Source: Mytilus californianus (taxonomy: Eukaryota). From it: a DNA stretch of 64,000 bases. Made by a program: the position numbers and the translations under genes. The stretch spans positions 32,054,001 to 32,118,000 of the forward strand of contig NW_026262593.1 of NCBI RefSeq assembly GCF_021869535.1. Direction: 5' to 3'. The notes beneath the pieces are model-generated. The model saw only the letters and a list, made by a program, of their open reading frames with translations, ran no database searches and had not been told where the DNA came from. Below, piece after piece: positions 1 through 64,000 of the stretch (positions within the stretch are counted from its first letter, which is position 1; each line of letters starts with the position of its first letter).

Positions 1-804
1 GAGTTTATTCACTTTTAATAGAAAAGAAAGTCGATTACACAATTGAAAAAAAGTGATAACAAATTTTGCATAAAAAACATTAAAACGACAACTGCAACGC
101 CCAGACATTGTTTTTATTTTGATTCGTCGGATATAGAGACGTTTTATTATTTAAAAAATATATTGAGATCAACAACGTTTTACAAATAAAATCTACGTTT
201 GAGAATCGACATATATATGCTTTATAACCCTTATTATTTAATGAAATTACAAAATGCATAGTTTTAGATATATAAACAGTCCTATTAAATTCCGTTGATG
301 ACGTTTGTAGACTATTAAAGCATGTGTCAACATATATTTTTTGCTCCTAATAAAAGTGCCCGGGGAAACTGTTTTATAAACAATGCTATAATATAATTTC
401 CGTTTGGAAAAAATTAGTCTATGCCCTATATTCCGTAACTGTAATATTTTTGTCAGTGGAAATAATATTCTAAATATTTCTTCCATTTGGAACTAAAATT
501 ATAAAGCACTTCTATTATATGGGATATAATTTTACATACAAAGATGAACGACGAGATTTAGTTTTAATTTGCGAAGTTAAATACATCACTGAACATTGAA
601 CCTTTTACCAGAAGGAATGTTATTTTCTCCCTCGCTTCACTCCTCCGAAAATATTTTTTTTCTTAACTATGTATTGAAGAAAAAAACAAAACACAGTGTA
701 GGAATGTACGTTCACTACAAGATCGCATTTAATATAGTTTCTTACATATCTACATGCAGACATTCATAAATGCATCAAAATTCAAAATACACATGTTAAT
801 ATGA

Positions 805-1042
805 TTTGATTTTTTGATTTTTTGTGATTTTAACGCCACTTTTAAGCACCGTTTTTGGGCTATTTCGTGGTGTTGGAAGCCGGATTGCCCGGAGAAAACC
901 ACCGACCTTCGATAGGAAAACTGACAATCCTAGTCAATTAAGATTGGAGTCGAGTGCACCCGTGAGGTTCGAACTCACAACCTCAGTGTTGACTGGCTAG
1001 TGATTACAGAGGTAACTACTTAGACCACTCGGCCACCGAGGC
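805..1042 (-). mobile_element. tRNA-derived SINE
   Basis: The minus strand begins gcctcggTGGCCGAGTGGtctaag (A box) and has GAGTTCGAACC (B box) about 50 nt further on. It ends in an AATC/AAATC-type tail near 805-830. A degenerate copy lies at 62310-62470. Confidence 0.75.
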
Positions 1043-2160
1043 ACCACACATGTCGATATGAACTGGGGAAGTAGTATTTATGAAGGTTATTAGTGTGGGT
1101 GGATGGGAAATAGTGTATAAAACTAACTTATATATCGTAACTTTTTTGTAACGAACGTCGCATTGGTCAACCGCGCCTTAAATTTTCCTTATATACTGAC
1201 CCCCGCAATCGTCCGTATAGAAAGGAATTTAAATACGGAAAACAGTTCTTGCAAATCAAGGACCGTAAAGCAAGAAATGTAGTAATAGGTGGAGGTTGTT
1301 CCCTTTAACATTATACAACTCACAATTTACTTTAAATAGATTTATTTTTAATTAACTCAATTATTGGACCCGAATTAGAGAAGAATAATCATTCAAAACT
1401 AGTAAAACACATTGGTTAATAAAGAAAACATTGCACTAGAAAATTAAAGAAACTTAAATGAATCACATAAGTCAAACAATCATGTCGCAAATTGTTTAAA
1501 TAATTATTAATATATTTTAGTATGATGGAACGCCTGTTACATATCGTCCATTTACTTTTACTCCTGGATATGTAAAACGTGCAACGGACATGGTATGTTT
1601 AAAAATGTAGAGGTTACTAATATATATTATACATAATTTCGCATAGAAGATTAATAGTGCTTCAACAAGAGACCCACCCTCTTCAGAATCAATTGAAAAT
1701 TAAAACCACAAGGACGTTTTTGACTTTATCAGTAACTGTTATTAAGTTCGAATAAACTGGAGCGTTTGAAAAACGAATAAAATACACCAACCGAGCGATT
1801 AAATCACCCTATAGAAGGATTCAGCCATGGACATGGGTCAAGTTTGAAATCATACAGTCTTGAAAAGTAACTCAGATTGTTACTGCCATCTTAATCCAAT
1901 TATCTAAAGGACATAACACATCACTTTATAACTAAGAGAAACACAGACAAGGTGCGAGACATGGGAAAGGCATATGAAAATGTGGCTTTATCTAAGTTTA
2001 AAGTTTTTTAGACCCCGATTTAAAAAAACCCGCTCAAAAACAAACATTTGTAAGGTAAGGATGTATTAATACATAGAAACGTTAGGATATATAGAACCAA
2101 AAGTTACCAATCTATAATAGCCAAATTTATATAATTAAAAAAATGAAAACAACACTATAA

Positions 2161-2700
2161 AAAGTAAAATCACAAAAATACTGAACTCCGAGGAAAATTT
2201 AAAAAGGAAAGTCCCCAATCAAATGACAAAATCAAATGTTCAATCACATCAAACGAATGGATAACAACTGTCATATTCCTGACTTGGTACAGGCATTTTC
2301 TTAAGTAGAAAATGGTGGATTGAACCTAGTTTTATAGCTAGCTAAACCTCTCACTTGTATGACTGTCGCATCAAATTCCATTATATTGACAACGATGCGT
2401 GAACAAATAAACAGACACAATAGGTAAAAATGTCAAAAATAGGGGTACAGTAGTCAACATTGTGTTATCATCTTAATCACTTTAAAAACAAACAAATGTA
2501 ACGAAGAAGCACAAAAAGGCATACATCAAATTTAACATCCTCATTTTGCTTATATTATACGATTTTATTTATCTATGTAAAATCCACCCATAAAGGATGG
2601 AAGGTTTTAAGTACTTGCGTAAAATCGCTTCGTCCGAAGCGCTTTTCTGGATGTACCTTCACCTGGAACGCTCAAAGCCGAATATTTGAAAGCCATGGGT
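2161..2700 (+). repeat. Dispersed repeat family A (gtaaaatcacaaaaatactgaactccgagg...), longest copy; carries a decayed hammerhead-like motif on the minus strand at 2631-2683
   Basis: The same sequence recurs at about 25355-25610 (-), 25806-25900 (+), 27625-27790 (-) and 45300-45540 (-). Confidence 0.8.
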
Positions 2701-2808
2701 TATCAACTTTGCCCGAGGTAATGTAAACACAAGAAATTTCTAAGTGTATCATCCTCCCCCTTTAAAGACTAGATCAATAAAACGCAACTGTAATATGCGA
2801 TCGTTGTA

Positions 2809-2853
2809 GACAAAAACAAACAAAACAAAACAAAACAAAACAAAAAAAAAAAA
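2809..2853 (+). repeat. (CAAAA)n microsatellite followed by poly-A
   Basis: Seen directly. Confidence 0.9.
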
Positions 2854-3190
2854 ACCCAGCTTTTATGAACCTAACAGAATCAATCATGAGACAATTTTTC
2901 ACCAAACAAATTTCGTATATATAAAAAATTAGAAAGCACCAAAATCTAAAGCTTTGAAAATGAACCAGTAGTAAAAAAAAAATTATTTGAACTTATTGTT
3001 CTGCCAGTTGATAGGCCGAATAGAAAAAAATCAAACTAGTTTAGAAAAAAAATGATTTTATCAGAATTTGTGAAAATGAAGTGAATTATGACAATTGGCA
3101 ATCAGTTATATAAAGTTTGATAAACAAATCCATACAAGGTGAGAATAGTTATAAAGGTAACAGTTGCAATGATGTATTTCGTCCCTCTAG

Positions 3191-6100
3191 CAGTCGATAC
3201 CAGCTACAGACAAACCTGCAGTTCGTTCTAAACCAAAACGAAATCCGTTACCTGATGCTGATGCTCACCCTGGTGCCGTTTCTATACAACCACAGATGAG
3301 TACAGAGGTAAAATAATTAAAACTCTAAAATGTATAGATGATATTTATAAGATTTTTGTACAATAAATTAAGTTGTTGAATCCTAATTTTGTTAAACAAT
3401 AACCTCTATGAGAATATAAGGTGTTTAAAAATGCTCAATTCCGGATGAATGATTATTTCCTACACCCAAATTGATTGTTTTTTGTTTTGTTTTTTTTTTT
3501 TTTGGGGGGGGGGGGGGTTGTTTAACGTCCATTTGGAAATATTTCAAATATATTCAAGACACAATACGAATTGATAATTATTGTTACACTTATACTTTTT
3601 TATTTCACTTTTTCCTCTTAATTTATTTTCACCACATCATATATGTTAATATTCATTAGCCGGCATTTTTGGAGACGGAAAATAATTTTAAATCTCTTTT
3701 ATCTTATTTATTTGTTGAAATTCTTTATTTCTATGTGAATCGACTTCAGAATTTAGATTGTGTTTTTTTCATGCTTGTCTCCATCGTCCAAATAATCGTT
3801 TACCGTATGTGTCTGAAACCTTGCAGTGTGTTTATGTATGTACAAACTCATCATAGAAACCAGGATTAGAATTTTATACGCCTGACGAGCGTTCCGTCAA
3901 CAAATGTCTCATCTAAATCTCAATCATTGAACTAAAGGCTATATGATAACCATGCAATACATAAAAGCACAAGCAAAAAACAAAACAGTGATCAACAATA
4001 AGGTATAAATAGAGGTGAACGAAACCGAAGGGATGATACAAAATCATAAGTCGAAGGACTATACTATGTCAAAAAAAAAAACGGCAACCCGATTAAACGA
4101 TAAAACGGCAAACAAATTTTAACAAAACACTACATAGATATCTAACGAGTCTCATCGTACTGCCAAAAATCGAATGTTGATGTAAACAAGCTTTAGAGTA
4201 CTGGACCAGCCAAATACAAAATCGTGTCGTCCGATACTCTAATAGCAATGCCTGTACTTTACAGAAATCTCATACGGCAACGTCTTAAACATAACAACGC
4301 TTTAAGCTCAGTTGGAAGAGCGGTCACTAACTGTACCCGGGGGCCAGAAATACACGACCTTGTGCAATGCCCAAAACAAACTTGTACATGATTCATTAGA
4401 AAAAGCACTTCAGTCCTGCTGCAAACTTTTAAATTAGCGAACTGATATTTATCAAAAAACAATCAATTACATTACATCAGAGACGTATATTACATAAGGG
4501 TCTTTTGAGAACTAAACTTCAACAAAAGGAGATGATTTCAATGTTCATATTGTGAATTTTCCGTTTCGCTGTAGCAAAGTTCCAACAGCTATGTATCTGA
4601 TTACATGTATGATTCATTAGAAACCTTGATTTCGATTGGCTTCCACGCTTCATACGAAATGTGCTTCGGTCAACGCTTTACAATCAGTAGCAGAGCGGTG
4701 ACTTACTGTACCCGGGGGTCCAGGTTTGATTCCAGGCTGGTATATGGGTAAAGTTTGGAAAGAAAATCACACTCTACTGTGACACATGCAGCACTGCATT
4801 TGCAAATAGTACTCCCAGTATAACGTTTGCAAGTTATTTTCGAAACGAAAAATCGTCGTGATAGAGTCTTGGAAATGATTTGGAAGATTTGCAAATTAGT
4901 ATTAAAACGCTCAGTAATCTATCGCAATCCGCCTGTTGAGATTGCTTGCAACTCAGGTAACAAGTCCGTTTGTGAAGGCGGCTGTTGGTTGATGGATGGA
5001 TAGTGAGTGTTTAATGTGCTATGCAGTTCCCCCTTCACATTTCATTTAAGATGCATTTAAAATTCTGAAACGAATTGTTCAAGTATTTTCACACTACTTT
5101 GATACCCTAAATGTTCCCTTCCAGCTTATAGACATGCTACCTAAAACTTTTAGCACCGTCTTTTTTTCATTAGTTTTAGCAAGTAAGTCTTCTACTTCTG
5201 ACTTGTGTATCTATATAATTTACATTTAGGAAATAATGCGTAAAGCGATAGGTGCAATTAATATGGTGAAACACGGATGTGATTCAGCTATGGTTGTAAA
5301 GGTGATATCAGATCTTCCAATCAATACCGAGGATGCTTTGAGTCGTATTGTGAATTTGGTTGTTGATACGGTAAGTTTTTTTTGTAACTAATGCTTTGAT
5401 AAAACGTAGATAACCTGCCGTTTTTTAACATTTTGATAATAAAATTGCAAACATAAGATTCGTTCTTTTTGTATAGAATAGACTTATTAGAAGTGAATAA
5501 CATATCGTTTGGAATTTGACCTCATAGACTTTATTCCCTTATTGGAAAATCAGTTGGCAATCAGATTATTTTTTATATCGCTACGGAAAAATGGTACAAT
5601 GTGATTGAATTATATTAGAATGTTGTTTTTTAGAAGCAGTAACATTGAGTAATAGTAGAAGTGTAGTTATATGGTTTCTGATATGGTTCCTGATAATACT
5701 CGACACTAATGTCACTTCTTCTCGATTATCAGTTTTTCTGCATAATTAGATTGTAAAAGATTAAGCGAGTCACAATCAAGTAATACAAATTTACATTTGT
5801 ATATAAATGAAAGACAAAATTTTATAGTCAATCAATCAGGTTGAAATTGTATAGATTTATCAATTGATATTTGTTCAGTCTATGTTTTTACTGTTCAGTA
5901 CTTGTTTATTACCCGAACAAAACAACAGCATACTGAACTGACTGAAAAGCGACTGAAAGTACGTGAGAAAGTCCATATCACGGCTTGTCTCATCATATGT
6001 GTTTGAACTGGCTGTGATCATTTTCATTTGAATTTGATTGCAAGCCAAAACTTCTGAACAGTACTGAATTTAGAAGGAGCTTATCGAAAAAATATCTTAA

Positions 6101-9100
6101 ATATAAAACAATACTTAAGATTTTTAGGTTCTGACCTTTAAGAAGATTTTGAGATCAAATTGTCCGTTTAAGATTAAAATTCATTTAATAGTGATATCAC
6201 TGAAAATTTGTACGAAAATGATCACAGCCAGTTCAAACAAATATGATGTGACAAAGCCGTGATATGGATTTTCTCCAGTACTTTCAGACGCTTTTCAGTC
6301 ATTTCAGTATGTGAAACTCTTCCGGAGCACCTGAGTTCAACCACGATTTTCGGTTGGGGTTCCTGTTGTATTATCTTTAGTTTTTTTTTTAAATTTCAGG
6401 CAGTCGATGAACCGAGTTGTTTATCAGTATGTACAAGTCTTTGTCGCACATTATCACGTGTAAGTTGTACAACTTTTCTATATATATAATGTAAAAGTGT
6501 CGTAGATCGTTGTGTACCAAAAGTTTATTGTTTTTAATGTGATAATAATTTTTTGCTGGCTACAAAACGTCATTATCAAATCGTATTGATTGTATATGTA
6601 CATGTATAAAGATTTCCGATAAAGCATTTTAATCGATTAATCCGGCCATTCTAGAAACAAGATTGAATTGAAACTAAGTTGTATTCTTTATTCATGATCA
6701 TCTCCGATATATTTTGTCATTTATGGAATGCATTTATTTTTCCCAAAATAATGGTACTTTCATTGTATCTCTTCTTATACCAAAATAACATCGTATTTAT
6801 AATGTTAATGTAACAGTATAAACTTGGAACTGAGTAGGATCTACAATTCTCTCTGAACAAATTTCAATTCCTTTTTTACTTGGAAATATTGCTATTCTGA
6901 TATAAACTTTTTTTTAAATCCAGTACAAATCAGAATTCAAATATCTTCTAGAAGAAATCAGATTCCCCAGATTTGTACCAGGATAATCCTGGATTGTACT
7001 AAATTTATAGTAGGATCCAAGTAGTTATTAAAATCGTTAAGTTAGTATGAGTACATGTATGGATCGCACTGGGTTTGTTTTGTATTGGTTGTTATCTCTA
7101 ATGGATAAGTCGAAGAACAAAATCAATAAAAATACTTTATCAATACTTTTTTCAAACAAAATTTGGTAAAATACATTTTCATATAAGTCTTAAACTGTCT
7201 TTATTCATATACATATTTCTATGAAATAGGCAAAGGTGCAGTCAAGGAATGATCCTGGTGAAAGTGTTACATTTTCGACTACATATAGACAAAAATGTAC
7301 AAAGGAGATAGAACAGGGAATTCTTAGTAGATCTACAGAGGTAAACTTTATTTTCTTCGCTTATCGTTTGAAGAAGATGGCTTTTTAATTATCAAAATGA
7401 TTATTATTGATAAATTTCTGAGGAATAACAGATTTTTCTAGAAAATTATTACAAAAATGAAATGAATTACTAAACTCGTTTCTAACACAAACTATCTTTT
7501 TTTTTATAACATATTATAGATTAAATTTTGAATTGGTGTTTATGGAATTGTCATTTCTATTTTAGTCTTACAACAGAAGGATAGAAGAAATAGCCAGGTA
7601 AAATGCAACGTTACTTTTTTAATTTTAATCAAGTGCCCCACCCATGCGTTAAGGGCTGATAAGGTCCTGGTCTTATTAGTTAAGGTTTAGATATGGTTTG
7701 CTTACTTCTGACTGTATTACTAGAAATGTTAGTATAGAAATATGTGACGATGCAGAAGCTTTAAATGGAAACTGATTGACACTCTAAGTTTGCAACGACT
7801 TTTGAAAATTAATAGTTCAAACAGCTAACAATGATTTACAAGTTATCCCAACATTGTACCATCGTCTTCAATACTACCAGGTTATCAACAAAAAAAGTTT
7901 TGAAAGAATGAATTAACATTGACTAGTAAATTTTCCATTAAAGAACTTGTTGAAATTAACTTATTTTCTCAAACGAGTTGTCGTGAAAAGTGGTCTGATC
8001 TCATTTTTGATAAGTTCAGCAGAAAATGATTTCAGTCAAAAGGACCGATCTGACTTATATTGAGATCAGTATGTGGTAACAAATAAGCAATGCTGGTAAT
8101 CGCTATGTCAGTGATTAAAACAGATTTACCGAGATCACAAAAAAATTGTTGTTAAACAATGATAACAATATAAAAATAAGTCAATCAAATGCTTATGCTT
8201 AAGTCATCTGTAAACCTTCACATTAAGTTATGAATAACGAGAAAAGTTACCTTTCGAAACACAATCCCCAATATCTTGATAAGTTTAAAGCACAAATTTC
8301 GTCCACGTGAGAGAAAAAAAAAACAAAACACACACACACTAAATGGCAACTAAGAAATATATTTTCAAGACGCAGACATTCCTTTAATAATTTTGTGAAA
8401 ATCAAATGAATTCAAACCGATGAGGACGATATATGAGATTCAGATGAATATTCTATATAAAGGCGATCTTTTATTACCAGATTTACAGGGATCATTGCTC
8501 GTTTAATACTTCTGAAGACATGTGATATCCATTCTATACTAATGAAGTTTGCTCAGACTAAATCAGAACACTGTTTAGAATGTTTTTGCACATTGTTAAC
8601 GGATGTCTGGGAGAGAATGGTGAAGTGTACATCTGCAGTGAGTCATTTAACATTAATTACAGACCTATTATTTTTTTCTATTGTTTCATATGCTAGTTAC
8701 TTGTTCGTCATTGGTTAGATTCACAAGTACAATGGACGGGATTAAACATTCGAATAACGTACAACAAAGTGAAAACTGCTTCGCTTAAACCAGTTGAAAT
8801 TGAAAAAGGCCATATAATGCAAGAAAAACCTTAGAGGAATATAGATGACACTGAAAGTACATAAAATTATAATTGACGAGCCGTAGATGTATGTACTAAT
8901 GAATATAATAGGAATCACACTTCTTATAACACATTCATTGGATTTTGGTTATTTATTGCATATGTGTACCAAGGGTAATGTGATTCGAACATACTTGTTG
9001 AAGTTCTTTGTTAAACCAATATGTGTTCAATTCAAATATAAAAGATTTAAATAGATCTTCGATCAAATTAAAACTTTGAAAGCAATTCCCACATCAAGTA

Positions 9101-9680
9101 AAATATATGAAACCGCCTTTGTTTAAGAAAAATATAGAAAATATACGTTCGAAACAAATCAAATCAAGAACAACTAGACAGATGTGAAGACCAACAGAAG
9201 TTGACGCAAAATTAAATAACATATGTTATATAACTACCAAATATATCTTCGCAATAAAGTGCTTCGGAAAGAAGATATAGTCTTCGCATGCTACATCCAA
9301 GGAACGGCATTAAAGTTGTATAGGTTAATCATTTCTTCATGTGTTATGGAGACAATTACTGCATTTATTTCTAAAATATAATCTGAACAAGGTTAAAATC
9401 ATAATGGACCGTTTTAAAAATGAAAGCGCAAGGGACGATCATTGTTTTTCTCAATAGTCCAGTACAAGATTTGTTTACTTTAGATAAGTCTATATTCATT
9501 TTCTAATTTTAAAGTTTCATTTGTATCTTTTTTGGTTTTTTTTTAAATGTTTGATATATATTTCTTTTGCAGAATTATCTTGACCAATATTATGAAGTGA
9601 TTGATGAAGTGTTATTGTATAGTGAAACACATGCAGCATTGAAATATAAGTTAGGACAACTGAAAAGTAAACAGCGCTAA
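3191..9680 (+). CDS. Divergent eIF4G-like MIF4G (HEAT-1) domain protein; 7 coding exons found, 5' end missing
   Basis: Exons 3191-3307, 5230-5370, 6400-6459, 7230-7340, 7566-7597, 8481-8637 and 9573-9680. All are AG/GT bounded and phase-compatible (0,0,0,0,2,0), and the frame is open to TAA at 9678-9680. The translation ...EIMRKAIGAINMVKH...LPINTEDALSRIVNLVVDT/AVDEPSCLSVCTSLCRTLSR/AKV...TFSTTYRQKCTKEIEQ...SEHCLECFCTLLTDVWERM...NYLDQYYEVIDEVLL...LKYKLGQL parallels the recalled eIF4G MIF4G sequence (ELFRRVRSILNKLT...[35 protein letters not shown]...NFRKLLLNRCQKEFEK...DEESLECLCRLLTTIGK...MDQYFNQME...IRFMLQDV). Confidence 0.8.
5929..6311. mobile_element. MITE / foldback element with ~96-bp imperfect terminal inverted repeats, intronic
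   Basis: 5929-6025 (catactgaactgactgaaaagcg...ctgtgatcattttc) is the near reverse complement of 6214-6311 (gaaaatgatcacag...cgcttttcagtcatttcagtatg). Confidence 0.8.
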
Positions 9681-12076
9681 GTTTGAAAGGTTATAGAGCT
9701 ACATTTTGCTTAGGACTTTCTTTGTTTATTAAATGCTATATTTTCTGTACATTGCAAAACATAATATATTACTTTTATTGTATTATTCGTGAAATAAAAA
9801 TTAAAATATGCAAAATGGTCATGCTTTCATTTCAAAATTTACTTCAGGTCGAAATATCATTACATCGACGGACTGAAAAAATCATCCCCGTTAAAATTCT
9901 TATTTTGATTTACTTTGAAGATAATAGTAAAATACATGTTATATTTCCGTTTAGAATCTTGCTCATCTTGTCCTGATGCTATTAAAGAAACAAAAAAAAA
10001 GTAGTATGCTCTAATGCAAGCAAGTAATGGACCCGTGTCACTAGGAGAACAGGAACTGATAACCTTACCGGAGCATCTGAGTGTATTTAGAAAATGAAAT
10101 ACGTGTATCATCCGAACACCATTTTAAACCGAAATAGACATTTGGTGCTCCGGAAGTGTAAGCATATCATGTCTCACGCATGCCACATCTGTTATGATGC
10201 TTTGATTTAAAAATGGATAAAAAATAATAAAGCACGCATTGAATCAATTGAAACTCTTACCCGATAAAAGTCTGCATTATGGTGACCGTAAAAACGTGTG
10301 TGTTGATAACATTAGCATGGGTTGAATATCACACTAACTAATGCGTTTTGGTGACAGGGATTGTAATATCTCAAAATGGTCCAAGAAGTGTGCGCAATAC
10401 TTGTCATTCGAAAATGAAAACCAAGGTGGCATAGATTTGTTGTCTATTGATAATCATAGATGGTTATTTCACTTTTTGGAGAGATCAGTTGGTACCGTTA
10501 GTTTTAGTGCACATTGGAAGAGACTAAGCTTTTAAATTCCTTGCAGATTTTCGAATTTTTTTATTTATGTTTGTTTCAACATCTTATTCACACTACCGCT
10601 AGGTGAGGTAGTTTCATAGTATCCCTCATCTGATATGGATGCGCCATTTGTACAATGGGGAAATTTCTTGAAACTGAACCTGTATGATAAGCATTGTTCA
10701 GTGTGTAGTATTTACGAAGAACTCATAACAAATACTTACATATTCAAATGATAGTAGCAATTGCACTTATAAAACCAAATGACAAGCCTAGTAAGAAATA
10801 ATGAGTTAAAGAACAGATTAATGGCGGTTGCTATCACATAGTCCGTGTCTATGTATGTTGGCGTTTGTTTTTGTAGCAGTTCAGTGTTTCTGTTGTTCCG
10901 TTTTGTTTCCTCTTATAGTTGATGTGTTTCCCTCAGTTTTGGTTTGTGACCCGGATTTGTTTCAGTTAAATCGATTTATGACTATCTACTATTGCATTTA
11001 TTTATTGGTCGAACAAAAACTAGAAAAAAATACCATACATACTGGTGTAACGTGAGGGTACTCACATTACACCTATTTTGACAATTTTCTGAACAACGTT
11101 TTTTTTTAAGAAGAAGAAAATAGCTTCCAATCTGTGTTTATTTCGTAGATGCATACTTATTTACTATAAATTTTCACAAATGTGTTTTGAATCCATACCG
11201 AATCATAGACAAATAGGTTTAAACCAACGTACACACGACTCAAGATTCTTTAATATGGAATACCTAAATTGCATACACGTTTAACTTTAAAATCGCATAA
11301 CTGATGCTTTGTTTTATTTCTCCGCATTTGTAAAACAATGTGAAAATAGTATATTCTTATTAGTATTTTGTAAGAAATGGATGTCTGTGACAAATTTAAA
11401 TTGCTCATTCTAAAAAAATAAATTTTTTGGATGTTGCAAGTGACGTTTCAGTAGATTTTACCTTTTCACTAAATACTTCATCTGTTGAATTAAAATGTGA
11501 TCGTTTTGTGCATATTTGAATACACTTAGCTATGTTGAAAGACATGTATAATGGAACATTATTAAGGCATATATTGTTTAGTCTCTAAGAAACCTATAAG
11601 ATTTCCGCCGATTAATTTTACAAAATGGGTGCAGAACGGGTACTTTGTGCAATTTGGGTACTGTGACGGTACAAATGTATTATGGTAAAAACTAAAACTA
11701 CTCTGATGTATATATACATTTACAAAGGTACGTACTTTTATATCGAAATCAGAGGAAACTCTAAAGTGAAGATATACTCTGATCATGATCTTTCTTAACT
11801 AACTTGTTTTGAGGTCATCTGGTTTTTATTTGATAGCATATGTAGATTTTACCAGTAGACTCGGCTTTTCTTTTCGTAATTTCAAACACATCGTAAACTA
11901 AATCTTGCAAAATCTTGTTAAAACTTAGTTTATTTTTTAAAAATTTTGAAGGCCGTACGTTGGCATGAGGTTGTTTGTATATATATTCGTTCTTTAGACT
12001 TTAATTTTTTGGAATTTTGGGTCATCAATGCTCTTCAACTTTATACTTGTTTGGCTTTCTAACTATTTTGATCTGA

Positions 12077-12120
12077 GCGTCACTGATGAGTCTTACGTAG
12101 ACGAAACGCGCGTCTGGCGT
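12077..12120 (+). ncRNA. Minimal type-I hammerhead ribozyme, predicted cleavage after GUC at 12114
   Basis: gcgtca CTGATGA GTCT tacgt AGAC GAAA C gcgc GTC tggcgt. Stem I is gcgtca/tggcgt, stem II is GTCT/AGAC, and the 2-bp stem III sits inside the palindrome acgcgcgt. Confidence 0.85.
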
Positions 12121-12432
12121 ATCAAGTTATTAGCCTGGTACCTTTGATAACTATTTACACAACTGGGTCGATGCCACTACTGGTGGACGTTTCGTCCCCG
12201 AGGGTATCACCAGCCCAGTAGGCAGCACTTCGGTGTTGACATGAATATCAATTATAGTGTCATTTTTATAAATTAATTGTTTGCAAAAGTATGAATTATT
12301 CGAAAAACTAAGGATGTTCTTATCCCAGGCATAGATTACCTTAGCCGTATTTGGCACATTTTTTTTGGAATTTTGGGTCCTCAATGCTCTTCAACTTTAT
12401 ACTTGTTTGGCTTTCTAACTATTTTGATATGA

Positions 12433-12476
12433 GCGTCACTGATGAGTCTTAAGTAGACGAAACGCGCGTCTGGTGT
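12433..12476 (+). ncRNA. Minimal type-I hammerhead ribozyme (second copy), predicted cleavage after 12470
   Basis: gcgtca CTGATGA GTCT taagt AGAC GAAA C gcgc GTC tggtgt. The core is intact; stem I has one extra G-U pair. Confidence 0.8.
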
Positions 12477-12559
12477 ATCAAATTATAAGCCTGGTACCTT
12501 TGATAACTACTTTAGTATGTATGAACATCCTAACTTATTTAAAAAATTGAAGTATGGTT

Positions 12560-13175
12560 TTCACAGTCTGTATATATAGTATTTGAGATGATGGGTTCGA
12601 AGGATCGAAATCATTCATATATTTATTGTTGACATTTTCATACTTTTGGTTCGCGGAGCTATTCAAACTCTCTGGTTCCAAATTTCTCAAGATTTTAAAT
12701 GAAGGAATCTGTAATAAATTTAAGCGAATCCCCACTCATTGTCAGTTCTGTTTGTCAGGCGAGACCAGGAGTTGTAAAGAATGACGTGGATCTTAACCAT
12801 AATTTTCCATGGTAATGTCTCTGAATCGTTCAGCTAAAAGCAGAACATTTGTCGTTACATATAATACATCATGAAAAAAACCCACATTATTCAATTTTAT
12901 GGTATTCCAAACTTCAGGGGCGTGATCAGAATCCTGCTCTAAAATATCTTCACCTGTTCAGCGGTTATGAAAGGCTCTTTTGATGGTAATTGTGTTTCGT
13001 GAAATCTCTCTTCCCAGTCCAAACTGATTATCATAGCAAAATTCACTTTTTCTCAATAATAGTTTTGCTATGTGCTTTGACGGAAGTACTTTTTGGAACT
13101 GTCGAAATTGCACACGACTTTCTTGCGATGAATTTGTCACTAAAGTGTCTTGCGAGCTATTAGGAAATTGTAGAA
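12560..13175 (-). pseudogene. Fossil protein-primed family-B DNA polymerase fragment (Polinton/Maverick/adintovirus-like)
   Basis: Minus-strand translation across stops and frameshifts gives LQFPNSSQDTLVTN...KLLLRKSEFCYD...KRAFHN...DHAPEVWNTIKLNNVGFFHDVLYVTTNVLLLAERFRDITMENYG*DPRH...NNKYMNDFDPSNPSSQILYI. This matches, in order, the recalled invertebrate pPolB stretch LLLRKGVFPYEY...KEAFYS...HAQKVW..F...LGEYHDLYL.TDVLLLADVFENFR...YGLDPAH...NNKYM.DYDPSKPSSYI.YLD. Confidence 0.75.
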
Positions 13176-14085
13176 GATTTGTATTTTTCTATGTTTTTGA
13201 AACGTAAAATGTTGGTTAATCTTAAAAACAATTAGCCTTTTGTAGTAGAAACTATGTGTAATATTGTCTGACATAAATTACACCGCTGAAGCACTGCAAA
13301 GCTATAATTATTACAATTTGGAATTCTGGGGTCTCGCGTGATTCGTTGTGAGCGAGATCTTTTACTTGAAATTACATTTTCATCCCAAAGTGTCTATGAC
13401 AGTTATCATTCTGACAATTCTAAAGAGAGGTTAGAACTGTCCAAACTGTATTGCGGTATAACCCAAATAATTTGAACAAAGTGAATTTTCTGAGAAAATT
13501 TCATAGACATAGCATAAATCTGATCAAAAATTTACGTTGTCACAGTCAGCAAGACATTACAGATCGTGTTCAGATCAAAATAGCAGTAACGACTAAAATT
13601 CCTTTAAACAAGATAAGTGTAGTATTCATCGATTTTCTTTTCAAAATGTTATTAGTCTTTCATTTGAATTGAGTTTCCTTTATCAATAAGCAATATTGGA
13701 ACTGAAGTTAACTTTCTATAAATCAATAGGAAAGTTGGAAAAAGTTTTCTTTACATTAGGTTTTTGTTTGTTCAATATTCCAATTGTATATTGAATTAAG
13801 TAAATGAAACAGTTATGTAAAACTTCAAAAAAGCAAAGGCGAGACATTGAGCTCTAAATATTTCTAAGTATCCCAGCAGCAAGTTCTGTAAATAGGCTGA
13901 TAAATCATATGATGTAAATGTTTATTTGTTTACTAAGAAGTTAGTCACTTATTGGTAACGGATCACTTAAACGTCATTGAAACATTATGGACATAACTAA
14001 CATTTTTCAAGCAATCTAAAAAAAGGTTATTCTAAGAATTTATACTCTAATTGGTAATGGATCACTGAGACGTCATTGAAGCAGT

Positions 14086-17000
14086 ATGGATATAACTAAA
14101 ATTTTTCAAGCAATAAACGAGTGTAATGACGACACACCATCAACAACACTAAGAGCAATTAAAAACGGTGAAGACATTAATGTAGTTAGTGAAACAGGCG
14201 AGACTTTTCTCCATGTAATAGCAAATAGATATTCTGGGAAGCAGGAAGCGCCGTTTCTTTTACCGGTTATCTTTCAACTTTCCAATGCAGGAATTAAAAC
14301 AAATGTGAAAAACCAAGATGGCGAAACTGCTCTCCATGTAGCCGTCAAGAAGACTAGAATGCAAAAATTAGTAAGAGCTCTCATAATGATAGGTGTTGAT
14401 CCAAAAATTAACAACACAAACGGTGAGGAAATTAAAGAATTAATAGATGAAGATGAAAGAGACACACAGATCTGTGTTGATTTACTTTATCCAGGCCTAT
14501 GGAATGCTGTCGACAAAGGAGAAGATGAACTGGTACTACGATTGGTCAATTCATGGTGTAATCTTGAGGAAATCAAATATGGGAAACCATTAATGAACTT
14601 AGTACATCTTAATTTAGACGAAAAGACGGCAAATATGATAGAAAAATCGTCTAAAACAATGAAGTTAGTATATGCCTCGCTGGCAAAAGATAAAAAGGCG
14701 ATAAAGAAAGCTTTAAAGGATCCAAATGTGGACGTTAATATAAAAAATGCCACTTATATCGGGGAAGATAATTCCGTTTTCTTTATGCCACTAGCAGGGG
14801 AGATAGCACTGTTACATCTAACGGGGTGTCTCGAAAAGCTTTTAAAATCTGGAGCGGATATAAACGTCATCGTTGATGAAGTTGGTTGTGCTGAACCCTT
14901 ATTCCTTTGTGTAATGAGAACACTGCCAACAACAGAAGACGCGTATGACGTCCTAGAGGTAATGTTGCCATATGCCAATTTTTCCTTGGTTGAAGATAAA
15001 ACATCAACCATATGTAATATCGCTTTTGAAAAGAGACTTCCATTTGCGATAGTGAAGATTATGATTTCAAAGGGTTTGAACCTGTTCGAACGGGACGAAA
15101 ATGGACGTACATTGCGTGACACTATTTACCTTAACAACTATACAGAAGGTAAAGACAATTTAAGATTGAAGCTCGCTTTTGTTGATCAAGTTTTAATCGA
15201 CATAGCATTAGAAGGAGATATGCTTATGTTAGAACGTCTGAGCCTTAATAGTTATGATTACGACCAAGTTGAAAATAGGCGAGGACAATCAATAATAGAG
15301 GTAGTTTCAGAAAAAGGAAAGGAAGATGTCGTGAAGTACTTGGAAAGTTTGCCAGAGCTACAGGTAAAACATATAATTCCGTTAAAATTTGATTATAAAA
15401 ACTGCATATTCACAAAAACCAAATGCCAACAATAAAAAAATGTATTACGAGGCGATGTTTTATCTTTCGAATTAATTAAAAATAATAAATTGCGATCAAT
15501 CAATCAAATCTTAAAATTAGTCTCTCGACATACGATTTCAGGTCCGGTGTATTTGAAATATGTTGTCCTCCATGTTTGCTTTAGGCCTTCAAGCATCATG
15601 TTCTTGTAGAAAAAGTGGAAAAACATTCAACGGATCATTTTGAGATATATAACTTTATAATGAGCAACATGCAATAGGGAGACCGCAATTTAAAATTCTG
15701 AGCATAACGACATACGTTACCATTTTTTTTTTTTATAATAAAAGAATATTTAGAGTATAAATGAATGTCACTGAGACATCAATCGAACGACAAAAATAAT
15801 CTATATGTCATGCAGGCTACAGTAAACAAATGTCTGTAGAATATGTCAGCTTCTAAATCACCCCGAGTGTAAATAATCTTTGAGTAAATTTAAAGAGACT
15901 TACAACGATCTGATGTCAACAGTTAACAAATTCTCCAAAAGAAAAGAACATCACATCTGAGAAAAATCAAAGACAACCACTGCCAATGTTCTTAACTTTG
16001 GTGTAAGCTCATGCCCATAATGGACTAAAGGTTTCAGTACTTTTTTTTTTGTCAATAATATTGACATACATGTATTCATGAAAGGCTTGTATATTTATAA
16101 CTTTAAGGCAATTCCAGGCGAAAATAACGATTCCAAAAGCAATCCAAAATTCCCGCCATACCAAGTTAACTTGAACATGAAAATATATGGCCATATAAGT
16201 GGTAGATGTGACACGTCATCTAAACTGGTTTGAACACCTCCTTTCATGAAAGTAGAGGGCACATAACTAGTGAAGAATATCACATTATATCCCTTAGGTT
16301 GAAATATTAAATGCTACAAGAGATTTTCCAAACTATTAGCCAAATTGTAAAGATATCATAAAAGTTAAGAAATATAGCATTTGTATAATCCTTTTCTTAC
16401 ATGTATGCAGAGAACAATAAGAAGAATTCACGTTGCTATAGAAACTGGAAACCTACACGAAATCAAGCAGCACATGATAAACCGGTTAGCAGATTCTAGG
16501 GACAAAGGTGGTAGAGGACTGTTGCACAAAGCAGTACTTTTTGAAAGGAGATTCATAATCAAATATTTTCTTAAAGAGTACCCTGAGATGGTGCATTTAA
16601 AAGATATTGTGAGTTTAATATTGTTTTTTTTATTTTTTTATAAACAGGCAAATTTTGCTCACGTGAATTTCACATGAAATTCACATAAAACATCTCATGT
16701 GGGATTCACCTCAAACGAGCTTATACATGAAACTCACGTGAAAATTTTCATGTGAATTTCACGTGAAATATTTCGTGCATTTCACATGAACTTTTCCAAA
16801 AAAAAATATTGTATTTTTCATGATTTTAATTAAATTAAAAAAAATCATGTGATTTTCACGTGAAATTCACACGAGTTTCACATGCGATTCACGTGAAACT
16901 CACATAAACTGTTTTCACGTGAGTTTCACGTATAAGCTCGATGGAGGTGAAAATCATGCGATTCAGAATTTCACTTGAGATTCACATGAATTTAAATTCA

Positions 17001-20000
17001 CGTGAACTTCATGTGAGTGAAATATTCCTGTGTAGTTGCAACACTTGAACATACATACACTGACATAAGTTTATCTATATTTATTTTTCTTTACTTTATG
17101 CCTCTTTTGTTTTAAAGAGGAGGAAGATACCAACAGGACAGTTAAAACTCGTAAGTCGAAGAGAAATCGACAAAACCATGGGAAAAGAGGAAGAGGGTAT
17201 TGCTCATGATTAAGTTTTTTACCTCAATTTTAAGAGACAAAATGACTAAAATGCCTTATTCTTAGAAGTAACTTAGACAAATGCCTTTGACAAGTACGCA
17301 TACGTGTGATACTAGTAAAGAAATTATTAACAATATGCTTATTTAATACATTTTGTGGTTTAAATTTATCAACTATTCATTAGGGAGGAAGAACACCCTT
17401 ACACTGGGCAGTTTGTCTCAAAGAAGGAAAAGATATAGAAGAAAGTCTAATGAAAGCTGGAGCGGATCCCTCTGCGCGAGACAAGGTAGGATAGGCAACA
17501 TGTTTACACTGTTTTAATTTCCCGAGTCTCTCGTTTGCATATTTGTTGTCATATTTTATCTATCCATCACACAGAAATTACTTTTAATTTTTTTAAATTC
17601 TTTTTTAAATGCTACTTCCTTTAACGTTGGTTTCCATATCACATTATGCCTTTTTAATTCGAGTTCTACCTGAATTAGATAATCCGGGTAAAATTTAGTA
17701 AGTGTGAATGCCTAAACCTGGGGCGATATCAGATTAAAATTACCCCTCATTTTAGGTGGAGTAAATGTTTGGCGAATCTGAGTTAATTTCCTTGCCATGT
17801 TTACAAGCAACAAATGCGGTCTTACGTGAAACGAGAAGATGACAAGAATCTAGCTTACTATATTGGGGTAAAGCAAAATTCAAGGTACTCCTTCACAAGA
17901 ATATCCATGTCACTATGCAAAAACGAGAAGAAATTAAGGTGGATGATGATGATCTCATAACCGCTCAGGAATGCTAAAAGAATTTCACACATTGAAATTA
18001 TCAAACTGTGATGCAAAGAATGTAAACAAAACCTGTGAAAAGATGCGAATTACAATTTTGGCACAAACATTTCTAGTTTTGTTGAGAAGGAAAATCCTAA
18101 ATAGGGTTAATTTTTAAGTGTGAATTCTGGTTAACTGTCTCGGGTTCGACCTGGAGCAGATTCCATAATGTGATAAAGTCTTTTTTTATAACCAATTTAA
18201 CAAGCTTTTCAAGTAATAGTATCATATGGATAACTTGAAATCGTATTCATATTTGTCGAGGACTTCCCAAAAACTTTCAACTGCACACTCCTAAAAGTCA
18301 TAAAAAGTCTACTAATCTTTTCTTTCTTGCTTTTGTGTATTTTGACCTTCATAACATTTTATAGTTTGGTTGTAAAAAAACATATTTCATTAATTTGTTA
18401 TAGAGTGTAAGTGATGAGAATATTCCAGCAACACGTGTCGTGCGCCCTGAAATCACACCGTGTTACTTCCTTTTTTAAACGATACAGTCGAATGGAAATT
18501 TAAACAAGGCTAACAATTGAACAACGTAAAGAAAGTGATATAGACTAAAAGTGTTTAGTGTCAAATATGGACAACAAATGATGATGATGTATTGATGTTA
18601 ATCATTAAGTGGCATGTATATTAGGACATGTTAATGATCTACAATTTCGTCCGCACTCTTTAATAGACCGACACGCGGAATTTTAACGTGTAGGTTCACA
18701 AGGTTAAACTCCAAAGGAAGACATGTTAACGTACCCGGACACATTATTCTGCCTGCAAAACAACCCGTCATATCTCTTACTTCGAAATGCCTTGTGATAA
18801 GCGGAGAAGTAGCAATTGCCGATTCCTAAATGAAGTTAAAAACTTTTTTAATTTCGTGCATCCATGGCGCTCAAACAAGATTTCAGTTAGTATTTTACAG
18901 TTAATTACCCTAATATATGGGTTCTCAATGCTCTTCAACTTCGTACTTTATTTTGCCTTTTTTATTTCTTTTTATTCAAATGTCACTGATGAGTCTTTTG
19001 TAAACGAAACGTTCGTCTGGCATACAAAAGTTTAATCCTGAATCTGAGTTTATATATATTTTTATAAGCAAAATTTTATTTATTCACCACTAAAAAAACA
19101 TGTTTAAGACTATTTATAATCAATACAATATTTGCAGAAAGGAAGAACACCAAGTGATTATAGTAAAATTGCTGAATCTATGCAGGGCACTATACACAAA
19201 GAAAGAGTGAAGGACTTTGGAATAGAGGTATATCTGCTTCAAAAGTACATGGACTTTAAGTTCGCCATTGAGGCCGGAGATTTATCAAAAGTAGAGAACA
19301 TACGAAACAGTATGTACAAGGACATCAGTCTCAACGATCTTCATGTCAAAATGTACCAAACCAGACCTCCTCCGAAAGACCTATTGTCGTTGAGTATTGA
19401 CAGTTCCCAGGATCCGATTGGAAAGTACTTGCTGAGTCAGGGAATCAACAGGGATATAAAGGTATCGATCAAGGAGATTCAGTGACCAAGTTATTCACTG
19501 TGGTAAATTCGGTACTGTTCAGACAATTTGCTTGCAGTCAAAATTCAGTACTGTTCATACAATTTGCTTGCAGTCAATTAAGATCTGTTCAGTCTATGTT
19601 TAGACTTTTCTGTAGTTGTTATTTACCTGTACACATCAAAACCATACTGTATTGTCTGAAATGCTAATAAACAATACTGGGTTGACTACAAGCGAATTGT
19701 CTGAACAGTACTGAATGTAACTCAGTGGATAAGTTTGAAAATTTACTACAAGATTGAACATGACATAAGAATTTATTGACTAAAATTAATTTATTAGTGT
19801 AAAATTTTTGAACATTTTCTTTATTGGTAGTAATATTGATTTTGTTTTTAATAAATTAAAATATAACTAAACATGAATTGCTATGCAGTTATTAGCACTT
19901 TTGATCCTACATCTAGACGATACTTATATTTTTGTACATGGTTCTGCTTTTCTCAAACTGTCTTGAAAGGCGCTACACTAAATCCGTTGGATGTGTTGTG

Positions 20001-23000
20001 ATTCATATTCTAGACTGGGAAGATATGATTTATTCATTTCTTGTAGTTGTCTTGAACTTTTCAGTAGTTCAGATCGGTACTTTTTGTTGATTGTTTTGTG
20101 CTTCGTGTCGATCTGGTGAGTCGAGCCTTTCCAACTGATTAACCACTGTCCAAGGTTTGGGGAGGATTGAGAGCTCACAGCCATGTTTAACTCAGCAACA
20201 TTCGTTATGTGCCTGGTTAAAGTCCGGAGCCTGTAATTCAGTAATTGTCGTTATTTGTTGTCTGCAATATTTGTTTTCGTTTATTGTTTCAGCATAATCA
20301 ACCTTCGGTTTTCATTTTAATTGTTCACATTTTGTCATGCCGGTCGAGATCTTTTGTGGCTTATCATACGTTATGGATTTTACTCATTGTTGAAGGCCGT
20401 ACGGTGACCGAAATATGCTAACATGCACGACCTTTTGCATTTGGTGTATAGTTGTCTCATTGACAATCACACAACTTATTTTTGATTTGATATTGAGTAT
20501 CATTCAGTCCGAGTTTACCGATTTCGCATTTTTTCAAACTTCTAAATTGAAAACTGAAATTTGTTTTGAATGCACGAAAAGAAGATAACTGTATGTTGAC
20601 CTCTGAATGTCTCTTTGGTTATATGTGTCGTTAGAAATATTAGGTTATTAGCCAAACACTTGCAAATCCCACTTAAACCATAAACCCAACAAATAATAAC
20701 CATTTATGAAATGTTCACTCTGTTTAATTTATTTTGGTATAGTTTCAACTGTAATTGAAACATGATTATACCATGAACATACATTTTAAGGATAACAACA
20801 CGAATATAGGAACTTTTATATCAATTTAACATTCATTCGTCCTCATGAAATTGAGAAGATAAAAGCAACATCCATGTTTAAGTCTGACACCATGTGGTCA
20901 TTTGTCTTATTATAATTCAGTACAAACATGGCGAGATTGAGATGTCGGCGGAGAAAGCAGCTGAACAGAAAGAAATGACTCACACAGTAGAAGCTATACA
21001 GTATCAGGTAAAAAAAATACTATTCAAGTTAATCTACCTTTGAATTTTCCGCATTTCTAAAAAGTTTACTTCCGCATGTAAATTTATATTAGGGTACATA
21101 TTCCTGTAAAAGTCTATATATCATATAAGTTGCAATGATTTATTTGTGGACTTCATTTTGTATCATTTTTTTTAGTTCTTTTCAGGGGCGGAATAATTTG
21201 AAAGTTTAATATTTATATGAAAGTTATTAAACAAATTAAGTCTTAAAGAACACACTTTATGATTTTGACAAAAAAAATATATATTAAAATGTGAAAGTAG
21301 CCCATGTATTTTGAATTTTGTATTTAAATTTTATTAAAAGGAAAATGCTATTGTTAAACCGGGAGTGCTTAAAAAAACAAAAGGAACTTACAAAAGAAGG
21401 ACGAAAGATACCAGAGGGGCAGTCAAACTCATAGATCGAAAACAAACTGACAACGCCATGGCCAAAAATAAAAAGACAAACAGACAAATAATAGTACAGA
21501 TGACACAACATAGAAAACCAAAGACTAAGCAACACGAACCCCACCAAAAACGGGGGGTGATCTCAGGTGCTCCGGAAGGGTAAGCAGATCCTGCTCCACA
21601 TGTGGCACCCGTCGTGTTGCTTATGTTATTACAAATCCGGTAAATAGTCTAACAAGCAACATTTCATCTTACTGTCAGGAGGAAATAAATGTAAATACAA
21701 ATATGAACGTTTCGGGATCTATTCACGTGACTAAAAATCTGAAAAAATAAAACATTGCACCAAATTTACTATCAAATGAGATAGAAAGCAAACTGTTTTC
21801 CTTACGAAACAGCATGCATATCTTCGGGGTTTTCCTGTTGCCTTTTATAATATATACATATATTACTTTTTAGATTAATGTTGTTAATGAAAGTTCTAAG
21901 AAATAAAATCGTTGTGTTTATTGGAATATTATACGTGACATAATCATAAACAACCAAGCTAAAAATATTACTTTTATATTTACTCTATGACAAAACAAAA
22001 GATATCGAACATAATTATTCCTTGTTAATGAGAATCCATTTCGTAGTTGATATGTCAATTAAATTAAAAATAGCTCATGTGCACTGAAGGACGCCTCCGG
22101 GTAGGGGAATTTCTCGCTGCATTGAAGACCTGTTGGTGACCTTCTGCTGTTGTCTGTTCTATGGTCGGGTTGTTGTTTCTTTGACACATTCCCCATTTCC
22201 ATTCTCAATTTTATGTATATATAATTATTTACTACATTTGAATTTTTTGCAGAACACGCCGGAAGTAATTTTACGAAAAGTATGAGGCCATAATTAGGGA
22301 AAAAATTATAGAAATAAACCATGTAACACATAAAAAATTAAACCACTTCATATGAAATAAGAATAAGGAAATGTGGTATGATTCCAATCTGACAACTATC
22401 CACTAGAGTTCAAAAAAGTGGATATAACAATATTAGAAAATGACAATATAGGAACCTTGCAAAACTGCCCGATAAAGGTAAGTAAATTTGATATATTTTA
22501 GCATGTAACAGGAAAGTCGATCAAGTTTTGAAATGAAATAAAGCTTCAGAGACGTTTCTTTATTTTCATCATAATGAAAATTTATCAAAGCTTCTAAATC
22601 AATACAATTTGGCTACTCAAGTGCCAAAATTACTTCTTTTAGAAACTTTGAAATTGTGTATAAATGTCACCGTCATTACGAAAAATTCAATTTTGAACTC
22701 CAATTTACTCAATAAAAAAGCATGATAAGAATACCTAATTTTAAGAAATTTCATCTCGAGATACATCATATCTTAATATTACAAAAATGTCCATACAATG
22801 AGAAACTATATAATTGACCTTGTTGAAAATGAAGATAGATTCAACTGACATGTATTTTGCTTTTACAGAAAAACAGAGCTGCTGAAGAGAAGAAAATTTT
22901 AAACAAAGTGAAAAAAGAAAAGAAAGAAATGTTGGAAAAACAAAAAAAGAATGGCACTTGCGATGACTACCAACCAATCCCTGTTACCAGTGGCAACAAT

Positions 23001-23186
23001 AAAACTGGAAGGAAAGATAGTACTAAGGGAAATACATCCCTAACCAATATGAAAGAGAACAGCAATGGTACCAATAACAAAAAGAATACAAAGGAGACAA
23101 CCAAGAAACAGACAAACATTACAAACAATAACAACTGCACTGACAATAAAGGAGATAAAAAGAGCTGTACTTGCACAGTAATATAA
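14086..23186 (+). CDS. Ankyrin-repeat protein (~768 aa, 6 coding exons) with a low-complexity K/N/T tail and a C-terminal CaaX box
   Basis: Exons 14086-15363, 16411-16608, 17384-17485, 19138-19461, 20921-21007 and 22869-23186; all introns are phase 0 and GT-AG. Ankyrin motifs include GETFLHVIA, GETALHVAVK, GRGLLHKAV, GRTPLHWAV and GRTPSDY. The protein ends ...GDKKSCTCTVI*. Confidence 0.85.
16644..17031. mobile_element. Foldback/MITE built of CACGTG/CACATG-containing subrepeats, intron 2 of the ankyrin gene
   Basis: The ends acaggcaaattttgctcacgtgaa and ttcatgtgagtgaaatattcctgt are imperfect inverted repeats. Seven perfect CACGTG were counted inside. Confidence 0.7.
18980..19023 (+). ncRNA. 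Solo hammerhead ribozyme motif in a truncated retrozyme copy (about 18920-19050), sense strand of ankyrin intron 3
   Basis: atgtca CTGATGA GTCT tttgt AAAC GAAA C gttc GTC tggcat. Stem I is compensated relative to the 12077 copy; stem II has one mismatch. Confidence 0.65.
19507..19716. mobile_element. Small MITE-like element with ~35-bp TIRs, left TIR tandemly duplicated
   Basis: aattc(g/a)gtactgttca(g/t)acaatttgcttgcagtcaa occurs twice at 19507-19577. Its reverse complement occurs at about 19682-19716. Confidence 0.6.
21395..21650 (+). repeat. Dispersed repeat family C (aaagataccagaggggcagtcaaactcatagatcg...ggtgctccggaagggtaagcagatcctgctcc)
   Basis: Related copies at about 4010-4180, 17115-17180, 26428-26760, 33610-33805 (-) and 56790-56880. 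Confidence 0.7.
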
Positions 23187-26100
23187 TATTTTGTCAGACT
23201 TTAAACATATTATTAGGGTTTCAAATCTGTCTATCTAGCAATTAATCCTTTTTGTATACAATTTCCAAAGGTAATTAAAAGCTTTGTTCAAATATTAATC
23301 TTGCTTACTTTTAATTTTTCACACGAAAATATTTTTCTATTGAGGTATTGCAGTGACCTGTTTTGAATTCTAATACTAACTCTATTACAGTCAATGTATG
23401 TTACAAAAGTGCTGGTTGCATTATCAAATAACAAGAAAAGAATTATATGAACTTGCACAAATTATGTGACCCTGCTCAAATCATATGAACCTGCTCAAAT
23501 TGTATGAAGCTGCTCTAAGAAGCAACACATACGACCTCAATATTAGTAGTGTAGATTGATTGTGGATCGTCTTTGGGAAATAGATCAAATAGGTACATAG
23601 ATTGTTAAAAAAAGATCGGTTGGCAATGACGACCATTTTTATGTAAGCATACTTCTCGAGCTCTGTCAATGTTAATTATGACAATAACATTAACGGTACC
23701 AATTTTACTGCACGAGATGCCCAATTCGATAATTTCTATAATTACAATGTCACGAATTTTTGCAGTCGAAATATTTATAAGGGGCCTTGTGGTTTCACAA
23801 CAGAGTTTTTAGCGTTATCTTTCACTATGCGTTTAAGTTCTAATTGTTTAAAAAGTTATTTCATGTTTATATTTATAAGAAATATTATAATTATATAAAA
23901 TTTTTCTTTTTATATTATCTAAATATCTTTTACCGTCATTTACATTCACAAAATCATTTATATTTATGATTACAAAGCATGGTTAATGTGGCAATTCTTG
24001 GAAATATTTTCACATGAGCTATTTTTAATTTAATTGACATATCAACTACGAAATGGATTCTCATTAACAAGGAATAATTATGTTCGATATCTCTTGTTTT
24101 GTCATAGAGTAATTATAAAAGTAATATTTTTAGCTTGATTGTTTATGATTATGTCACGTATAATATTCCAATAAACACAACGATTTTTTTTCTTAGAACT
24201 TTCATTAACAACATTAATCTAAAAGGTGAGCAGATTTTTCACTTCATTTTATTCCAAAATGTCTGAAATTAGTAAAGAAATAAAATTTCATTTGAAGGAT
24301 TTTATAAACCAATTTCAAAATAATAAGATCCCGAAAAAAATAAATGTGATGTACCAGATGTGCATTTCTATCCAGTGGTGATTGACACATAATCTTGATG
24401 ACCAATAAAACCAAAAGTAAAATAAAAAATAAAAACAATACGATATAGGGAACATTTCTGTGTCAGGAGGATAACAATAATAAAACACCTTTATTCAGGT
24501 TGATGATTTAATACTCCAGATGTGCGTGTTATGAGAAACATTAGAGGCGCTCGAATAAAAAAAAATGGAAGGCCAAAATCAAATACAAAGATGAAAAGCA
24601 TAGTAAACCATAAATTCGAAAATATTTGACCTATTTGGCTAAAGCTCTGTATGATTAGGGGTATAGTTAACCTTAAAATCATGGTACACATAAGAACCAT
24701 TCAAAATCGAAATTACGGGACATACCTTATACACTATATAATAAAAATGATCTTTTTTATAACTTAATTGAATAATTGGTGCAGTAAAAGGAACGAGTTT
24801 TTGACAGTTTTATCAGGACAGATAATATGCATAAATTTTACATTAGAATCTGTTAGATTTTATGGGATTTACCTCCCTTAGTATGTATTTCATGGTGCTT
24901 TCTATAGATTTATATCTGACATGGTACGTATTATTGATTACGTTGCAATATGTGATATTTTAATACATTGTAAATTGTTCGAGACCTTCTAGCAACTGTA
25001 CCTTTATTAAACAGAGTTTGTTTATACAGCTCCACATCACTATCCTGCTTTGTGGTGCGATTGTTTTAGAAAAAGTACCCTAAGCATAAATTATTCATCA
25101 AGATTTTGTTTTGATCAAAATGTCAATTACCAAGAGAGAAAAACTCAACCAGCAGTCAAAAGAGTCTCGTTGTTTATTATAATAAAGATTATTTTATTCT
25201 ATCTATGGAAAAGCCTTTATCTATTTGAGATCTTTACTATATTTGAAAAAAAAGTTAAAAATTATGACATAACACAAGATTGCATATCGGTTGCCATTCA
25301 TATTAAACGTTTTCAAAAGATATCAACTTTGACATAAGTCACATTATGTTTATTATTGTTTGTTTTGTTCACACATCGTTGTCAATATAATGGAATTTGA
25401 TGCGACTGTCATACAAGTGAGATGTTTAGCTAGCTTTAAAACCAGGTTCAATTCACCATTTTCTACATAAGAAAATGCCTGTACCAAGTCAGGAATATGA
25501 CAGTTGTTATCCATTCGTTTGATGCGTTTGAGCTTTTGATTTTGCCATTTGATTAGGGACTTTCCTTTTAGAATTTTCCTCGGAGTTCAGTATTTTTGTG
25601 ATTTTACTTTTCACAATAAGTCTCTCTGGTCTAGTCATATAACATTATATACGAGAATGGCCAATGAGATTTTTTGAAGTTTATGGACAGTACTCGCATA
25701 GTTTTATCCATTAAAAACATTTTTCAAACCCTTTCAACATTAATAATAATCGTTTAACCGTAAACTAAATAAGTAAACACGCAGGGAATGAAACATATCA
25801 GAAAAAAGTAAAATAACAAAAATACCAAACTCCAAGGAAAGCTCAAAACGGAATCTCTCTTATCAATTGGCAAAATCACGTCAAACGAATGGATTCATAC
25901 TTGTAAATTTTGCATCCACGGATCTTATATGTATTTTTTATTTGATGATAGGATTTTCAAAATTCGAGATGAATTGAGTAATCTTAATTGTATAAGAAAA
26001 CAACTTCTACATTTGCATAGAAGTAAATTGAAATAGATAATGGTCCCATGTGGTAATCTACTACACAAATTACGCATAGTTCATTTTATGTCATTTTAAG

Positions 26101-29100
26101 ATTTTTAGAACCTGTCCAGACTCGTTTAAAAGAGGATACCCGCAAATGGATTCTATTTGTTTAATATTAAATGGCTAACTATTTCATATAAAACAGTTTT
26201 TTTTTATGAGAATCTTAAAATACAATACTTGAATCTTTAGTCAATGATCATCATAGTCCAGTCTAAGAGGATTTTAACATAGTTCTAGAGATTTTGACAT
26301 TGAGGTCAACAGCATGGATTTCAAAATTCCATTTATTGCGTTAAGTGCTCAGCCAGAAACATTGGGTACTTTATTTCAATGTCAAACTATATTTAGGTCA
26401 CTATTTACAATGTGATTGGCATACCTACAAAAGAGAGGCGAAAGTTACCAAAGAAATAGCCAAACACATGAGTCAAAAACAAACTGACAATAAGTTGGCA
26501 AAAACGGAAAACGGCAAGAAGACAAACAACAGTACACAAAACACAACATAGAAAACTAAAGACTGAGCAACACGAACCTTATCAAAACGGGGTAATCTTC
26601 GAAAGGTTACAGATCCTGCACCCGCAGTGTTGCTCATGTAAGCACAAAGCTGGTGATAAGTCTCAATCGGTATTTCACATTCGAGGAAAAGACGACGGGA
26701 TTCTGGTTACGATAATTGGAAAATATCCGTCGTCATCTGTAAATAAGATATTGAACAACAGTCAAATAACCAATATAAAAAGAACAGAAATGTCGGATAA
26801 ATCGTTGATTTAAAGACGGTTGAAGAACACCTCTACAGAGCAGTTTGGTTGGTAAAAGGTTCCTTATATGTTCAAGATAGTGATGCGCGTGTTGCTCTTT
26901 AGTATTTAATGAACTTGTTTGTCTGCGTTGCTTTTGGTTTCTCCCATGGAGACTCATACATTTCAAATGTCTCCTTGGTATCTTACGGCTCTTTTTCTTA
27001 AGATAGATGATTACACTATAGGAGAAATATCATCTGAAATATTTAAGCTTGTCTAACACCTTCAAGTTAACGAGTGACTTAATATATTCTTCTCTTTGAA
27101 ACATTACTGGCAACTTTTCTATTGCTATCTGAGTGTGATATAGTATTGTCACTAGATTGTAAATTTTCTTTTGTAGTGTCGTATACTTTTCAAAATTAAC
27201 ATTTTTGGACATCAATGGTAATTCAGGTAATATCTATACATATAATTTTTACTAAAACTAAATTTAAGCATCAACTTGCCACATAAGTCCTATGTATAAA
27301 ACACGCATATTATTTTCTTACAATACATAATTTGATACAAGATAAAATAGAATGTAATATAAATATTCTTACGTATGCTGGACAGACTTGTATTTGTTTG
27401 GGGAATGTGCAATGCAATGACATCTACTATTTAGTAGACCAACCAGTATTAGACCGTATGATTTCTATTGAGCATGATCAGTACTTTTCGCTTGTTAACA
27501 GTAACTTTGAGCATTTTTTCATAGGGCATTATACAATGCTTTCTTTGGTTTACACTTGTACATACCACCTTGTCGAAATAAATGTCCTAACCTTTTCATG
27601 TAAACACGGTCGTTTTCTGTGTTTTACACGAAACATAAGAAATGCATGTACCAAGTCAGGAATATGACAGTTGTTTTCCATTCGTTTGATGTGTTTGATC
27701 GTTTGATTTTGCCATTTGATAAGGGACTTTCCGATTTGAATTTTCCTTGGAGTTCTGTATATTTGTTTTTTTTTTTTACTTTTTGTTGTGATCTTTTCAT
27801 GCTCCATACACATGAGTTGAATCCTAATGTTTATAACGTTTAGATAAACTAAAAAAAACAACATTTTGGTGGAGAATTATAAGGAGTTTTATTCAGATGC
27901 TAATTAATCGATCCAAGTTTGCATGTCAATAATCTCTAAAAAAAATAATCCTATAATGTTTTTTCATATGTGGCATACATTTGCCTTGTTTACAGGTCAT
28001 ACACAATTGTTGTTTGTACTTTTGACTTCTCTCGTCGTTGGTGCTTCCTCATTGATGTACATTTCCTTTTGCATGTGTATTCATATTTGACAGATTTATA
28101 AAAAATTATCATGATTTTCGAGGAAGCACAAAATTGCTTCAAAAACGCCTATGCCTGAAAATGTTGCTATTTTTTTTTGCAGCTGTTACACAAAGTGAAA
28201 AATTAATGTAAGTTTCAAGTTAATTAGTTTCCTACAGAGTACTTACAAAATCACTAAAAATGACGCATCCAAAAGAATTACCTCTAAGTTAAAGAAAATT
28301 TTGCATACAATATTGCCATTCAGACGAAATCTGTAATATATCAAATACCAATAGATGACCTTACATTTTGTAATCTTAAGCTGCAAAACTTAACCAAGTA
28401 AATCTTTAAACTTGCTTTGGGATTTAAGCATCATAAAACATAGACTGAGATGAACTTAAGTAACTTATGAAATAATTAAGAGATACAATATATCAATTTA
28501 CTTTTTCATAATTGCTACTATTGACTGATTGATTGGTGTTTTACACTATTGCGCTATTTCGTGGCGTTCAGTTTTTATCATTGGAGGCAGCCAGAGTGCC
28601 CAAAGAGAACCTTTATTGAAACTGGGTCTTCATTTTAGTCTACAATGTGATATTTGTTTCTTTAATTTGAAAAGTACCTTATTAAAAATAAATACAATTG
28701 CCAATGAAACTGTTAAGAAGCATGAAACATGAATTTTCAGATAACACCTGTTATTTAAATTAATAACCGGAACATCCGGTCCATCACATGTCTTATAAGA
28801 TTCACGGTCACAATTATAAATTGATTGACTGATACGATGTGTCGGTGTCTCAACTCACTAGCGATATGTTTTTGCGGTCTTAGTTCTTATGGAACCGGTC
28901 TATTCGTCTGATCTGTAATTTTACCGAATGTGCCCTATATCCGATTGTGACATTTATGCTGATCGTGAATTAGTGATAAATGCATAGCAGAAGACGCTTT
29001 CCCTGTCGACCCACCGGGACTCGCTCCATTTGGAGTTTATGTGATCCCTTCAGTTTTTTTAATGATATCTTGATTTGGCTCTTCCTAATCGAATTACGAA

Positions 29101-29269
29101 ATTCGAACACTGAAAAACTACTGTCTCCTCAATTTAATATATCATAATAATGAAAATATCATTTGTCAATGAGTTAATTGCCAATATTGATTTTTTACAT
29201 TTCAGATGATGTTTTGCAATGCTGTGCATCAACCAATTTACATAAATCTTTATCTTTATCAAATTTGAT

Positions 29270-29422
29270 TATAACTGGGACAACCGTGACATAAATAACA
29301 TTCAGCCGAACAGTAGATGTGCAATGGGAGATTGCATTCGAATGGAATCCAATCAGTTGTTCTATTGGCATGATTATGAAACTTCATATGAATATGGTGT
29401 CATCTGCGAACAAAAAGATTAA
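29270..29422 (+). pseudogene. Orphan 3' fragment of a C-type lectin paralogous to 47859-48572
   Basis: YNWDNRDINNIQPNSRCAMGDCIRMESNQLFYWHDYETSYEYGVICEQKD* aligns with NNWDTRDTNNIQPNSRGVTGDCIGMESTYEFYWHDFESSYKYGVICEQRD*. There is an in-frame TAA at 29243-29245 just upstream, and no 5' homology is visible. Confidence 0.8.
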
Positions 29423-32400
29423 CAGAATACTCCTGAAAACTATTTCTTACTGCATGTAGGCACGTTTATATTTTGTTTTTCAATAATATAATTTTAGTTA
29501 AGGATGATATGTTTCAAACTATTGAATAAAAAGCTATCCAAAGAAGAAGGTTCGATAAATCCCCAAAATACCCCTTTTCCTAGCCATTTCTTAATTTTTG
29601 CATGTAGTGTGTAATACCCCGCAATTAATTATAATTCATCATAGTCAAACAATGAATAGATAGAAATTACATTTTTTTAAATTTTGCGTACATGTATCGG
29701 TGTTCCTTTTGTGACGCAACTATTAGCATAAGTTTCAATCTTCTAACAATTTCGATTTAAAGAAGTCCAATTAACAATGGTTTTCGGGACTGGAAACACG
29801 TAGAGCTAGCGTGGACAAGGAAAACCTTATACCCTGAACTGCAGTCAAGTTTAGCATTTGGTAATTCATTGATAACACTCTGGCGTATCACAAACAAACA
29901 ACTTGTAACGTCCCATTCAAATACAACAACAATCGTAGTGTGCACGTGAATTGACACAGGTGACCGACAATGGAATCTACTATGTTTTACTACGAACGTA
30001 AACAGGTTTGTGTACTGCTGTGTTGTCGCCTTATTTAAAAATAACGGGGTCGAAATATTATCCTTGTGATATTTTTTTTTATTTATAAATGTTCTCCATG
30101 CAACAACCCAATTATCATGTACCGGATTATGAAAATATAAGGATACATACATGTGTCACATTTATACTGATAAATAATTGAACCACTTTTAAATTTCTTT
30201 CACACTGACGGGATACAATTATATCCTACCTTATTGTCCCGACAATGTTGTAGCTACATGTAATAAAGATCTCATAATAAAAATAATTCATGATGGGTTG
30301 CACATTTCTCCCAAAACTTGGAATTGAATGAATTTACCGAGAGACATAAAATTGAAGGTTAACAAATTTAGTATGCTTATTTTAAATGAAGTACAAAATA
30401 ATGCATGTACAATAAACTGTTAAACGAAATATAAAGAAATTAAGGATGACAAAATAAATGTACAAGGAGGGACCCACCTTTCACTTTTTTTTATAATACA
30501 TTTAATGAATGAACACAATTTCTTTAGAAATGTTCAATTGATTGTTTTTCATTACCAATCAGCGAGTTCGTTGACAAAATACTTGGTTTTCTATGTTAAC
30601 CTATGTAAATATTTTCATCACCTACATCGCCGGAGTTACAAACATGTGTAAAGTACATTTCCTTTCATTGTGGCCAGTGTTTTGGTATCTCCATTTTCCT
30701 CTAAAGAAAGCATGGTTACCTGCTCCGAATTTACTTAGAATTCGTTTTTTTTCAAAATTAAGTAAACCTGGGACTATTATACTAAAATATATTATGTCCC
30801 AGAGTAAACTGAATATAAAGAAGAAAAAAACACTATCCAAAGTCAAATCCATAAAATCCCAAAACTTCCTAGTTTTTAAAAGCCATGAAATGATATGTAA
30901 ATCTAAGTTGTCATTTGTGATTCTATTTTCATATGTCTATGTAGTTTCATATTAATAAAAAAAAAAGGTTTAGTATACGCAAGATTAGTTTAAGGGTCGA
31001 GGAGGAGGCTGTGATTTACTTACCATAGAATATGAATATTGAACACAAAACCTTATTTATGTGTGTAGTTAATTACGGTCTCATTTACGTTTATCCAACA
31101 GCCTCGAGTCCTTTCATTCATATTTCCTAATTTGATCTCATTGCAACCACATGATGATGTAACTCAACAGATAGAAAAGGTGCACGGGGTTAGTCCAGAA
31201 CTACTTGAGAGGATACAGTTGGTTTCAATATATTTCGCCTTGAAAACTGTTAAGAGTCTTTGTTAAAAAAAAAATTTAATTAAAAATAAAAGGACCTTAT
31301 TAGAACTTTTGCACACAATTATGATATAAATAAATTTCACATGCACATGTATATAATTTAGAACGCCTTGAGATAATCAAGTACACAATCATGTACGTGA
31401 TCATTCAACTTTCGATCGTTTATAGTACGCGTGTTTTGTTTTTTAGCAGGTGTGCTTGGGCGGGGCTTAACTGAGTTTATTTGAGGTCGAAGGTTTGAAT
31501 TGACCAATGACAACACTCGTTCCTTAACGAGTTGATCTAATAAAGTTTGTTTGACTGATTATGTCGCACGGCCTTTCGCTAAGCTTGACCGCAGTTAAGT
31601 GTAACATTATCTTTTTTAGTGGCGAATAACATGCATGTCTGACCTGTCTTCTATGTTTCCTAAGCCTAAATTCGTTTTTTTTTTTTGCAAGTTTCATTTA
31701 GAACAATGTCACAAAATCAACCTTTTTCAATTTATCAGTTCACTTGATGACATATTTTCTTTCTTGAACTAATAGACTTGATATTTGAGGCCAAATAAGA
31801 CCTTAAAGTACACCCCCGTTCACTGTTCAGTCAAACAAAGGCAGATAGAAAATTCACAAATAAACTGAGCTAATTTCAGATAATACGAAGAGAAAACACT
31901 GTATAACATGTAGAAAGGTATAAACGAATTACAAGCAGCGGCTTATCGTTTTTGCCAACGATTTGATTTACATAAGATATAATTGCGGATTCGTATGGTG
32001 TCAATAGCAAACCATATAACTTATAATATACACTTCTTTTATAACACTTTTCTGGGATGAGAACATACTGTAGAGGAAATAAAAGTCGATTGAGCAGTTT
32101 CGATGTTTTCACTTAGAGATGCTGATTACTTTAGTTATTTAGATCCGCTTTCTCCATTATCAAGAGTGTTATTGTATCCTGGTGTAAGAGTATTGTTTTT
32201 ATACGACAAAAGCCGACACAGAAGTCTCTTAAAAGTTTTATTTATATTTGCGAAGAAAACTGTATCTACATTTATTTATTACATTAGGACAACTCAAAAT
32301 TCTAGTAATTATAGTATTTCTTCTAACTTTCATTAAATATAGTATATTAGTAATTTGTATTCACTACATATGAAATGTGTATATATGGCTATATGGTATA

Positions 32401-32899
32401 TATGTGAAAATTCAGTACACACAATATTATCTTTACTAAGACATTTATATTAGATATTGAAACTTATTATTATCACCAAATAAAATTAAACTACCGCCAA
32501 AACATTACAGTAAAACTTTATAATTCATGCGTCCTTTCGGAGAAACGATCAAAGCTTAATATTTTTGAAAGCCAGCGATGTATATGAAATGAAACAGTTG
32601 AAGAGCCAAATGACCAAAATGGACATAAAAATAACAGCCAATCCATCTAAAGTCAATTTTGCCTTAGGGTGTTGAAACACTAATAATTTCCAACTTTTTG
32701 CGTGCTCCATCTTATAGTAAAACTTAATATATTTTTATGTGTAGTGAATATCAGACAGGGATATTTTAAACCAATGGAAATAAGAGAAATCTTAAAAGAA
32801 ATGGTTATTATAGTTTTTAGACAGAGATCACAAAGTGCTAAAACATTTCTTAGAGTTTGCTCACGTTAAGAATCATTCGAACCAAACATCAATATGTCG

Positions 32900-33240
32900 A
32901 TACCTCTGGTGGTGGACTGTTAGTCCCCAAGGGTATCACCAGCCCAGTCGCGAGTACTTCGGTACTGGATTGAAAATAAGGATTTTGTGTTATCAAAATT
33001 TGCTGTTACAAAATTTTTGAAATTGTTTTAAATTAAGGAATATATCTCCCTCATACAACGCTCTGATTCCGTGCCCAGATTTGGCTATACTTTTTTGTCC
33101 TTTTTTGGTTGATAGCTCTTCACCTTTTAATAAGCTATGCATTTTCAAATATTTTGGCCTCGAGCATCACTGAAGAGGCATTTATTGTCGAAATGCACAT
33201 CTGGTGCAGAAAAATTGGAACCGTTAATGTTATTACAAGT
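32900..33240 (+). mobile_element. Divergent retrozyme-family copy ending in a hammerhead
   Basis: Shares ggtggac...gtcccc(a/g)agggtatcaccagcccagt...acttcggt with the 12005-12509 core. Confidence 0.6.
33164..33207 (+). ncRNA. Type-I hammerhead ribozyme variant, predicted cleavage after AUC at 33201
   Basis: gcatca CTGAAGA GGCA tttat TGTC GAAA T gcac ATC tggtgc. All three stems pair despite sequence change relative to the 12077 copy. Confidence 0.75.
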
Positions 33241-34407
33241 AAACACAATTATACATACTCACAGGGTATGGCAAGTTTCAAATTTAAAAAAAAGAGGTAT
33301 TTCCTAATGCAAAATTTCAACTTTAGCTGTTATATATATATTCATTGTGATTGTAAAAAGTTCGATTCCTTAAATAAAGGTGTAATCAGTCTTTTCATAC
33401 AGCGATATGTAATCCTATGAAAGTAGAGTGCCATAGTTATCTTTTCCGTTGAACCAAGTTAAAATACTGGGTGCAAAATGCAAAATGCCAATACAAATAA
33501 TTGCATGTTTCACTGAGTATACATTGCTGGTTTTGTTAAATATTCTTGATTCGTTTAAGGAATATAAAGGCAAATGACAAATATATGCCTACTTTCAATT
33601 CTTTGAAACGCGGATGCCAAAAACCTGCTTACTCTCCTGGATTTTAGTCAGGATTGTGAAGCTCAGTCGATGGATTTTAGGTTGTGTTTTGGACACTGTT
33701 GTTCGTCTTTTGACCATTTTTTGTAATTGCCATGATTTTTTCGGTTTCTGTTTTTTGACTTGTGAGTTTTGATTTCCCTTTTTGTATCTTTCGCCTCTTT
33801 TTGTGTTTTACCAAATAGGTATCATAAAAACCTATTGAATAATTTCAATAGAAAAATGTAGAATATTTTGTAATCTTATAGCCAGTCTGTATAACCGCAT
33901 ATAAACAATCGTGTTATTGTTTTGTCAATAAAATCCGAGAGGTGTGAAATAAATTATAGATCTGTAGAACAGAGGCCCTTTTTACGAAACATCTTACGAT
34001 AAAAACTGATCGGAAGTTATAATGAAATTTTTCTTATTTTTGAGTGGTTTTTTTAAAATTGATCGCGGAGCTTTATAATTGTAAATTCAAACACAGAATA
34101 GAAATTTACATTCAGTTTCTGGATCCAGGAATTTGCTGAACAAGACAAGTAGTCACGGTCGTTACATTTTAAGCTAATGTGAACATCTCTTGAATATGAC
34201 ATTAGAAATATTTGTTGGTAAACTTTATTTTACTCAGTTTAAATATATATATTCCAACGTCAAAGTATTTAGAACTAAGTGAGTAACTACACAGTCTAAA
34301 AGCATGGGCACGGTCACAGTGGAATTGATCTATTAACGAATGACCTGATTCAAAATATTGATATTTTAACATGAGCTTCAAGAGTGGCCCGTTGATTGTT
34401 AAACTAT

Positions 34408-34564
34408 TATACACCTATTGACTGGGTGTGAGGGTAATAGCTAGTTTGTTGTCCCTGAGATACTTACTATTGCTCGAGGCGAAGCCGAGGGCAATAGTTG
34501 GTATGCGAAGGGACAACAAACTTGCTATTACCCGCACAACCAGTCATTAGGTGTTTTATTATAC
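34408..34564. repeat. Crypton junction hairpin H1
   Basis: cacctattgactgggtgtgagggtaatag...gtttgttgtccct / agggacaacaaac...ctattacccgcacaaccagtcattaggtg around the core ctattgctcgaggcgaagccgagggcaatag. Confidence 0.9.
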
Positions 34565-36565
34565 TGAACAACACAACTTTCAAAGAAATCTTCAAACACC
34601 TTCTGACACATCTAAATTAGCAGAGCTATACCATACTGTTTGTACATTGTACAAGTGCATGCACAGTAGTATTGACAAATTTCACCAGTTTAGTTTCCTG
34701 ATGCATATGGTATCTTAAAAAAATAGTAAACAACATTGTATGGTTTAATGACTGTATTTTCAACAAAATATAACAAGAAACATATTGAATAATAACTGAC
34801 TCACTAAAGTTACTGACTGACTGAATTTACTCACTTCTCGAAATGAAAATGTATATTGGAATTGTTAATGTTTTGTATTGAAAATCCAGGCAATGGAAAA
34901 CAAGTTATTATTTACACCAACTGTTGAACTACATGAGGTGGGAACAATATTTTGAATGTTTGTCTGATTTGACTCATAGCTTGAAATGTCCTGTAATATT
35001 TGACCAAATTCAACATCATTAGAAAGTAAGTCAAAGCCATTATCACATATTGATGTTGTATCCTGAGTTTTAACTCTTTTTTCTGATAATTCACCATTCA
35101 AACTTGTTGCACTCTGAATAGTTTCACTCAGAATGTTTGACATTTCATATTTTTTAGTACTACTGAGACGCTTGCAATAGGACATACCTGCTATTCAGAT
35201 TTGTGGCCGCTAAGTCCCATAATGTGTCGAGTTTCAATACCCCCCTCATCCAAAACAGTTATGCATGTAGTGCGTATGCAATGATTTGTGTATCGTCGAG
35301 ACAAACCACACTCTTCACTTATTTTAGCCATTAGATTTCCAAGAGTATTTTTTCCAACTGGACTATTGTCATTGTAGTTTTAGATGCAAGCTTTGGCCGC
35401 TGCCAAAAATCTGTTCTATCTGGATGCAGCTTACTAAAATACTTGGTGAAAGATCTAACAGGGCAATTGGCACTCCCTGGAAAAAAGGATAGACACTTTT
35501 AATAGATAATATAAGTTTTACAGATAATTGTTTTTTGGTGTGATTTTTTTTATACATTGTTCCTGCAATTTTTGAGAGAGTTTTGAATTTACTTAATTTC
35601 AGTTAAAAGAAATAAACAACTTACACTTTCCCGTAATTTCCTATGTCACATTGCTGATGTTACAGTATTATTCACAGTAAAAACCAATGTTTGATGATGT
35701 CAGTTACGTTATGTTGATTGACCTCTGGTCAACTGGTGTAACTCATTGAAAAAGATACATGTACATGTCTTATATATAATGCTGTCTCATCAGTGAGTCA
35801 AGTGCAATGTACTTTAAATTTACAATGTATATTCACAGCTACAAATGTACTTTTTTGTAATGATTGTTTTTTTTCTTTTGGTGTAATGAATTTTAAGTTG
35901 AAACTTTTAGTTAAAATGTGCATTCATGTACGCACTTATAATGTATATATTACAATGTAAACACTGAACATGCAGAACTGTACATGTAGGGTATATTCTT
36001 TTATGTCCGGATGAAACATGATCATCATCAAGAAAAAATAATGCCATTTAAAAAACCAAGAGAGCAGTTTCATTATGGCTGGTACCTTAACTTGTTGAAC
36101 AGTAACTTCAAATGTGAAAGACTCATTATAGTATGGATTCAACATGAACTTCTTTATCATGGTTTAAGCAGCATGTATTTAATCTATTAATCTAAATATT
36201 ACCAATAAATAATTTACCTGGAATTTCATACACCTGCCATCTTTATCATCAACATCTGTAAAGTCGTCCCCTCTATGATTTTTGGTCTGCCGTACCACCT
36301 TAACTCTGACATACCGCAGTCCTTTTGCGTCTCTTTTCAACTCGAAATCATCCCTTTGAACATCCCGGATATTCTCTCTGCCTCTATTACAGAAGTAATA
36401 CAAATACTCAAAAAACACTCTCTTCTGTAATGCCTCAGGTGTGTTAAGGGAAAAATGTTCATGTTTATATAATTTCTGTAAGTCTTCAGGACAAATTGGC
36501 TCCTTGTGATTAACAGTGGCCTTTCCTTCTTTCTTCATCGCCACCAGTAGTCTTACGAAATTGGA

Positions 36566-36818
36566 TGCGCATGCGCTAGTTAATAGTCGACTTTTTGTGA
36601 CAGCTCAAAATTTTCAGCAAATTTACAGGACAAAGACCATATATCCTTTAATAATTTATCATAGTATTACTCAAAACATTGCTATACATTCATATAATAC
36701 AAAACATAAACTTTTCCTACCTGGAAATCGTATTTAGCAGAATTTAAACTACCAAACATTTTTGACATTTGGCGGGTAATTTTGTATCGTTTACATTAGA
36801 GACAACCCTCACTTCCGG
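36566..36818 (+). promoter_or_regulatory. Putative LINE internal promoter: NRF1-like TGCGCATGCGCT (36566-36577), E2F-like TTTGGCGG (36768-36775), ETS-like CACTTCCGG (36810-36818)
   Basis: Motif matches in the 5' UTR only; no functional evidence. Confidence 0.35.
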
Positions 36819-36848
36819 TGCAAAAAAAAACAACTGTGCCGACCTCAA

Positions 36849-37628
36849 ATGAGCAGCAAACTGAGAAAATACATAGCCCAACAACCACAAATACCAAAAG
36901 GATTCAGGTAAAGAACACCTATATTAATATCAGACAGTAAAGGTTATACAATTCGAAACGCCTGTGCACAAAACGAATTTCCCATCGAATCGTGGTGTAA
37001 AGCAGGTGCACGTACATCAGAACTCGTTGATATTATCCAAGAACGGATAGAAAAAGCAATAAAACGCCATAATCAGATCGTAATATATCTATGGTCAGGA
37101 ACCTGTGATTTGACCATCAAAAAAGGCAAATATATATATCTTAGAAACAGAGACAACAAGACCATCGAACAAATAGAAAAACAATACATCAGAGCCATTA
37201 AAATAGTAGAAAAATACCCAGCAGCAGAGATTAAACTTATTGACTGTCCAATATTGTCAATTGTGAGCTATAGCAAATACAAAGGCCACAACAATCCAGA
37301 AACATTTAAAACAGATGATTTTCAAATAACAAGGCAAATTAAACACCTAAATACCAAAATCATCGAAATAAATAACAGGCTGAACAAGAACACGATCAAC
37401 ATCAGCAAATACTTCTTTCGAGGCAGAAAAAGTAAAAAAGGCAGTACACGTAGGTCCGTCAAGATTACAATTAACAAGAGAGACGGAGTACATCCAGGAC
37501 AACTCCTAAGCCTAGTCATTGCCAAACAAATATTGATAGACACATACAGTGAGTGTTACCATATAACACAGGAATCTGAACTTGTTACACTTAGGGTGGA
37601 GGAAGAAGAACTCCTTACTCTTTTCTAA
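36849..37628 (+). pseudogene. LINE ORF1, SGNH/GDSL-type esterase, with one premature stop (TAA 36909-36911)
   Basis: ATG 36849 is in frame with the track ORF 37110-37628. Blocks ILISDSKG (I), AGART (II), SGTCD (III) and DGVHP (V) are present. Confidence 0.75.
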
Positions 37629-37815
37629 GAGCACCTACCAAACACAAGAGGAATGTACTGGAAGAGGGAGCAACAACCGTGGAATTTATAGTAAAGGGTT
37701 TAGGTGAGTTTATCTTATCAGTCTTTACTATAAATTGCATACACGGGCCAAGTGATGCTATAACTACCATATACCATAACATCAGCACTCTTTTTCAGCA
37801 AGATCCCAAGATTGT

Positions 37816-40800
37816 TTGGTTAACCTTACAGAAATTCGGACCACATATTCTGAGGTAACTATGATCATACTGTTTTACCTAATCATACTTGCCAAAATAA
37901 CCGAACAGGTACACACCAATAGTATCCTGACCAACAATGATACTTGCATGCCTGTACTCGTCAATGCAAAACAGAACACATCAACTGATATACTTACCTT
38001 TAATACTTACCACCTATTTAGGAAAAGATGTCTTGATAGAGTCGAAAGCACTAAACAGAGATCACTGTTAGCATACCTGGCAGTCATACTCATAAAAACA
38101 TCAAATGACATAAATCTCAACCCAGGACCTGAGTCAACTGTGTATCCATGTGGCACTTGTGACCATCCAGTAACATGGGACGATAGAGGAATAGTTTGTG
38201 ACACATGCAATCAATGGTACCATGTGTCATGCCAGTCGATGAACACTAAATCGTATAATGAATATGCAAATGACAGTGCACTTGCATGGGACTGTATCAC
38301 ATGTGGATGTCCAAACTATTCAACACTATGCTATTCATTAATACTTAGCACATCAAACCATTACAGCGTATTGTCTGACACCTCTCTTACCAGTCCAACG
38401 TCCTCAAAAAATATGAGACCCTTACATGCTTCAACACCGGATAAAAACAAGAACAGAAAACCATCAAAGAAATCTGAAACACCACTTAGATTATTAAATG
38501 TTAACTTCCGATCAATCAAAAGTAAACAAGGACAAGTACTAAATCTCATAGAAAGCACAAACCCAGATATCATCTTTGGACCCGAAACATGGGTAGACAA
38601 TAAGATCACTGACAGTCAAATATTCCCTCCTGGATATAACATCTTCCGGAAAGACAGAAACTGTAGCGGAGGGGGTGTATTAGTAGCTATTACAGATACA
38701 TATATAAACAGCCGTACCTGAACTACAAACTGACTGTGAAATTGTCTGGTGCAAACTTGAACTCATTGGACACAAAGCCATATACTTGAGCTCATACTAC
38801 AACCCTAAAAAACATCCAACGAGAATGGGTACTTAGAACTTGAGAAGAGCCTAACCAGAGCGAACAACATAAAAAATGCTTTAATCATCATAGCTGGTGA
38901 TTTCAACCTACCAGGCTGGGACTGGAAAACCAAATCACTGAAGCCCAATACACAACATACAAACATACACCATAAGTTCACTGACATCCTGGACGATCAT
39001 GGCTTACAACAAATGGTAGAGGAGCCAACAAGAGAATCAAACACACTGGATCTCATAATTACAAACTACCCAAACTGCTTCAACAGAGTCGAAACAATAC
39101 CTGGCATATCAGACCATGACATTGTCTTTGCAGAGTTAAATACCATACCATCTAAACAAACTCAAAAGCCAAGGAAAATATCCTTATATAAAAAAGCAAA
39201 GTGGGAAAACATCAGAGAAGATCTCAAATTGATAAATACTGAAATTACCAAGATGAACCATCATGAATGTAGTACACAAGAAATGTGGGACTATTTTCAA
39301 GGCAAACTTGAAAATACTATAAATGCCAACATACCGCAAAAAACAGCTAGAACAAAAGACGGTAACCCTTGGATTACGGCAGACATCAAACGCCTAATAC
39401 GGAAAAGAGACAAACATTACAAGAAAAAGAAAAAATCAGCTGATGCTAAGCATAACACCAAATATAAAGAACTGAAAAGACTGGTACAGAGAGAAATAAG
39501 ACGAGCATACTGGAAATATATAGAGGACATAATAACACCTGATCCCAAAGTAGACAAGACAAACTGCATGAAACGTTTCTGGACATTCATCAAGCACAAA
39601 AGATCAGACGGAAACCAAATACCACCATTAAGGAACAACGGACTACTCCATCCTGACTCAGTTGAAAAGGCTAACATACTAAATAAGCAGTTCCAATCAG
39701 CTTTTTCTGAAAAAAACCAACTTCACAGAAATAGAATTCAAAAACCGTTGTGACATGACCAACAACAACTACCCTACACTTCAAGACCTGAACATAACAG
39801 AAAACGGAATAGCAAAACTATTATCCAACCTAAACCCATTTAAAGCTGCGGGTCCAGACACCACTACATCAAGGGTGCTGAAGGAATTAGCCATAGACAA
39901 TGCACCAATCCTAACAACCATCTTCAGGCGATCCTATGAAACAGGTGATTTACCGGACATATGGAAAAAGGCTAACGTAAGCCCAATATTCAAGAAGGGA
40001 AACGGTTTGATGCAGTAAATTACCGCCCAGTCTCGCTTACCTGCATTTGCTGCAAAATCATGGAGCACATCGTAACAAGCCACATAATGACCCATGCTGA
40101 CAAACACAACATACTGTATCCACTACAACACGGATTCAGGAGAGGCCTGTCCTGCGAAACACAATTAATTGAGTTTATTAATGACATCACCATAAACATG
40201 GACGCAGGAAAACAAACTGACTGCCTTATAATGGATTTTTCTAAGGCCTTTGATAAAGTAAGTCATAGCCTACTTACCCACAAACTGGATCAATATGGCA
40301 TAAGAGGGAAAACCAATAGGTGGATCAAAAACTTCCTCGCCGACAGGAAACAAGTCGTAGTTGTAGAAGGGGAAAAATCTGATACAATCAACGTCGATTC
40401 GGGCGTCCCACAAGGATCAGTTCTTGGACCCAGTTTGTTCCTTTTCTACATAAATGACATGCCAGAGGGAATCCGATCAAGGGTAAGACTCTTTGCTGAT
40501 GATACAATCATATATCTCACAATATCATCGGACACAGACAGCGACCACCTTCAGGAAGATCTGAATAAATTGGCAATTTGGGAAAACAAATGGAAAATGG
40601 CATTTCATCCAGATAAATGTAATGTTCTTACCATAACAAGAAAACGTAAGCCTATTATAAAAGAATATGTACTGCATGGCCACACCCTCGAATCTCTAAA
40701 TTCTGCAAAGTACCTTGGCTGCACCATCAGCTCCGACTTAAAATGGAATGAACACATTAAAAACATATGTGTTAAAGCAAACAAGACCATAGGCTTCCTC

Positions 40801-41264
40801 AAACGTAACTTGAACATCAATAACAACACAATAAAAGAAACTGCATACAAGTCACTTGTAAGACCGACTCTAGAATATGCATGTACAGTCTGGGATCCTT
40901 ATCAACAAAACGACAAAAACCGACTGGAAATGGTCAGAGGAGAGCAGCCAGATATGTCACAAACAGATATCATTACACATCATCTGTTAGTGACATACTT
41001 AACAAACTAGAATGGAAAACCCTCGAAGACCGTAGGAGAACATCAAGGCTTACAATGATGTATAAACTTGCCAACGGGATGGTGAAAGTTGACACCAGTA
41101 ATACTCTCATTCCACCAGATAGGCTATCCAGAAACATCAACACAAATGGATATCAAGTACCATCTTGTAGGACCGAAGTGCGGAAGGAATCTTTTTACCC
41201 AAGGACGATACGAGACTGGAATGCCCTACCACATACTGCCACCAATACAGGTAGTCTTGAATGA
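37816..41264 (+). pseudogene. LINE ORF2 (PHD finger 38149-38304, AP endonuclease from ~38485, reverse transcriptase ~40000-40600), about five frameshifts
   Basis: C4-H-C3 PHD pattern; [24 protein letters not shown]; NYRPVSL, HGFRRGLSCETQL, DFSKAFDKV, GVPQGSVLGP, FADD. Frameshifts fall near 38710, 38810, 39715, 40000 and 40935. Confidence 0.92.
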
Positions 41265-42095
41265 TTCAAGACTTACCTGCATGAGATGAACTAGATCAAG
41301 CCAAGATGTTTTTAAACTCACTGTATATATGATGTATAGCACAAATTCAAATCAATTCAATATTTAATTTTTTTGTCTAAATTTTAAATGCGCATCCAAA
41401 AAGTGGCAAAATAATCAACTTATTGATGGTGGCCGCGTATTGGTAGAAGTAGAAGTAGAACCATCATGGCTTTAAACATATCATTTGCAGCATTATAATG
41501 TTCACTGTTAATGTCTTCTTTTCTTGTTTCGATGAAATGTTTTTGTAAACCAAATCTTAGAGTGATAAGTGATTTTTTAGCATATAAAGTACCATCCGTT
41601 TTTCTGACCTCCCCATAAAACTGTCGGAGTGTTTTAACAACGTCCTCTGTACAGGCCTGGTCCAAGTCTTGGATAGTTTTAAATGAACCGTCTTTTTCAA
41701 GTAAATAATCTCCGATTATCCGTTTTGCTACTCCATTTAAATTTTTTGCATTTTTCGAATCTCTGTCATAAAGTATTTTAGTAAGATCTTCAGGTTCTAA
41801 TGACGCAAATCTGCTTGTCTCTGCCATACTATGTTTATGTTTTGATCGTCTGATGTTGTCTTCCTGTTTTCGATATGTCAGTGTTTTACCTGACCATGCG
41901 AAAAGGTCAGAGAAACACGAATGATAAATGACGTCATTTTTGACCAATGAAAAGTAAGTTGGAAAAGCTCGGGAAATCTACTTACGAAACTATTCACCGG
42001 GTAAATAGTCTTTGAAACTATTAACTGGCAAATTGTCTCTAGAATGAAATAGCACAACTATTTCATTTATTTTATATAGAAAATAAACTCTTGAA

Positions 42096-43586
42096 GTATA
42101 ATAATATACACCTATTGACTGGGTATGAGGGTAATAGCAAGTTTGTTGTCCCTGAGATACCAACTATTGCTCGAGGCGAAGCCGAGGGCAATAGTTAGTT
42201 TCAAAGGGACAACAAACTTGCTATTACCCTCATAACCAGTCATTAAGTGTTTTATTATACCGAACAAAACAACTTTCTAAAAAGACTACATACACCACTT
42301 GAAAAAAAAATGATCACATAGACATGTACAACATGAACTATCAGGTTTTTTCCCCTGTGTGGTATTTGTCAATAATCTATTTACTGTAATCAAGACCAGG
42401 AATCCTTGTGTAAAAATTCCCGTGCATATGATAAACATTAGCTAAAATATTTTACCGTACACCAAAGCAATCCCAGATTATGAAGACGACGACAGACCAA
42501 TACCATACATTACATGTTTTAGTTCTTAAAAATATGTCGCGTAGATTTTCTTTTTAAATTGCTTCTGGTAAGTAATATATTAATTTGAAATTTGAAATTA
42601 CGACAGGTACATACAGATTATAACGTTTACGATATTTCAGAGTTTAACGTTGGCAAGCGCACAAATCCAAGCAGAATAGTCGATGACGTCATTGTTGTCC
42701 AATGAAAAATTAGTATGAAAAAGTACGGGAAATATGTTTATAAAACTATTGACCGGGGAAATAGTCTTTGAAACTATTGACTGGCAAATAGTCTGTGGAA
42801 TGAAATAGCACAAATATTTCATTCTTTTTTATATAGAAAAAACATACTGAGGTATAATAATATACACCTATTGACTGGGTATGAGGGTAATAGCAAGTTT
42901 GTTGTCCCTGAGATACCAACTATTGCTCGAGGCTTCGCCTCGAGCAATAGTTAGTTTCAAAGGGACAACAAACTTGCTATTACCCTCATAACCAGTCATT
43001 AAGTGTTTTATTATACCGAACAAAACAACTTTCTCAAAAGACTACATACACCACTTGAAAAAAAAATGATTACAAGATGAACTATTAGGTTTTTTTTCCC
43101 TGTGTGGTATTTGTCAATAATCTATATACTGTAATCAAGACCAGGATTCCTTGTGTAAAAATTGCCGTGCAAATGATAAACATTAGCTAAAATATTTTAC
43201 CGTACACCAAAGCAATCCCAGATTATGAAGACGACAACAGACCAACACAATACATTACATGTTTTAGTTCTTAAAATATGTCGCGTAGATTTTCTTTATC
43301 AATTGCTTCTGGTAAGTAATATATTAATTTGAAATTACGACAGATACATACAGATTATAACGTTTACGATATTTCAGAGTTTAACGTTGCCAAGCGCACA
43401 AATCCAAGCAGAATAGTCGATGACGTCATTGTTGTCCAATGAAAAATTAGTATGAAAAAGTACGGGAAATATGTTTATAAAACTATTGACCGGGGTAATA
43501 GTCTTTGAAACTATTGACTGGCAAATAGTCTGTGGAATGAAATAGCACAAATATTTCATTCTTTTTTATATAGAAAAAACATACTG
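42096..43586. mobile_element. Two tandem non-autonomous Crypton units (42096-42851, 42852-43586), period ~756 bp, each starting with the hairpin (H2 42096-42260, H3 42852-43016)
   Basis: Near-identical direct copies; ORFs 42637-42822 and 43374-43559 are nearly the same. Both units share the left subterminus (gtgttttattatac.gaacaa.acaactttc) and the right subterminus (TGACGTCA...gaaactatt.actggcaaat...tatatagaaa) with the autonomous element. Confidence 0.85.
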
Positions 43587-43901
43587 CAATTTTTACACAA
43601 GGATTCCTGGTCTTGATTACAGTATATAGATTATTGACAAATACCACACAGGGAAAAAAAACCTAATAGTTCATCTTGTACATGTCTATGTAATCATTTT
43701 TTTTCAAGTGGTGTATGTAGTCTTTTGAGAAAGTTGTTTTGTTCGGTATAAAAAAACACTTAATGACTGGTTATGAGGGTAATAGCAAGTTTGTTGTCCC
43801 TTTGAAACTAACTATTGCTCGAGGCAAAGCCTCGAGCAATAGTTGGTATCTCAGGGACAACAAACTTGCTATTACCCTCATACCCAGTCAATAGGTGTAT
43901 A
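43587..43901 (-). mobile_element. Inverted partial Crypton unit including hairpin H4
   Basis: Reverse complement of about 42861-43164; it retains a short segment (catagacatgta) deleted in unit B. Confidence 0.85.
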
Positions 43902-45061
43902 CTATTTATGAATTTTGCTTTCCAAAATGTTTGATCTCGATTGCAAGATAGAAGGATTAAGATTACTTCATCTGTATCATAGATGTAAATCATAGTCAGA
44001 AGCTTGACTTTGAATACTAGTATATAAGATATGTTTCATAGTTTGTAATCGTATGCCATATTACAGTATTAAAAAAACACTGAAATACTTGGTTTCGAAT
44101 GAACGCGTAAGGACGTCATTTCTGGCTAGTATCAAGGACCAGCATAGTCCAGTCTCAAATAGGTTTACCATACATGTTCTTCTTGTAAAGTCGTCAACAG
44201 CATTCATTCACCGTTTTTAAACATTGTATTTCAGCATAATGTGGTGGGTCTCGATATTATTGAGACCTCACCCTGAAACAATTCCTACATTGTTAAATAA
44301 TATATCATAACATTAAGTGTACTAGTCACAATGTGGTCTGCATGACTATACATAAAAGTTAAGTAATGATTGTTAAGTCAGCAGGTTTGGATTTAAAAAG
44401 ACGAAATTTAAAAGCATTGAAAAAACACCCATCAAAACCTTAGCCAAACAAGGCCGGATAGAAGAAAATTATAGTCTTTCGATTTATTTTGAATGTTTTA
44501 TGAACAGCAATTAAACATATAATCCCTTTGTTACTTGTACGGTACGTTGCTGTTGTTCGTGGACAAAACATAAGAACATCCCTTCCAAAAATTTATTCAG
44601 AAATGTTTTACGTGGAATCACAAGCATATTTTATATTTTGCACAAAATGGCAAAGTTTTCTTTTCAAAAAGGAGGAGTTAGGGTAACAGTCATTCATTTG
44701 AACTTTGAAGTTGCAATACTTCTAACTTTTCTTCATTTTCTTTGAATGACTAGTACATACTGCTACTAGAGGGGTGTTTAACGACCTTGACTACCCACGA
44801 GGGTCTCGCACGGTCGGCGAATAGTACATTGATATCTTTGATCAATAAATAGTTGCTTAAGCATCATTTCATTCATTTGCAGCGTTATAAACATTTCAAA
44901 ATTTACCCCCTTTGACAACAATAGCCTTATAGATTTCGTTAAATTGTCTATATGCCATTTTGTTTTTGTTTTTTGAAATAGTTATTTGTTTTTATAGTGA
45001 TCAAGATTTATTACACAATGTTGACTACTGTACCCTAATTTTTGACAATTTTACCTATTAT

Positions 45062-45282
45062 ATAGATATAAGAAGATGTGGTATGAGTGCCAATGAGACA
45101 ACTCTCCATCCAAGTCAAAATTTATAAAAGTAAACCATTATAGGTCACAGTACGGTCTTCAAAACGGAGCCTTGGCTCACACCGAACAGTAAGCTATAAA
45201 GGGCCCCAAAAATTACTAGTGTAAAACCATTCAAACGGGAAAACCAACGGTCTAATCTATATAAAAAACGAGAAACGAGAAA
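45062..45282 (+). repeat. Dispersed repeat family D (ataagaagatgtggtatgagtgccaatgagacaactctccatccaagtc...)
   Basis: Related copies at 49738-49825 (+), about 20380-20480 (-), 56620-56760 (-) and 61760-62040 (+). Confidence 0.75.
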
Positions 45283-45666
45283 TGTCTGTTTGTTTTTCTC
45301 ACATATTGTTATCAATATAATGAAATTATATGCGACTGACATACAAGTGAGAGGTTTAATTAGCTATAAAACCATGTTTAATCCACCATTTTCTACACAA
45401 GGAGATGCCTGTACCAAGTCAGGAATATGACAGTTGTTTTCCATTCGTTTGATGTGTTTGAGCTTTTGATTTTGCCATTTGATAAGATACTTTCCGTTTT
45501 GAATTTTCCTTGGAGTTCGGTATTTTTGTTATTTTACTTTTTTTGTATATACACATCAACATGTAAAACTCAGGTATTTGATTTGCACCATTCTAAACGT
45601 ATGATACACATCTTGGCACAATATCTTTCTCGGGAGTACCGTTAATATATTGTTGTTAAGATGGAG

Positions 45667-46992
45667 GAGGGGCCTGATGGGTTATTTTCGTTCTTCGTGA
45701 TCGGCGCATTTTCGCTATCGTGATCCGTTTTTCTACAGATTTATTTTTCGTGATTCGTGATGAAAGCATTGTTCGTGAATCGTTTTCATTGGAGTTTTAT
45801 GTTCGTTCTTCGTGATTGAGACATATATTTCGTTCTCGTGATTTTTTTTCCATTACGGAAATATAGAGTTCCATGATCACAACTTAATGGACCAGATGGA
45901 ACCATATCATCGAAAACTTTGAAGTCCGTAGACATGATCCATAGTGAACTGGGTTATTTGCAAAGTCAAATAACGTCAGTTAACTCATCAATTCCCATAA
46001 ACATGTTGTCGTGTCTCACTGTATGCGTTGAAACTTACTTGCTCTTGGACATTTCAAATGCCAATTACCAACAATGTTAGAACATGCCCGGAACTTAAGC
46101 AATACGGTGTATGAGGGAATAACAAGGAGTGTTCTGTGGGCTGCCTACTACTTTACGCATCCCTCCTCTTATTACCCTATTCCTGAAAATGACATGCCAT
46201 TGTCGTCCCTGAGTGCTATGGAGCACTTGAAACCAAAAGCCCTGCTGTCAAAAGACCAGGAAAGAGAAATGCGTGAGTGGGCCCAGGACTTTGGAAAGTG
46301 TGTTCGACAAAGATCAGTACGACAGCAAACGACAATGTACAACACTGGCACATTACCACTTAATATGTACAAAAATGCAACTTACAGTGCCACAAGTGAA
46401 CAAATCACATTTCCTTCAATATCTGAAGAAGGTAACAAGGACTACGATCAAGTTTCTGAATATGATTCAGAATCAGATGTGGACGACACTGAAGAAACGG
46501 ACAATGCTATTGACACCCCAGAATGTCTTAGTTTTCTTCAAGGGACAACCAGCAGGAGTGGGAGAACAATCAGGCTCAGCAGTAAATTTTATTTACAAAA
46601 TAAATATATATACTATATAGTCTATGAGTTTAGTCTCAAGATAAAACACAGACGTGGATCCGTGGTATTTTACGCCAGTATATTATATGATACAATACAA
46701 GAAGTCAGAATGTGACTGTTTTTAACGATTTAATTTAGAACCTGGGAGAATTCAACACGTAAACAAGTAATGAGCCAGTAATGTATTTGATTGTAGCTTA
46801 ATTGAACCAATCTACAACACAAACAACCAGCTTCTGAATCTCTGTTATCGAGATTGATTGGGGATACTCTTTTTATATTTTCGTGATCCGTGATCATGGA
46901 AATTTATTTTCTGTGAATCGTGATTGATAAAAAAAACAACTCGTGAATCGTGATGAGACCCCCCCCCCCCCCCCCCCCCCATCAGGCCCCTC
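45667..46992 (+). mobile_element. Internally deleted TIR DNA transposon (1326 bp; 15-bp TIR, 6-bp TSD ATGGAG) with a probable transposase C-terminal remnant (~45883-46620)
   Basis: GAGGGGCCTGATGGG (45667-45681) and CCCATCAGGCCCCTC (46978-46992) are flanked by ATGGAG at 45661-45666 and 46993-46998. Subterminal tcgtgat arrays are present. The remnant reads NGPDGTISSKT...NMLSCLTVCVE/.../PTMLEHARNL...WAAYYFTHPSSYYP...VRQRSVRQQTTM. Confidence 0.75.
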
Positions 46993-47858
46993 ATGGAGTA
47001 CAAAATGAGCTTGCACATTTCTGTAAATACAAACATTTCGAAGGATTGTTTGTACAATGTAAACAAATTAGATAACATTCAAATAAAATGTTCTTACAAG
47101 TGTTTAACAGATCAATGTCTTTAAATATTTTAAGAATGAATGACGTTGTTGTATGACATCTACTCTGAGTACAACAACCGATTTTAGAGTGTCGAAAAAC
47201 ATAATATCATATCATCAGGCTCATAGTTGCCTTTGAAAGATAACACCAAATCATTCATTGCATGATAAACAGAGAGGAACATATCGATGTTTAAAGTATC
47301 CTTATAAAGCTACAGAGTGCTATGTTTTGACATTATTGTCAATATTTTAACTAGGACTACATACTTTGACCTACAATTAATGGAGTGTTTGTTTTTTATT
47401 GTTAAATTTATCTTTTATAGTTGCATATCAAGAGAACAGGAAAAGGCCTAATGAGAAGTAAATAGAATATTTTGATAGCAAAACATGACAAAAAGATCGT
47501 AAAGAAAAAGTAGATGGGTTAATACATAAACCAATATCATTAATACTAAGATATATTAAAAACATCCGCCCCAATTCATGCTAAATGCATTATATTGATG
47601 GAGTTCCGACGTACATTGTGTCAAATGCAATCAAACGTTTTTACTAATTATCAACCTTCGATCATAAACCAATATATATTAGTCTTTGTTGTTTTTGCTA
47701 TTAAATTGCTAACAAATTATTTGTGTGAGCATGTGCAATTTAGGAATAGGCCTTCTTTTTTAAAAAAATGTTTTAAATTTGTACATTTGAAGCTTAATAT
47801 TTTGATGTGGTGAAAATTTGACTAAAAAACGGATTTAATATTTCCATTTAAAGCTATC

Positions 47859-48572
47859 ATGGTATCACAAACTGCGATTTTTATCCTTATGTTTAGTTTG
47901 ATTAGTAAAAGTTTGGAAAACGAGCTGTTTCAGTTTAAATTTGCTCTTCTCAGACCTAATATAAAAACAGCTTCTTTTCTCTCAAGTGAAATTTTAATGA
48001 ACACATTCGTACGCTCCCGACTCGAATGTTACTCGGAATGTGCGTTGTCTGACAATTGTCTCTCTATTACTTACCAAAGCAAGACCTGTATTCAGTATAT
48101 ATCGTACCCACTTACAGTTTTACCAATGAATAACTTGAATTACGTGATATTCAAACCATGGTGTGATGTTTATATTGGATTTATATATATACGGAACCTT
48201 AATCTGTGTTACATGGTAATATCCAACAGTATGCATTGTGTCGACGCGGGTCAAGTATGTTCTCAACATTCAGCATCGATAATTGAGATAGACAGCCAAA
48301 CAAAACAGGACTTCATTGTCAATGTAATAAATAATGACCTTTTTATTTCTGGAATTTTTATTGCTGGACAATTCGCAAGCGGGTCTTGGTTACAAGTGGA
48401 TGGCACACCCCTGTTGTACAATAACTGGGACACCCGTGACACAAACAACATTCAGCCGAACAGTAGAGGTGTAACTGGAGATTGTATTGGAATGGAATCC
48501 ACTTATGAGTTCTATTGGCATGATTTTGAAAGTTCATATAAATATGGTGTTATCTGCGAACAAAGGGATTGA
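47859..48572 (+). CDS. Secreted PAN/apple-domain + C-type lectin domain protein, single coding exon, 237 aa
   Basis: Hydrophobic N-terminus MVSQTAIFILMFSLISKS; PAN-like SRLECYSEC..SDNCLSITY..KTC; CTLD with C..VC...IEIDSQTKQDFI...YNNWD...QPN...GDC...WHD...VICE. Confidence 0.85.
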   Translation: MVSQTAIFILMFSLISKSLENELFQFKFALLRPNIKTASFLSSEILMNTFVRSRLECYSECALSDNCLSITYQSKTCIQYISYPLTVLPMNNLNYVIFKPWCDVYIGFIYIRNLNLCYMVISNSMHCVDAGQVCSQHSASIIEIDSQTKQDFIVNVINNDLFISGIFIAGQFASGSWLQVDGTPLLYNNWDTRDTNNIQPNSRGVTGDCIGMESTYEFYWHDFESSYKYGVICEQRD

Positions 48573-49933
48573 CGAAATATCCCGGAAAACTACATTTAAC
48601 AGAAAAACTCTATCCAATGCGAATCTAAATTATTTCGAATAATACTAGGATCATAGAAATCATTTGCAAAGATTAAAAACAAAACATGTTTGTAAAACTA
48701 ATATTTTGAAATCCGTTTAATCATACATTTCTGATTATGAGGTATCATCGAACAAGCAAAAATGAATAATGTTTGCCTGCTGTGTATTCAATATTGCTTG
48801 TGGGATCATAACTCTCATGGAATATAATTTCTCAATGTAAACATTGGTTTCAAGGAATCAAAAGGAAATGTTTCAATTACCTGTTGTAATAATGGGATAA
48901 AACGATTAAACTATTCAATATAATGCAATCCAAATATACATCTAAGCATGAAGAATAGAGAATTCATTTAATTATTTATTCTTTTTAAAGCTGGGTCAAC
49001 TTCAGATTAAAACAAAATCAAAACACTTTTGTTTTTTTTTTTAAATATAAACGGAAGAGTAGAAGCAGTTCAAAATTTTTTGTTACCGATTTCATTTACA
49101 TTAAATTGGATTGTTGTGTAAACATGTATTTGTCTTTCATTATGAAGATGCTATTAAGCAGCCATTGCATACGAGTCTGTTTAGATTATTGACGTAAGAT
49201 GAGATTCAAACATTTAACCTAAACGAGATAAAATAGGAAGCATCTACCGTGTACATCTAAGAAGGGGATCTGGGATATCCCCCGAACTTCATGATAATCA
49301 GATTACTATCAACTGGCTCCGTCTCACAAGAAAAAGAAAGTAGGAGAGTTGTACTCTTACTGTCAAAACCTTCCTAATTACATCACTTTGGTCTTCTTCC
49401 AACCGGCAGTAAAACCCTTGCCGAAGTGGTGCGTTCGTGTTATGAAATCATGACAAATGTTATATAATTATGTTACAGGCATTTTTTTTAATTTAGGCAA
49501 ATTTTCTGGCAATTTATAAAATCCTTAACCTTGACAGGCATTATATACAACGACTAAAAATACTAAGTCATTTTGTAAAATGAATGAATTTTGTAACAAA
49601 GTTCAGGTTATTTGTAAAACACTATATGTCATTGGGATACATGACCAAAAAGGTGGCAAAAAACAATATCTGGCAAGTAAAAAAATCCAATGGTTCAGAA
49701 AAATTTCGTTTATGATTCAGATTCCAGCAGGTTAATAGATATAAGAAGATGTGGTATGAGTGCCAATGAGACAACTCTCCATCCAAGTCACAATTTGTAA
49801 AAGTAAACCATTATAGGTCAAGGTAAAGTTTGTATGTCTATATAATTAGTTGTCACAGTGAAACTACGGAAGTATGTAGTCACAGATGGTCATTTTGATA
49901 TGATATTCTTATCATTTGGGAAGAGGATTGTTC

Positions 49934-50213
49934 TAAGGGGACGACCATTTGGTTTTTTGGGGGCCTGGAAGATTTTGAAAATGAATATCATGGCCTGGTA
50001 ACAGCTGAACATCAATAACCTTGAATAAAACAAAATGAAAATGTTCTGCAACCCAAAATGCAGGAACATTACTGTGTACAAAAGTGAAAATTAATTTTCG
50101 CGCGGTTTTGCAAAAACAAAATAAGCATACATAGCAACAGATGAAAATGAATAGTCATTCCGCAAAAAAACCACCCCCACCCCCGAACAGAATATCAAAT
50201 TGTCGTCCCCTTA
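49934..50213. mobile_element. MITE, 18-bp TIR including terminal TA
   Basis: TAAGGGGACGACCATTTG ... CAAATTGTCGTCCCCTTA (17/18 match). Confidence 0.8.
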
Positions 50214-50349
50214 CAATAAAAAGAAAATATAAACAAAAAAGAAAATATAAATTCAAAACAGAAGTATGTTATATGCAGCAACAAAAATATGAACATTTTC
50301 ATTGATTGATTATTGTTTATTTTACGTCCAGTAGGACGAAACTTTTATA

Positions 50350-50860
50350 AAAAAAGAAGAGCAGTTTGCAAATTACGTGTATCTGCTCATAAGCTTCAAA
50401 TTGAATTTGGCCGTTTTTCAAATATTCACGAAATGAAAAAAATTGCAAAAAATGCTCATCTGGCTGTGTTGAAGATGAAATACATTTTTTAACTTCATGT
50501 GAAAAATTTAACTTTGATAGATGCTCTCTTTGACTTTGTTTGCCAAAAAATTCCAAACTTTTCTATACTGGACAATCAGCAAAAATTATAATTCATTTAT
50601 TAAGCTGTCAAGACAATCAGGTCCTTAATGCTGTTGGAAAATTTATTAAAGTCAATATGAGTTAGATCTATTTATTGTTCATGTAACTATATTATATATA
50701 TACTATCATGAAACCAAGGGCTTTATTACAGTCGGCTAATTGTATTGTGATTGTATATTTAAATTCTATGTATCTATGCTAATCAATGTTCTTTTTCCTT
50801 ATACATGCTCTATATATGCCCCTTGTGAGCCCTTAATTGCTAATAAAATATGTTCTTGTC
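50350..50860 (+). mobile_element. 5'-truncated non-LTR retrotransposon end (RTE-X/L2-type C-terminal zinc knuckle plus 3' UTR)
   Basis: RRAVCKLRVSAHKLQIEFGRF...CKKCSSGCVEDEIHFLTSC (CCHC), followed by a 3' UTR ending aataaaatatgttcttgtc. Confidence 0.7.
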
Positions 50861-51720
50861 ATTTATCTGAGACAGTATACTATTTCCAGCATTTGCCCCT
50901 AATAGGGACTTGGTAAGCGGCGCGATATGATATATATATATAAATAATTGTAGTTTTATTTTGTTTTTCCTATTTGCCGTCTATTAACATGATTTGTATC
51001 TTAAAGTTTGCCCCAATATTTGTATGTTTACTAACAATTCAATTTCAATATCTGTTCATATAGCTTATCATATCTGATCATATAGATACTGCTACATTTA
51101 TTTTAATTTTTTGCGGGAAAATGATAGTCTCCCTTGAATTTATAACGAATGAAGAATCGGCTCTCAAAATCATACTATGGATCATTTAACAACTTGTGAA
51201 AAGCGTTGTGTATTGTTTTATCAATGTGTATTCCATGGTTTTCGTTTTTAATGGCCGACATTGCATTTAATAACATAAGGTATTGGTAATTTTCAAGGTG
51301 TACGATCCCCTGCATGCGAATCCAGCATTTGAAAAAAGGGGGAGGGCAGACTAGGCAACGTTAGGTTTAGTTTAAACATATTTCATTTGCAAAAGTAGCA
51401 AAAGGGAGGACACAAGTTATAACAACATTAGTGACGTACTCTCGGACCTCTCCCTATACAAATATAAACACAAAATACATTTGATAATGACAAAAACATA
51501 GTAGATCTAGTAGGAATGCACCTAATACAAATTATATTAATATGATATGAAATATTAGATAAGACTGGACTGGGGTGAAGTGTGAGAAAGTAGGAAATCA
51601 GAATTGAATAAAGCTCCATAAAGAGTCATAAAGGAGCAGACACTTGGGCTCCTAAATCCTTCTCTGAATTTGAATTAATAAGAACATTGGCTATATGTAT
51701 CAGACGAGAGACATATAATA

Positions 51721-52160
51721 CAGGGAAAACGGTACTATTGATTCTGCCATAGGCGACAATACTAACATTTTCTAAATTTACCACTTTTTATAATAAAAAC
51801 CTGGATAAAACAGTTATGTGTGGTGTTAGAACTTTATTATTCTATTTTAAAAATTGAAGCCAAATAGTATCATGACCAATTTCCAACGGAGCTTGTTTAT
51901 GTTATCCATGCCCACCGTCATTTTACACCAAATTTATGAAATTTTGGAAGCCTTTTCGAATAATTCTCTAGAAAATATTTCAATAGGTTTTAAAATTTAT
52001 ATTGTAAATATACACACTGCAGTTATTCATAGATAAATAAAAAAATATATTGTACCCTTACATCCATACACAGCGCTCCTAATTTGACTTCCTTCACCTG
52101 CCTTGGGTACAGAAAAGGCCAACCTAATGCTGAGAAAATGTAATAGTACCGTTTTCCCTA
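51721..52160. mobile_element. 440-bp MITE copy 1 (TIR gggaaaacggtacta / tagtaccgttttccc, TA-flanked)
   Basis: TIRs are seen directly; the copy is nearly identical to 53390-53829. Confidence 0.85.
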
Positions 52161-53389
52161 TACTGTGACATTAAGATATAAAGAATTCTTATGACACCAT
52201 TAATGCAATACTGGGTTATTGTGAAAACCTTGGCTATAATAAATACTTGTATGTCCCCATTACTTAAAAGAAACATGGATCATTTTATGTCCCCACCCCT
52301 ACATGCTGGTTTACCTCTTTCTCTACTTCTTTCATAAAGGCTTAATAAACAACCTGTATAAAATCATATCTTATCTTTTAAAAAAAAAAATATAAAGAGT
52401 TCCATTTAAACAGATAAAAATGACCATTCCATTTAATTTGTATTCATTTTATCCAAAATTTACAACATAAGTACAAATTCAAGATTTTTCATACTAATCT
52501 CCATTCCATGCTTTAGTATATGCCATATTGTGGTTCAAAATTTCAGAGCTTGTTATAAAATCCATTATTCTGTCTTGAGATTATAAAAACAAAGATATTA
52601 GACACTTAAAACATTAAATATGCAAAATACTCAGCTGTAAAGTTGCCTTTGTTGCCTGTATTAATCTATGAAAAAGTAGAATTATGTCCCTTGGGAGTAT
52701 TGATTTCCAACAAAAATCCTTTCAAACAGAAGAAAATGAAAAATAATATATGCCTGATATAATAAAAGATAGAAACTACAAAATGAAGCACTATTGAAAT
52801 ATTTGCTGCATGAATTGCCAAGAATGTGAACAATTCGTTACACAGGATAGCATAAATTCTATCTAAATTTATCCTCAAGTGGGCCTCTTTTTTTCTTAAA
52901 TGGACAATTTCAACACTGAAAATGCTTCTAGTATGACCAAATATTGCCTAACCCCATAAACAGTACAAACTTAACCCGACAATTTGCCATTTTAATAGAT
53001 TATGTCTAGAGAAATACCCAAGTGATACATTCAGGGAATTACACAGCAAAAGAGGCAAATATTTCAGTTAAAAATATTTGTCGCGACTTGAATGCTGGTG
53101 TTTTCAATTGAATTAATCATTGCGAAAGGTGAAAACAACTACAAAAGAACTATAGTTTGGTGCATTTTATACAATATAGTTAATATTGAAATCCTAGAAT
53201 AAAGTTTTATATCAGTACCCATCAATTTGACTTATTATTATGACTCCCCACTTTTCTCAACACAGTATTGTTCTCAGTTAAAAAATTCTATTCTTTGTGA
53301 TAAAAATCAAATGTACTTATCAAATGCTTCAAAATAGTAAAATATGACTGAAGTCTGCTTGATTTTGATTTCCCTTGCTATCTTGAGTA

Positions 53390-53829
53390 TAGGGAAAACG
53401 GTACTATTTATTCTGCCATAGGCGACAATACTAACATTTTCTAAATTTACCACTTTTTATAATAAAAACCTGGATAAAACAGTTATGTGTGGTGTTAGAA
53501 CTTTATTATTCTATTTTAAAAATTGAAGCCAAATAGTATCATGACCAATTTCCAACGGAGCTTGTTTATGTTATCCATGCCCACCGTCATTTTACACCAA
53601 ATTTATGAAATTTTGGAAGCCTTTTCGAATAATTCTCTAGAAAATATTTCAATAGGTTTTAAAATTTATATTGTAAATATACACACTGCAGTTATTCATA
53701 GATAAATAAAAAAATATATACTACCCTTACATCCATTCACAGCGCTCCTAATTTGACTTCCTTCACCTGCCTTGGGTACACAAAAGGCCAACCTAATGCT
53801 GGAAAAATGTAATAGTACCGTTTTCCCTA
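53390..53829. mobile_element. 440-bp MITE copy 2
   Basis: Same TIRs; ORF 53523-53705 is identical to 51854-52036. Confidence 0.85.
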
Positions 53830-54150
53830 CATATTAAATATTATACTTGTTTCTGATCAGACATAATAAAAACTTAATAGGATCACAAATGAAATCATGA
53901 AAGAGTATGGTTATAATTTCAACATTTTATCATTTCAAACAGTTGAAATGCTAATCAATACATGAAGGTTGCATTTATCTCCCCTTTTTATTTTTGGTAT
54001 TTTTTTTCTCTCAGTCTCGCATGTTCTAGGAATAGTCAACATTTAATAATTTCATCAATTATATTACCTATTGGTTTCATTAATCATTACATATTTCTCA
54101 GTCAGGGGTAAAATTTTATTTGAGAGGGTGAAAATTTACTCTTATGTACA

Positions 54151-54272
54151 GACAAACCTGTGCACCTAGAAAAGTTTTAAGGCATAAAATTTAATTGCAT
54201 TTCATATTTCAGAAAATTGAAAATTAAATTCGAATTTGAAACTTAAAACTTTTCCAGGTGCACAAGTTTGTC
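54151..54272. repeat. Short foldback with 31-bp arms
   Basis: gacaaacctgtgcacctagaaaagttttaag and cttaaaacttttccaggtgcacaagtttgtc match at 29/31 as inverted repeats. Confidence 0.8.
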
Positions 54273-54661
54273 AGCACGTATTCATAGCAAATTTTGTGGT
54301 ATAAACAAGGTCATATATTTTAATTCCTCCCGATGAACCTTAAAATTATGACGTTAACATTTATATTTTACTCCATTTGACTACTCAAATGCTACTCTGA
54401 TGTTTTATCATGTATAATCATGATAGTGTGATGGTAATTCACCAAAAATATTAAAATACATCAAGCATTCAAAGAGTAAAAAGTAAAAATAAAGAAAACA
54501 CTTTACTAGAAAAATGCATACAATAAAGGGAGTTAATAATCTTATCTGTCAAATTTTGATGGCTATTGGCTTAACCATGTTAACAGAGAGTGCGAAAGGC
54601 TCAAATCCCATGGTAACATGATATTGTATACCCCAAATTCCCTGCTGGAATCAATCCATTT

Positions 54662-55212
54662 TGATTTGTTATACCCTTGCTTCAAAGGAGAGGGAATACA
54701 CTATTTTACCCCTGTCTGTCTGTCCGTCCATCTGTACGTCTGTCAGTCACATGAAATTTTCTTCACATTTGTCCTTAACTATTTATCAAATCTTCCAGAA
54801 ATTCGATATCAAGCTTTTTGTGAGCATGCTATTCTTTATGATGTGTTTTCAAATTCATCACTCCTCAGCTTCCTGTTTTCTGAATACATTTTAGGTCTAA
54901 CAAATAACGGCCATTTTAATAAGTATGAAATTACCAAAGTACAAGAAAAACCTAACAATTTTTGTTATCAAATTTAATGTGAACATTCTATATTGTGTGA
55001 CAAGTTTCCTGATATTCCTCACTTATTAACTTCCTGTTTACAGAATACTTACAATTCTAACACATATTAATGGCCAGAAATGGAATTTTGTCACATTTTT
55101 CTAAGAAACTACAAATAAGAGCATGCCTGAAATTTGTTATCTCAGCCTCCTGTTAATTGAGAACTTAAAACTGGGGTAACATTAGACTTAGTGAGCAATG
55201 GCTCACATTTTT
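54662..55212 (+). mobile_element. HINE/DINE-1-like (non-autonomous Helentron) element
   Basis: T-rich start, GTCT/GTCC microsatellite, internal repeated blocks, and a terminal hairpin gtgagc-aatg-gctcac followed by T-rich sequence. Confidence 0.55.
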
Positions 55213-55314
55213 CTTGTTTTTATAGGGAACTTGATTTCAGAAATGTAAATTTTTAACTTGAAAGTAATTACAACTATATAGGCAGATTCACTTTTGTCAT
55301 TTTTACAGAGCATT

Positions 55315-56285
55315 ATGGCAGATAAAGTTAACAGACAACAGAGGGCGGTATCAAAGACAACTGTCAACACTAGTAACACTAGAGCAACATCAAAAACAAC
55401 TGAAAAATCTGTTCTTACAACCAGCAGTCAACAAAATGGTGCTCCACGCAAACCTATCCTCAAAAATGGCGGGGAAAAGAAAGATCAGAAGAAGGAAAAT
55501 GATCATGGTAAACTTTGATATGGAGAGATAGTACAAATAAGCATTTTATCACTTGCATCTCTATGAAATTAAAATAGAGGGAGATGTCATATAATTGCAA
55601 ATGTGACAGCTACCCACCATTGATTCCTTCAATCCCTAACACCTGCAGTTCCAAGGCAAAAATGAAAATATTATATCAGATAAATATAGATTCTACCACT
55701 GCATACGATATTTATCCACTCAAGACAGTTAAATTTTCAAATTTAAAAGCGAGGCTTGCCGAGCGTTTTAAATATTTAAAATTTAACTGTCGAGAGTGGA
55801 TAAATATCATATTACACGAGATTTGGTGGTGGAATCTGTTTCTCTAATGATTTTCAAACAATACGCAGGCAAATTTATTCCTTCTTTTCGAATGATCTGC
55901 AAAAAGATGTGTTCTTTTAATGTGACGTCATCAGGCATGGTCGCCTTTTTTCATGCCGTCACAATAGGAAATTCAGAGGAAAGCAAGAAAATTCGATGCA
56001 TAATCGGATTTTAACCAATGAAGAACTGAGATCAAACGAACCACACGTTGATTAAATTTTTTTATACAATGGGTGCAGAAAGGGATAAATTGACGAAGAA
56101 TTAGAGAACTACATTTAATAACTTGTTACTGTAAAACCAGAAATTATATTGTGTGCATTTATAATATTTTGATTTTTGAAGAATGAACAAAAATACAAGT
56201 TTAATTATTACCATTTAAGGAAATGCTACATATACAGATATATATATGGTTTGAACGTTGTTTTCAATTTAGACTTGTTTATATA

Positions 56286-56328
<43 letters not shown>

Positions 56329-59300
56329 TATATCAAAATATTGCGATACTCAAGAGTCCCATTATTTGCATTAATAAAATCCTTGCAATAATTTCTGCAT
56401 ATACAGTATATTAAACATTGTTAAAATTGGAACTAGGAAAAAGTAAATTTCATTTTAAAACACTGGCAATATAAGGATGATAGACAGGAAAATATATATC
56501 CCTGCCATTAGTTATAATAGCTCCTATTTAAAAGCATGTTTAGTGGCACTCCTCAATGAAGAATTAACAGATGTATTTTTCTTTTTTTTAATTGTTTAAC
56601 ATTTTTCATGTTGTGACCTTTTAAAGATGACTACAGTATGAGTTTTACTCATTGTTGAAGGCTGTACAGTGACCTATAATTGCTTATATCTTCGTTGTTT
56701 GAACACTGGTGGATAGTTGTCTCATTGGCAATCATACAACATCTCCTTATTTTTATATTGATACAATATTGGTGAAATAAAAACAGTAATAAGACAAACA
56801 AGTCCAATTCACAAAACTCTACAAAGAAACCTGAAAAGGGGCAAAATGAACACCACCAAAACTGGGGATGAACTCAGCAACACTAAGGTATTTAAATGTT
56901 TATGTGCCATTGAAACCAGAAACAACATGCTATGCAATTAAAATAAAGAATACTCAGAATAACACTAATACACAAAATGTAAATGTCAGTGATCCATATG
57001 CATTATATATCAATTTGTTTTACTAAAAGTCTATCTTTGAGCCAATATATGACACATTGCACCTTTTTTACTTAACATTGAAAATAGTAAATATAGATAG
57101 AACTACAGATAAGCATAAAGCCTAATTAAGGGTTATATGATATGTAAGATAGTTTCCCAGGTTAGTCTCAGTCAGAGTCGGGTGTGGATCCAGGATTTTG
57201 GAAAAAAAGGGGGGATGGGGGTCATCAACAGGGCCTGGCAAGCCAAAGTTTGGAGTGATACTTGTAAAGAATCCATGCATTTATCATATTTGAAGCTCTA
57301 AAAGGAGGGGCTCTGGGCTCCCCTAGCTATGTTTGAGAATATATCAATAGTTTTTATGCCACCGCTGTAGCAGAGGGGGCATTAAGTTTTACCCTTGTCC
57401 GTCTGTACGTCTGTACGTTCCTACGTCGGTACGTCCAAAATTGGTTTCCGTTCTCTAACTTTAGTTTGCCTCAACCAAATGTTATGAAACTTATACACAA
57501 TGCTTATTACCACAAAACTCAGATCAAGTATCTCGAGTTATGTCCCTTTATAACGTTATATGCAAGCGGGGGCATCATCTGTGTCCCATGGACACATTCC
57601 CCATTTATTTTTAAAATATCAGTATTTATGCTTATAAAACAACAAAAAGATATGCTCTTTCTGATTTTTGTTTCTATTTATAGAACCACAGAGAGAACTA
57701 GAAAACCCTTCTCATACAAATCAGAATAAATTTGATGAAGTACTCAAACTTAACAAAAACAAATTGCAAGTTTTGGAAAAAAATGAGTTCTTTGACAAAT
57801 TGAGAGATATTAATCTTGAAATAGAAGTTAAAGAAGATCTTGTAATGATGAGAGGTAAAGTCCAACAGAGTATTGATGAAGCTAGGTACCAGATAGATAA
57901 ACAATGTAAACAGGTGGTTACCAGGCTAGATAATATTGGAAATATCCGATCAAAATTTCTGAGGAAACCAGAAGTGGCAGAATATGTAAATTTTATTCTT
58001 TTGCATGAAAGAGTTATGTGCTCTTGGGAAGTAAATGATAAAGTTTTTGATTTATTAGTGTTTGCACCATCACAAGATGTTGCTGTAGAGGGTTCAAAGG
58101 TCATCAAGGATTGTATCCAAACAATAGAGATTGAAAATGAACAGTTTGAATTTACAGAGTTAAAACAGTTTCTCCAAGATAATAATAAAGTATCTGCTGT
58201 GCCACGTAAAAAGAAAGGGGATACAGTTCTGGTGATGACAAACGATCAATTTGTGCGATATCAGAGAATATTTAGTTCGTCCCCAGGTCCTGAAGATGGT
58301 ACTGTCCAGATACTCAATGTTCCTTTGCCGGGATGGAAATTAGAATACTTTCAAAAATTTTCCGATTTGAAGCTGAAGGCTTTGTGCCATTTGTACAAAG
58401 TTGACCATAATTTTTTAGACAATCATATTGAATTGCATGGAAAAGATCCTAGTATTGTCAAAACTGATGTTGAAAGAATGGCAAATGAGCTGTTTATTTC
58501 ATTAGATCATACATTTGGCAATACACAGCATTTAACTAAAGCTGTACAAGAAAAATGTGTCCAACTGGGAAAGCAAAAACATTGCATCATCAGTATAGAC
58601 AACAAAGCACGTCTCCATTCTGGTTGGCTAGGTAACCATAGAGATGCTATGATGCACATTATGACAATGGTTGGTCCAGTGGAGACAAGTGAATGTGATG
58701 TTCTTATTTGTCCTGTGACAACAAATCTGGAACCATTTGGCTGTGGCAAAGACATATTTAGAAAAGGTAACCTTCATATTACTGTGGATTCATTTATTTT
58801 CGTGGGTATCAATTTTCGTGGATTGCGAAAAACTTGCATTTTCGTGGATATCTGATTTTGTGGTTTAGCCAATCTCTGCATACAAAGCCTATAGAAAATT
58901 TGTAATTCGTTGAACATTTGAATTCGTGGTTCACCTGTACCCACGAAACCCACGAAAATTGGTATCCAACGAATAATAATGAATCCACAGTATATCTACA
59001 ATATGTTAAAAGTTTGAATAGAATCTCTGTTTTCCTGCTGAGGTCCAGTTACTCAAGCTTCCTCAACCAATAAAAACTGGCTGATCTGATGAAGCCAATA
59101 GTGCTGAAAGTGGCATTAAACACCAACAATCAATCAATCAATCATTTAATAGTAACTGGTCGTTGCTATAATTTCATGTATTACCAATGAAAAGTAGATT
59201 TCACAATGAGGGCACACAAATATGGCATTCTACATTTTGAAATAAAAAAACGGTCAGAATAATTGAGATGCTCTTTATTTTGGAACTTATGAAAGTCTTA

Positions 59301-62300
59301 TAGCAGGAACATATGGATTTCATATCAGTAAAGATACAACTGTGAAAGAGTCTGATAGTCCTTTTGAACAAAAACAAGTTAAAGTAAGGAATAAAAAAAG
59401 TATACTAAGAATAACTTTCATGTCACCTTGGTAAAAAAAATATGAAATACTTACTTTTAAAAGATATTAACTACGAAAAGCACAATCTGAAAACATTAAA
59501 TCCAAGATAAACGCAGTACACTGGCCAGACAAACAATATTACAGCACATTACTCAGGGATCTGAATATAAATCTTCTTAGGTAAAAAATGCAAGAAATTG
59601 TAATGAAAATTTAACTACTGTAAAAGTTTTAAAATGGAGGGTTACAAAACATTTATTCAGCTACATCAAGTAAATATATTTGAGATATTCTGAATCTTAG
59701 GTTCAATAAAAAGATATGCTATTATAAGTCATGTTCAAATATGTGTAAAATAGACTAATATAAACATGTCTATTCTCACAATTGTCATGTAGTTATGCTC
59801 TTAGGCATGATATGAGAGTCTCAAATGTATGGAGAATCTATTGTAAAATGATATATTACAAAAAAATGCCTTCTAAAAACACTTTTTAACAAAATTCTGA
59901 GAATAGAGCTAAGCATGCATGTTTATGGACAAAAGTCAAATTATTTCAGATCATGATTTGGAACTCTGACTAAAAGTTCATTTATTGCTCATTGTAGGTG
60001 GAAAAGCTGTTGATGCTGACATAGCAAAGCTCCTCAAAAACAGTGAAGAGACGGGAACAGCCATTGAACCAGAAGAAATCATTGTGATCCAAAATACAGG
60101 CAACCTTAAATGTCAAATGTTACTTCTCACAGTTATTCCCCCTTGGGCACGAAAACGTGATGTAACATTGTCTTTACTGTACAACTGTGCTCGTAGGATC
60201 ATTAACATTATTGCCCATACTGGGTACCGTAGCCTTGGTATACCATTAGATATTGCTGATGATTTTCCTTCTCATATGTATGCCTCCATATTGATTAACA
60301 ATTTTTGGAAATTACGGAAAAAGTTTGGACATTTTGTTCATTTGTATGGATATGCAGACACCTTAAGTACTGTAGAAGATATTGATGATTTTCTGATATC
60401 AGAAATCATCATCCTTGGTCACATGTCAAGAATTGTGTTTGATAAACATCCTCCCTTACTAACAGGTATGCATACATGTACTATCGATTGAAGTTTTCCT
60501 ATGTTAAGATTGCTAGGATGTCTAAATGTTCGTTGATAGCATTCTGACTTATCTTAAACTTCTGTAAAAAACTTATGGGTCAATTTACTTTCAAATTTCA
60601 AGATGATAACATGGGGTAACAGACTTTGTTTTTTCTTTAAAATATGTTGAAGTTAACAAAATTACAGTTATTTTGTATAAATGGGTTATATTGGAGAAAC
60701 TTAATCTTTCCTTATTGAGGAAACTTTATAGAATTTGTTACAATTCAGTGAGAAAATTGCTTTTCATAAATACTTCTGAAATATCAAATAAAAATTTGTG
60801 GTCATAAGCCTTATTGTCTTGAAAAATCAAAAAAAACAGAAATTGTCCTATCAAATTTGATTATCTCCCCTTGATTTTAAAAGGCTTTTTCTTGAAAAAT
60901 CTAATTCACTTAATGACACTTAATTTTTTAATAGTTCCAAATTTTAGATGTTTGTGATGTGTATTGGATTAAACCATAAAAAGATTTTTTGCAACATGCC
61001 CAGAACGGATGTTCATAAAAAAGACCTTGATATTCAAGCTTGTTAATGATTTTCTCATGTGTAGGTTTAACTATATTAAGTATAATCTGTAGTTCTATAT
61101 GTGCAAGAAAAATATATAATACAGATTTTCAGTTCACATATATTGGACTATCATGAACTAAACATGGCCTTCAAAGAACAGAAAAAATCTTTTTGAGTCA
61201 ACTTTGCTGAAAAGAGTTGCAACCTTAGTTTAAGTGTAAATTCAGTTACGTAATGTTAAACTCAGGCTTACGATTTACATTCCTATTACAATTTTTTATG
61301 CACAGTAAATTTTGCCTCTATATATATTTCTAAAGATGTTAATAGGGAAAAAATTTAAATGAATTTTAGATTAAATCTATAAAAAGTTTTATTCTTGTAG
61401 AGAAACAGCCATCATCCATAACAGTAAATATAGTAGAAGGATCCATTGTTGATGTGGATGACAAGGTAAAAACTAAATTCATATCAACAAATGATATTAT
61501 AGAAGTCTATACAAAAAAAACGTTTGAACGATGGCCAGACTAAGTTTGGATTGCCAAAGGATAACTTATCATTACCCATTATGATCTTATAATCTCCTTT
61601 AGGTAAAATGATGTTATAGTATCAGGGACTGAAAATTAAATTCACTGGTGTGTCTTTTGTAAACGAAAACATTCATCTGGCGTACAAAATTATAAGCCTG
61701 GTATCTATGATGTCAGAGGTTTTTTTTAAGTATTGAAATTTAATGTGTTCAGTATAAAATAAGAAGATGTTGTATAATTGCCAATTAGTCAAATATCCAA
61801 CAGAGACAATATGACGTTAATGTTAGCAACTAAAGGTCACTACCGTCTTCAACAACGAGATATTTAATCCATACCACATAGCAAGCTAAATAAGGCTTAA
61901 GAAATGTAAAATAATTCAAATGAAAAAACCAACAACTTAATTTATGTACAGAACAACAAACAAAAAACAAATAAGATATACTTTAACAAATGTCAACCAT
62001 TGAATTACAGGCTCCTGACATGTGACAGGCACATACAGAAAGAAGTTTAACTAAATTGGCTAATAAAAGGCATCTGAATTCATTGATATACACTTGTCAA
62101 ATCTATTTGCATGAAATGTGGCCATGTCACACATATGAAAGCAGGTGGAGTCTATCAAGCTAGCCAACCTGAAGAAAATAAAAGACTTTTCTATAGTCAA
62201 TAAGTTCCATGATGCATACAACGTTGTTATTTTTTTTATTAATTTATGGCAATGATATGTGTTAAAATCACTACAATATAACGTCTGTCCTAGCAATATT

Positions 62301-62734
62301 TAAAAGAACCAGTAGAAGGTACCAACATTTGGCATGGAAACTGACAACCTTTGTCAAGTAAGATCAGAGTTAAACCAACCTCGCCACGAGTTGGGTTAAA
62401 ACTCACAACCTCAATTTCGACAGGCTAGTGATCACTGTAGATGAACTACTTAGACCACTTGACCACTGACATATATAATTATATTATTTACATATTTTAG
62501 GTGGATGTTGTAGTAAATGCTACAAATCACAAAGATCTGGAGTATGGTGTAGTATCTAGACAACTTATACACAAAGCAGGTAGAGATATCATTGTACCAG
62601 AGTATCTCCAGGCCTATCCTGATGGTATAGGGGTATGTGATGTGGCAGTTACCGAGCCTGGACGTTTGAAATGTCAGAAAATATTCCATGGATGTCTCTT
62701 CGGTTGGATTATGAATGGAAGTTTGTCTGTAAAG
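55315..62734 (+). CDS. Macrodomain protein, PARP14/PARP9-like N-terminal part; gene continues beyond the window
   Basis: Exons 55315-55507, 57684-58766, 59998-60465, 61401-61465 and 62501-62734; phases 1,1,1,0,0, GT-AG, open frame. Degenerate macrodomain 1 (DVLICPVTTNL...RKGG...IQNTGNLKC). Macrodomain 2 reads VNIVEGSIVD..KVDVVVNATN..L.YGVVSRQLIHKAG...VTEPGRLKCQKIFH. No WWE or catalytic domain lies within the window. Confidence 0.8.
56280..56326. repeat. (TA)n microsatellite
   Basis: Seen directly. Confidence 0.9.
57351..57600 (+). mobile_element. HINE/DINE-1-like element
   Basis: TTTTT start, subterminal inverted repeat atgcccaccgc / gcgggggcat, (GTCC/GTCT)-like microsatellite, terminal hairpin tgtgtcc-cat-ggacaca. 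Confidence 0.7.
58782..58990. mobile_element. Tc1/mariner-type MITE with TA target duplication
   Basis: TA|CTGTGGATTCATT ... AATGAATCCACAG|TA. Confidence 0.85.
62310..62470 (-). mobile_element. Degenerate tRNA-derived SINE (same family as 805-1042)
   Basis: Shares actcacaacctca...ggctagtgat...aactacttagaccact. Confidence 0.6.
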
Positions 62735-62945
62735 GTAACGAATAGATCTAGATCTTGTATTATATGATAAAGATGGTTTTAGACACTACTAAAGATAAGG
62801 TCTGAGGCAGGATAAAGAATAGGAAGAGGTGGTATGAATGCCAATGAGATATGTTCTGGTTTTTGCATATTTTAGAGATCACCTTATTAGATACTAAAAC
62901 CAACTAATTTTTATACGTGATTTATTTTTCATGTTCATCCCGAGT

Positions 62946-63253
62946 TGAAAATAAAGCTTAATATGAAATGTCATGGACTCATAGATAGGCTAAAAAAAAA
63001 TCTAAATATAAAATGTCCTGGACTCATGGATATGTTGAAAATAAAAGCTGAATATAAATGTCCTGGACTCATGGATATGTTGAAAAATAAAGCTAAATAT
63101 AAAATGTCCTGGACTCGTGGATATGTTGAAAAGTAAAGCTAAATATAAAATGTCCTGGACTCATGGATATGTTGAAAAATAAAGCTAAATATAAAATGTC
63201 CTGGACTCGTGGATATGTTGAAAAATAAGTCTAAATATAAAATGTCATGGATA
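62946..63253 (+). repeat. Minisatellite, ~46-bp unit, about 6.5 copies, intronic
   Basis: Unit aaaataaagctaaatataaaatgtcctggactc(a/g)tggatatgttg. Confidence 0.9.
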
Positions 63254-64000
63254 TATACCCTGGTATGTGAAACTTAGATCTTCTCTTTTACAAATGCATC
63301 AACAAAGTTAAATATTTGCAAAAAAAGTTTTCTAAAAACAAGCTTAAGTTACATTAAATGATAATCCTAGAATAATAAGTTGGTTTTCAGTTGTTCAGTA
63401 TATTGAAATTATTAATGATTCTTTGGGATAGACGCATAAACATGTGATTGATACTATTAAAAGTAAATAAAAATAAAAATCTACCTGAAGATATTTGAGG
63501 GGTAGACAGGGGTAAGGGAAAATGGGGATGACATTTTAGCATATGAAAAAAAAAATCAGAGATGTTCTGTACCTATTTAATTTGGCTATATTTTTCATTC
63601 TTGAATTTGCAGGTCACAGGCACACAAGAGCACTTACCATGATTTCATTGTGTGGAGGGTTAGGTTGCACATTGCATATAATGTAGTTCTTTTACCAGTA
63701 GGAAGGTAATTTATTGGCCTCTACATAATCATTTATTTTCATAAAGCATGTAAATGATATTCATTGAATGAAAAAATACCCAATGTCAATGAGAATTTAT
63801 GCATAATGTAATTTCTTTTTTAAAATACAAGCTTAAACTTCTTTTCCTTGTTGTTTTGTGATATGTATTTTTCAGCAGTGTTTTTTTTTAAGTCCAGCAC
63901 CTTTTAGACATGCAATTGGTGTACACCAAAGTAAGTTTTGATAAAAAATAAAAATACAACCAATAAATGTTAAAACAGTTGTTACTTGTGACTAGTAGAA

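What the first reader, a model, noticed from the sequence alone, without database searches (positions are those of the whole stretch)
3191..9680. Hidden, highly diverged eIF4G-like gene that stops right after the MIF4G domain
Seven small exons, almost all missed by the ORF track, splice in phase into a MIF4G fold that follows eIF4G helix by helix. The hallmark residues are replaced (LNKLT becomes INMVK, FEKA becomes VDTA, RRSLGNIKFIG becomes EEIARFTGIIA), and the stop comes immediately after the domain, so there is no MA3 or W2. The splice points fall where I recall eIF4G introns to be, which suggests gene duplication rather than retrocopy. It could be a lineage-specific translation regulator, a dominant-negative or decoy eIF4G (for example against viruses), or a decaying duplicate.
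Basis: partly seen in the sequence, partly recalled or inferred. Interest (0 to 1): 0.7.

Follow-up and report, generated by a model that had tools for sequence, protein, structure and literature searches.

The report
Tail of mussel eIF4G-like gene
The seven exons are real, expressed and spliced as described, but they are the last part of an annotated, unstudied mussel gene (Mytilus californianus LOC127719907) that joins a zinc-finger head and an eIF4E-docking motif to a diverged eIF4G-type MIF4G domain and then stops.

Summary
Observation confirmed. All seven exons (3191-9680, +) have GT-AG borders. RNA-seq reads and transcript contigs join them exactly as proposed, and the transcript ends about 140 nt after the TAA.

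The exon translations are exact, contiguous substrings of residues 857-1097 of M. californianus LOC127719907 isoform X2 (P0010). So this is the 3' end of an annotated gene of about 1,000-1,100 aa, not a hidden stand-alone gene. An eighth exon lies at 1521-1592, and the rest lies upstream of the window.

The tail is a true MIF4G domain: Pfam 36.1 bits against a cut-off of 30.8. It is closest to eIF4GII/eIF4GI (profile E 1e-21 and 1e-17; VIA Z 15.3). It is not CTIF/SLIP1-like.

Every family member stops at the same place, so MA3, W2 and the eIF3-binding linker are all absent. dN/dS of 0.18-0.27 rules out a decaying duplicate.

Upstream, the same protein carries a conserved YDRKYLL eIF4E-binding motif and a SAP/SWIM-like head. 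Relatives were found only in Mytilus species and one unidentified transcriptome.

The most likely function, by inference only, is a lineage-specific eIF4E-binding scaffold or regulator.

The scan had already met this gene's first half in the neighbouring window (s1-307176, s1-307193). The intron comparison with canonical eIF4G could not be run.

The parts
1521..1592 (+). It encodes the family-invariant T.GYVK linker motif.
   Evidence: Exact match to P0010:833-856, AG/GT flanked. The invariant columns are in alignment A1.
3191..3307 (+). Exon e1 (39 codons), a basic, proline-rich linker before the domain. It starts at a splice acceptor.
   Evidence: Exact match to P0010:857-895. Its last 30 nt appear as the loose end joined to exon 2 in RNA reads and contigs.
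5230..5370 (+). Exon e2 (47 codons), the first MIF4G helices (INMVK in place of LNKLT; VVDT).
   Evidence: P0010:896-942 exact. Joint 5370/6400 is present in 4 runs. Aligned to eIF4GII residues 5-55 of chain 1hu3_A.
6400..6459 (+). Exon e3 (20 codons), AVDEPS block (eIF4G signature AIDEPS).
   Evidence: P0010:943-962 exact. Joints are confirmed on both sides.
7230..7340 (+). Exon e4 (37 codons), KVQS..PGESVTF..CTKEIEQ (eIF4G: KVP..PGNTVNF..CQKEFEK).
   Evidence: P0010:963-999 exact. Joints confirmed.
7566..7597 (+). Micro-exon e5 (32 nt, ends in phase 2), SYNRRIEEIA + AG of the split Arg codon.
   Evidence: P0010:1000-1009 exact plus split codon AGA = R. Joints 7340/7566 and 7597/8481 are in contigs and reads.
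8481..8637 (+). Exon e6 (157 nt), FTGIIARL...LECFCTLLT block (eIF4G: FIGELFKL...LECLCRLLT).
   Evidence: P0010:1011-1062 exact. On its own it hits only eIF4G chains in the PDB, E 0.05. Joint 8637/9573 is seen in 11 raw reads.
9573..9680 (+). Last coding exon e7 (35 codons + TAA), the final MIF4G helices. The stop falls at the end of the last helix.
   Evidence: P0010:1063-1097 exact. The stop position is shared by all 7 aligned family members.
9681..9818 (+). 3' UTR with AATAAA at 9793-9798; transcript contigs end at 9776-9818.
   Evidence: table 8; sequence read.

Best explanation
Shown: region 3191-9680 holds the last seven coding exons of Mytilus californianus LOC127719907. An eighth exon lies at 1521-1592 and the remainder lies upstream of the window. 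The gene encodes a protein of about 1,000-1,100 aa. Its parts, in order, are an acidic coiled-coil, a SAP-like helix pair and a SWIM-type CxCx5CCxH finger; a long disordered middle; a canonical eIF4E-binding motif (ITYDRKYLL) with a conserved IPEI patch 24 residues further on; and then, encoded here, a diverged eIF4G-type MIF4G/HEAT-1 domain, after which the protein stops. The tail descends from the eIF4E-site-plus-HEAT-1 core of eIF4G, is kept under purifying selection, and is transcribed and spliced correctly.

Inferred: the protein docks on eIF4E through the motif and may hold eIF4A through the MIF4G domain. It lacks the linker after MIF4G through which mammalian eIF4G binds eIF3, and it also lacks MA3, W2 and the upstream Trp contact for eIF4A. 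I therefore think it most likely works as a lineage-specific eIF4E-binding regulator. It would compete with canonical eIF4G or assemble an alternative cap complex on particular mRNAs, perhaps chosen by the SAP/SWIM head. It would not be a general initiation factor.

My odds: identity and architecture about 0.95; regulator or competitor about 0.45; translation-promoting alternative scaffold about 0.3.
For: All junctions and the 3' end are seen in RNA.

The exon translations are exact, contiguous substrings of P0010:857-1097 and of P0009.

P0010:857-1097 hits Pfam MIF4G at 36.1 bits against a cut-off of 30.8, E 7e-9.

phmmer against the PDB gives eIF4GII 2e-18, eIF4GI 9e-15 and DAP5 5e-4, with nothing from CTIF, SLIP1 or PAIP1. 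The family profile gives eIF4GII 1e-21, eIF4GI 1e-17 and yeast eIF4G 4e-4, and the motif region hits 4E-BP1 at 0.012.

The AlphaFold model has pLDDT 81-92 over the domain with about 10 helices. Foldseek ranks 1-4 are all eIF4G. VIA gives Z 15.3 to 1hu3 over 193 residues, reaching residue 981 of the eIF4GII HEAT-1 domain.

The stop position, the 4E-binding motif and the MIF4G blocks are conserved in 7 proteins, including one only 56% identical.

dN/dS over the MIF4G exons is 0.18 against an M. coruscus cDNA (Fisher p 8e-8) and 0.27 against the M. coruscus paralogue locus (p 8e-5). Intron positions are identical in that locus.

From the literature: the eIF3-binding site lies in the roughly 100-aa linker after MIF4G (PMC12709193). 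A conserved Trp upstream of HEAT-1 contributes to eIF4A binding (PMC9177959). No Trp occurs between the motif and the domain in any family member.
Against: No binding partner has been tested; eIF4E, eIF4A and eIF3 binding are all inferred.

Yeast eIF4G also lacks MA3 and W2 and is a full initiation factor, and Mextli promotes translation, so truncation does not prove a repressive role.

The MIF4G score is only just above Pfam's threshold and several signature residues are replaced, so eIF4A binding may be lost.

The SAP and SWIM assignments are below Pfam cut-offs, and the model of the head is poor, pLDDT 47.

The upstream 832 residues are not in this window. I know them only from the database protein and from earlier scan notes.

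The searches that define the family's taxonomic limits were of low sensitivity: a 52-aa query and word-indexed searches.
Confidence: 0.8

Rival explanations
1. It is a true alternative eIF4G that promotes translation. On this view the eIF4E motif plus MIF4G core is enough to recruit eIF4A and the 43S complex, as in yeast eIF4G (which has no MA3 or W2) or in Drosophila Mextli, and it serves a subset of mRNAs selected by the head.
For: The collinear 4E-binding motif and eIF4G-type MIF4G are conserved under purifying selection. Yeast eIF4G aligns to the profile. Mextli, a protein with MIF4G, an RNA-binding domain and a 4E-binding motif, is reported to promote translation through eIF3 (PMC4573856).
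Against: The protein ends at the last MIF4G helix, so the post-MIF4G linker that binds eIF3c/b/e in mammals is absent (PMC12709193). There is no Trp in the upstream linker. The loop between the third and fourth repeats is about 28 residues shorter than in eIF4GII. The motif region resembles 4E-BP1 more than the eIF4G peptide (E 0.012 against 0.88).
Confidence: 0.3
2. One reading: a stand-alone MIF4G-only protein of about 240 aa acting as a dominant-negative or decoy eIF4G, for example made from an internal promoter upstream of exon 1.
For: Transcript contigs of X1 and X2 begin about 1 nt upstream of exon 1, which shows an assembly branch at that junction. Exon 1 contains an in-frame ATG (QPQMSTEE).
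Against: Exon 1 starts at an AG acceptor with an open frame continuing from exon e0. Loose ends in X3 reach 185 nt upstream of exon 2, which is into e0. All database isoforms and all orthologues, including two full-length cDNA contigs (L001, L002), join this tail to the long N-terminal part.
Confidence: 0.05
3. It is a decaying duplicate or pseudogene fragment of eIF4G.
For: It is strongly diverged from eIF4G (23-24% identity), hallmark motifs are altered, and it is truncated relative to metazoan eIF4G.
Against: dN/dS is 0.18-0.27 with p below 1e-4. The frame is intact and the stop is the same in M. californianus, M. edulis, M. galloprovincialis, M. coruscus (two copies) and a species only 56% identical. 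It is expressed and correctly spliced.
Confidence: 0.03
4. The domain belongs to another MIF4G family that naturally ends after the domain (CTIF or SLIP1/MIF4GD). This was my own first guess, from memory.
For: Those proteins end right after a MIF4G domain.
Against: Sequence searches hit only eIF4G1/3, DAP5 and yeast eIF4G, with no CTIF or SLIP1 hit. SLIP1 structures rank 12-16 by Foldseek and have Z about 10 against 15.3 for eIF4GII.
Confidence: 0.01

Closest known systems
eIF4G1/eIF4G3 (eIF4GI/II) central core: eIF4E-binding motif + MIF4G/HEAT-1
   Same: The order is the same: YX4L-Phi motif, then a linker of about 95 aa, then the MIF4G domain. It is the best sequence and fold match (1hu3, 8huj, 6zmw). 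eIF4G signature blocks are retained (A[IV]DEPS, C.KE.E, F.G, LEC.C.LLT, DQY).
   Different: Only about 23-24% identical. It lacks the eIF3-binding linker, MA3 and W2. The inter-repeat loop is about 28 residues shorter. No Trp lies upstream of the domain. The N-terminal part is a coiled-coil plus SAP/SWIM-like head in place of the eIF4G N-terminus. Relatives were found only in Mytilus species and one unidentified transcriptome.
Yeast eIF4G (Tif4631/4632)
   Same: An eIF4E-binding motif followed by a single HEAT domain, with no MA3 or W2. The family profile detects 2vso_E at E 4e-4.
   Different: Yeast eIF4G has RNA-binding regions and sequence after the domain, carries the conserved Trp579 eIF4A contact, and is the general initiation factor.
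Mextli (Mxt), the invertebrate 4E-BP with MIF4G-like and KH domains (PMC4573856)
   Same: It combines a MIF4G-type domain, a nucleic-acid-binding module and canonical plus non-canonical eIF4E-binding motifs in one protein that is not eIF4G.
   Different: The order is reversed (MIF4G at the N-terminus, motifs at the C-terminus). Mextli has KH rather than SAP/SWIM. No sequence relationship was detected, and no KH domain was hit in Pfam.
4E-BP1-3
   Same: The motif exon (outside this window) reads ITYDRKYLL...IPEI, with the Ile-Pro 24-25 residues after the Tyr. It gives weak hits to 4E-BP1 chains (E 0.012) and to Pfam eIF_4EBP (19.6 bits, below the cut-off of 24).
   Different: 4E-BPs are proteins of about 120 aa with no folded domain. 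Here the motif is internal to a protein of about 1,100 aa and is followed by MIF4G.
DAP5/eIF4G2/NAT1
   Same: A diverged eIF4G paralogue with its own MIF4G (4iul: E 3e-4, Z 14.4).
   Different: DAP5 lacks the eIF4E-binding motif and keeps MA3 and W2, which is the opposite pattern of losses.

Membership tests
MIF4G domain (Pfam PF02854) | Scores above the curated gathering threshold of the family model | tested here: met
   P0010:857-1097, identical to the seven exon translations, scores 36.1 bits against 30.8, E 7e-9. P0011 scores 42.1 bits. Single exons alone give no Pfam hit.
MIF4G domain (Pfam PF02854) | Ten-helix, five-repeat HEAT fold | tested here: met
   The AlphaFold model has about 10 helices with pLDDT 81-92. 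The top Foldseek and VIA hits are all MIF4G structures; 1hu3 gives Z 15.3 with 193 residues aligned. The rmsd of 7 A shows that the curvature of the model is imprecise.
eIF4G (metazoan eIF4G1/3) | MIF4G closest to eIF4G rather than to other MIF4G families | tested here: met
   PDB hits in order are eIF4GII, eIF4GI, DAP5 and yeast eIF4G. There are no hits to CTIF, SLIP1, PAIP1, CNOT1 or UPF2 by sequence.
eIF4G (metazoan eIF4G1/3) | Canonical eIF4E-binding motif YX4L-Phi N-terminal to MIF4G | tested here: met
   YDRKYLL lies about 95 residues upstream of the domain in P0010 and is invariant in pattern across 7 proteins. It is encoded upstream of this window. Binding was not tested.
eIF4G (metazoan eIF4G1/3) | eIF3-binding linker after MIF4G | tested here: not met
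   The protein ends at the last helix (model residue 308 aligns to eIF4GII residue 981). The stop is conserved and the transcript ends about 140 nt later.
eIF4G (metazoan eIF4G1/3) | MA3 (HEAT-2) and W2 (HEAT-3) domains | tested here: not met
   No Pfam MA3 or W2 hit in P0010, P0002, P0003 or P0011. The stop and polyadenylation signal fall directly after MIF4G.
eIF4G (metazoan eIF4G1/3) | Conserved Trp-containing eIF4A contact upstream of HEAT-1 (yeast W579, site 3) | tested here: not met
   No Trp occurs between the 4E-binding motif and the domain in any of the 7 sequences. The feature is as described in PMC9177959.
eIF4G (metazoan eIF4G1/3) | Binds eIF4A through HEAT-1 | not testable with these tools
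   No complex prediction or contact list was available. Only the Asn of LNKLT and the F.G of FIGELF are retained.
   No canonical eIF4G sequence could be fetched.
Mextli | [quoted passage not shown] | tested here: not met
   The domain order is reversed and there is no KH hit. The Mextli definition is taken from PMC4573856.
4E-BP (Pfam PF05456) | Scores above the gathering threshold; small motif-only protein | tested here: not met
   17.8-22.6 bits against a cut-off of 24. The protein is about 1,000-1,600 aa.
SWIM zinc finger (Pfam PF04434), for the head of the same protein | CxCxnCxH signature and a score above threshold | tested here: inconclusive
   The signature C242-S-C244-x5-C250-C251-x-H253 is invariant. 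Pfam scores are 13-17.3 bits against a cut-off of 19.6. The AlphaFold model is poor.

The most novel reading that the evidence does not exclude
Mussels of the family Mytilidae have evolved, by duplicating the eIF4E-site-plus-HEAT-1 core of eIF4G and fusing it to a SAP/SWIM nucleic-acid-binding head, a private cap-complex scaffold. It binds eIF4E, and perhaps eIF4A, without the eIF3 bridge. It would form an alternative eIF4F-like particle that selects or silences particular RNAs, such as germline, stress-response, transposon or viral transcripts.
Probability: 0.25. Interest if true: 0.65.

Novelty: new variant of a known kind. Interest (0 to 1): 0.45.

Why it matters
eIF4G paralogues with altered partner sets (DAP5, Drosophila eIF4G2, trypanosomatid EIF4Gs, Mextli) have each revealed a distinct mode of mRNA-selective translation. 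This gene keeps the eIF4E site and HEAT-1, drops everything that links to eIF3 and Mnk, and adds a SAP/SWIM head. No such architecture has been described: two full-text searches found no paper on it. It is conserved and expressed in commercially and ecologically important mussels. It is a natural experiment on what the minimal eIF4G core does without the eIF3 linker. For the scan itself, the result corrects a 'hidden gene' call to 'the tail of an annotated gene'.

Tried and rejected
(1) Pfam on each exon alone gave no MIF4G hit because the peptides are too short.

(2) PDB phmmer with exon 2 alone found nothing.

(3) My own CTIF/SLIP1 idea was rejected.

(4) Three word-indexed protein searches (P0003 region, P0002 region, P0011 whole) returned family members only. 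I therefore could not obtain a canonical mussel eIF4G, a head-only relative, or any member outside Mytilus plus one unidentified species.

(5) The look-up of encoding contigs found no record for P0003 or P0010.

(6) The listing of cluster members gave no organism for P0011, P0004, P0005 or P0001.

(7) The AlphaFold model of the head (residues 1-300) was too poor to search, pLDDT 47.

(8) I looked for residue-level eIF4A contacts in the literature. The primary papers (PMC2474498, PMC3659266, PMC3829144) are not held. Three yeast contact residues were found second-hand (PMC6262856), but they could not be mapped because the yeast N-terminal half did not align.

(9) tRNA and Rfam scans of the region found nothing.

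(10) No second copy of the gene lies in the window.

I used the database protein P0010:857-1097, which the exons match exactly. For dN/dS, codon pairs were counted exon by exon and summed.
Full report
**What is in the sequence.** I re-derived the exon borders by script. They are e1 3191-3307, e2 5230-5370, e3 6400-6459, e4 7230-7340, e5 7566-7597 (32 nt, ending in phase 2), e6 8481-8637 and e7 9573-9680. Every exon is flanked by AG and GT, and together they give 241 codons plus TAA. Exon 1 starts at an acceptor with the frame open, so the coding sequence must continue upstream.

**Expression and splicing.** The look-up of sequencing runs offered one stranded raw RNA-seq run of the same organism (X12) and several small runs whose share of words (0.10-0.17) matches exons only. 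I laid X12 and X1-X3 on 3850-9849, the 6,000-letter limit.
- All five junctions inside that stretch are seen: 5370/6400, 6459/7230, 7340/7566, 7597/8481 and 8637/9573. All are GT..AG, and each appears in raw reads and in one contig per run.
- The loose end in front of exon 2 reads the last 30 nt of exon 1, so the e1-e2 junction is confirmed as well.
- First mates always lie on the minus strand, as expected for a plus-strand mRNA in a dUTP library.
- Contigs stop at 9776-9818, about 20 nt after AATAAA (9793-9798).

The TAA is therefore in the last exon, and nothing is spliced on downstream.

**Identity.** Single exons were too short for Pfam. Exon 6 alone, however, hit only eIF4G chains in the PDB, at E 0.05-0.7. 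I spent the one exhaustive HMMER search on exon 6. It returned two long mussel proteins, P0002 (1,577 aa) and P0003 (1,053 aa), with the exon 36 residues from their C-termini.

A word search with P0003 then listed the family:
- M. edulis (P0003);
- M. coruscus, with two genes on one contig (P0006 and P0002);
- M. galloprovincialis (P0008, named 'translation initiation factor 4G, partial');
- M. californianus LOC127719907 isoforms X5 and X2 (P0009, P0010);
- two transcriptome proteins from Logan (P0007, P0011).

All seven exon translations are exact substrings, in order and without gaps, of P0010:857-1097, and the split codon gives the expected Arg. The window is therefore M. californianus, and the 'hidden gene' is the annotated 3' end of LOC127719907.

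The same comparison revealed an eighth exon in the window at 1521-1592 (P0010:833-856, AG/GT flanked). Residues 1-832 are encoded upstream of the window. That agrees with the earlier scan notes s1-307176 and s1-307193 on the neighbouring window.

All searches of the 'spliced product' used the reference P0010:857-1097.

**The domain.** P0010:857-1097 passes Pfam MIF4G at 36.1 bits against a cut-off of 30.8, E 7e-9.
- phmmer of the M. edulis tail against PDB sequences gives eIF4GII (1hu3) 2e-18, eIF4GI 9e-15, DAP5 5e-4 and nothing else.
- A profile of seven family tails (A1) gives eIF4GII 1e-21, eIF4GI 1e-17, DAP5 3e-4 and yeast eIF4G 4e-4.
- They also show retained eIF4G signatures: A[IV]DEPS, PG..V.F, C.KE.E, LEC.C.LLT and DQY.
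- The loop between the two halves of the domain is about 28 residues shorter than in eIF4GII.
- An AlphaFold model built on A1 is confident over the domain (pLDDT 81-92, about ten helices).
- Foldseek ranks 1-4 are all eIF4G, followed by yeast eIF4G, DAP5, Paip1 and SLIP1.
- VIA-align gives Z 15.3 to 1hu3 with 193 residues aligned, and the model's last residue aligns to eIF4GII residue 981. The rmsd of about 7 A shows that the superhelical curvature of the model is not reliable, but the fold class is clear.

My own first guess, CTIF or SLIP1, is rejected.

**Is the truncation real and old?** Yes. All seven aligned proteins stop within 0-2 residues of the same position, including P0011, which is only 56% identical over the tail. 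The M. coruscus paralogue locus L003 has the same intron positions.

Nei-Gojobori counts were made exon by exon and summed.
- Over the MIF4G exons against the M. coruscus cDNA L002, dN/dS is 0.18 (dS 0.23, 201 codons, Fisher p 8e-8).
- Against L003, dN/dS is 0.27 (p 8e-5).
- The linker exons e0 and e1 run at about 0.5.

A decaying duplicate is therefore excluded. Six introns inside the domain also argue against a processed retrocopy. Whether these introns coincide with those of canonical eIF4G could not be tested, because none of my three word-indexed searches reached a canonical eIF4G.

**The rest of the protein** (from database proteins, not from this window).
- The N-terminus has an acidic stretch and a predicted long helix.
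- Next comes a SAP-like helix pair (Pfam Ish1, 20 bits, below cut-off).
- Then an invariant CxCx5CCxH SWIM signature (Pfam SWIM 13-17 bits, below cut-off). The AlphaFold model of this head was too poor to use.
- After a long, variable, disordered middle (expanded by repeats in P0002) comes ITYDRK[YF]LL, a canonical YX4L-Phi eIF4E-binding motif. A conserved IPEI lies 24 residues after the Tyr.
- This stretch gives weak hits to 4E-BP1 chains (E 0.012) and to Pfam eIF_4EBP (below cut-off), and a weaker hit to the eIF4G peptide (E 0.88).
- Exon e0 in this window encodes an invariant T.GYVK motif of unknown role.

**How it probably works (inference).** The order eIF4E motif, linker, HEAT-1 is that of the eIF4G core, so the tail most likely arose by duplication of that core.

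In mammals the eIF3 contact lies in the roughly 100-residue linker after MIF4G, at residues 1011-1104 (PMC12709193). Here the protein ends before any such linker, and MA3 and W2 are absent. A conserved Trp upstream of HEAT-1 that strengthens eIF4A binding in yeast (PMC9177959) has no counterpart; no Trp occurs in the linker of any member.

I therefore favour, at about 0.45, an eIF4E-binding regulator that competes with eIF4G or builds an eIF3-less cap complex on RNAs chosen by the head. Yeast eIF4G also lacks MA3 and W2, and Mextli, a protein with MIF4G, KH and a 4E-binding motif, promotes translation (PMC4573856). A translation-promoting alternative scaffold therefore remains a serious rival at about 0.3. 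No binding has been tested.

**Distribution and novelty.** Relatives were found only in Mytilus species and in one unidentified transcriptome species: the P0011 cluster, with eight allelic members. These searches were of limited sensitivity, so 'restricted to mytilids' is provisional.

The downstream flank of the window is collinear with the flank of the long M. coruscus copy. A tree groups P0010 with P0002 at 81/88 support. M. coruscus therefore carries a second paralogue, P0006, that is closer to the M. edulis-type gene.

Two full-text searches found no paper on such a protein. I rate it a new variant of a known kind, an eIF4G-like paralogue with an unusual build. It has moderate interest, and the scan has already noted the same gene from its other half.

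Noticed in passing
window 9673: The genome has A, but all three transcript-contig runs and 8 of 12 raw RNA reads have G. This changes the penultimate codon CAG (Gln) to CGG (Arg); orthologues vary between KQR, KRR and RQR. It is probably a polymorphism. A-to-I editing cannot be excluded without DNA from the same individual.
   Followed up: no
window 5929-6035 and 6204-6311 (intron 2): A long inverted repeat with arms of about 107 nt, 88-91% complementary, and a spacer of about 170 nt. It looks like a MITE or a hairpin insertion inside the intron.
   Followed up: partly
window 4300-4350 and 4650-4780 (intron 1): tRNA-like, SINE-type fragments (..GAGCGGTSACTWACTGTACCCGGGGG..CAGGTTTGATTCC..). Transcript contigs pile up here at depth 157-219 in X2 and X3, far above the exons, so the repeat family is transcribed elsewhere. 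ARAGORN calls no tRNA.
   Followed up: partly
window 1521-1592 (exon e0): The short motif T.GYVK is invariant in all seven family members, although the surrounding linker evolves quickly (dN/dS about 0.5). It may be an undescribed docking motif between the eIF4E site and the MIF4G domain.
   Followed up: no
window 3190/3191 (e0-e1 junction): Transcript contigs of X1 and X2 both begin about 1 nt upstream of exon 1. This points to a branch in the assembly graph at that junction, from alternative use or skipping of e0 or from retained intron reads.
   Followed up: no
L003 (M. coruscus CACVKT020010439.1) and P0006 on the same contig: M. coruscus has two paralogues of this gene on one 383-kb contig. 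The long one (P0002) carries a large expansion of Ser/Pro-rich repeats of about 25 aa in the disordered middle, and it is the positional orthologue of the window's gene.
   Followed up: partly
window 14086-15435 (+): An intron-less 449-aa ORF with ankyrin repeats (Pfam Ank_2, 49.7 bits) lies 4.4 kb downstream of the gene. It has no tblastn match in the M. coruscus locus L003, although an unrelated ankyrin gene is called downstream there.
   Followed up: partly
window 37816-41010 (+): ORFs with a PHD finger (24.7 bits) and a reverse transcriptase (RVT_1, 102 bits) lie in a region of raised GC and strong negative GC skew.
   Followed up: no
window 47859-48572 (+): A 237-aa ORF with a C-type lectin domain (37 bits).
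   Followed up: no

What the first reader, a model, noticed from the sequence alone, without database searches (positions are those of the whole stretch)
34408..43901. Tyrosine-recombinase element heading a hairpin-delimited tandem cassette array (integron-like architecture in an animal)
The layout is H1-[recombinase body]-H2-[~590-bp unit]-H3-[~570-bp unit]-[inverted partial unit]-H4. Each H is a ~160-bp imperfect palindrome. Autonomous and non-autonomous bodies share both subtermini, and neighbours share a single hairpin. Cryptons are known to encode tyrosine recombinases and are thought to move via circles. Inference: the hairpin is the recombination site, and body-plus-hairpin circles integrate repeatedly into an existing hairpin, building an array analogous to attC-bounded integron cassettes. 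Unit B stops 2 nt short of where the next hairpin would begin, which marks the hairpin edge as a breakpoint.
Basis: partly seen in the sequence, partly recalled or inferred. Interest (0 to 1): 0.8.

Follow-up and report, generated by a model that had tools for sequence, protein, structure and literature searches.

The report
Clustered mussel Cryptons with palindromic ends
Four copies of a mussel jumping gene family, each carrying one long mirror-image stretch of DNA at one end, landed next to each other one at a time; this shows where the family cuts and joins DNA, but it is not an integron-like gene-cassette system.

Summary

The locus holds four members of one Crypton (tyrosine-recombinase) DNA transposon family:
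- an autonomous copy, whose gene is on the minus strand and is broken by a 4.9-kb LINE and by frameshifts;
- two non-coding derivatives, head-to-tail;
- a fourth copy, inverted and truncated.

Each element carries one palindrome, at the end downstream of the gene. Ends are flank-AATAK|TATACACC... and ...GGTAT|AATAA-flank, the short terminal direct repeat typical of Cryptons.

In the whole genome about 95% of copies are solo (about 208 heads, about 10 head-to-tail junctions). Neighbours in arrays are not each other's closest relatives: unit A is 99.7% identical to a copy on another chromosome and 97% to unit B. Arrays therefore arise by independent integrations next to resident ends, not by duplication.

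The palindrome is conserved in diverged relatives from other assemblies and is kept by compensatory changes in 17 of 65 pairs.

The integron analogy fails on platform, cassette content, sequence variability and array frequency. Whether the palindrome works as a folded site is untested.

Earlier agents of this scan found the palindrome-ended Crypton on other DNA of this genome. The array analysis is what is new here.

The parts
34403..34407 (+). Left junction core of the autonomous unit (ACTAT), derived from the target
   Evidence: Read from the sequence. It occupies the same position as the AATAT/AATAG cores left of other copies.
34408..34559 (.). Palindrome H1, the head of the autonomous unit
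   Evidence: -56.1 kcal/mol, z -14.7.
34408..42099 (+). Autonomous Crypton unit (head to tail on the + strand, gene on the - strand), including a foreign LINE
   Evidence: Collinear with the LINE-free 2.7-kb solo copies L026 and L027.
34865..35476 (-). Recombinase exon 2 (catalytic H-x-x-R, GH and Y region plus C-terminal tail). It is broken here by frameshifts and a TAG stop.
   Evidence: Translations. Pfam Phage_integrase hit. Alignment with relatives and a weak match to XerA over the catalytic region.
35477..36217 (-). Inferred intron (GT...AG)
   Evidence: Donor CCAG|GTAAAT and acceptor TTTTTTCCAG|GG are read. Joining them gives ...PGSANCPV..., which matches the contiguous relative P0033. 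Inference only; no RNA support.
36218..36545 (-). Recombinase exon 1, distal part (contains the RGRE arginine motif)
   Evidence: ORF 36179..36544. It is contiguous with 41460.. in L026 and L027.
36546..41459 (+). Nested non-LTR retrotransposon (PHD finger, reverse transcriptase, (GTAGAA)n tail), flanked by a 3-bp duplication ACC. Not part of the Crypton.
   Evidence: Pfam RVT_1 at 3.9e-29 and PHD. Junctions compared with the uninterrupted L026. Contigs of other copies run from 41460 straight into 36544 (loose ends).
41460..41827 (-). Recombinase exon 1, proximal part, from the first ATG (QRICH1-like N-terminal domain)
   Evidence: ORF 41420..41947. Pfam QRICH1 hits.
41948..42099 (+). Tail subterminus of the autonomous unit. 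It lies upstream of the gene, carries the TGACGTCA and CCAAT motifs, and is shared with the non-autonomous units.
   Evidence: D5, D7.
42100..42104 (+). Junction core AATAA between the autonomous tail and unit A
42105..42855 (+). Non-autonomous unit A (palindrome H2 at 42105-42253, plus body). It has no ORF of 80 aa or more.
   Evidence: It is 99.7% identical to the solo copy L004 on another contig.
42856..42860 (+). Junction core AATAA between unit A and unit B
   Evidence: exact match to the junction pattern.
42861..43586 (+). Non-autonomous unit B (palindrome H3 at 42861-43009, plus body). Its tail lacks the last 8 nt (AGGTATAA...).
   Evidence: It is 97.0% identical to unit A.
43587..43901 (-). 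Inverted, truncated unit C (palindrome H4 plus about 165 bp of body), joined tail-side to unit B
   Evidence: I1 and I4, 98-99% complementary to the head of unit B. Junction with 1-nt microhomology.
43902..43906 (-). Left junction core of unit C (AATAG on the - strand), derived from the target
   Evidence: Read. It shows that unit C is a separate insertion.

Best explanation
The locus is a cluster of four independently inserted members of one Crypton DNA transposon family in a mussel genome. They are one autonomous copy, now dead (LINE insertion, frameshifts, stop), and three non-coding deletion derivatives.

Each element is asymmetric. Its head is a conserved ~150-bp imperfect palindrome that lies downstream of the recombinase gene. 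Its tail ends in GGTAT-AATAA.

Inferred mechanism:
1. The tyrosine recombinase excises the element as a circle whose junction reads GGTAT-AATAA-TATACACC.
2. It recombines the AATAA core with a similar AATAK target. That leaves target-derived AATAK on the left and element-derived AATAA on the right.
3. A resident copy's end already offers one recombinase half-site plus the core, and a tandem junction offers the whole site. Resident ends are therefore hit far more often than the roughly 3x10^7 other AATAK sites.
4. This gives occasional head-to-tail arrays and tail-to-tail pairs.
5. A tail-to-tail pair forms a kilobase-size palindrome and then suffers a central deletion, as between units B and C here.

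The palindrome is under constraint to stay self-complementary. It is most likely an accessory or architectural part of the recombination site.
For: Shown here:
- Recombinase identity: QRICH1, DUF3504 and Phage_integrase hits, with RGRE, H-x-x-R, GH and Y conserved.
- One palindrome per element: 15 of 20 sampled loci and 2 close solo autonomous copies.
- Ends...GGTAT|AATAA on the right in 20 of 22 copies. Just under half of the 24 left junctions tabulated read AATAG or AATAT, and nearly all end in A followed by T or G.
- A copy in a satellite (L015): the empty monomer has AATAG once, and the filled site has AATAG on the left and AATAA on the right.
- Census: 208 heads, 205 tails, 7+3 head-to-tail junctions, 1 intact tail-to-tail pair, 0 head-to-head.
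- About 20 AATA[TGA] sites per kb, so resident ends are enriched on the order of 1000-fold.
- Array neighbours are not nearest relatives: A-L004 99.7% against A-B 97.0%; L013a-L014 98.7% against L013a-L013b 89.6%; L006a-b 86%.
- The youngest unit (A) sits between older ones.
- The palindrome is homologous in relatives with 60-70% protein identity from other assemblies.
- Covariation: 94% of cells paired; 17 of 65 pairs changed on both sides, against 9.1 +/- 1.9 in shuffles and at most 2 in the slid controls.
- The tail GGTATAATAA is the inverted copy of TTATTATACC at the inner base of the palindrome.

From the literature:
- Crypton model of a short donor motif recombining with a near-identical target, and recombinase-mediated rearrangements (PMC9977147).
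- Short terminal direct repeats as the only described Crypton end feature (PMC3212892, PMC8969392).
Against: - No circle, excision footprint or polymorphic empty site was observed here.
- RNA reads show essentially no expression at this locus.
- The array was not checked with long reads.
- The preference for resident ends is inferred from counts in a single assembly.
- Three tandem junctions have an 8-nt spacer (AATAATAA or AATAATAT) instead of 5 nt, which the simple model explains only by slippage of the crossover in the AAT repeat.
- The tails truncated in two independent inverted pairs (this window and L016) end within 2 nt of each other, which random central deletion does not predict.
Confidence: 0.75

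Rival explanations
1. Integron-like system. The palindrome folds as single-stranded or cruciform DNA and is itself the recombination site (like attC, or the CTX phage attP hairpin). Arrays headed by the recombinase element are then the functional state.
For: - A tyrosine recombinase is present, and the crossover lies at the base of an imperfect palindrome.
- The asymmetries (an internal bubble and a G/A mismatch) are present in nearly all of the 29 copies aligned.
- Self-complementarity is kept by compensatory changes.
- In a circle or tandem junction the palindrome extends about 10 bp further, through the tail.
- The array is heteromeric and includes an autonomous copy.
Against: - About 95% of copies are solo.
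- The units carry no ORF and are deletion derivatives of the autonomous element.
- There is no separate attI or promoter platform.
- The palindrome sequence is about 90% conserved across families whose proteins are 60-70% identical, the opposite of attC.
- Integration into plain AATAK targets needs no second hairpin.
- No strand bias in wobble-type mismatches was found.
- Folding in vivo is untested.
Confidence: 0.12
2. Local tandem duplication, unequal crossing-over or replication slippage at the palindromes produced the array from one resident copy.
For: Palindromes and direct repeats promote such events. Unit B and the inverted unit C are 98-99% alike.
Against: - Unit A's closest relative is on another contig (99.7%), while A against B is 97%.
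- An autonomous unit followed by non-autonomous units cannot arise by duplicating one unit.
- Other arrays (L013, L006) also pair units only 86-90% alike.
- Unit C has its own target-derived core.
Confidence: 0.05
3. The array is an assembly artefact in a repeat-rich region.
For: The family is high-copy, and short-read contigs do not span the locus.
Against: - The units differ from each other by 3-8% and have distinct junctions.
- The same precise tail-AATAA-head junction recurs at about 8 other loci.
- The flank-to-H4 junction is held in contigs from three other studies (records 8, 16 and 24).
Confidence: 0.04
4. The short units are moved by a different machinery (Helitron-type rolling circle, or a DDE transposase acting on a fold-back element) and only happen to share ends with the Crypton.
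For: A single terminal hairpin and tandem arrays are reminiscent of Helitron or Helentron derivatives in bivalves (own knowledge; not tested).
Against: - The units share both subtermini and the exact termini with the recombinase-encoding copies.
- There is no target-site duplication and there are no terminal inverted repeats at the two ends.
- The ends lack the Helitron TC...CTRR termini and A/T insertion site described in PMC8969392.
- No Rep/helicase ORF is present in the element.
Confidence: 0.03

Closest known systems
Crypton DNA transposons, animal CryptonA / DUF3504-related group (Goodwin 2003; Kojima & Jurka 2011, PMC3212892; active CryptonF in Chlamydomonas, PMC9977147)
   Same: - A single intron-containing gene for a tyrosine recombinase with the catalytic residues.
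- No reverse transcriptase of its own.
- A short direct repeat at both termini that is similar in all copies.
- Insertion consistent with recombination between an element motif and a near-identical target.
- Abundant non-autonomous derivatives, as in medaka.
- Rearrangements at element ends.
   Different: - The papers read here describe no terminal repeats in animal Cryptons (PMC3212892).
- This lineage has a conserved ~150-bp palindrome at one end, plus a 10-bp inverted motif linking the tail to the inner base of the palindrome.
- It inserts preferentially next to resident copies.
Mobile integrons (IntI, attI, attC cassette arrays)
   Same: - A tyrosine recombinase.
- A circular unit with a single imperfect palindromic site.
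- A crossover at the base of the stem.
- Head-to-tail arrays made by successive integrations.
   Different: - No fixed platform or promoter.
- The units are non-coding copies of the transposon itself.
- The sequence of the palindrome, not only its structure, is conserved.
- Arrays are rare.
- Integration goes mostly into ordinary AATAK sites.
- The recombinase is of the eukaryotic Crypton type.
CTX phage integration by XerCD (folded ~150-nt attP hairpin of the single-stranded genome)
   Same: A hairpin of comparable size placed at the recombination site of a circular element that uses a tyrosine recombinase.
   Different: There is no evidence here for a single-stranded stage. The comparison rests on my own knowledge and was not tested.
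DIRS/Ngaro/VIPER tyrosine-recombinase retrotransposons
   Same: A tyrosine recombinase, a presumed circular intermediate, and structured terminal repeats.
   Different: Those elements encode reverse transcriptase and have inverted terminal or split direct repeats (PMC13465315). Here the only reverse transcriptase belongs to a separate LINE with its own target duplication.

Membership tests
Crypton | Encodes a tyrosine recombinase with the R-H-R-Y catalytic set as its only transposition protein | tested here: met
   The family's copies and relatives show RGRE, NHCIR, GH and a Y in ...SY.KRL, and they align to XerA across H-x-x-R/H/Y. The Pfam Phage_integrase and DUF3504 hits fall below the gathering cut-offs; QRICH1 reaches 32.2 against a cut-off of 30.8. 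The window copy itself is broken.
Crypton | Short (4-6 bp) direct repeat at both termini, similar across copies | tested here: met
   AATAA on the right and AATAK on the left in 22 copies. The satellite target in L015 shows a single AATAG before insertion.
Crypton | No reverse transcriptase, no long terminal direct repeats, no DDE-type terminal inverted repeats with a target duplication | tested here: met
   The LINE-free copies L026 and L027 contain only the recombinase gene. The RT in the window is a nested LINE with its own duplication.
Crypton | No terminal repeat structure (as described for animal Cryptons in PMC3212892) | tested here: not met
   A conserved ~150-bp subterminal palindrome is present. 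This is a descriptive rather than a defining trait, so the element is filed as a variant.
Crypton | Movement through an excised circle | not testable with these tools
   Only contigs and one RNA run were served. No circle junction can be told apart from a tandem junction.
Integron | Stationary platform: integrase gene with adjacent attI and a cassette promoter | tested here: not met
   The recombinase-bearing unit has the same head and tail as the short units and also occurs solo elsewhere.
Integron | Cassettes consisting of a promoterless gene plus attC | tested here: not met
   There is no ORF of 80 aa or more in 42100-43900. The units are internal-deletion derivatives of the autonomous element.
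Integron | attC conserved in structure but variable in sequence, recombined as a folded single strand | tested here: inconclusive
   The structure is kept by compensatory changes, but the sequence is also highly conserved. Folding and strand choice are untestable here.
Integron | Arrays are the normal state of the cassettes | tested here: not met
   About 10 tandem junctions against about 208 heads.
Helitron/Helentron | Rep/helicase protein, with the TC...CTRR ends and A/T insertion site described in PMC8969392 | tested here: not met
   No such ORF is present, and the ends are TATACACC... and ...GGTATAATAA.

The most novel reading that the evidence does not exclude
The conserved palindrome would be the recombinase's folded substrate (a cruciform or a single-stranded hairpin, as with integron attC or CTX phage attP). 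The complete, extended palindrome with both half-sites exists only in the circle and at tandem junctions. Arrays would then be self-extending landing pads that also shed circles. That would be a eukaryotic counterpart of structure-specific tyrosine recombination.
Probability: 0.2. Interest if true: 0.8.

Novelty: new variant of a known kind. Interest (0 to 1): 0.5.

Why it matters
How Cryptons move has never been studied biochemically, and their ends are usually described as featureless. This family offers three things:
- base-precise ends, a defined 5-bp core and a long, evolutionarily constrained palindrome beside it;
- hundreds of non-autonomous copies;
- natural tandem junctions that look like the predicted circle junction.

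These are concrete substrates for testing the recombination mechanism. They would also show whether a eukaryotic tyrosine recombinase reads DNA structure. For genome annotation, the result explains a class of hairpin-containing repeats and local inverted or tandem clusters in mussel genomes.

Tried and rejected
- **Covariation within the family** (29 palindromes). The copies are too similar; one compensatory pair, a single event. It became informative only after adding diverged relatives.
- **Strand test by wobble mismatches.** G-T against A-C mismatches were 13 against 10, so no strand signal and no case for an RNA hairpin on one strand.
- **Reads**. Only Logan short-read contigs and one RNA run were available. 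Nothing spans the array, and the RNA run gave 9 partial reads, so neither assembly support nor expression could be shown.
- **B/C junction as a site-specific event.** Rejected: neither breakpoint has an AATA-like motif, and there is only 1 nt of microhomology.
- **Hairpin at both ends of solo copies.** Rejected.
- **Fetching more genome loci.** Not examined: other Crypton families, the three-unit array at C2:74489513-74491816, the junction pair at C154:97943173/97948539, and the intact tail-to-tail pair at C1:6598678.
- **Joined spliced protein.** The spliced protein was searched exon by exon only. The joined model was not built or searched.
- **Literature.** Searches found no description of palindromic Crypton ends. 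Repbase could not be consulted.


Full report
**1. Observation**

Repeat finding and folding confirm four ~150-bp imperfect palindromes. H1 lies at 34408-34559, H2 at 42105-42253, H3 at 42861-43009 and H4 at 43753-43901 (inverted). Each has 70-nt arms around a 3-nt tip. Predicted single-strand energies are -56 to -66 kcal/mol, with z-scores of -15 to -21 against shuffles. Between them lie a 7.5-kb body, two ~590-bp units 97% alike, and an inverted fragment 98-99% complementary to the head of the second unit.

**2. What the body is**

The minus strand carries a tyrosine-recombinase gene.
- Exon 1 runs from the first ATG at 41827 and has a QRICH1-like N-terminal domain.
- Exon 2 (35476..34865) carries the NHCIR, GH and SY motifs. 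It hits Pfam Phage_integrase and DUF3504 below the gathering cut-offs.
- Relatives align to the archaeal recombinase XerA across the H-x-x-R, H and Y positions.

Here the gene is dead. A + strand LINE (36546-41459; PHD finger, reverse transcriptase at 3.9e-29, (GTAGAA)n tail, 3-bp duplication ACC) splits exon 1, and exon 2 has frameshifts and a TAG stop. Two 2.7-kb LINE-free copies elsewhere in the genome (L026, L027) show the uninterrupted structure. The intron (36217..35477) is inferred from GT/AG sites and from a contiguous relative, P0033. I did not build or search the joined protein.

**3. The unit of the family**

The window is part of a 1.65-Gb genome. Earlier agents' notes name it Mytilus californianus, and my best named protein hit is Mytilus coruscus at 93% identity.

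Of 20 loci sampled around palindrome matches, 15 hold exactly one palindrome followed by one ~590-bp body and then unrelated DNA. The two close solo autonomous copies likewise have a single palindrome, at the end downstream of the gene. So every element carries one palindrome at its head. 'Neighbours sharing a hairpin' is simply head-to-tail packing.

**4. Ends and target**

Aligning 22 copies gives flank-(A)ATA[T/G]|TATACACC... at the head and ...ACTGAGGTAT|AATAA-flank at the tail. The right-hand AATAA is nearly invariant. The left pentamer varies: just under half of the 24 left junctions tabulated read AATAG or AATAT, and nearly all end in A followed by T or G.

One copy (L015) sits in a satellite whose empty monomers read ...gcgcAATAGcaagaaat.... 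The filled site has AATAG on the left and AATAA on the right, with nothing else duplicated.

This is the Crypton pattern. A short element motif recombines with a near-identical target, as proposed by Goodwin and observed for active Chlamydomonas Cryptons (PMC9977147). It leaves a 'TSD-like' repeat that is similar in all copies (PMC8969392, PMC3212892).

The tandem junctions in the window read GGTAT-AATAA-TATACACC, which is the predicted circle junction.

**5. How common arrays are, and how they arise**

Exhaustive pattern searches of the genome gave these counts:

| Feature | Count |
|---|---|
| Heads | 208 |
| Tails | 205 |
| Head-to-tail junctions, 5-nt core | 7 (2 in this window) |
| Head-to-tail junctions, 8-nt spacer | 3 |
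| Intact tail-to-tail pairs | 1 |
| Head-to-head pairs | 0 |

About 5% of heads therefore follow a tail. AATA[TGA] occurs about 20 times per kb, which extrapolates to about 3x10^7 sites. Landing on one of a few hundred resident ends is therefore enriched on the order of a thousand-fold.

Array neighbours are not sisters:
- Unit A is 99.7% identical to a solo copy on another contig (L004) but only 97.0% to unit B.
- In L013 one unit is 98.7% identical to a copy elsewhere and 89.6% to its neighbour.
- In L006 the two units are 86% alike.

A heteromer of an autonomous and two non-autonomous units cannot come from duplication either. Arrays are therefore built by independent integrations at resident ends. 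The youngest unit here (A) lies between older ones. It must therefore have entered at a resident end or at a pre-existing junction; the data cannot tell which.

**6. The inverted fragment**

H4 has its own target-derived core (AATAG, 43902-43906), so it heads a fourth, inverted insertion placed tail-to-tail with unit B. About 450 bp spanning the two tails is missing, and the joint shows 1 nt of microhomology and no AATA motif. The same pattern, an inverted pair with a central deletion, occurs in L016 and L020. One intact pair exists at C1:6598678.

A tail-to-tail pair is a ~1.5-kb palindrome, and central deletion of such structures is expected from general knowledge. One point remains unexplained: the two truncated tails (this window and L016) end within 2 nt of each other, right at the GGTATAATAA motif.

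**7. The palindrome is a conserved, constrained part of the element**

Protein relatives at 60-70% identity sit on contigs of other assemblies and metagenomes (L032, L034, L035, L037, L043). They carry a homologous 140-155-bp palindrome 2.2-2.9 kb downstream of the gene start, with the same TATACAC outer edge. L038 has an internally deleted version. The tail terminus TTATTATAC is conserved as well.

Across seven diverged palindromes:
- 94% of cells pair.
- 17 of 65 pairs changed on both sides, against 9.1 +/- 1.9 in shuffles and at most 2 in the slid controls.

Within the family the asymmetries (an 8-nt bubble and a G/A mismatch) are present in nearly all of the 29 copies aligned. That argues against regeneration of one arm from the other at each cycle. 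H3 and H4 do share a derived, perfectly complementary centre, so occasional arm-to-arm correction occurs.

The tail motif GGTATAATAA is the inverted copy of TTATTATACC at the inner base of the palindrome. In a circle or tandem junction the self-complementary region therefore extends by about 10 bp and brackets the core. Whether the DNA acts folded, or as a dyad of protein-binding sites, cannot be decided here. Wobble-type mismatches show no strand bias.

**8. Comparison and verdict**

This is a Crypton of the animal DUF3504-related kind. The published descriptions I could read mention only short direct repeats, and state 'no terminal repeats in animal Cryptons' (PMC3212892; also PMC8969392, PMC13465315). 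The palindromic end therefore looks like an undescribed variant. I could not consult Repbase.

The scan's earlier agents reached the same view on other DNA of this genome (s1-279511, s1-342880; s1-320706 is the locus I fetched as L027). What this finding adds is the array analysis.

As a system the integron analogy fails:
- There is no platform.
- The units are non-coding copies of the transposon.
- The palindrome sequence is conserved.
- Arrays are the exception.

The narrower idea survives as a minority reading: a tyrosine recombinase acting at the base of a structured site, with repeated integration beside an existing site.

**9. Limits**

The array was not verified with long reads. Only short-read contigs were served; they cover the H4-flank junction in three studies but span nothing else. 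No RNA support was seen.

Noticed in passing
window 36546-41459 (+): A full-length-looking LINE sits inside the Crypton gene. It has a 172-aa ORF1-like frame, an ORF2 with a PHD finger ahead of the reverse transcriptase, a (GTAGAA)3 3' tail and a 3-bp target duplication ACC. An earlier first-reader note (s1-322436) concerns a 2A-like motif in it.
   Followed up: partly
window 42930-42945 and 43822-43837 (centres of H3 and H4); also L020:4205-4220: These palindromes share a derived centre, CTCGAGGC-nnn-GCCTCGAG, that is perfectly complementary. All other copies have the imperfect GCCGAGGG. This looks like arm-to-arm correction and marks a subfamily.
   Followed up: partly
window 41919-41966, 42674-42721, 43411-43458: A TGACGTCA (CRE-like) motif followed by CCAAT lies just upstream of the recombinase start. 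It is retained in the non-coding units, so it may be the element's promoter.
   Followed up: no
L016:3425-3435 and window 43580-43590: Two independent inverted pairs have the truncated tail ending within 2 nt of each other (...CATACTGAG| and ...CATACTG|), at the start of the terminal GGTATAATAA motif. This is unexplained.
   Followed up: partly
L029:6562-6870 and L030:2821-2962 (genome C132:5682xxxx and C99:10117xxxx): A roughly 85%-identical autonomous subfamily has an internally deleted palindrome: the outer arm and the last ~24 nt are kept, and 60-160 bp of other sequence takes the place of the rest. Its tail terminus is intact.
   Followed up: no
G000 genome-wide: The genome holds a large, diverse set of Crypton-type recombinase loci: 796 first-look candidates and 123 matches at E<=1e-20. 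They include multi-copy families with open frames of 398-474 aa.
   Followed up: no
window 42076-42269 and 42755-42851 (depth table): The summed contig word depth of the palindrome and tail is several times that of the unit body, which itself is far above the single-copy flank. This suggests other non-autonomous families with the same ends but different bodies.
   Followed up: no
L015:3930-4000 and 4748-4810 (genome C88:8735xxxx): The element is inserted in a ~36-bp satellite (aatagcaagaaat.ttcaattgcaca.tattgcgc). This serves as a built-in empty-site control.
   Followed up: partly
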